Positions 1-64,000 are shown, counted from the first letter of the stretch. The stretch: 64,000 nucleotides of DNA from Sminthopsis crassicaudata (GCF_048593235.1 NC_133620.1:23313123-23377122), one strand, 5' to 3'. A program made the numbers and translations. Notes: a model not told the origin generated them from the sequence alone.

Positions 1-1197
1 AAGTTTGTTCTCTTTTCCTGTGCTTCAGTTTCCTCAACTATAAAATGAGCAACTTGAATGACATGATCTCTATGGTGACTTCCGTCTCTAAATCTGTGAT
101 CCTAGATTTGTCCAAGGTCACAGGGTGATAAATATCAGAGACTTGATCTGGAGACCCTAATCCCTACCTCTCCTGGTACCAGGGCTTTAGTTTCCTGTTC
201 GTAAATTGAAGTAGACTAGTTGATCTTTTGACCTTTAAGATGCTATAATTCTGAGATTCAGGGAGATCCTATTCAGTGATTTCTGAGAACCCAGAGTCTA
301 AGATTTCAGGGTCCTCTGCCAGGAGTCTTAGTGCAGTCTCCATCCAGGGGACCCTGGGCTCAGTTGCAACATTCATGAGATGGCCGAGAGCTGATGAGAT
401 GTGGCCAGAAATAAAAACCAGCCAGGATAGTCTCTAAGCACTGGAGAGCAGAGGGGGCTCCCTCTGTAGCCAATCAGCCACAACCCGTCTTTGTTGGCAC
501 TCTCTGGGGCACCGGGAAGGAAGGATATGTTACTGTGGGGGCACGGAGGGAGCAGAATTGATCTAGAGAAGGAGAAGAGCTCCTTCCGACTGGGGCCTCA
601 TTAGGACTAAACCTGAGGGGAGGAGAAGGGAGAGCAGCTGCTTCCTATTTTTGTCCTCTTCCTTAGGAAAAAAAAAAGCATCCAATTGCTGTCCTCAAAT
701 GACGTAAGAGAGAAAAACCCCATGACAAAGGAGCACCTGGAATAAATAAGCTGAACTGTACTAGTGATTTAAGGCTTTCAAGGTGCTTTATAAATGTGAG
801 CTTCACAGTTCTGGGAATTGCTGTTATTATTATTATCCTTTGACAGATGAGGAAACTAAAGCAGAGAGAAAGTGACTTATTCATTTATTAAGTCACTTAT
901 TAAGTCAGGTCTCCCTGACTCCAAGGCTAACACACTATGTAGGGAAAAGAATAGTAGATAGGAGAGCTGGGTTCAAATCAAACAATTTCGGTTTCTTCCT
1001 AGAATTATAGAGACAGAGCTAGAAGGACCTTCAAGGTCATCTAGACTTGCCATTTTACAGATGAATCCCAGGGAGGTTATGACTTGTCCAAGATCACAAG
1101 TTAATAAGAATGAATGAAAAAAGCACCATGTGACAAACACTGTGCTAAGCCCTAGGGATACTAATAGAAAAAGAGTCTCTGATCTGAAGAAACTGTG

Positions 1198-2050
1198 ATT
1201 CTGGAGAGCAACATGGAACTGTGGCAAAAGAGCTCTCAAATTGTACAAACCTTATGATCTAGCCAAGTCTCTACTGAGTCTGCATCCTAAAGAGATCATA
1301 AAAAAGGGAAAAGAACCCACATGTGCAAAAATGTTGGTGGCAGTCCTTTTTGTAGTGGCAAGGAAGTGGAAACTGAGTGGATGCCCATTAGCTGGGGAAT
1401 GGCCGAATAAGTTATGGTATATGAATGTTATGGAATATTATTGTTCTGTAAGAAATGACCAGCAGGATGAATACAGAAAAGCTTGGAAAGACTTATGTGA
1501 ACTGGTGCTGAGTGAAATGAGCAGAATCAGGAGATCATTGTCCACGACTATAAGAAGATTATATGATCAGTTCTGATGGACGTGACTTTTCAACAATGAG
1601 ATGATTCAGACCAGTTCCAATGATCTTGTGATGGAGAAACCCATCTGCACCCAGAGAGAGAACTATGGGAACAAAGTGTCTATCACAACGGAGCATTTTC
1701 ATTTTGTTGTTGTTTGCTTGCATTTTGTTTCCTTTCTCATTTTTTCCTTTTTGATCTGATTTTTCTTGTGCGGCACGATAATTGTGGAAATATGCATAGA
1801 GAAATTGTACATGTTTAACATATACTGGATCACTTGACATCTAAGGAAGGGTGGGGGGCATAAGGTATGGAGAAAAAAAATGGAACACAAGGTTTTGCAA
1901 GGATGAATGTTGAAAATTATCTATGTTTTAAAAATAAAAAGCTTTAATTAAAAAAAACAAAAACAAAACTTTTTTTTAAAAAACTCAGCAAAAAACAAAA
2001 CGAAACAAAACAAAAAACAAAAAACCCAACCAAAAAAACAAATAAAAACC
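1198..2050 (+). mobile_element. 5'-truncated LINE-1 (ORF2 C-terminus, 3' UTR, A-rich tail)
   Basis: ORF 1241-1576 reads as marsupial L1 ORF2 end (HPKEIIKKGKEPTCAKM...WPNKLWYMNVMEYYCSVRNDQQDEYRKAWKDL), followed by L1 3' UTR, AATAAA and an A-rich tail 1945-2050. Confidence 0.9.
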
Positions 2051-2439
2051 GAAGAAGTTCACACTCTACTTGGGGAGATAGCATGCAAAAGAAAGTTCAG
2101 CTCCAGAGTAAATAGAAAGGCCCGGGAGTTTCAAGAGCGTAGTTGAAAATAGTTCCATAGTCTTTAGCTTGGATGACAGTAGGATTTAGAGGGCGCAGAA
2201 GCGAGGTAGTTGGTAAACTCTACCACCTCATTGGAAGGAATGGAGCTGGTGACTCCATATAAGCCAAGTGGTGGAAGCAGTAAAGCTGTCTGGAGGAGTT
2301 TTGGATACACTGGGGTTTGGACTCCATAGTCACTGTGTCCATTTGTATGATGGGAAGAATAATATTGAACTATTTACTTTGCAAGATTCCTGTGTAAGAG
2401 GAATAGTTTGTAATGAGAAACACTCTAGAATAAGAGGGT

Positions 2440-2960
2440 CAAAAGGCCCATAAAGGCTGGGATAAAATGAAATTTAATCATCGCAAATGCTGACATTGGG
2501 TCCCCAAACCCCAATGTCACAAGGGCTGGCTAAGCAATTGTGATTTTCCCAAAGATACACAATGGTTCTGAAAAAGATCTGTGTTTTTGTGGACTGCAAG
2601 ACTGCTAAAAGTTACCATGTGACATGGAACTCCCCAAAACTAACCCTGACCTCAGCTGCATCAAGAGAAACATGGGGTCTAGCCTGAAGATGGTTGCTGG
2701 CCCTGCTTTGGCCAGCCCAAGTCCGGCATGCTAAATTCAGTTCTGAGGAAATAAATTTAGGAAGAACTCTGAAAATCTGGAGAGAATTCAGAGGAAGCCA
2801 ATCAGGATGGCGAGAGGACTGGAGAGCATAACATAGTGGAGGGACCCACGCAGGGATCTGGGGTGTCTAAACCCATACCCCTCTCGGAGGTAGGGAAGGG
2901 AGTAGACACCTAACTGTGATCCATCTCTTGTTCTCAAGGTGGAAGCTCAGTCTCGTAATC
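2440..2960 (+). mobile_element. Decayed CR1/L3 LINE, RT 3' region
   Basis: L3-like strings such as aaatgaaatttaat, ttctgaaaaagatctg and ctggagagaattcagaggaagccaatcaggatgg. Boundaries approximate. Confidence 0.6.
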
Positions 2961-3779
2961 TCTCTTTGGGGAAGGGAAGATCTATGTGTTTACCTTACCC
3001 GGGTACACACTTTTTAAACAGAATAGGGGGAAGACAATGTCCGAGGGGAAGGCGTGAGCAGCAGAGACACATGTATTAGTCCTGGTTCTGCCAAGATACT
3101 CTGTGTAGTTTGTCCAGCTTACCTCATCTTTTTGGGCCTCAGGTTCCTGAGCTGTAAAATTGAATGAATGCTTTGGATCAGTACTTTCTAAGGTCCCTTC
3201 CAAATCTAAGATGGGATTGTTTCTATCTGTCCTTTATTGGACTGAATTCTATGGTTCTAACAATTCAAGCTTTTAAAGGTTTGTGATTTTCTGGGACTCC
3301 TGGGATTGGTGCCTAGTGGTCAGGGCTCTGGGCAATGCAGCTTGTAGCTAGAATGCTGGATCACCATTGGAAGAACTGGGTGTAGATCCTGCCTTCAAAC
3401 TAACTAATTGTGTGCCAGTGGGCAAATTGTGCAGCTTCTTTGCTCCTTAATCTCCTCATCTGTGAAATGGGGATAATAATGTAGTAGCCTTTTCACTGTC
3501 TTGTTTTGGAACTGAAATGGAAGCAAAAGGTTGTGTAAATTATAGCACACTCTAATGATGCTGGTGGCTGTGATGTTGTGTTGTTAGTTGGGACTAGATG
3601 GACAGCTACCTGCTGGATGGGCTGTAGGAGGAACTCCTTTTGATCCTGAATGGGGACCGGAGAGACCCCTTACAATGCAATGGTTCTGGACAGCGCAATC
3701 TCATCTTGGGATCAGACAGGATGGTCTCCCAGCTGGGGAAGCCCACGGGAGACTAGAGACACATGGACGAACAGGGAAT

Positions 3780-3785
3780 TTTATT
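3780..3785 (-). terminator. Probable SHISAL2A poly(A) signal AATAAA
   Basis: First minus-strand AATAAA I found after the stop, about 135 nt downstream, followed by a U/GU-rich stretch (TTCCCTGTTCGTCCATGTGTCT). Confidence 0.6.
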
Positions 3786-3919
3786 GGAATCACAGTGGCC
3801 AGGAGTGGGGTCGGGGTATCTGGCCATCAGAGGCCATGACCCAGCAGCAGACTTTGGGTTAGATCGGCAGTGTTGAGGCTATGGGGTGAGAGAGGGGATG
3901 TAGCCCTCCTGAACAGGAC

Positions 3920-4107
3920 TCAGGGGAGGCCCTGGACGTCTGTGGTAGTCACTGTAGCAATGAAGCACCTCTGAAAGAGGCGGTCAGGGTCTGCAGCCTG
4001 TGGGTCACAGTCTAGCCGGGGGCTCAAGAAGTGCCTTCGGAGGCTGTTGGGCCCCATGGCTCCCACACCACTCCGGCTGGACTCTTCCAAAGGTGGGGGT
4101 TCTGCAT
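3920..4107 (-). CDS. SHISAL2A: SHISAL2A coding exon 3 (188 nt incl. TGA), cytoplasmic tail
   Basis: Acceptor TGTGTTTTTCAG|AT; (D)AEPPPLEESSRSGVGAMGPNSLRRHFLSPRLDCDPQAADPDRLFQRCFIATVTTTDVQGLP*. It carries the family CF(I/M)ATVT motif. Total CDS 182+140+188=510 nt, 169 aa. Confidence 0.93.
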
Positions 4108-4232
4108 CTGAAAAACACAGCAAACCACACGCCGAGGTTACCCAGTGGGGCAGGGCTCCATCCGTGTGATCTTGTGGGATCTCGGGACCAGAGTAGAGTG
4201 TTCTGAACCGGTCCACCATGGGACCCAGGAAC

Positions 4233-4786
4233 TGTGGGGAGTAAAATGATCCCACCTACACTAAGAGAGACTGAGGCAGAGGTCCGAGCCAATGGCACTT
4301 TATTAAAGCGTCCGTGGTCCCTCTGATGCAGTGGACCCCAGATCTTCCTTATGATCTGAGTCGCCTCCTCCTTCTGGGCCCCTATTTTTATAGAGAGAGA
4401 TATCCAGTCATGTTGGAATAGCCATAGCAAATACAGAATAATTCCGTGGAATAAGCAGGATAATGTCAGCAGGGCCACCAGCTAGGTGAAGCGAGGAATA
4501 TCTCCACACAAGATGGACAAGCTTCTCTTTAATTGGGGTAGGAGGAGACAATGCAAACTACCACAGTCAATGCCCTCAGTGGGCCTCAATTAGTTACCTG
4601 CTCCTGATAACCAAGCCATCGATTGGGAGACACAGAAATATTTTGGAGAACTTTCCGTGGAGCCGGGCTCTCCGCCATGCTGGATTTGGTCACCATCACC
4701 AGTTAAAATAAGGGTGGGAGGCCTTTGGTTATCTTCCTGGAGTTAAGCAAGTGAACTTAGAATCTGTAGCTCACAGTTTTATCACA
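4233..4786 (-). mobile_element. Solo LTR, probably ERV1 (gamma-like), in SHISAL2A intron 2
   Basis: Minus strand starts TGTGAT and ends CCCCACA. 4-bp direct repeat GAAC on both flanks (4229-4232 and 4787-4790). TATAAAA at 4392-4386, AATAAA at 4304-4299, CCAAT at 4536-4532 and 4626-4622. Confidence 0.8.
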
Positions 4787-5293
4787 GAACTTTGATATGA
4801 TTCTATCAAACTGATTAATACCGATTGTAACTAGAGTTGGGGTTCAAAATCAGTTATTTCTCTCAGAATTGTCTTTGGTCTTCATAATTTCCAGACTTCC
4901 CAGTCCGGGTGCTACTTCCACCCCCCACTCCCCAACCTGCACAGCTGGAGTTGTACTTCCACATCTGGAAATGGGATTCAAAGGTAGCTCTCCAAGTCTA
5001 GTGCTCTCTTCCCATCAGGCTACCTTTCAATTCTCCTTTAGTTCCCAAACCCTCGATTTTCCCTCTGCACAGCCTGTTCCCAAATAATTCTTTCTCACAC
5101 TGACATAACTGGGCTTTTTCTTCATCCATCTTTTTCTATGGGTTTGAAGCATCTTTCAGCTCAGGAGAAAGGCTGTGTACCAATCGAGCGATTATTCAAT
5201 CAACCATCAGGCACCATAATGTACCAGGCCCAGTGCCCAGCACTGGGTATACAAAGCCCCAAATGAAACAATTCCTTCTCACAAGGATCTTAT

Positions 5294-5295
<2 letters not shown>

Positions 5296-5344
<49 letters not shown>
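5296..5344. repeat. (TG)24 microsatellite
   Basis: Perfect TG run. Confidence 0.97.
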
Positions 5345-5346
<2 letters not shown>

Positions 5347-5754
5347 CAACACAACGTATCTCCATGCAACATGACTGATCAGAGCCTCTGATCTGCTAGA
5401 AACGGGCTACTTCTTGTGGTGCTGGACATGTGTGCTTTGGCTCCATGGGGGTGGACATAGCAAATAAATGCCAAAAAATACAGGGTAATTTGAAGAGGGA
5501 GAGAGAGGGTCAGCTGCTGCTTGTGGCCCTTTGCTTTTCAAACAAGCCCAGGGATTTGTCTTTGGCCCTGTGACTTTTTACCAAAGATCTGGATGAAGGC
5601 AGAGATGGTTTGCTTATTAAAATTTCAGATTACACAGAACTGGGAAGGGAAAGCTTACATATTACTGACAGAATAATGATCCCCAAAGATATGGAATTGT
5701 GGTTCAAATAAATTAGATGAAATTTAAAGATAACTATAGAGAGTTCAAGCTATA

Positions 5755-5987
5755 TGTTGAATTGTTTTTCAATCGTGTCTGACTCTTTGTGACCTTTTTT
5801 TTGAAATTTTCTACACAGAGATACTGGGCTGATTTTCCATTTCCTTCTCCAGCTCATTTTTCAGATGAGGAAACTGAGGCAAACAACGTTAAATGACTTG
5901 CCTAATCTATGAATGTCTGAGGCTGGATTTGAACTCAGGAAGAGGAATTTTTCCTGCCTCCAAGCCTAATACTCTATCTGCCCCTCA
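5755..5987 (-). mobile_element. MAR1-type marsupial CORE-SINE
   Basis: CORE segment (cagatgaggaaactgaggc...gatttgaactcagg) plus RTE-derived tail (cgtgtctgactctttgtgacc). Similar copies near 11173-11381 (+), 15700-15930 (+) and 36020-36215 (+). Confidence 0.75.
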
Positions 5988-6640
5988 AACTGTACACTTT
6001 GATTTAAAAAAAAAAATCAATGACATAAGTATATATAATATGGCACATCATGTAAAAAAGATCTGGAGGTTTTCAAGGGCCACAAGCACAACAGGAGCCA
6101 GTTGGGTGCTATGGTAGCTAAAAGAGCTCCTAAGATCTCGGATCCAGTGACAGGGTAGTGGCAGTCCCTCCCTGCTTTGCACTGCTCTGGCCCCAGCAGA
6201 GTTTTCTGTTGAGTTCTGGACATCCCATTTTAGAAAGGTCATTGACAATCTGGAGTTGATCAAGAGGAGGATGTGAAAGGATTGTGATCATCATCGTAGA
6301 AGGGGAGACAAGCAGGGAGAACAGGAACAAAGGCTACAGGTTTACACAAACACAGTGTGGTGCGGAGTCCCCCTGAATTAGTCTCAGGACCCTGGACAGA
6401 GCACTCCTGTGAAATGACTGGGACAGCCCATTTTAAAGTTCATTCCACTTTGAAATCTACAATCCCAGCAACCTCTTTGGGCTTCGGGTTCCTCCTCTGA
6501 AAAATCTAGTAGTTAGTTTAGATCAGAGTTTTTCAACATTTCATCTTTTTACTGACCTGCCTCCCCACACCCCCAACAGTCAGTCTAGTTTCTCAGAACT
6601 GGGAGAGTTCCCAGGATGTTCTGCAGGGACATGTTTCCTA

Positions 6641-7027
<387 letters not shown>

Positions 7028-7091
7028 TTAACCTCCACTCCTCCTCCCTGCCTGTCCCCATCCTTACCTCAACCCCTTGATTTCCAGGAGA

Positions 7092-7238
7092 TTTTTTTTT
7101 TTTTTTTTTTGCTGAGGCAATTGAGGTTAAGTGACTTGCCCAGGGTCACAGCCAGGAAGTGTCTGAGGCAAGATTTGAACTCAGGTCCTCCTGACTTCAG
7201 GACTGGTGCTCCATCCACTGCACTACCTAGCTGTCCCC
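7092..7238 (-). mobile_element. Full-length WSINE1-type tRNA-derived SINE with poly(A) tail
   Basis: Minus strand GGGGACAGCTAGGTAGTGCAGTGGATGGAGCACC...CCTCAATTGCCTCAGC(A)19. Near-identical flanks AGGAG(A/G)TTTT form the TSD. Confidence 0.9.
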
Positions 7239-7909
7239 AGGAGGTTTTCTTTTTTTCCTAGCTTATTAAGACTGATTTACTAACTGAACAATTGACCCTG
7301 GGCAATTACTTTCATCTTCTGAGCTTCAGTTTCTTAAGCTGCCCTGGGCTAGAAAAATGACTCTTCCATTGGGTCTGGTGCATTTTCTAGATCAGTGTGG
7401 AGAAGGGAGAGTGGGAGACTGGGAGCGATGGTTTCATCTTCCTCCACCAACTTGACTCTGCTTCAGGACCTCCCCATCTGTAAAATAATCTTCATGCTAT
7501 TAAATATGAGCACACAGGAAGTTTGCACCCAAAGTCCCAAGGTTCCCTCAGAGTCCCCAAAGTCCAGTATGACTGTGCATCCTTGAAGAATTATGAGGAA
7601 AGCCTTCAAGGGCTAAATTAAAAGGGGGAGATGTCCTTCCATTCCTGGCTATGTGATCTGGGTAGCTTCCTTGGGAAGTCCCCTTTAAGCCACATGGGTC
7701 CATGGCAGTGACCCTGGGTTCCTAAAGTCTCTGACAGTGGAACTCAATCTCTAGCAGCTCTAATCAGCTGACTAGGGTTCAGATGCAAGCCTGGAAACAG
7801 ATCTGAGTGTCTGTCTTCTAAGGAAGGGCAGAGACTAGCCGCCAGAAGATAGATGGATGGTTTTTTTTCAGCATCTAGAAGATTTCAGGGGGCATGGATG
7901 GAACACTCC

Positions 7910-8209
7910 CGTAATGTCCGGGCTAGCTTTCGCAAGGATCTCACTGGAGTCTGGAGTCTGCGCTCTAGCACACTCTCACTTGAGTTTCTCTTGAGTCTGC
8001 TTATTTCAAGTCCTCTCAGCCCTTAAATACCCTAACACAATTACATCTCTACAGCACACTGAGCATGTGCCAACTGTAGAACCATGACATCACCATGCTG
8101 AGTACTATGTATATGTGAACACCAGTCACACTGAGTTAACTCCCTGCTGTAAGTATCCTTGCTTTAGGTATACTTCTCCAGAGTTCCCCAATATCTGCGG
8201 TCCTCTACA
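7910..8209 (-). mobile_element. Solo LTR, probably ERVK (beta-like), in SHISAL2A intron 1
   Basis: Minus strand starts TGTAGAGG and ends GGACATTACG (terminal CA mutated). 6-bp TSD CACTCC at 7904-7909 and 8210-8215. TATA-like TATTTAA 8029-8023; degenerate AATAAG 8005-8000. Confidence 0.8.
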
Positions 8210-9245
8210 CACTCCCACCAGGGAAATTCTTGCTCCTTGAAGTCTGACAACAGGCAAGCTTCTTTGTACTTTAGTTTTCCCATTCATGAACCGGAGATAA
8301 GACCGACCTGCCCTATTCATTATGCTAACAACAAATCAATGGATCAATAAACATTTATCAAGTGCCTACCATGTGCCAGCACTGTGCCAAGTGGTAGGGA
8401 TACAAAAAGAGCCTAACCCAGTCCCGATCTCTGCTCTTAAGGAGCTCTTGGCCACCCTCCCTCCCCTGGCCATTTATCCAAGCAAGGTGAGTCACTTCAT
8501 TTTGTCCCAGAATGGGGCCAAGATTATCAAAAAATTAAGGCAACATCCCCATTTCTTCTCTCCCTCCCAGCCCAGCCATCAGGACCACATTTCCTAGCAA
8601 TGAAGGGCATCCACCACAATCTTCCCTTCTCCTTCCCCTTTTCTCCCCACGAGATTGGAAGTCTGGGACAGTTGGGATGCTACCCGCTTCTCACTTCTGA
8701 AAAGCATCTTGGCCAAAAAGAGTGGAGCTCCCTCCATCTGGAGGTGCTGAGTGCTCATTCATTCATTCAGCCAGCCCCTAGCTTGGTTCCCTACACCTGA
8801 TTGGTGCTGATTGAAAGAAACTGGGGAGAGTGTTGCCTGGAAGTTGGAGCTGCATCTCCAGCCCTGCCCATTTCACTGTTTTGTGACTTTGGGCAAAACC
8901 CTCTAAGGTTTAGTTTCCTTGTCTGACAGATAAAGATGATCCTATCTCCATTATCCACTTCAGAGGCTTGTGAGGAAGAACGAGGGGAGTAATGGAAGCA
9001 AATGACTCCTTCCTGAAGTGCCATAATGGATGGCAGCTCTTTTGATGGCCTGGAGAAGGATGACTACAGATCAGCTCCTCTGCTGGCCACTTAAAGCTTT
9101 TCACACCTGACCCTATCCTACTTTTCCAGCCTTAGGTCACCTTACTCTCCTCCTTGCTGTTCTTCCCATCTAGCTCTTCTCCATGTCTGGCATTCACTTT
9201 CTCATCATCTCAGAATTCCTAATTTCCTTCAACGCTCATTCAAAC

Positions 9246-9472
9246 CCAGGAGTCGGAGTTGTATTCCCAAGAGCTGATTGTTAAATTTTCAGGGTGAAAT
9301 CAACAAACACTGCAAATCGGGACTTGATTTATTGTTTTGTTGATCATCTAGACTCAAAGAAAGTGACGGGAAAATGTTAATAATGCAAATTAAACTTAAA
9401 AGTGTGCGGTGTACACATTTCCCTCCCTGACCCCAAGAGCTGGTTGTTAAACACATCCCAATATACCACTGG
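9246..9472. mobile_element. MER63-like hAT (Blackjack) non-autonomous DNA transposon
   Basis: gagctgattgttaaattttcag...gggacttgatttattgttttgttgat...gagctggttgttaaaca...ccactgg resembles the MER63 ends and core as I recall them. Confidence 0.7.
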
Positions 9473-10884
9473 ATAAAGTCCTCCCTGATCTCCCCAACTG
9501 CTGGCACTCTTCCCCAAGTCACTTGTATCCATTTTGAATAGACATGCTCACTACTAAACTCCTCCCCAAACCTCCCTTTATAGAAGATACAAATTAGACT
9601 CCCAGCTCACTACACTCTTCTTCTGCAATTGTACTTGCTCGCTCGCAACTCTATAGAACAAGATGCCCCCACATTAGACAAGATGATCTGGTACTTCTGG
9701 CTTCCTTCTGGCTTTCACAGTTAGATTTTAAGACCACTGAAGGCAAGGCGCCTTTTCTTTTTCTTATCTAGATGCCTAATTCTTAGCACAGTGCCTGGCA
9801 CATAGTAGGTACTTAGTAAATATTTATTGAAGGGACTGTCTCACTTGTCTTTGTATTTCTAGTACCTGGCAGCCAGTAGGTGCATAATTAGTGCTTGTTG
9901 ATTGCTGGGTAGATTTGGACTCAGAAGACCTGCTTTAAATCTCAGTTTTTGCTATTTTTTGAGGGGGTAGGTTGGCTCAGGGATCAATTTTCTCTTCTAT
10001 ACTGTGAAGGGATTTTCAGGTCCCTTCCAGCTTTAAATCCCTTGATTCTATGGTTCCTGGAATGTGGTAGTCAGACATCGAACTCTATGGGTAGAGTGGC
10101 TTGGATGTGGGAGGGGAAGGAAAGGGGGATGTTGAAAAGAGGGGGGAAAGCCCACTTGATTGGAGGAGGGAGGGCAGGCCCAAAGAGAACTTGGTCTGCT
10201 CATTCTCCTTCATAGTTCTGGCCTCTCTCCTGGAACCAAAGGTGGACAGGTTGCACACTGGGAGTTGTTATCAGAATCCTTGATGATAACCTGGGACTGA
10301 CTGCCTGTGGAACGCAGCAGTCTTTCTCCCTGGATGCAGATTGTTACAGTCTCAGAGAAGAAAGAACATGAACCTTTTCCAAGAAACCTTTCTCCATCAG
10401 CCCCACCTGCCTCTGCTGCTCGTGCCCTCCTGGCCAAAACCACCTTGGATTTATTCTGACTGGATTTATCGATACTTTCCTGTGCACATGTCAACTCCCT
10501 GATGTAAGCTCCTGGAGGGCAGACAATATTTTACTAAATAAATGAAGGCTGATTGAGAAAGAACCAAGTAACTTGACCTAATGGATTGCTTTGAAGATTT
10601 GGAAACTCTATTCCCTGGGAAAATAGATTCTGGTTGTGATTATGATTGTTGTATGGACTTTGATTTGAGAAAAAAATCATAGAATATTTAAAACCTTAAA
10701 GGCCATTGATTCCAGCCCTGTCATTTGCGAGATGGGGAAACTGGGGTGCACAGAAAAGCAGGGTTTGATTCAGAGAGTTTTCTTGTGGGCTTCCCTCTTA
10801 CTTAAATCAGCTACTGACCAAGATTTGGATATGCCTTCATCTATAAGGCCATAAGTAAGTTCCAATTGCAATAAAAAGGATTTC

Positions 10885-11090
10885 AGCTAGAGATAAGGAA
10901 GACTTTCATTTTGGAGAAAAATAGCATGAGATATTTAACATGTATGGGACTAACTGCCATCTGGGGGAGGGGGCGGGGAAGGAGGGGAAAATTTGGAACA
11001 GAAGTTTTTGCAGGGGTCAGTGTTGAAAAATTACCCATGCGTTTGTTTTGTAAATAAAAAAGATATTTAAAAAAAAAAAAGAAAGAAAGA
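10885..11090 (+). mobile_element. LINE-1 extreme 3' stub with poly(A)
   Basis: tttaacatgtatgggactaactgccatct...gttgaaaaattacccatgc...gtaaataaaaa followed by an A-run. A similar stub lies on the minus strand at 32535-32622. Confidence 0.8.
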
Positions 11091-23805: not shown

Positions 23806-26800
23806 AAAAAATCACAGATTATAAACTGATCTGCACCAGGAGAGGGAATTCCTGCTCCTGCACAGGTCATGCTCCCTCCCCCCTAAAAAAAAGACATGAT
23901 TTTACACACTTCAGAAACTAGTAGATATGAGTAGGAGAAAGCAGGCTAGATTTGGAAGCAAGCAGTCAGTTAGTTGGTTAACAAGCACTTATTAAGCACT
24001 TACTATGTCAGATATTGTGCTAAGCACTGGGGATACAAAAAAAGGCAGAAAAGAGTGGGTTCAAATTTTGCTTCGGCTAGCTGTGATCATTCTCTGAGCT
24101 TCAGTTTCCTCTCTGTAAAAGAAGAATAAAATACAACACTTCCCACTTCATAGCATGGTTGTGAGGAAAGCATTTTGGAAAGCTTAAAGCAGTGGAGAAA
24201 TGGATATTGTTTTTTTGTTTGTTTGTTTGTTTGTTTGTTTTTTAAAGCCAATTGATTTGTCCAGGATTCCACAGCTAGTATTAAGTTTCTGAGGTAGAGT
24301 TTGAACTCAGGTCCTCCTGACTTTGCCCCCAAATGAGTATTATTCTAAAGATCCTAGAGACAGAGGCTTGGTTTTGTATCCTGACTCTGGCTTGTCAGCT
24401 TCCTTCTGGTGGTCAGCTTCTTTTATAAAATGGGACTTACTCTCTGTACATCACAGAGTTGAAGTGAGGACAGTGTTTTGAAAAACCTTGATTCAGTCTC
24501 CCAGGCCATTAACAAACACCTACTCTGTGCCAAAAATAGTGCTCATCTTTTGTCAAAAAAAAAAGCTCAATATGATGTCTTGCTTGTAGAAAGTGTTTAC
24601 AAATGCCAAATGAATATAGGAATAAATGAGTACAAACACGTGAATAAATGAGTAAATACACGTAAATAAATGTCCTTGAAGATTATATTTTGTTAGGAGA
24701 ATACAATTCACACACAGATAAGTAAATATACAATACATATATAGACAGTAAATATGAAGGAGTTTCAATTAAAGCACTATAGGAATATGAATTGCTTTTA
24801 TTACTCCACTTCCTGTTGTGATCATTATTAATTCCAGACATGTACCTGAATGATCCAGGTAAAAGGTAAATAAGTTCTCTTCTTCCTCCCAGCAGGACTG
24901 GGGGAGCCAGATTTTAAGCTCTGACTCCGGTGCACAGCCCTGGGCCAGCCACAGGTGGGGGCCTTCAAAGATGGCTTTGGAAACTGATGTCTTCAGCAGA
25001 GTCCCTGTGGATACCGACAGGTGGCCTAGTTACTGTCAGATGCCCAATCCCAGGCTAACACCGCTGCTGGTGACGTGCTCAGTTGCTGCACAGGATGAGG
25101 GAGAAATAATCAGTCTTTGACTGTTCAGCACAGCTGCCTCAGACTATCCAATTATCTCAGTTTCCAACCCAGCCAGTGCCTGGAGCCAACAGGTGCTGTT
25201 CCTGGCCATCTCCCCAGGTTCCTAGGGTCAGCGTGATCATTGGAAGTGTATCGAGTATCATTGGAAGTGTATTTGATGTTGAAAGTGTGCAAAATTAGGA
25301 CTCTTGAGTCCTGGACTATCTTTGATTTGACACTCGGTTTTGCCCTTTGTAAAAGCAGAGTTCAGGTTGGATGTTCTCTCTTAGGTTCTTCCTAATTCTA
25401 ACATTTTGTTTCCACCTCATTCATCACAGTGCCTTCTCTACTTGGGCAGGGTAATGCTCCACACCATTTCCTGGCCTGTTCCAAATCTCACACCCTTTAT
25501 TTTCCCTCTGTAAACCATCTGAGGACAGGGATTGTCTTTCTTTTTAAACTTGTGTTTGTATTTCTAGCATTTTACACAATACCTAGCATGCAGCAAAAGT
25601 GCTTAATAAATGACCTATCTTTCTATCTACTGTCTATATTCTAAGGTCCCTCCACACTCTGGCATCCTATGCTATGGTGCATGGTCCCTTCCAGAACTAA
25701 CATTTTCTCTTCTAAGGTCCTTCCCCGTCCTGCCATTCCGTGCTCTAAAATCTCTCCCAGCTCTTATCCCTTTATATTCCAAGGGCCCATTCAGCTGGTC
25801 CCTTCCTTGAATGGGGCCTTAGAAGCAAACACCTGTTTCCCAGAAGGCCTCATAAGCTTCCTGCTTCACTTGATTTCAAGAGAACTAGGAAAATCTCTGA
25901 GGAAAAACCTGCTCACTACTAACCTGCTGTGCCAAACCAAGGACCTCAGTCTCCTATGAAAGAAAAGGCAATTAGCTCTTGAAAGAATGAACCCAGTGAC
26001 TTCCCATCTTTCAGTAATTCAACACTGGCAGGGGTCCCAGCACAGTGGAGGGGGCAGGCATACAAGAGCAATGGCTACGTGCTATGGTCTCTCCTTCATA
26101 ACCCCCTTCTGGCGAGCATCTGCTCTCCACCCGGCTGGGAACGTAGCCTGCTCCCGGGCGGGAACAATTTAAGAAACTTGGGGCCAACAGCTTACTTAGA
26201 ATACCCTGGCTGTGCTCTCACTCTGATCCTGGGGAAAGACAGTGGGATGAAATCAGGAGAAGACCTGGATGTGAGGTCGTCTTCTATCTCTTCCTAAATT
26301 GGGCAACAGTTCTCAATTACAGCTGCTGTACAATTTACAAAGCACTTTTCTCATAATGACCATGTGAGAGCAGGGAGTGCAAGGATTATTTCCATTTTAT
26401 AAAGGGAGAAAGCTAAATTTTAGAGGTTTAAGAAGAGATTCTGTGATGCTCAAATTAGATAATGGATGTAAAGTACTTAGCAAACTTTAAAATACTATAT
26501 AAATGCCAGCTATCACTGCTGCTGTTGTTGTTAACCTATGGACACCAGGCCTCCAATTTGATGATGACTTCATTCTCTTTCTCCTTTCTTAACCTGGCTT
26601 TCTATTGTATTTCTGCTGAGTTCAAGCAATACTTATAGATCAATACCTGGGCATGCTGGTAAAAGTTTAACAACCAGACTTTTCTTTTCTTTAAATGACT
26701 TTCCCGGGGTCTCACGTCCAGTAAGAGTCCGAGGTCATATCGGAACTCAGGTTCTCCCCCTTGTAGGGGCCAGTGCTCTACCCAGTGCACCATCTAGTTG

Positions 26801-29800
26801 CCCTTTTCATGTTTAAGCTGCATTAATAATACTTTCTTAAGTCAAGACAGTAATAAAAATCAATTAAATCAAGACTGCTATTGTCTAAAGTGTAAATAAA
26901 TATTCACTCTGAATGTTTAACTAGAAAGTCAGTTGGATCTGGCTCCAGAATACCTCTGTGTAAGTAGTCTGGAAGTCTTGAGTTTATCTGGGGAGACTGA
27001 GTTCCCCATCATTGAAAGTCTTCAAGTGGAAGCATCACTTCTCACTGATGCTATAGAGAAGATTCCAGTTTAGAAATGGATTGGACTAGAAGCCACTGAG
27101 GATGGAGAGTCTTTGATTCTATGCCTTGGCCAAAGTCATATAACTAGCATGTGTCAGAAGTTCAAACCTCTAAACCAAGTTTTCTGAAACAAATGTTCTT
27201 TCTATCTCTCAGGAAATGAGAGGGTCATTCTCTAGGGTGCTTTTCAGTTCTAACGTTCTATGATTTTGCTTTGAGGTCATACATCAGGCATAGACCAATT
27301 AATTAAATGGGTCATTTTCTCCTACCAGCCTAATAATAATAATAATATCTTGAATTTATACTGGGACTTACACATTATCTTATTTGAGCTTCCCTAAAAC
27401 ATTATGAAGTCAGTATCTATCACCAGAAGAAACTGAGAGGCTTACAGAGGTTAAGTTATTTGCTGGAGTGGGGGGAGTTACTCGGAAAATTTTGCCAGTT
27501 AGTAAGTCAATCAACCAACAATTTATCAAGTCTTTATTATGTACTAGACATTAGAGTGAGACAGTCCCCTCTCTCAAGGAATTTATATTGTAACAAATGA
27601 CTTTGACCACATTACTAGGCTTTCCTGTTTCCCTTCCTTTGTTCATAAAGTTCCTCATACCTAGAATACTTTCCCCACCAGGAATGGCCTGTTCCACCTT
27701 AAAATCCAGCTCAGATTGACACAGTATACGGAGTCATCACAGATCTTAACTTCCTTTCCTCACCTTGAACGAGTATTCTGGTTTGGAATCAGAAGATCTG
27801 GTATTGAATCCTAGATCTTCTTCATATTTGTTGGTCGTGTAACCTTGAATATGTTACTTTAATCCTCTGGGCCTCAGTTTCCCCTTATGTCAAATCAGGG
27901 GGCTCTACTAGCTCATAGGATCATAGATTTAAAGCTAGAAAGGGAATTTAGACCAAATTCTCTGTTTCAGCTTTAAAAATAGTGTTTTGTTAGCACATCA
28001 ACTGATCTTTAACATAAAAATAACACACATAAATGTTTGTAACAACAACAACAACAAAAAAAATCTACCATATTGATAATATCAGTGCATTGGATGGGTT
28101 TGTTTTTTGGCGCAAAGTTTCTCCAAATGAGATAGCTTAAATGGCATTTCTTCTTATAATTCCTTTTCAATTCTTTTTTCTTTTCCTTTCACAATCCGTT
28201 CCTCCCACTAGCTAAGCCCTCATTTTAGAGACATCCAAGGTCCCCTTTTGGCTGTAAACTACAGGAGTCTCTCACAGTCCTTATCACACACTGATAGCCT
28301 ATCATATAGATGATATTGGAGTCTCGTCTTACCCTTCAACTGAACTGTTAGCTCCTTGGGGGCACAGAACGTGTCTTCATACACGTATCCCAGTTCGTGC
28401 TGCGAGCAGTGTCCCGTTGACAGCAAGAGCCGAGAGCCGTATTAGTGACTCCGATCAGCACCTCGGACAGCTCCACAGCCAGCGCGGCTTCAGGGAGCTG
28501 TCTGCTGCCGTTAGTTATGACCCTTTAAACGTGAGACGCTGCCACTCACTTCTTCCCCGGGCCTCTTATACCTGTCCCGTACTCTCTCCTCACTCCTCAG
28601 CCCACCCCCACCCCCCACGTCTCCCAAAGCGTCTGGATTCTTTTTGGCCTTAAAGGGCCAGAGCTAACTGTCTCTTTCTATCTCTACGATCTCACTGATC
28701 TGCTGAAACACATCAAGGTTTCCCAGCGTATTCCTGGGGCAGAATGCACCTTCAGAGTCTCCTTCCCTGGTCCATCATGGCCTCGTATTGACCAGCGCAG
28801 ACCTGGAAAGGCAGTATAGTGTAGCAGTTAGTTCATCTTCTCTCACTGACACTAATTCATGTCCTGAGTAGATGCTCGATTCTCTAGCGAACTAGTCGGT
28901 GGTGAAAAGGACTTAGCACCGAATATGGGAGAAGGAGCATTTACTGGCATCATTTCAGGGGCAGAGGGGCTGTCCAGGAAAGCCTGCACTTGAGGAAGTC
29001 ATGCTGGTTCTCTGTCTAAATGTTCAAACTCTGACCTATTAATAATATATTCTAAAATTGTGTGAAATATTATGATGTTCCAGTCCCCATTCCAGAGTAC
29101 TATGATCTGGCAGAAAAGGCTAATTTTAAAATATTGACCAGTCAAATAACATTTGTTTAGTACTTAGAGGCACTAGAGATTCACAGACAAAAATGAAATA
29201 GTTTCTTCCCCCTAAGAACTTACACTTGGTAGGAAAACTCTAATTTTTATGAGGTTTTTTCCTGAAACACAAAATATTTTAGATTATATTTATATAATAT
29301 ATATATGTATATAATATTTTATAGGAGCAAATACAAACCAAAATGCACATTCTTTGACAACTATAGAATGGGTTCTATAAGATTTGTAAAGCAAATTTCT
29401 GCATTATTTTCCTCTGATTATAATAAAAAGAGTTAACTTTAAGTTTTGCAAGCAAACAAAAAATAATGGCATTCTAAAATCTTGTCAAGAGATGAAGGCA
29501 AGTTCATTACCGAAGAACCTACTGTCTTCCTCTTTTTAGAAATCAAATCATTTGCTCTCTTTAAGTCTGTGGCACATCTTCCACCTTCTGAGCTTTTCCA
29601 GAAATCACAGGGATCAGCTCAGCAAATAACACCTGATTGTTCTTTTATTACCTTGGGGTATACAGTACTAAAAGACATTATTATAAAAGATAGAAAGATA
29701 TGACTAGGGGTCCTTGCTCTCTTTGGGAGAACAGAGAAAAGTTGCTATTTGGAAGACTCAGACACATTTGGGGAGGCTCTATGGGGCAATTCCTCATACA

Positions 29801-32800
29801 AAAGAAATAGAAAGGAGAAGACTCTCATCAGTGCATTCCCAGAGTTCCTAGTTTGTGGTCATAAATGCAGAGCTGGAAACCACCTCAGAAGTCACTTAGT
29901 CTAATCCTTTCATTTTGTAGCTGAGGACTAAGAGAGTTTAGATAGACTTGTCCAAAATCACATGGGTAGAGCTAGGATTAGAAGATCGCAGAACTAAAAA
30001 GAACTTAGGGGACATATAAGTTCTTTTTTAGGGAGTCATCTAAGGAAATAGAGGCATAGACATGACTTGATCTAGGCCACACGGTAGGAAATATTAGAGC
30101 AGGGATTCGAACAGAGATTCTCTGACTTCAAAGTCAGAGCTCTGGAACCCATCATTTCTGTATGATGACTTTGCCCATAACTATTTTCTTCTTATTATGA
30201 TAACCAGGTCTTCATTACTGCTCTGGATCACCAGTCTCCTGGGTGGGATGGGCAGTTGCCTATATTTTCTATTTTTAGGCGCAAGATGTATTTGAAAGTT
30301 TACTGAGGTTTTAATATCTGCTATCAATTACAAGAGCAATCCTATCTCTTCAAGGGCCAAGAATCTCAGGAAAGCCCTTACCACTAATGCCCAGGGGAAC
30401 CAACTATTAGGACAAAGAGCTAGAGAGAAAGGGAATTCTTAGGCATTGATATAGAGGGGGAAGCTGCTTATATGGTTGATTTTTCAGCAGATTTTTCCAC
30501 AGCTCAATGAACAAGTATTGATTAAGCCTGGCACTAGCATATGTGCCAGGCACTGCTATGAGCTCTGGAGCTTCAAAGATAGAAGTGAAATAGTCCCTGC
30601 CCTCAAGAACCTTCCATTCTATATACATATACATAGAAAATATGTATGAATGAATACAAGATAGCTAAGGAGGGAGACAAGCAAAGTAGCTGGGAGAATA
30701 AGCAAAGGCTTCACATGAAAGGTAGGACTTGAGCTGAGTCTTGAAGGAAAAGAGGAATTTGGAATAGTGGAAGTTAAAAGGGAATATGTTTTCTCTATCA
30801 CCAGGAAACCAACTAAGTTTCACAGGGGATATTAAATTCCATTCCTTTCAATGGGTGGTTATTAATGGCAATATAAGGGAATGAATTTACAAAGCATGGA
30901 ACTAGGTTAGGTTTTGAAATACAAAGACAAAATTGGAACAGTCCCTGCCCTGAGTGAGCATATAGTTTACTGGGGCGAACAATGTGGACTTGGATGAATC
31001 AATACAATATATTGACCCAATCAATCAATAAGCATTTGTTAAGGGTCTACCTTGACCTAAGCTTTTAATAAATTTGTTAGTGACAAACGTGAAACAGATG
31101 CTGCTTTCAAGGAGCTTCCATTCTAATAGAATAAGAGTGATAACAATCCTCTGTTATTGACACCATAAAGTTTTCAAAGCATACAATAATCCTTATGGCA
31201 AGAAATACAATTTCCCCCATTTAGCAGCTAAAAAAACTGTGGCTCAATGTAATCAGATGCCCTGACTAAGGTCACACAAGTATGGCATCTGTAGCAGTTT
31301 ACTGGAGATGAGAGTGCCTTGGCACCCTGCAGATCCACACCTAAAACTAGCTGGTGGGATGGCATCTGAAGGGTTACTCCCCTCCTTCCCTATGGGGAAC
31401 ATTACTTTGCAAATCTTAAGTCACTGTATCAAGGTTAGTTATTATTATCATTGTCGTAACTTGTTGCTGTTATTGTTGTTGACATTAGTAATGTGTATTT
31501 GCATGTAGATAATTTATAGCAAGTCATATTGTTTCATTTATATTCTCCCCAGAGAAAGGCTGGTACTTGACATCACAAAATATACATAGTATAAGAAGAG
31601 GTCTTAGAAGTCCCAGGTTAGACACTATTAAATTAATCATGGTAACCCAGCATATTAGACCCTACAGAAGCAACTGCACAGGGGGACTTGGAAGATAGTG
31701 TGAGCGCTATGCCTTCTGCCCCTTGTGGGGAGTCAGTGCTGTGCCCTCAGAGCCTGCCCAAGTATGGGAAAGTCCCAGGATCAGGTCCTCAGCTCTATTG
31801 CCCCAAGAAGAGTAGGGATTTTGGGTTAAAATCCTGTTTGGTCTGGAGAGATAGTCAAAGAGGATCCCAAATTTAGAGTTCATAGGGACCTCACAGGCCA
31901 TCGATCCAACATGCTCATCTGTAAAATGAGGATGACAGAGATTAAGTGACTTTCCTGGGGATGATGGAGCTCCTCAAGTGTCTGAGGTAGGATTTGAAAC
32001 TCCAAGCTCTACCCACTACAATCTAGCCTCAGTAAGTCAAATTAAGAGAACATATTACTTTTTTGGCCTCAGATGAAACTGGTGTTACCCTTGAGTCTTT
32101 AAAGTCTGAAACAACATGGTTATACTGGAAAATACGCTGAATTTAGATTCAGGAGATCTGAGTTTAATTCATTGTTCTTCTAACCACTTGTGTGGCCTTA
32201 GGCAAATCACTTAGTACTAGAAAGACATCAATTGATTAAGTAGTGTAGTTGTTTTTTTTTTTTTTAATCCATAGGGCAACTAAAATAGAGATAGTAGGAT
32301 GAAAATTTTTATTTCCACATCTGCTTTTAATTATTTGGATTTAAAACACATTTGCATAGATAGGAGAAAGAAAATATTTATTACCAAATACATTTCCTGG
32401 TAATCACTTATTTAAGAATTGCATTTTGTGCATTTTTGACTGTGCTTTGTTGCAGGTAGACTTTTTGCAAATGAAACATACACCTATGCTCCCATTCCAA
32501 TCCTTTGTAGAGTCACAAGTGATGCATGAACTTACTTTCTTTTTTTTTATATTTTAATAGTTTTTATTTACCAGATATATGCATGGGTAATTTTACAACA
32601 TTGACAATTGCCAAACCTTTTGATGAACTTATTTTCAATCAGGATTGCTATACCTTCCAGTTTGGCCTTGGACAATCTCCAGTAAGCTTTTCACTCATCT
32701 TTTTGGATATATTCTCAACAGCTCAAGTTTGAAACACAATTTTTTTTTTGGAAACTGAGGCAAACAAGGTGAAGAGATTTGCCCATGGTCAAATATATTT

Positions 32801-34699
32801 TTTAAANNNNNNNNNNNNNNNNNNNNNNNNNNNNNNNNNNNNNNNNNNNNNNNNNNNNNNNNNNNNNNNNNNNNNNNNNNNNNNNNNNNNNNNNNNNNNN
32901 NNNNNNNNNNNNNNNNNNNNNNNNNNNNNNNNNNTCATATTTGAACTCAAGTCCTTCTGACTTCAGGGCTAGTGCTCTATCCACTGTGCCACCTAGCTGC
33001 CCAATATTCAGCTGTTGATTAGGATTATATCTACAATATTGCAGAAACACACATTAACCATCTCCCAATTGTTGCTTTCATCAAATAATGACCTTGCCAT
33101 TTGGTTATAAAAAGGATAATATCTGGCTTTTGCTTTTTGTTATTTTCTACTTGAGCCTGAACATCTGGAGGGAGGGTACACATGATAGTTATAGACTCAG
33201 ATATCACACACTAGTATAAAGTTCCTTTAGGTTTTTCTCTAGATTCTAAAACCAGAATTTCACACATTTCATGGCCTCTTAATTCTAGAAGTTCTTATGG
33301 TTCTGACAGATAATCCCAATTATACTTCACCTTTGCTTTGCAAATTTTAGGAAAGATCAAGAAATGTAAAGTAATTGCTGCAGATTATCTTTAGTCTTTA
33401 CAAAATGGGGTTTTTATGAGCTTCAACATTGCATCTGTAGGTATCCTAGTAGCATCACTTATCATCTTACAAAAAGGTTTTTTTTTTTTATTAAAGAGAT
33501 AGCTAGGTAGTACAGTGGATGGAGCACTGGGCTAGGAGTCAAATTCAGATTTAGACACTTACTAGTTGTGTGACTCTGTGCAAAGTAAAAATGGAGGATT
33601 ATAATAAAATAGGGATAAAAACAGTACTTACTTCCTTCCCAAAGTGAGGCTCAAGTGAAATGATTGTAAGATACTTAGCATAGTGCCTGGCATACCATCC
33701 ATGCTTAATAAATGCTTCTTCCCTTCCCAACTAAGGGAATCTGTTAAACCAGTGTTTGTTTTCAGTAACCACTGCCAACCAAAATTTCCAGGCCAAATTT
33801 GTCTGGCTTATTTGATATATAGCGAATAAATTTACAGTGTGTCGTACGAGGCAGCAACAGCTCTTTTTGACATATATATGTATATGACAGGAATTAATGC
33901 CTTCTGAAATTTTTCAATAAAAACTCTCTTATTATGACAACCAAACTGTAAATTCTGAAAGTCTGAAAAATCAGAAAATAAAAAAAATTTATAAAATAGG
34001 AGAAACTACATGCAAAGATAAATTTTTATTTTACTCTATAAATACATTATTCACCAAGTTTTATAAATGTTTGATGAATTCTACTGCCACTCCAAGGGGG
34101 AAAGACTAATATAGACAAAGAAATGACTCATTAGAAATAAATGTAGGAGAACTTCCTCTTATTTACAACAAAAGTATAAAGTGTTTAAGCATATGCATCA
34201 TTTGTTGCATCTGGTCCTTGGAGGTAGGAACCACACATTTTATTTCTTTCATTATTTGAATTTTTTTAGAATGCTAAGGGATGTTGGTAATGGACAAATA
34301 GAAAAAGATCATAAAGTAGAAATACCCAAGTCAAGCCTTGTCAAGTTGCAAGTGCCTACAAACATTTTTGCATCAATTGACACACTTGGTCCTTCTAGTT
34401 AGCTTCCCTGGGCCTTAGTTTCCTCCTCTGTAAAATGAGGGGATTGGATTAGGTAGCACTTGGGATCCCTTTGGAGGGGATCTAGGAGAGGATCAAGTTG
34501 GAGATCTAGAACTTTAGATTTTCTGGGCCTCAGCTTTCTCCTGCTATTGGATGGTATTGGAAGGCCCTCTTAGCTCTTCATCTGCTGTCTTATGATCCAT
34601 GACAGAGTATGGAGAAGGAGAAAAATTCTTTGAAAAGGTAAGATCCTCCAATCAAGCCAATTCAATTTTTAATATTTTAAAATATTATTTTTATGGTAT

Positions 34700-36790
34700 C
34701 TTTTACTTCCAGGTCACTTTCATTTCTTAACATATCTTTCTCCTGCAAAAGAGTCAACATCTGTCTTAAAGAATTAGAAAAATCCATTCAGGAAAATCGA
34801 GAAATACTTCAATCAGGTCTGAGAGCTTTCTCAGTGTACCTCCCCCTCTGCAGAGAAGTGAGAGCTGTGTGTATTTTCTCATCTCTTCAGCTTAGGGGAG
34901 AGGGGAATTTTGACATTATCTTTACACAAGTGAGGAGAAGGGGACAGATACTTGAGATGCGGTAACTGTAGAAACGACAAGATCTGGAGACACATTGGAT
35001 ATATGGGATGGGTGAAGGAGAATGAAGAGTCAGGATGACATGAAGGTTTTAAACCTGAGTGTGTAATTTCTAAAGTGGAGTGGATTTGGTAGGAAAGAGG
35101 ATGCGTTTAATTTTAAACGGCTTGAGTTTAACATGTCTATGGAACATCCACTTTGAAATGTCCAATGGGTAGTTGGTAATATGGCACTGGCGCTCAAGGA
35201 GAGACAGTAGGACTGGACACAGAGAGCTAGGAATTGTCTGCTGAGATGTCTAGAAAGAGAAGGTTCACTACAGAAGCTTAGGGGATGTTAGAGAGTGTCA
35301 GATGGATGATAATTCAGCAAAAGCCACAGAGGAGTGGAGAGACAGGTAGAAGGAGAAGCAGGAGAGAGCATATCATGAAAGCCCAGAGGAGAGAGCATCC
35401 AGAACAGGATGATTAATAGTGCTCAATTCAGCAGGGAGATTGTGAAAGATGAGGCCTGAGGAAAGGAAGTTAGATTTGGTCTTCAGACCAAACTTTAGAG
35501 AGAGCAGTTTGGGTGGAGTGATTAGGTCAGACACCAGGTTACAAAGAGCTGAGCAATAAGGGAGAGGACAGACAGTGGAGGCATCTTTTTCCTAGGAACT
35601 GTCTGAGAAAGGAAAGAAAGACAGAAGGAGACAGTTTAAGGACATGATAGGGTCTAATGAGGGTTTTTCCAATGATGGAAGGTGCTTGGGCAGCAGGGAA
35701 GGAGCTGGCAGTTGAGGAAAGTAAAGGAACAAGTGTTTATTAAGATCTCCTACATGCTAAGTACTGTGGTAAATGCTTTACAAATATTATCTCATTTAAT
35801 CCTTAGGAGAACTCTTCAAGGCAAGTACTATTCTTCTTCTTCTCTTTTTCTAGTTAAGGAAACTGAGGCAAGGCCAAAGTCACACAGCTAGTAAGTGTTT
35901 GGAGTTGGATTTGAAAAGCAGAACTTCTTGACTCCAAGACATTGATTCTATTCACTGTGCCTAATCAGCAAAGATTAGGGTTGGGATTAATGGGAAGCCA
36001 GTAAAATGTCACAGTGGGTGAATTGCCAAGACTGGAATCAGGAAAATTCATCTTCATGAGTTCAAATCTAGCCTCAACTATTTATTAGTGGTGTGACCAT
36101 GGGCAAATCCCTTCACCTTGTTAGCCTCAGTTTCTGAATTTGTAAAATGAGCTGAAGAAGGACGTAACAAAGAACTCTGCCAAGAAAACCCCAAATGGGA
36201 CCAGGAAGAGTTGAAAATGGTGAGAGAGAAGAGTGATCTGTGGGAGCATATGGGAGGGAGAGGGTCAAAGACCTGAGGGAAGAGTTGCCTGGTCAGCAGA
36301 GGTGGGAAAGAAGGAGGAGAGGATAGAGGATGATTGTAAGATAAAGAGAAAGGGAGAGGAGAAAAGACATAACAAATGGCTTCTATTTGTTCCACCCGGC
36401 AAGAGGTGAGGGCTTCAGCTGGGAGGGGGTGGTGTGGGGGAGGAGGTTTAAGTTGAGAAGAGAAGGTCAAAACAGCCACTCTATTGAATGGGGTAATCAA
36501 TTAGGGAGAAATGAAAGGATGTTTTGTTTTACTGAGGACCCGGTGGAGATTAGATAACAAATTGGTGGTGGATGCACTCAGTTCAATTGAGGAGCTTTCT
36601 TTTCAGCAACATGTGAATTGAGGTGGAGATGGTGGATGATGGGAGTCATTCAGGGCTGGGGTTTAGCTGGGGATTAGTACATTAGCAAGGGATTCAAGAG
36701 CAGAGGAAAGCTGAGCCAGTTAACTAAAGGGTGAAGATTGAAAAGGGAGAAATGTGATGCTCCAGGAGGGATAATGAGCCCAGGACTTCC
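34700..36790 (-). mobile_element. Fragmented L2 LINE with MIR/MAR1 insertions
   Basis: Typical L2 antisense segments (gagtttaacatgtctatggaacatccactttgaaatgtcc; gaggaaagtaaagg) at 34700-35700 and 36215-36790. Confidence 0.6.
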
Positions 36791-37689
36791 TCAGCTGTAA
36801 GATGAGGGCTTGTACCAACTGATCTCTGGGGCACTTTCAAGTTCTCCATACTAACAAAATGAATCTCATTCATTTGGGCAAGTCTCTTGCTGTAGTGGAA
36901 AGGGCCTTACAGGAGGAAGGGCTGAGTTCCCACTCTGAGGCTGTGTGAGCAGGGGCAGGTCACTTTTGGTCTCAGTTTCCCCCTTTATTAAGTGAGGAGG
37001 TTGGACTTTACAGCTCTCCATTGGCGAGGAGACAAACGTTTACCTGGCACCTTTGAGCCTCACCCAGCGGGTTACCTTTGCGCCCTGCTGAGGAGTCAGA
37101 TGAGATGCTGTAAGTGACGTTCCTCTGCGAGCTCTCCATTTAGCCATCTGGGAACTATTGTGTAAGGACCATCCTATTCAGCCTCGGCAGATGCTGGCCG
37201 CTAACAGGAGATTTGCATTTCATTGTGAAACTGGAACATGATGTCCTTAGCTTCAGTCCCTGGCGGAGGGCCAGGTGAGGATGGAAGCCTAGCACAGGCC
37301 AGGCACTTGCAGCCACTGAGCAGATAGCAATAATAGAGATAATCCCTCACGTATGTACCGCTCTTTACAGGTTGGAAAAAGCTGAGCCACCAAAAGGCCA
37401 TTTCTGAAAGGATTTTGACTAAAATAGAGCATCAACCCTAAAAAGGGCCCTTAGAATGCAAGATGGATAACATCAGAGCAGGGAGGGAACCTTGGGAGAT
37501 AGAACAGCAGACCTAAAAGGACCCTTAGCATATGGGACATAAAATGGCAGAACTGAGAGGGTCCTCAGAACATTAAACACAGATTGTTAGATCTTGGAAA
37601 GACCCTAGGATGGAAAATGTCAATGCTAGGAAGAATTTCAGAGCCAGGATGGAGCTTAGAACATAGATATTTACAAAATATATTTTTAA

Positions 37690-38730
37690 ACGTAGAAATA
37701 AAATAATATAACTTAAATATGATAAAATAAACTTTTTTATTACCTACATTTCTCACATAATTCTTCCTCTTATCCTATCTTAGAGAGCCTTCCTTTATAA
37801 GATTTAAAAAAAGAAGAAGAAAGAAAATATTTTCTTTCTTTTTTTTAATTTAAGCTTTTTTATTTTTCAAAATATATGCGTGGACAATTCAAGAAAATAT
37901 TTTCTAAAAAATAAAAACAACTAAGCAATATATACAAGAAATCTAACTTCATATATAGTATTCCACACCATTTGTTTCTCTGTAAAGTATGAGGGGAGGT
38001 ATCTTCTCCCATCTCTTGGAAACCAAGCTCAGCCATTATCATTTCGAGCATTCTTTTGGTCTTAAATTGTTTTTGTTCTTTCCATTTACCTTGTTGGAGT
38101 CATTGTGTATACTGTGTAATAGTACCAATAGTCTACAGTGTTTCCTCCTAGCAGGGCTTAGGCCCACCCCTCCTGTTTTCCCCCTATGACAGAGATCCTT
38201 TAAGTTTCCCCTAAAAGGAGATAAAATGGGCCAAACACCTGATTGGCCCTCGTTTCCCTGACACAATCTCTTGGTACCCAAAGGGCATCAAAAAATCCCA
38301 GCGGTCTGCGGGCAGAACCCCTCCACCTTGGTGGATTTCTGGAGAACACCATGTCCTGCAGCGTAGCCCTGCCCTGATGCCCACCTTCCCATGGGGAGAT
38401 GAGAGAAGGTAGGTGCCCATGGGTCCTTGCTAGGTTAGGGCAAAGTGTATCTCCTTTTGTTAACTGTCCAGTGCCTTCCAAGTGTCTCATTTGGTCTCAC
38501 TTTCAAGCCTGAACTAAGAGTGTTCTGGTGGTAGAGCTCTCTCCCCTTCTGTATTCATCATATTTGTCCTTTCTTCCAGCACTGTATAGTCCATTATATT
38601 CATGTACTACATTTGTCTAGTCATCCCCCAAACACTGAACTCTTACTTTGTTGTCGATTCTTTGCTAAAACAACTGCTGCTCTTCAATGTTTGTGTGACT
38701 GTGGGAACTTTTTGCCATCTGCATCCTTGG
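37690..38730 (-). mobile_element. Old marsupial L1 3' end (L1_Mars-like) with an unexplained internal segment
   Basis: gtcattgtgtatactgt...ccattatattcatgtactacatttgtctagtcatcccc...ttctttgctaaaacaactgctgct resembles the antisense L1 ORF2 end and 3' UTR. Confidence 0.6.
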
Positions 38731-39489
38731 GGTTAGAATATTGGATGTTAAACTAGAAAAGATCCTAGAACCTAGAATGTCAGTGCTGGAGAGGATGTTA
38801 GAACCTAGAATGTCAGAGTTGAAAGGGACGATGGAACACAGAATGTCGGAGCTGGAAAACAGAGAATATCAGATCTGAGATGGGCTTTAGAACACTCAGA
38901 GATGGAACATCACTCAGGAAACAGCTCCCAGGCCAGTCTGACGAGAATGGAGAGTGTAGGAAGGTTGCAAAAGGAAATTCAGCTAGAGAGATGAGGGGGA
39001 AAGAGAGGGGCAGCTGAGCGTCCTGGGGGAAGAATTGTGAATGCCGGGTTTAGGAATGTGTTTCTTACTCTAGGGGAAAGAGGGGAAATGGGCAATTTTT
39101 GAGTCAGTAATGACGAATAGGATATGGGTTTAGGAATGTTACTTCGGAAGCTAGGAGGAGGCTATGTCTGAGAGGGGAGAACTCAAAGCGAGACCGTCAG
39201 GAGGCATTAGTGATGCCCCGGCAAGAAGCAAGGAGGTAGAGGCTGTGGGAGTGGACAGAGAGGGGCACGTCCAAGCCGTATTGTGCTGGTAAAAGCCACA
39301 AGATTTGGCAATTGTCGAATATATGGTGTGAGGGGGGAATGAGGAGTTAAAGATGATCCTGAAGTTGCAAAACAAGATGACTGGGTTTGGATACATGTCG
39401 ACAGTGACCCTATGGCTTCCATCAATCTCCCCCTTCTCTGACACAGTTCAGCTTTCCTTTCTTTTCATCTATTACCTTTTTGCTGTGGC

Positions 39490-40020
39490 TCTTCTCCTCT
39501 CTTCTCTCCTTCTCTTCTCTCCCCTCCCCTTTCCTCTCCTCCTCTCTTCTTCTTTCATTTCCTCTTCCCTCCCCTCTTCTCTCCTGTCCTTTCTTACTTT
39601 CTCCTTCTTTCCCCCTTCTTCCCCCCTCTCTCTTTCTCTCTCTCCCTCCCTCCCTTCCTCTCTCTTTTTCTTTCCCCCTCTTTCTTTTTCCATCTCTCCT
39701 CTCTTCTCCTCTTCTCTCCTCNNNNNNNNNNNNNNNNNNNNNNNNNNNNNNNNNNNNNNNNNNNNNNNNNNNNNNNNNNNNNNNNNNNNNNNNNNNNNNN
39801 NNNNNNNNNNNNNNNNNNNNNNNNNNNNNNNNNNNNNNNNNNNNNNNNNNNNNNNNNNTCCTCTCCTCTCCTCCTCCTTCTTCTTTTCCTCTCCTCCCTC
39901 CTCTTCTCCTCTCCTCTCCTCTCCTCTCCTCCTCCCTCCTCTTCTCCTCTCCTCCTCCCTCCTCTCCTCCTCTCCTCTTCTCTCCTCTCCTTATCCCTCC
40001 TCTTCTCTTCTCTTTTCCCA
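39490..40020. repeat. CT-rich low-complexity repeat spanning an N gap
   Basis: (CTCTC/CTT)n on both sides of gap 39722-39858. A GA/ACAG-rich repeat follows at 40370-40570. Confidence 0.9.
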
Positions 40021-40829
40021 TTACCCTTATTCTGTGGCTTGTATTTCTGCTGCTCTTTAAGACATGTACCCTTCTTCTCAATATGCTCTCTCGCAAATTG
40101 TGTATGTCTTTTTCAAGACTCCTGGGTGCAATTCAATTTGCCTTCCTGCTCAAAGATCACCATAGTCTAAATTGCTCTCAGAGATGATAGAGAATGCTTG
40201 TCCTTCTGAACTTCAAATTTCCAAATGCTACTCAGTTCTCAAAATCCTTTTACAAGAGGATCATAGATTTAAATATATAAGTCAGCACAAAGATCATCTA
40301 GACCACCTCTCTCATCATATAGAGGAGGAAACTGAGACACATGGTGATAGATGATAGAGTTGGGATGAGAGGGAGACAGACAGACAGACAGAAAGAGATA
40401 GGCAGAGAGAAACAGGCAAAAAAGAGACAGGAAGACACACACAGACAAACAGAGACAGAAATAGAGACAGAGAACACAGACAGAGAGACATAGAGAGAAA
40501 AGACAAGAGAAGAGGGGAAGAGAGGGAAGGGGAGGAGAATGGAAGAGAAAGGGAAGAAAAGACACAATGGAGAAGGAGATGATGTTGATCTAGCACTAAA
40601 GACTGAAAAGGAATGGGCAGAGAAAAGGAAGAGCAAACTATTATAGAAGCAGGAGAAAAAGAGAATTTCTCAGAAGAGGGATTGACTAATAGTGTCCAAA
40701 GCTGCAGAAGTCAGGAAAATGAATATTGAGAAAAGGACACTGAATTTTGCAATTAAGAGATTATAGGTAACCTTACAGTACCCCAAGGATTGGGTTTGGG
40801 CCAAGTGGGATTGGCCAGAATTCATTTAT

Positions 40830-42040
40830 CAGACCATAATCTTTTATCCTTCTGTCTTTCCCTGAATCTCATCCCTCCTAAGCCTTTGTCTCACCGTAGT
40901 CTCCTTCCTTCCATCCCTCAGTTCTGTCCACCCTAGATTCACTCTTTTCTCTTCCTCATTTTTACCCTTTGGTGAACCAATTCAACTCTATAATACCCTC
41001 TCTTCTCAAATCCCTTGCCCCCTTGCACTATCCCTTCTCATGCCTTGCCAACCCCAACTAGGGATTACATTCACATTTCCCTTCTTTGATACTATTCATT
41101 TGCTGCAGAATGGAGCTGGAGGGAATCGGGAAACCGTGCTGATGGAGTCCATTACAAATTTGTTATCTGATCTTCCCTGCATCCTCACAGTGGAAAGGCA
41201 GCTTTTCTACTCCTTCCAAATCAATTCCCTTTTCCCTCATCACCTCACACCTGGGCCGTTACAACAACAGACTGGTTTGCCTCCAGAGTCTCCTCGCTCC
41301 CGTTCATCTTCTTCTCAGCTGTCAAAGGGATCTTTCTAAAGCAGAGATCTGACCAGAATAAATTCCGATGACTGTCATCTACAGGATCAAAAGTAAAATC
41401 AACTCTGGCTTTGAAAGCCTTTCGTATCCTGGCCCCTTCCCACCTTTCTAGTCTTCCTCTACTTTTTCTTCCTCTGCATATTCTGCAATCCATCCAGCCT
41501 TGCAGTTCCTAGAATTTGATGGTTTTTCCCCGACTGTCCTCCCAAGCCAGATCATCTCCTAGAATGGTCCCCCTCCACCTCCTTCTTACAAGTTTCTTCA
41601 AGACTCAGTTGAAGTCCCAACAGCTGCTGAAGGACTTTCCCAGCCACCCCCAGGGCCTTCCTTCTGGGATTACTTCTTATCTACTCTCTATATTTTGTAT
41701 GCACATATTTGTTTGCATATTGTCTCCTATTCAGCTGAAGCTCCTTGAGGCCATTTGGAGGGAGTTAAATTTAATTTTAGTTTTGCTAAAACTAAAGTCC
41801 AACCTTCTATCAGATGCCCTTTCTGATGATTCCCCCAACTCTCATGCCTTCCCTATTACTTAGCTCCGGTTTATCCTGTACATAACTTGTTTGTACATAG
41901 ATGTTTCTGTGTTGTCTCCCCTATTTTAGACAGAGAGTTCCTGAAGAGCAGGAAATGTATTTGCAGTTCTTTATATCTCTAGTACTTAGCATAGAGCCTG
42001 GCACACAGTTGGCAATTAATAAATGTTTATTGGCTAACTA
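40830..42040 (+). mobile_element. L2 LINE ORF2 remnant plus 3' tail
   Basis: L2-like gctgcagaatggagctggagggaatcgggaaaccgtgctgatggagtccattacaaattt and L2 tail (tagcatagagcctggcacacag...taataaatgttt). Confidence 0.75.
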
Positions 42041-45000
42041 ATTGAAGGCTTAGCCAGGGACATGGTGTCTCCTGGGGACAACCAGGTTCCTATCAGTACA
42101 AGAGGACAGAAAGGGTATGGAAGGAAACAGCTCAGCAAAATCCAGTTTCTCAGCAACAGAGCAGAACATGATGCAAAGGGAGGTCAGAGGAGGCCGTGAC
42201 CGGGGTAAGGTAGGGCTGAGTTGGACAGGAACAGGAGAGCGGAGAGAAAGATGAGAAGGGTGGGTGGTTTTTACCTCAGCAGAGGTGATGTTGGCTTGGA
42301 AACATGCAGATGAGGACAGTGGGAGCTAAGGACTTCACTGTCACAAGATAATGACTAGCTGGTAGCATCTACATCCCCCCCTCCCTGGCCAATGTTCTTG
42401 TCACAATAGTGACCAGAGACCCCATGCTCAGATTCTCAGAGTTTCAGGAACTCTTACAAGCTGAGACCCCTGCAGCATGAGAAGAGTAAGATGGTGTCCA
42501 GGCCCAGCTCAGCTGGGTTACTTTCTGCTGATGAGGTATTCTACAATGGGGTAGCCAAGTGCTTAGACTGGATAAAAGACAAGAAATTCTGAGTTCAAAT
42601 CCAGCCTCAAACACTTACCAGCCATGTAACCTTGGGCAAGTCACTTAAGAAGAAGAAGAAATCTCCAGCAAATGAATTCCATTCTGAGCCTCAGCCCCTA
42701 TACTTGGTGGTTGTGTGACTTTGAACAAGTGCCTTTCTTTCTCAGAGTTTTGATTGCCTTATCTTTATGGGGATAATAATCCCTGCCTTCCTGACAGGGC
42801 CAAATGAAAAAGATTCTTTGAAAGCTATAAAGTCTAATGGAGATGCAAGTTTTGCTAAGGTTTACACAGTTCCTAAGGGCTCTTCTAGGTCATGTGGATC
42901 ACACAGCTGGATGTGTGGAGGGATGGTGGAGGAGGGATGCTGGAACCCCAGTCTAAGAGCTAAGCACAGGTCACTGGACCCACAAGGTGCTTCATGGAGC
43001 ATTTTTCTCCATCATCTCAATTGCACTTGAGGATCAACCCTTCCAGCAGGGATGGAGGCAAGCCTGGTAGCACTGGAGCTGAAGCTTGCATTCTGAACTG
43101 ACTAGGGCTGGCGAGGCCATATCCAGTTTGTGCCTGACATGTGACCCTCTAGCTCTCCCTGGTAGACCCCAAGGAGAATCGACAAGCCAATCCATCCTCT
43201 GTGGGGGCAGCTCCAAGTACAAGAAGTTTTTCCTTTCATTTACCTAAAATCTGCCTCTTCCATTTCACCCCTATTGATACTGGTTCTTCTCTCTGGGGTA
43301 AAAAATTGAACTCCTTTCTCACAAACCAACCCTTCAGATCCTCAACAAAAACAACATTGTTCCCCTCCCAGACCCTAGAGTGCATCACCTCCCTTACCTG
43401 TCCTTATCTCTACACGACAATCTCTCTTCTATTCAGTCATCAAGGTGATTTTTCTGAAGTATAGATCTGACCGTGTCACCTCCTCATTCAATAAATTCTG
43501 GTGGCCCCATAATACCTTCAGGTCTTCTGTTTGATGTAAAGCTCTTCATGACATGGACCTTCCCCTCCACAAACTCTCCTTGCAGTTCTTCAGACAAGAA
43601 ACTCTAACTCTCATGCTGTGCCTGTGTCCTGGCTGTTCCCCATGTTCCCTCCTCATTTCTATCCCTGAGTCTCCCAAGATTTTTTTCAAGGCTCAGCTCA
43701 AATCTCATCTTCTATAGGAAGCCTTTTCTTGTCCCTGCACCAGCCGATACCTTCCAGAAACTGTTTTTCCTTTATTCTGTCTACATGTATTTGGGGCTGG
43801 TGCTTGAAGTTACCTCTTCCCTATTAGACTGGAAGCTCCTTAGGGGTAGGGACAGTGCTTAACATAGTACACCTCATACATAGTAGATGCTTAAATACAT
43901 GTTTGTTGATTGGTTGCTATGGAGGGTATTTGAAAAGCTGTCACATTGTGGTGTGTGTGTGTGTGTGTGTATGATTAAACTTGCTTTGCTTGACTCTAAA
44001 GGGTAAATGAGGATGAAGGGAGAATCACACACAAAAAAATAAATTTAAGCATTATGTCAGAAAGAATGTTGTAAATAATAAAAATGGTCTAAAAGTGGAA
44101 TTGGCCATCTCTGGAATGGCTTCTCCCTCTCTGAAATTCTTCAGATAGAAGTTATTTCTTGGACATGTTAGAGTAGAGTTACCTTGGGGCTACATACATT
44201 GGTTAGTGACTTTCATTCTACACTTGTGTGAGCATGGACAAGTCAATCTACCTTTTAAGGTATTTAAAAAATTATTCAGTCAGGAGTCTCATGGAAGTCT
44301 TGACCCATAGTGTTCTGTGCCAGCATCCTACTGATCTGAGCAACATCCCTCTCTCTCCATCACCTCAACCCAATACATAACAAAACCTGAGAGGGGACCT
44401 CTAAAGCATTAGTGAATCATTTCCAGACTTGATGTGAGATTCATGCACCTCTTCCTGAGCCATATCAAGGGTCATTCCTCAAGGTGAAAATATTTCAGCT
44501 TGTCCCCAGGGTGAAGTGCTGTGAGAAATAATGGGACAGCACAGTCTTGTACCATACTAACGAAGTCTCCTTGCCTTGTTCACAAGGGCTTTGGCAGCAA
44601 TCGGGGCTGTCCTCTGGCACAGTGGAACCTAGCCCTTCAGGGAAGGACTGGTAGGATTTCAATGGTTCTCACGCCACAAAAAGACTTGTTCCCCCACTCA
44701 GGCACCAATCAGACACCATAAAAATTAGGGAAGATTTCACAGAATGTCAGATCTAGATGGAACTTTAGAAATCATCTAGCTAATCCTCTTATTTAATCTC
44801 AGGCTACACAGGAAATTGGGAATAAAATCTCAAGATGCTTGGGAAAGAGACCACCAGAAAACCTTTAACTATGAAGAGAAGGGAATTTCAGGAGGGCATC
44901 TGGTGGGGAAAGCCAAGTAGGGGACGTGGGGGTGGCGGGAAGAAGGGCTATGGTTGGATAGCAGAAACCGAAAGGGGAGAGAGACAAAGGACAAACAGAA

Positions 45001-45179
45001 GGAAAATATGGGACTTTGCAGAAAGCATCACCTTGGCCAATTAGTTCCCAGGGTCATTCATTTACTGGAAGAGGAAGAAGAAAGACAGAAAAGAAGCATG
45101 ATGTGGTAAAAAGAACATAACTTGAAGATCTATTCCCAAGTCTGCCAATAACATTCTACAGAAATCACATTACCTCGAT

Positions 45180-45850
45180 ATGCTTTGGTTTTCCCTGCTA
45201 GAATTGGACTCTATGTTCTAATATTTTGTTTTAAGTCTATTCTAAGGTCCCTCCCAGCTATCAAATTTTATATGCTAACATTCTGTGCTCAAGGTCCCTT
45301 CCAAGTCTAATATTTTAAAGTCATTTACAGCTCTAACAATTTATGGTATAATATCCATGTTTTAAAGTTCCGGTTCCTAAGCCTTATTACAGCTCTAAAA
45401 TTCTGTGTTCTAACATTTTGTATATTATAAGGTTATTTCCAATCTTACCATCCTATGTTTTAATGTTACATGTTCTAATGATAATATTCTTTGTCAATAT
45501 TCTAAGTTTACCTTCAGTTATAACATTTTATACTTATGTTCTAGTATTCTAGGTCCTGAAGTCATTTACAACACTAATGTTCTCTAACATTCTAGGTAAT
45601 AAGGTTACCTCCAGTCCTAATTATTTTATGTTCTAACATTTTATATTTTAAGGTCATTTGCAACTGTAATATTCTATCTTCTAATACTACATACTTCCTC
45701 TAAAGTTACATTTTATGTTCAACATCCTATATTCTAATGCTCTAAGGTAATTCTCAATTCTCATATTCTGTGTTCTAACTTTTACATTCCCAATCCTAAC
45801 ATTTTGTGTCCTATTATTCTATGCTCTACAATCTAAGGTCATTCGAAGCA
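45180..45850. repeat. Degenerate minisatellite of TTCTAAGGTCCCTTCCAGCTCTAACATTCTATG-like units
   Basis: Recurring TAAGGT and TTCTAACATT(C/T)TATG sub-motifs over about 670 bp. Confidence 0.8.
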
Positions 45851-47229
45851 CTGCCATTTGATGGGCTTATTTTTGGAAATCTCTAATAGTTCTGACACTT
45901 TTCACCTGGTGCCCTACCTCCCTTTGAAAGGCTGGGTTTGTGGTCAGTTTTTCTCCTTTGTATTTCCCAGAACTCAAGAGCTGTTGGCTGGTTTTGTTTT
46001 CCACAGGCCTTTATTATCAAAATGGATGTGTTTGCATACATGAGGTGAGTCATCATTGAGGGTAAAATCAGCACCAAGAAAGAGCTGGGCCCCACAGTCA
46101 GGAGGGGGGCCCTCTGCTCTGGACACAGTCAGTGTGACCATGGCTACGCACAGGTAGCATTTAGCTTATTGTTAAGGGATTAGGAAGGGCGGTGTGGGAG
46201 ATTAGGAGTTGATAGACCTTTCTCTCCCTCCCTAACTCACTATGACCCGGCCCAAATCTCTTTTCACTCTCCCCCCCAGTTTCCTCCTGCTCTTTCTCCT
46301 CTAAAATGGCAACAAAGGAGATGCTAACATGCTAATGAATCAGCTTTGCTCCTCAGTAACTGAGCTGGTAAAAGGTGGTCAGGGTTAGGCCGGTGCCCAA
46401 ACAGGAAGTCTGGGGGCTACTTCTGGCTCTATCTGATTTGCTGTGTGACTTTGGTCAAGGCATGAGAGGGGATTCATGTTCAGGTATAGTTTGGACCAGA
46501 TCCAATGAGAGGGTGTAGGTAAAGTATATTTAAAAACCTACAGGAGCCCCTTTAGTGACTTTTATTCAGTTTCTGATGGTCTCTGAGGGTCCTTTGAATT
46601 CAGAAGGTCTGAGGAGATTCTGGGGGCTTGAACTACATGGTCTCCAGGGTCCCCCTTCCCTCCACTGTAACATGTTGTGACTAATAGGTGGAACATTGTG
46701 AATTGGATCCCAGTGGGGCAGACCAGCTCCTTACCCTACTTTCTAGACCCTGATATAAAGAGAGTTGTGATGAGCAAAGTCCTGGGGGGAAAGATTAGCT
46801 TCATAGTCACAATGGTCTCATAGCAGAGAATGGTAAGGAGAGACCATTAAGAACCCTTGGGATGTTAAGAGCAGAAGGAGCATCAGAGACCATCTAGTTC
46901 AACCAGGCCCCATGTACAAGTGGGGAAAATGAAATCCAGAGAAAGGAAGCAATTTATGCAAGATCAGAGAGGGAAGTTGTGTTGGTCCCATAATTGGGAT
47001 TAGCACCAGGATTCCTTACTTCCACTTTGGTTTTCTAATAGTAAGAATCATCCTGGGGCTTCCATAGTTGTTATTTATCAGGGTCCTTCACCCCTCTTTT
47101 TCCCTCTCCTTTCTCCTCCCATAGGCACTAGGCTCTTTCATTATCTCTTCCCCACTTTCTCTGGCACTTACTCCCAGACCTGTTCATACAGACATTTTGA
47201 AGTTGATGGTAACTTCTTCTTGGCAGAGA

Positions 47230-47835
47230 ATTCTGACTAGTTGGTTAGTTCCTTTTGATTGTGAATTTCTATTGACTACAATTTTTATTGGTTAGTGAGG
47301 TTTGATTGGTCAAAGAGTTCTTATTGGCTATATGTTCCTTTTGTTCATGAGTGAGTTATTATTGGCTACTGAGAGCTTATTATTTCTTGTTTCTGAGTCC
47401 TTATTGGCCTCCAGTTTTTATAGTTTACTGAGATTTCAATAGCTACAAGTTCTTATAGAATGATGAATCTTTATTGATCACTAATTTCTCAGAACTTAAT
47501 AACTGCAAATTCTCATAGGCTAATGAGGAATTCTTATTGGCTCCAAGTAACTATTACCTCTTGTCTTCTGATTGACCAGATGTTTGTAAAGGCTTCTGAA
47601 TCCTTATTAGTTACTAAGATCTCAGTAGCCACAACTTCTTATAGAGCGATAAAGAATTTTTATTGGTCACAAGTTCTTATTGGCTGCTGAAACCTTATTG
47701 GTTACAAGTTTCTTATAGGCTATTGAGCATTTATTGGTCCCACAGCATTACTTGGAAGAGATTCTGAGATATTAGTAGCCACAAATTCTTATAAGCTGCT
47801 GAGTTCTTATTGGTCTCAAGTTCTTATTGGCTCTG
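47230..47835. repeat. Degenerate tandem array of AGTTCTTATTGGCT-like units
   Basis: 12 ATTGG copies on the plus strand between 47287 and 47830, most in TTATTGG context. Confidence 0.85.
47284..47735 (-). terminator. Cluster of four AATAAA hexamers downstream of the GPX7 stop (candidate poly(A) signals)
   Basis: Plus-strand TTTATT at 47730-47735, 47659-47664, 47470-47475 and 47284-47289, about 250-700 nt after the TAA. Confidence 0.55.
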
Positions 47836-47982
47836 TCTAGATTAAAAGTAGAATATATCTCTAAAACCATGGGCTTAAAGAACAAGGAAGGAATAATCTA
47901 TTCCTGAAAGGCACCTGTAAGAAAAAAAAAATCTGACATTCACATTTGGCATTCACATTTGACACTGTGAAGTCAAGAATGA

Positions 47983-48146
47983 TTATAATTCTTCCTTCTT
48001 CCCCACGATGAGCTTCCCCACGAGCTCGTGGATCTTGGGTCGAATTTCTTCTACTGATACAGTTGAGTCCCAGGCTCCCACCACTTTTCCATTCGGGGCG
48101 ACTAAGTACTTCCAGAAATTCCAAGTTGGCTCTTCCCCTGAGGATT
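47983..48146 (-). CDS. GPX7: Glutathione peroxidase 7, coding exon 3 (164 nt incl. TAA)
   Basis: Acceptor TCCTTTTTACCCAG|AA; (E)SSGEEPTWNFWKYLVAPNGKVVGAWDSTVSVEEIRPKIHELVGKLIVGKKEEL*. WNF catalytic motif and a KDEL-like KEEL ER-retrieval signal. Phase matches exon 2. Confidence 0.97.
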
Positions 48147-49076
48147 CTGGGTAAAAAGGAAGATAAGAAAATACAAGAAATCAGGTAGATCTTCAGGTAG
48201 GGGAAGAGGGGACAGAAGGGTTTCCTATTTTCCATGGATAGGACCTTCTATCTCCTTACTTTGATTACTTCCTGTTTCCTCCACTCCTGAAATTTCCCCA
48301 TTAGCATTCATCCCTCTAACTCTGAACCTGTGAAAAAGTATTCTATGTCCTGAGAAGAATAATACCATAAACCATTCTGTTTCCAGTCACTGACCCCTCA
48401 GTGTCTTTCTGATTCTTTCCTGAGAGCATTGCCTTAATAGTGAGAGTGGCCACATTCAAGGGATGCTTTAGAAAAGATTCCAAGTCAGATACCATTTGAA
48501 TTATATGGCTTTTGAGGCTCCTTCCAAATATATGATTTGGGGTTTCCCCCTTTATTTTTAGCTGGTGAGAGTGGGGAGTAAGAGAGAGTGTTATGAGCTT
48601 CTATTTCTGAAATGTTCATGGTTTATAATGTGCTTTCCTCAATACAAGCCTTTGAGGTGGGCAGTTCAAGTGTTACCATTAAAGAAGTGACAGGATTGTC
48701 CATGATCACATAGTTGGGGATTTGAACTCAAGTCTCCTGATTCTAAGTCTGGTATTCTTTGTACTGGGACAGCAAGGTGGCACTGAGATTGTAGTCTGGA
48801 AGACTCTTCTTCATGAGTTCAAATCTGACCTTTTTTATTTACAGTATATTTACAGATAAACTCAATTTATTAATCCAACAAGCATTTATTAAGTACTTGT
48901 CTCCCTAGGTTGCCCAAAGCACTGAGGGGGACTTGCCAGAGTTATAGAGCCAGTATGTGGCAGAGGTTTTATAAACACTCTTGGGATTGCCTTGAATAAG
49001 AGGAACCAGAGAAATCTGAGACACCATTTGCTAGGATGGCTAGATGGGTCCTGAGCTCCTTAGGGACATAGCTTAC

Positions 49077-49338
49077 CAATTAGATATTTGAAGGCAGCAT
49101 TGGCCCCAGTACCACGGACAGCGATCTTGCTGAACATGGGGAAAGAAACTCCATAAGTCTTCCGTGCAAAGTTTTCAATCTCCTTGTTGGTGTCTGGCTC
49201 CTGCTGCCCAAACTGGTTGCAGGGAAAGGCAAGCACGTTGAAATGGTGTGGTCCCAGGTCCCGCTGCAGCTGCTGAAGGGCTCGGTAATGCTGGTCCGTG
49301 TAGCCACACTCACTGGCCACGTTAACAACCAGTGACAC
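49077..49338 (-). CDS. GPX7: Glutathione peroxidase 7, coding exon 2 (262 nt)
   Basis: Acceptor CTCCTTCCTCAG|GTG; VSLVVNVASECGYTDQHYRALQQLQRDLGPHHFNVLAFPCNQFGQQEPDTNKEIENFARKTYGVSFPMFSKIAVRGTGANAAFKYLI. Peroxidatic Cys (TGT, not Sec) and FPCNQF motif present. Donor TTG|GTAAGC. Confidence 0.97.
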
Positions 49339-49540
49339 CTGAGGAAGGAGGACAAATTCTTGTTGATTGATTGACACACACCACAGAATTGAGTGACTAA
49401 GCAAACATGCAAAAAGAACTATAGTTTCACATGGAATCATAAGCACAGACACATGTATGAAAGCAATGACAAACAACATTTTCTAACTGGTCATCTTGTC
49501 ACAGAGCCTTCTCCTGGGCATCAAGGGGGACACATAATTT

Positions 49541-50694
49541 AAGATTCAGGCCCTATTTTTATGGAATCTAGTAGATTAATAAGACACAGATACATCTAAG
49601 GCTGAGACAATATCAAATGATAATTTACTAATAAAAACATGTAGGTGTACACACAGATGTAGGTATGGTATTTATCCACACATATATACATGAACATATG
49701 TATAATAATTGTCACTTACATGAAGCTTTAAGTTTTATAAAATGCTTTATAAATGTGATCTCATTTTATGTATTATCTCATTAAATATATCACAGATCCA
49801 GTCATAAGTATATATTAATTAAGATTTAGGCCCTGTCTTTGTGGAACATTATAATCTAGGTGGTTAATAAGACAGATATATCTAAGAATGAGATATAATA
49901 TCAAATGATAATTTACTAATAAAAATAGGTAGGTTGACCCGAAGATGTAGGTATGGTATTTATCCACACACATATACATGAAAATATGTATAATCATTGT
50001 TCCTTATATGGGGCTTTAAATTTTATAAAATGCTTTATAAATATGATCTCATTTTATGTATTATCTCATTATATTTATCACAGATCCAATCATAAGTATA
50101 TATTAACTAAGATTCAAGCTCTACTTTTATAGAACATAATATCTAGGTGGCTAATAAGACACAAATGTATCTAAGTATGTGAAAATACAATATTAAATAC
50201 AATATCAAAAGATAATTTACTAAAAAAACATGTAGGTGGACATAAATATGTAGGTATGGTATTTATCCATACACATGTACATGAAAATGATACATATTTT
50301 ATACATTTATACCATTATGTCATAAATGCCATTATACATTGGCATTTATATAGAGTTTTAAATTTTATAAAGTGCTTTATAAATATCATCTCATTTTATA
50401 TATTATCTCATTTTATATATATATTATAGATCCAGTTATAATTATATGTTAACTAAGATTTTAAAATGCTTTATAAATATGATCTCATTTTATGTTTTAT
50501 CTCATTAAATATATCACAGATCCAGTCATAAGGATATATTAATTAAGATTCAGGCCCTGTCTTTATGGAACATTATATCTAAGTGATTAATAAGACAGAT
50601 ATATCTAAGAATGAGATACAATATCAAATAATAATTTACTAATAAAAACATATAGGTGGACACAAAGATGTAGGTATAGTATTAATCCACATAC

Positions 50695-50744
<50 letters not shown>

Positions 50745-52195
50745 GAACATATGTATAATTGTTATTTATAGGAGGCTTTACGTTTTATAAAATGCTTTAT
50801 ACATATCTCATTTTATATATTATCTCATTATATGTATTATAGATCCAGTTATAAGTATATATTAACTAAGATTATAAAATGTTTTATAAATATGACCTCA
50901 TTAAATATATATAAATATATTATATATAAATATTTCTCATTAAATATATCACAGATCCAGTCATAAGTATATATTAATTAAGATATATTAATTAAGATTC
51001 AGGCCCTATCTTTGTGGAACATCATATCTAGGTGGTTAATAAGACACAGATATATCTAAGACTGAGATATAATATCAATTGATAATTTACTAATAAAAAC
51101 ATGTAGGTGGACCTGCAGATGTAAGTATGGTATTTATCCATACACATGTACATGAAAATGATACATATTTTATACATTTATACCATTATGTCATAAATGC
51201 CATTATACATTGGCATTTATATAGGTTTTAAATTTTATAAAGTGCTTTATAAATATCATCTCATTTTATATATTATCTCATTATATATATATTATAGATC
51301 CAGTTATAAGTATATGTTAACGAAGATTATAAAATGCTTTATAAATATGATCTCATTTTATGTTTTATCTCATTAAATATATCACAGATCCAGTCATAAG
51401 TATATATTAATTAAGATTCAGGCCCTGTCTTTATGGAACATTATATCTAAGTGATTAATAAGACAGATATATCTAAGAATGAGATACAATATCAAATAAT
51501 AATTTACTAATAAAAACATATAGGTGGACACAAAGATGTAGGTATGGTATTAATCCACACACAGATATATGAACATATGTATAATTGTTATTTATATGAG
51601 GCTTTAAGTTTTATAAAATGCTTTATACATATCTCATTTTATATATTATATCATTATATATATTATAGATCCAGTTATAAGTATATGTTAACTAAGATTA
51701 TAAAATGCTTTATAAATATGATCTCATTTTATGTATTATCTCATATTTATCACAGATCAAGTCATAAGTATATATTAATTAAGATTCAGGCCCTCTATGG
51801 AACATTATATCTAAGTGGTTAATATAATATAGTATATAATATATATAATATAATAATATTATATAATATGTAATAATATTATATGTAATAGATAACATAA
51901 TTATAAAATAATATATATGATATATATGATATAATACATCCAAGGATGAGATTCAATATGAAATGATAATTTACTAATTAAAAACATGTAGGTAGACACA
52001 CAGATGTAGGTATGATATTTATCCATACACATGTACATGAAAATTATACATATTTTATACCATTTATCCCATTATATCATAAATGCCATTATACATTGGC
52101 ATTTATATAGGGGTTTAAATTTTATAAAATGCTTTATAAATATCATCTCATTTTACGTATTATCTCATCACATATCACAGATCCAGTCATATGTG
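49541..52195. repeat. AT-rich tandem array, 7 units of 280-449 bp, in GPX7 intron 1
   Basis: AAGATT(C/T)A(G/A)GC unit starts at 49541, 49821, 50109, 50545, 50994, 51413 and 51781. A (CA)n/(TA)n run is embedded near 50692-50742. Confidence 0.95.
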
Positions 52196-52199
52196 TGTA

Positions 52200-53640
52200 T
52201 ATCTATAAGGAATTTATCATCTCTATGCAAATAACCCTTAATCCTACTTTCTCTTCTGAACATTTATATCATTTCACAAGTTACCTAGTGGATATTTCCA
52301 ATCAAATGTTTCATAGACACCTTAAATTCAATATGTCTAAAATAGGATTCACCTTTTACTCCAAATGCTCCCCTCATATCTGAATTTCCCATCACTATTA
52401 AGGATATTATGCTCCCAGTCTTTCAGACTCACAACCTGGGGTTATCCTTGACTCCTCATTTTCTCTCAAGCCCCCAATTATTACAAGTCCTGTTGATTCT
52501 AACTTTCTCAACATCTTTCCTACACCCCACCTTTGACATTGCCATCAACCTGGTGCAGTCCTTTATCATCTCATGCTTAGAATTTTTCAAAAGCCTTTTG
52601 ACTGGCTTCCCTCCCTCCAGCTTCTTTCCATTCATCCCTATCCCTCTCACCCATCTGAGTGATCATCCTAAAGTACAGATCTTACTTGTAACTCCTTATT
52701 AAAATCCAGTGACTCATTGTCTCCAAGATCAAATCTTCTGATTGGGTTTCATAGACTTTTATAGCTCAGCCCTATCTTACCAGTTTTCTTATACCTTACT
52801 TTTTCTCTGTACTCTAAATTCCAGTGACATTGGTCCCTTTGCTGTTTCTCAAACAAGGTCCCATCTCTGTATTCTGAGTGTTTTTCCTGGCTGTCCCGAA
52901 TGCCTGGAATACTCATTTCCACTTCCTGCCTTTCCTGACTTCCTTTAAGTTTCACCTAAAAAACAGAGTGGGGCAGCTAGGGGGCAAAGCGAATAGAGTT
53001 AGGAGGCTGAAAATTAGCCTCAGACACAAAGCTATGTGGTTTTGGATAAGTCACTTAACCCCAGATTGCCTTGAAAAAATCTTACTTTCTGCAAGAAGTC
53101 TTTCTTAATTCCTGGTTAAATGTGAGGGCCTTCCCTCTGAGATTATCTCCAATTTCTATATATGTTTCCTGTGTGGAAATAGTTTGCTTATCATCTCCCT
53201 GCATTAAATTGCATGTTCATTGAGGGCAGGAATTATTTTTACTTTCTTTGTATACCTATAGTTTAGCACAAAGTCTGATACATAATAAATGTTTGGTTAC
53301 TATAAACAAAGCCTACATTTGAGAAATTGGAGATAATCTCCAAAGACAGCAATATCTAGGGAAATAAGAAAAGGCTTTCTGCAGGAGAGATTTTAGAAAA
53401 AAACTTGAGAAAGCTAGGAGTCAGTAAAGGGTAAAGAATTCAGACATGGTGGACAACCCATGAAAATGCAGAGTTGGGAAATGGAGCATCTTGTTTGAGA
53501 AGGCTATGAGCCTGGGCACCTGGAAGGGTGAGAGTGTCTTTGTCAGCAAGAGGGAAGTTAGAAAGAAGGGATGGTTTGGAGGTCTAGCAGAGGGACTGGA
53601 GCATAGTATGTGTTTGATAAATGCTTTTTGATTGACTGAT
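52200..53640. mobile_element. L2 3' fragments (plus 52200-53300, minus 53300-53640) with a WSINE-like insert
   Basis: L2 signatures such as cttaaattcaatatgtctaaaat, gggcaggaattatt...tagcaca...aataaatgttt; SINE head ggggcagctagg at 52970. Confidence 0.65.
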
Positions 53641-55749
53641 ATTGAACTAGATCTGTGCCAGTATACTGTCAGTTCAGTGGCACAATTGATGGGGTACAAC
53701 TTCTAGGGAACTATCCCAATAATCCTGAGACCCCTGACCCTAGGACAAATATTAGTGATTGTCAGATAAATAATCTGTCAATAACCCTAAGGTCTCATAG
53801 CCTTGACAGTAATATATATATATTCCCCTAACTTTTAGGAAAGATGTAGTTATAATCTTGAGATCCTCTGACTTTACTATAGTCCTACAAACACTGCTGA
53901 CTGTCAGATAAACACTCTATTAGCTCTCCAAGGAGAGCTCTGTCCACCATGTCACACTGCCACTCATGCCGTACACAGACACCTATAAACAGAGAACCAT
54001 GTGTGGGAACATGACCACACCTACACAAGCACAGATGTCCACGTCCTTAGAACACACCTATTCAAGTACATAAACATGTTTCTGTGTATGGGACAAACAT
54101 CTTGTGCAGAAGCACAAGTCTATCCACAAAATCTGCATGCTTTTGGACTTTCAGGCTATCTCCCGAATCAGCTTGGGAGGAACAAGTGAGAACCTCTAGT
54201 CCAGTCCAAGCCTCTAGACCAACCACGTTAGGATCTCTCTCTGTTTCTATGCTTCTTCCATTAAAAAAAATAAATTCTTCATTCTCAGGAACATCCTTCA
54301 GGGTTGGGAAGTCTTCTCCATGTGTTACTCTTCCAAGAAGGAAGAGAGAAAAAGGTCAGACCTCTGGGGCAGAGCCAAAATCTGACCTCCACCCAATCAC
54401 AAAGATGGCTTGGGTGGTGCTTCCTTCTTTTTTTATGTTTGGCTTTGCTTTCCTTATCTGTCAGAAAGGAATAATAATAGCGCACATTCAGGCACAGTTG
54501 GTTTTAAATTGCTTCCCCTATCCTATGTCATGGGAACTTCTCGACTTTACCTTATAAGGAGAGAGCGTGTCCATAGAGCAGGACCTCGTGATTTTGTCCA
54601 ACAGCTGCACATGGCGACCTGTCTATAACTTAGGAGGTAAGGCTTAGGGTATGTAAGTGGCCATTTGGATGCTAATATTATCCAACTACATGACCTTACA
54701 TGGCTAAGCTGGTGAAGAGCCTTGAGTCCATTCCACGTGAGGGTCACCCCATATGAGGATCTGTGGAAAGACCTAGGCAAGTTTAGCTTGGAGAGCCAAG
54801 GGGATTGAGAGAACTCAGTTCAAAACCCAGAAGATCCATTGCCTGGTTTAATCGAGCTCCCAGGGCAGAATCAGGAATGGCTGGAAGGCGCCGAGATGCA
54901 AATTTAGACTAGGAGACGACAAAACCCTCCAAACCCTTTGAGAAATGGCTTGGGTGACCTCTGGAGGAAGGTCCTAGATTTCCCTTCCCGATCTTCAAGT
55001 ATCACCTGGATGACCAGTTTTTAGAGGTTCAAATAGGTTGGACCAGACCAGGGATTCCTGTATGCCCTTGATGACTTGGCAAAGAAAGTGAACCATTTCA
55101 CAGAATTGTGGGTTTGTTAAATAATAACATATATGCATATATAAATAAAAATATAGAGAAATATTCCTATCCAAGTCCATAGACCTCCCTGAAATTTCTC
55201 CATAAGTGTATACTAGATTAAAACCCCCTGTATTACATGAATGCTCTCCTTAGGTCTTTCCTAATTTTATTATTCTGGGATATTATAATAACATTATTGA
55301 AAAAAAGTATATTACTCTTCAGCCTTAATTAACCACCAATGAACAAACGTTTATTAAGGGTTTATATGATGGGGAACTACACTGGGAACTAAGGATATAT
55401 GAGATGGTTCTCTCCTTTTATTCCCACCACTTTATTCCCGGAGGCTGGCAGCTTTCAGGTGTCCCATTTTGCAGAGGAAGAACCAGTGCCTCAGAGAGGA
55501 ACCACCAGTAGCAGAAGAGGGGGCTTAGGGTGACTGGCCCTGCTGCACAAATCCCCAGGCTTGCACTGGGTCTGCAGTCAGATGGCCCAAGTTCCAGTTT
55601 TGCTTCTGCCTCTTGTTTTGAGGGGGCCGTAGCCTCCCTCTGGCCTGTGCTTCATCCCGTATAAAATGGACTGGCTTTTTATTTTTATTACATCCCCAGC
55701 TCCAGGGCTATGAGCACTAGGCCCTCCCTAGGCTCAGCCTCCCCCTTGC

Positions 55750-57310
55750 CTGAGACGGAGGCGGGAGGGGGGGGGGGGCTGAGCTGCCACTGCAGGGGTG
55801 ACTGGTGGCTCTAGGCCTGCCCCGCTGCGGCTTTCTGCAGGCCTGCGTTCTTCCCATTTAGGGCCTGCCTGCTTGTCTAGCTCAGACAGCAGGTGTCAAT
55901 GTAGCAAAGCTGCGTGCGCATCCGTCCTTGGCCTCGGCCTTGGCCGCAGAGTGACAGCAGCATCTGCACTGGGCCCGCCCCCCGCCCCCCGGAAGACAGC
56001 TTCCCCGGAAGTGGCCGCCGCCTACCCGCAGCAGCCGCCACCGTGGCAGCAGCTGCCACGCTGGCCCTGCCCAGGGCGCATGCGCAGGAGCCCTGGCCCG
56101 CTGGCCTTGGCGCCCGCCCCAGTCACATGGCTGGAGGGAGGCTCAAATGAAAGAATGCTGGCAAAAATAACGCTTGGGGCCGGGAAGCGCCAGGGGGTGG
56201 GGGAGGGCTGTTATTAATTATTAATAAAAGAGAGCCCCTGGGCTGCTGGGTCCCGCACTGACGTCAGGACGCCTGGAGCGCACCACCTGCGGTTGGCCGC
56301 AGCTGCCAATCAGGGCGTTGTGACGGAGCGGACCAGCTGGGCCCGCCCCAGGGGTCTTGGGGGTCTGCAGGCCCCAGTGGGGGGGAGACTAGGGTGACGA
56401 GCTAATTTGATAAACTCATTGCCGATACTTGGGCCAAGAAGGCTTTGCAGAGGGACTGGGCGGACCCCACCTGTGCGGCGGCGGTGAACCGCGGCTGAAG
56501 TGGTGGCGGACCCTAGCCCACGAACCCCGCCGCCTGCCCCCTAGCCCTGCGGACCCCATCGCCCACACCCTCCCCCCACCCCCAGCCCTTAGCCCGGCTG
56601 CTCAGGGGACCCCGAGGCAGCTGTTGCAGACCCGAGCCCGGCTGTTCTAGTCTCTGGCCCGGGAGGGGGATGATGCGTTTGGGCGTGGCGGACCCTGCCG
56701 GCAGCCGAGTAGCAACAGCAGCTGCAGTTGCCGCAGTGCCCCCCCCCCCCCCTCGGCCGTGCCCATGCCGCAGTGCCGCGGTGCCTTATGGGAGCGGCTG
56801 AGTCTGGCTCCCCGCCCAGCCATCTCAGGCGAGGGGCCGGGGTTTGGGGGCGGGGGCGGGGGCGGCGGCGGCCTTGGCGCTGGGCCTCTGCAAACGTCTG
56901 GCTGGGCCGGGCTGGCCGGGAGGGCCCCAGCCAGCGCCTCCCCGCCGGGGCCTCCCCAGCCTACGCGCTTGGGGAGCCTGGCAGGCTGCCCAGCCGCCCT
57001 CCCTCCCATCCCCGGGTGGAGACTGTCTTCCCGCCAGGGCGGGGCAGCCAGGCCGGGAGGCCCCAACAGCTGCGGCTTTCAGCTCTGAAGCCCTTTTCTG
57101 TGCTAGGGTCCGCGGCGGGCCCCATTCCCAGCCCTCGCTGGTGGCCTCCCCAGCCTTTATGGGCCTGGCACCCTCCGATGGCGGCAGGGGCCCAGCCTGG
57201 GAGCTGGAAGGGTCTCCTGGTTCCCGGGGTTTAGCGGGAAAGAGGGAGGGAGGGAGGGAGCTGCCCGCCGGGGGCCCTGGTCACTGTGGCGGGCAGGGTG
57301 GGTAGGGGCC
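55750..57310. promoter_or_regulatory. CpG island / housekeeping-type promoter (owner gene not visible; TUT4 is a synteny-based guess)
   Basis: GC/CpG rich. Tandem ETS sites CCGGAAG 55989-55995 and CCGGAAGTG 56005-56013, NRF1 GCGCATGCGC 56076-56085, CRE TGACGTCA 56259-56266, CCAAT 56306-56310, GC boxes near 55971 and 56340. Confidence 0.85.
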
Positions 57311-58854
57311 TCCGCTTTCAAGCAGGGGGCTGACTTAGCCTAGCCCAGAGGGGGATGGATTTCCAGGGAAAGAATGTCAGGCACCACATCATAGGATGGG
57401 AGGCTGGAGGCCTGGCAGGGGCTGAAGAACAAAGGGCATTAGAACCAAGAAGATGGACTAGCACAGCTGGGAGGGAGCTCAAGCACGCAGGGTTGGGGTT
57501 GGGAGGGGCTTCTGCACCCAGAACCATTAGGGCCCCTGGGGTCTCCGGAGCCTTCAGACTGCAGAAGACCTCCGAAGCCCAGACTTTGGAGATGGTGGGG
57601 ACTTTAGAACCCAGAAAGCCAGGACTGCAGGGACTATCACCAAGTGGCAATTGGGGACCGTTCGAATGGGAAAGGAGATGAATGCATGAATCATCAGAAC
57701 TGGGAGGGACCTCAGAAAATATATTGTCAGAGTTGGAAAGGATCTTAGAACATAGATGTCAAGGTACAAGGAAGAGAGTGTTCAAGCCAAAAGGAGCTTT
57801 AGAACAGCAAGCTGGGAAGAATAAAGAATATTTGAACAGAATTTCAGAACTGGGAGGGCCCTTTTAGGCAAGAAACATTTATTAAGCATTGTGATAAGCA
57901 CAGAAGCACCCAGGATACACTTGAGCACAAGAACCATCAGAGTTAGGTGAAATCTGAGCATATCTTATATCAAAGAAGGGGAGGACTTTAGAGTTCAATT
58001 CATTTTACATATTGGGGAAAATAAAGCTCATCGAGGGGCAAGAACTACCCTGTCTTACTTGGGGGAGTCCAGGTCCTCTGACTCCAAACCCCATGCTGCT
58101 CCTACATCATATTGTCTTTGTACATGGTGGTCCTGAGATAGATGGGTATTAAATTAAAAGCCAGACCCATAGGAGATAATTTTTTTTCACTCATTCAACC
58201 CTTACAAACTTTATTATGAACTCGATCTGGTGCTAGGTACTGGGAAAGAAGCAGAATCAAATAAAATCCTGTCCCTGTTTTCAAGGAGGTTCAAGATGAC
58301 TCAGAAGACATGACATGTATATAAATGACCATAACTCAAAAGGAAAAATGAAAACTACATAGTGAGGGCATGAAGTGGTATAATCAGAAGAGAATCTTTC
58401 CAACTGGGGGAACCAGGAAAGATTTTTTTGGAGGAGGGAGACAGGGAACCAGCATTTATAATGAACCCAGAGGAAAGGGTGAAGAAGTATTTGACATTTG
58501 CAATGATCTTTCTTTGAAGTCTTTTCCCAAGGTTTCTTCAAGGCTAGAGCTCTCAAAGGCTCGATCAGTGGAGTTGGAGGGGTTAATGATGGGCTGCACT
58601 GACTCCCAGGAACCATGTAGCTAAGGCAGAAGGACTCAGCCTATGGCTGATTTCAGTCTCAGACATAGTAGTTCCTGAAGCACAGTAAGTCACACAGAGG
58701 GGCTACAATCTGGGCCACTGCAGGTTAGGATTGCTCTCTGACTAAATCACAGACTCTCAAAGCATGAAGTAGTTGTGCTTGACATTCTACGTGTAGCAAT
58801 AGAACACAAATACTAATAGTCAATGGTTTACTTTACTTTTGCCTGCATGACTGG

Positions 58855-59605
58855 CCCCTTTTCTCTGATGACATCCTTTATGCCATTTCTTCTGTGCAAG
58901 TCTTCATTGTGAACATGTTTTATTATGCTGATGTCCCCCACAGTCCTCTCCATTGCGTCTTAGGTGACCCGCAATTTTAATTCTTTAGAGACTGTGGTAT
59001 TCTATGATTCATGGCCATTTAGCATCATAGAAGAATATTAATGTAAAAAAGGTGGGCTTTTGTTTCATGAGAAAGCTTGAGGATATTAAAAGTATTGCAC
59101 AATTTTCCAAAGTCAACCCAGCCCACTCTTCCTTTTATACATTTCTGGTCCCAGTTTATTGTCCATCTGAAATCTGTCCAAGATTTATGTATTGATGCAC
59201 TATCTAGGTTGAATGGTTGATTGTCCATGTGATCTTATATCTTCTTTTAGACCAGTGGTCCTCATACTTTTTAAGTAGGGGGCCAGTTCCCTGTCCCTCA
59301 GACTGTGGGAGTGCTGGACTATAGTAAAAACAAAAGCTCACACTCTGTCTCTGCCCTTCAGCCCATTTGCCATAACCTGGTGGGCCGCATAAATGTCCTC
59401 AGCAGGCCGCATCTGGCTCACAGGCCATAGTTTGAGAACCCCTGTTTTAAACGATAGATATCCTACACCTCTTTTACTCCTTTGTGAATAGTTAGGCTAA
59501 GGTACTTTGTGCTATTATGAATATCTGCAAAAAAGCTCAGCAGTGTCCCAGAACTAGATGCAATCAGCATAATATCATTTGCAAACAAAGACATCTGGAG
59601 GAGCT
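58855..59605 (-). mobile_element. Decayed RTE LINE (RT C-terminal region), split by a hAT MITE
   Basis: Minus-strand LQMSLFANDIMLIASSSGTL (FADD-like), GWVDFGKLCNTFNILKLSHETKAHLF, and NTTVSKELKLRVT...MER. Confidence 0.85.
59253..59444. mobile_element. 192-bp non-autonomous hAT MITE, OposCharlie1 (OC1)-like
   Basis: TIRs CAGTGGTCCTCATACT versus CAGGGGTTCTCAAACT (13/16). 8-bp TSD TTTTAGAC (59245-59252) and TTTTAAAC (59445-59452). Confidence 0.88.
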
Positions 59606-62239
59606 CAGCATCCATCTTCTTCGGTGTCATATTTGCTCTGGATCAGCTCATTAAAATCTTCCCATGTTTTTCTGAATTCTTTGTACTCATAATTTTAAAA
59701 ATACAATATTGCCTATGTTTATGTACCATAATCTATCATTCCCCAGTTGATGGGCATACAGTTTGTCTCCTTAAATTTGTTTTTCTCTCCTTACTATTTT
59801 ATTAGGCAATAATACTCTATTTCTTCCATCATCTTCTTCTGTAGAATTGTACAAATATGTTTTAAGTCTTTGTTGTCCTTGACTATCAAACCTTTACCCT
59901 TAACAAGAAGATCAGGTATTTGCTGATGGAGATATGTTTCTAGGATCTTCTGGTATCCTCAATGTAATATTTAGTTTATATTCTAAGCATCCTTAAGAAA
60001 TGGTAATAATCTGTATTAATGCCATTTCTTTTATCCATGTCTCATTTGGGGGTGGCTTATTTACACAGATTAGGTTGGTTTTTGCCTCAATATTTTCTTC
60101 CCCTTTTCTTCTATTTGTTGTTAATTTTTATTTTGGTGTGTTAATTTTACTATGATAAATCTATGGATTGAGCTACACATGCAGCTGATTTGGAAAAGGC
60201 TCTCACCTTGGTAACCAGTCATTTCCTGTCTATAAGCATTTAACACTTTCATTTTCCATGAGAAGCAGTGTAGTATGCTGAATAAATAATAATGAGAATA
60301 GCTTCCATTGATGCAGCACCTACTATGTACCAAGTACTGTGTTAAATGCTTTACAAATATAATTTCATTTGAGCCTCACAACAACACTGAGAGGTGAGTG
60401 CTATTTTTATCTTTGTCTTACAGATGAAAAAATAACTGAAGTAAACAGGAATTAAGCAACTTGCTAAGATTATATAGTTAATTACTCTATATAATTCAGG
60501 GTTCAGGTCTTTCCAGCTGGGGAAATCATGAAAGATTTTCTGAGACAAAGGAGACAAGGAACCAGCATTTAAAATGGATCCAGAAGAAAGAATAAAGGAA
60601 GATTTCTACTTTGCACAATTACTAGCTATATGACCTTGAGCAAGTCACTTAATATTTATTTCTCATTTTCAGGTTCCTCATATGTTAAATGAGACTCATG
60701 GCTTCTCAGGTCTCTTTTGGCTCAAAATCTGTGATTCCATATCCACCATATCCTACACCTTTCAATTCTCTTCTTGAGAAAATATTAATAATCAGTGATT
60801 GGCCCTTCTCATTTCTTGCTCCTGAACTTTGTCCTCCAACACTTTTTTTTGTACTGTCCCTTCTACTGTGACATTGAAATCTTCAAATATTAGAGCATAT
60901 GTTCATTTAATTAGGAGGGTCCTACTGCATTCTTTGTAGAATTTATCTACCTCCTTATTCTCTGCAACAGATGTTGGAATGGAAACTATAAATACCTTCA
61001 AAGTGGTCTCATTGCAAACATCCATCATGAGCACTACAATATCTCATGAAATGATGGTTTTTGTTCTCTTTGGATATGGAATAGAACCAACCCTGCTAAC
61101 TCTTTTCTTTGTCTCTTTGTGAAAAGCCTGTCTCCTTCCCTTAAGCTAGTTTTAGTTGCCTGTGTTTTCCTATTTGCAGAAAAAGGATCAAGGAGCATGT
61201 AATTTGGTTCCTTCCAATAGTATAATATGCAGGTCATTAGACATCATGTGTAGGGAATATTTAAGTCCTTATTTAGGGAATATCTAAGTTATTCATTATT
61301 GATGGTTTAAAAATTGTGGGATTCATATATCCTATGTCCCCTTTTCTACGTCTCTGACACCATTACTACAGAAATAGAAGAACCTACGCCATTTTGTATT
61401 TTTCTTTGGTCACAACTTGCTGGTTCCAGCTTACTGGACAAAAAGCTTTCTGTACTTAGCTGGACTGGTCCTTAGAAAGTAGATGCAGTCTATTGCTAGG
61501 ATCATACTTGGGGCCTTTCCAACATGGTAGAACCTGACAGAGCTTGCACCTTGCTGGCATAACCTGTGAGAATTCTTAGTCACTTCCCATCCTTAATGAG
61601 GACTTGGTGAAGAAATGAAAGCCCAAGTAAAAAATAATAATGGTAATGATAATATACAATTAACATTTATGTAGCACCTACTGTGTGCCAGGCACTGTGC
61701 TAAGCACTTTACATATACATTATTTCATACTCACAATGACCCTGAGAGGTGCATGCAATTAGTATCCTCATTTTATGGGAAATTAAGTCATTTAAAATTG
61801 TAATTGTAATTAAGTAATTCCTAATTAAGAGATTAAGTAATTTATCCAGTTTACATGAAAAGGAAGCACCTCAGCCTGAATTTGGATTCCTCTTTCTGAC
61901 TGCAGGCCCAGCACTCTGACATCTAACTTCCCCAAGTGTAGCCCAACTTTTTCACGAATATCTGAATAATGATGAAAACCTAAGAGAAGGCCTCCAGAAC
62001 ATTGGATGGATTCTGTATAGAGCATTTAATGGAAGACATTGAGACAAGAGTCCCAAAGCTTAGCATAGTACTTAAAACACAGCAATCACCTAGTAAATAC
62101 CATTTGACAAGATCTGGATGGATTATAATATAGGAGGTTGAAAAGAGATACACTGATGAGATCACGGCTCCATGGAAGCATTATAAGAGGAGAACTATCC
62201 TTAGTATACCTCACCAGCCTCAAATCCTTCTGAGGAGCT

Positions 62240-62580
62240 GGAGAGATTGGAATATTCTTATAGGAGTGTCATGTACCTGCCTTCTGTTCTTACTTTCTTC
62301 TCCTGTATTCCCCCTTTATACATCCAAGTTGGTTAGTGAGCAGCCTGTGCATCCACATCAATCTCTTAGGTTCAACAACCCTCCAACTTTCCCATCATTT
62401 TCCTTCCTTCCCTCCCCAGCAATCAGTTTCTCCTTGTTGCTCACAATAAAATCCAAAACAGCAATTCCTCTAAGCATTTTCTCTACCTTTTGAAGGATGG
62501 ATGATATTAGCATGAAGGCAAAGTAAATGTTCTTAGTTGTTCTGCCTTTGTGTGATAAAGAGAGACAACTGATAGACAAA
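62240..62580 (-). mobile_element. CR1/L3 endonuclease remnant
   Basis: ILQKVEKMLRGIAVLDFIVSNKEKLIAG resembles the CR1 endonuclease LQKVEEPTRG-AILDLILTN-EELV motif. Confidence 0.75.
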
Positions 62581-63289
62581 TAATCACAAGCCCCATCACT
62601 GCAATAGCATTCACATCAGGTGTATTCTTCTATACTCTCTTCTCTTTCCACCTTCTTTCTTTTTGGTCTGCAAAAAATGTAAATGATAGTATTCCCTCTG
62701 TTTATCCCTCCATTGATCTTGGCCCTAATGAACTTCACTATTCTCTACTTTGGATCCTGGAGAACCAAAATGAGCTTATCTTGTTAATAAACAATATTAC
62801 TCCTCTCCCCTTTTATCTATTTCACTCCTTTTGGATAATTTATATCCTTCCAGAATGACATTCTAACTCAGGATGCTATCCCACCAAGTCTCAGTGAGAC
62901 CTATGAAGTTGAATTTGCCTCTGGAGGTTAGTATCTTTTTTCCTTTTTAAAGTATTGAGATTCTTATTATAATCACTATTACTTTTCAATGACCTGAATT
63001 ACATACACAATAATGCACTTGTTTGTGGAAGACAGATAGAATGAGCATTTATTAAATATATATTATATGTTAAGCATTGGGACAAACATTGGGATACAAA
63101 TACAAATAAGCAGAATACTTCCTTCCTTCAGAGAGCTTACATTGTAGTGGAAGATAGTAGATAAATGGGGGCTGGAAGGAAGAGGAATCTGCAGAGTGGG
63201 ATGATTTAGAGCTGGTGATAGTACAATCAAATAAACTAAATCAATTCATTTACCATGTCAGAAAATGTGTGCTTCATTTTGTACACATT

Positions 63290-63950
63290 CCTCATCATCT
63301 CTTTACTGGGAGGTAGGAAGGATATATCAAGACTGAGGGAAATCTGTTTATGGTTATAGTGGCAGGGAAGAAGACAATATAATGAGAGATGAGAGACTGA
63401 AGAGGGGAGAAGAGTATGATATGATTACTAGGACATACTCCTGGAGGATATAGTAGGGCATGAGATTGAGGACCCAAGTAAAATCCATCAAGTTTTCTCA
63501 AACCCACTCACAGTAGAGTCTTTTTTTTATTTTGTTGATTACTGATATTTTATTTATTTGTGTACAAAAATGTAAAGCCATTTAATGTGATTCAACCGGC
63601 CTTTTGGGGGGCATTACTGCATCTACCACAAATCTGTTGCTCCATGGCAATCTTGTTTTTCCTTTCTACCCATGTTCCCTTTCCTACAGTTATTCCAATA
63701 CTTTTCTTGCAGATTCACTACATCACTCCCAAATCCTTCTCAAAGTATTTGACCTCATCTACTTTGCTGAGAAAATCAAAGGACCATCTGTTATGAGCCC
63801 CCTCATCTCCCCTTACTCTACACCTCAAAACTTTTCTACATGGACAATCTCCAATTACCACCTTTTTCATCAAGGTCAACCACTTTCCTTGGGCACTCAA
63901 TCCCATCCTTTTTTGGTATTTTCCAGGACTTTGTTCCAAATAAATAACAA
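63290..63950. mobile_element. L2 remnants (minus 63290-63490, plus 63670-63950)
   Basis: LLYPPG resembles the L2 endonuclease IYRPPG motif; gacctcatctactttgctgagaaaatcaaagg resembles L2 ORF2. Confidence 0.55.
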
Positions 63951-64000
63951 AATAATAACAAAATTAATAACAAAAACAATAGGTTTGTAAAGTGCTTTGC

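Follow-up and report, generated by a model that had tools for sequence, protein, structure and literature searches.

The first exon of GPX7 in Sminthopsis crassicaudata is absent from a 64-kb genomic window but is spliced onto exon 2 in presumed RNA contigs

Results

A canonical first exon of GPX7 exists and is used in the dunnart S. crassicaudata, as contigs from presumed RNA runs carry its end spliced onto the exon 2 acceptor at position 49338. The exon is absent from both strands of the window, by which we mean the whole 64-kb stretch of DNA analyzed here. It probably lies beyond the end of the window, which would give intron 1 a length above 14,662 nt. The locus carries a normal ER peroxidase gene, GPX7, that is expressed; Table 1 collects the coordinates of its parts and of two notable segments upstream of exon 2.

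Table 1. Features of GPX7 and its upstream region, with positions counted from the first letter of the window.
Feature	Position	Strand	Description
GC-rich promoter-like block	55700..57300		GC 0.70, CpG o/e 0.52; inside or upstream of GPX7
AT-rich minisatellite-like tandem array	49565..51936		From TRF and composition; GC 0.20-0.29; in intron 1
GPX7 intron 1, 3' part	49339..64000	minus	At least 14,662 nt; no N; no exon 1 found
GPX7 exon 2	49077..49338	minus	262 nt, phase-0 start; Pfam and 2p31 matches; spliced contigs of four runs
GPX7 intron 2	48147..49076	minus	930 nt, GT..AG; junction 48146->49077 in four of four runs
GPX7 exon 3, coding part	47983..48146	minus	Stop codon 47985-47983; tail ...GKKEEL
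GPX7 3' UTR	46009..47982	minus	~2 kb; RNA contig positions 992-2138 fall on 47000-48146, giving an end at ~46009

Exons 2 and 3 Encode an Intact GPX7

A preliminary description of this stretch had reported exons 2 and 3 to be intact with canonical splice sites, and both the sequence and the spliced contigs bear this out. The acceptor of exon 2 reads ...ctccttcctcag/GTGTCACTGG and its donor ATTG/gtaagc, where the slash marks the exon boundary. The exon holds 87 whole codons and its peptide begins VSLVVNVASECG... The catalytic residue, found in an NVASECG context, is cysteine (TGT, within ...GCCAGTGAGTGTGGC...) and not selenocysteine, and we confirmed the earlier statement that exon 2 has no methionine ahead of this residue (VSLVVNVASEC).

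Both exons were searched and compared singly, never as a joined model. Exon 2 matched positions 25-107/108 of the Pfam family GSHPx (PF00255) with an E value of 1.4e-30 and a score of 105.5 bits (cut-off, 27 bits), and the human GPX7 structure 2p31 with an E value of 1.4e-50. The values obtained with GPX8 (3kij and 3cyn, ~4e-31) and with GPX4 (~1e-19) place the exon nearer to GPX7 than to these paralogues. Human GPX7 is a non-selenocysteine, ER-resident glutathione peroxidase; exon 2 is ~92% identical to it over 85 aligned residues, as counted from the alignment with 2p31, and the catalytic cysteine is common to both proteins. When the exon translations were compared with the annotated GPX7 protein of the same species, XP_074122019.1 (P0270), all 87 residues of exon 2 and all 53 of exon 3 were identical.

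Exon 3 ends in KEEL followed directly by the stop codon, a C-terminal tail of the ER-retrieval (KDEL-like) type, whereas the human protein ends in REDL. The dunnart tail would be expected to work in ER retrieval. An AATAAA signal at 46015 on the minus strand lies just within the end of the RNA contig of run X1.

Intron 2 holds a marsupial SINE fragment at ~48760-48835. Over 48793-48831, many contigs of 31-38 nt from RNA-type runs pile up at very high depths of up to 1600, each with one mismatch. This segment (...gagttcaaatctgacc...) looks, by its sequence, like the tail of a common marsupial tRNA-derived SINE, so that the pile-up is best read as repeat k-mers and not as a local small RNA.

Presumed RNA Contigs Carry the Canonical End of Exon 1

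Logan contigs from four runs, which belong to four studies of the same organism (X1, X2, X9, and X17), were compared with positions 47000-49560. The runs were presumed, by guess, to be RNA. They look like cDNA because intron 2 is removed exactly, because the word share is ~0.5, from exons only, and because their contig sets amount to 77-640 Mb against a genome of 3.2 Gb. In each run, one contig of 2.56-2.62 kb spans the 3' UTR, exon 3, and exon 2, and skips intron 2 to the base in all four cases (CT..AC on the plus strand, equivalent to GT..AG on the gene strand).

At the other end, these contigs continue past the acceptor at 49338 by 159, 218, 188, and 258 nt into sequence that has no match in the examined stretch. 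The first 30 nt beyond exon 2 are identical in all four runs. Their reverse complement, with the shared G included and translated in frame with exon 2, reads WVSLEKYRGS/VSLVVNVASE with a phase-0 boundary, in agreement with the phase-0 donor that had been expected for exon 1. RNA junctions into acceptor 49338, which the preliminary description had named as a check, were hence found in four of four runs, and each of them joins the canonical end of exon 1.

Across 1.4 kb, the sequences of X1 and X2 agree with the window at every base, which speaks against an old retrocopy as their source. The coding part of exon 1 measures 171 nt in XP_074122019.1 and the overhang in X9 is 258 nt long, so that at least 87 nt of this overhang represent 5' UTR.

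Single-base differences from the window were seen in the two other runs. X17 and X9 share five of them in the GPX7 3' UTR, and X9 alone differs at one additional site in each of the 3' UTR and exon 2, the latter being 49198 C>T; the differences fall within 47047-47595 and at 49198. They are probably alleles that vary among animals.

Exon 1 Is Absent From Both Strands of the Window

Runs of N start at 20030, 22082, 32807, and 39722 in the window, all of them between 20030 and 39858, and there is none in 49339-64000. The earlier finding that this gap-free segment contains no exon 1 holds after a motif scan, protein-level searches, and a nucleotide probe, all of which covered the entire window.

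The 23-aa motif given in the preliminary description, scanned without gaps through the six frames under BLOSUM62, reached a top score of 21, within stop-containing noise. Searches with tblastn, which had been suggested as a check of the missing exon, were run at word size 2 with filters off and with 19 vertebrate peptides altogether, and returned only low-complexity chance matches. For five vertebrate GPX7 proteins (of placental, bird/reptile-type, and fish-type origin), the exon-1 portion gave a best E value of 0.14 against the window. With 12 marsupial and 2 monotreme peptides, including the dunnart's own, the best E value was 0.03 and the matches were all Leu/Pro runs of low complexity. One tblastn match at 56065-56015 (ASVAAAATV--AAAAGRRR) was rejected as a chance alignment to an Ala-rich GCN run. 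A probe made of the terminal 30 nt of exon 1, exactly as read in the RNA contigs, had zero matches in the window on either strand with up to three mismatches allowed.

The N-terminal signal peptide and the pattern DFY.F..VN.RG..VSLEKYRGS that follows it are consequently found nowhere in the window; the last 10 codons of this region are present in the spliced contigs and the whole of it in XP_074122019.1.

Full-Length Annotated Marsupial GPX7 Proteins Carry Exon 1

XP_074122019.1 is a protein of 198 aa, named 'glutathione peroxidase 7 [Sminthopsis crassicaudata]' and recorded on a contig of 478.7 Mb. Its exon 1 encodes 57 aa, is canonical, and ends in KWVSLEKYRGS, the same end that we read from the RNA contigs. 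The name carries neither a 'partial' nor a 'low quality' tag. Under NCBI naming, an untagged model means that the exon is present in the assembly from which the model was made, which may differ from the assembly of the window. Dunnart GPX7 is an ordinary gene that is already annotated in the species, and the comparison with XP_074122019.1 revealed no protein difference: exons 2 and 3, the end of exon 1, and the KEEL tail are all alike.

The canonical exon 1 (...DFYNFKVVNIRGKWVSLEKYRGS) is present in all 12 full-length marsupial models of the 90% cluster, dunnart included. In these models it encodes 55-63 aa, made up of a signal peptide and then PGPKESDFYNFKVVNIRGKWVSLEKYRGS, with N in place of K in the opossum. 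Human GPX7 has three coding exons with the boundary between exons 1 and 2 after ...KYRGS, and the dunnart gene has the same layout. Two differences from the human exon 1 were noted. The dunnart exon is longer (57 aa compared to ~46 aa), reflecting a longer signal-peptide region in marsupials, and marsupials have Lys-Trp where the human protein has Lys-Leu before VSLEKYRGS.

An older opossum model, F6TRR3_MONDO (P0278), shows the same symptom as the window: directly before VSLVV it starts with 16 residues (MIEDLHKTRPCNKEKQ) that do not resemble the canonical exon 1. That exon is present in the newer opossum model (P0275), and F6TRR3_MONDO represents an annotation artefact in another species, whereas the dunnart exon is demonstrated directly by the RNA evidence.

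A further protein match was seen far from the gene. A Lynx 'GPX7' isoform (P0003) has an unusual C-terminal part, residues 153-200, that matches 6783-6926 on the minus strand (tblastn, E 3e-6, 44% identity), in a stop-containing frame ~40 kb downstream of GPX7. Probably, a segment shared by the two sequences, conserved or derived from a repeat, was exonised in the cat-family isoform.

A Long First Intron Probably Places Exon 1 Beyond the Window

Our preferred reading is that the canonical exon 1, comprising the signal peptide, the conserved ...DFYNFKVVNIRGKWVSLEKYRGS end, and a phase-0 donor, would lie upstream of exon 2 at a distance of more than 14,662 nt and past position 64000, presumably just past it on the same chromosome. 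The exon would then seem to be missing only because a long intron 1, filled with repeats, runs past the edge of the window. We consider it likely that the exon spliced to 49338 lies beyond the window end in this way, since a full-length untagged model exists on a chromosome-sized contig and since the 14.7 kb upstream of exon 2 look like an ordinary intron. This segment is filled with intron-type sequence, namely the tandem array and marsupial SINE-type repeats. The human intron 1 measures a few kb, so that the dunnart intron, at 14.7 kb or more, would be several times as long.

The tandem array has periods of ~288 and ~417 nt with nested sub-repeats of 87-92 nt and 17 nt, and it includes a (CA)22 run at 50688-50731. 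Further upstream, at 52200-52950, GC skew falls to -0.5 and the plus strand is pyrimidine-rich; this segment adjoins a 'ggggcagctaggggg' SINE head at ~52965 and looks like an interspersed repeat within intron 1.

An alternative that we regard as unlikely, but that still deserves weight, is a fault of the assembly, by which exon 1 would lie within ~15 kb of exon 2 and would have been lost or collapsed without leaving Ns, for instance within the GC-rich block or beside the tandem array. GC-rich first exons are a classic case of dropout, and the promoter-like block, which contains long homopolymers of G and of C, is found 6.4-8 kb upstream of exon 2, roughly the place of exon 1 under a short intron 1. 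Against this, no remnant of exon 1 was found at the edges of the block, and its CpG o/e of 0.52 is below the expectation for an active CpG-island promoter. The array is of a collapsible kind, spans 2.4 kb, and begins 230 nt from exon 2; yet 49339-64000 contains no N or any other sign of a join. That F6TRR3_MONDO likewise lacks the canonical exon could be taken in favor of a fault, as could the existence of draft dunnart assemblies made from noisy long reads with scaffolding (PMC11091235). The full-length, untagged GPX7 model on a chromosome-sized contig of the same species argues the other way.

Loss or replacement of exon 1 in the lineage, leaving a new first exon or a decaying fragment, is very improbable. 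Its sole support is the absence of the exon from the window. The canonical end of exon 1 is spliced to exon 2 in all four runs, exon 1 is kept in the full-length marsupial models, and exons 2 and 3 are intact, with ~92% identity to the human protein across the aligned stretch. No observation suggests that exon 1 is inside the window and was overlooked owing to divergence, a frameshift, or a position on the opposite strand, and the chance of this is practically negligible, as neither the exon-1 peptide of the dunnart itself nor the exact RNA-derived 30 nt finds a match on the two strands of the window.

The preliminary description had left three explanations side by side. An intron 1 of more than 14.6 kb has come out as the best supported of them, by inference; loss or replacement in the lineage is refuted by the spliced contigs together with the annotated 57-aa exon; and misassembly is retained with the low probability given above.

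The GC-Rich Block Upstream of Exon 2 Resembles a Promoter

The block at 55.7-57.3 kb had been called a CpG island, one that might belong to TUT4 given the human order TUT4-GPX7-SHISAL2A-COA7. It is indeed GC-rich, but its CpG content is only intermediate, with an o/e ratio above 0.6 solely within 56.0-56.8 kb. The only CRE of the window (TGACGTCA, at 56259) and its only NRF1 palindrome (GCGCATGCGC, at 56076) are both located in the block, together with two plus-strand CCGGAAG sites (55989 and 56005) and GC boxes. Judged from this composition, the block looks like a promoter, possibly a bidirectional one. It may be an intronic or a divergent promoter and probably sits inside the long first intron of GPX7. 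Just downstream of it, at 57.2-58.0 kb, the plus strand has a GC skew of +0.2 to +0.35, a weak hint of transcription from the plus strand, away from GPX7.

No coding gene was recognized in this region. The seven ORFs of the block matched no Pfam family, the lone match of 14.6 bits being at chance level, and the ORFs across 57.5-64 kb were noise-like, with none exon-like up to 64000. Across 55-64 kb, this ORF-based approach revealed neither a TUT4 exon nor another coding signal. Rfam families at gathering score were absent throughout the window.

No CpG island in the window is stronger than the one at 16600-17800 (GC 0.69, o/e 0.78), which is much above the block upstream of GPX7 in this respect. 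It is presumably the promoter of a neighboring gene.

Discussion

An apparent loss of the first coding exon of GPX7 in the dunnart probably has an ordinary explanation. With the fold, the catalytic cysteine, the KDEL-like tail, and exon 1 present in RNA, the gene in the window is a normal GPX7 family member, and it departs from the human gene only in minor ways.

The only mildly interesting remainder is the promoter-like GC-rich block, which probably lies in the long intron 1. One could imagine that in dasyurids an intron 1 that has grown beyond 14.7 kb encloses this block, and that its CRE, NRF1, ETS, and GC-box sites drive TUT4 or an unannotated lncRNA on the plus strand. We hold this to be rather improbable. 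If it were true, GPX7 and a divergent neighbor would overlap head-to-head, with the GPX7 promoter inside the first intron of that neighbor.

These results call for caution: a conserved gene whose first exon seems to be absent from a fixed window, or from an older model (opossum F6TRR3, for example), has not necessarily lost it, and spliced RNA contigs resolve such an apparent loss quickly.
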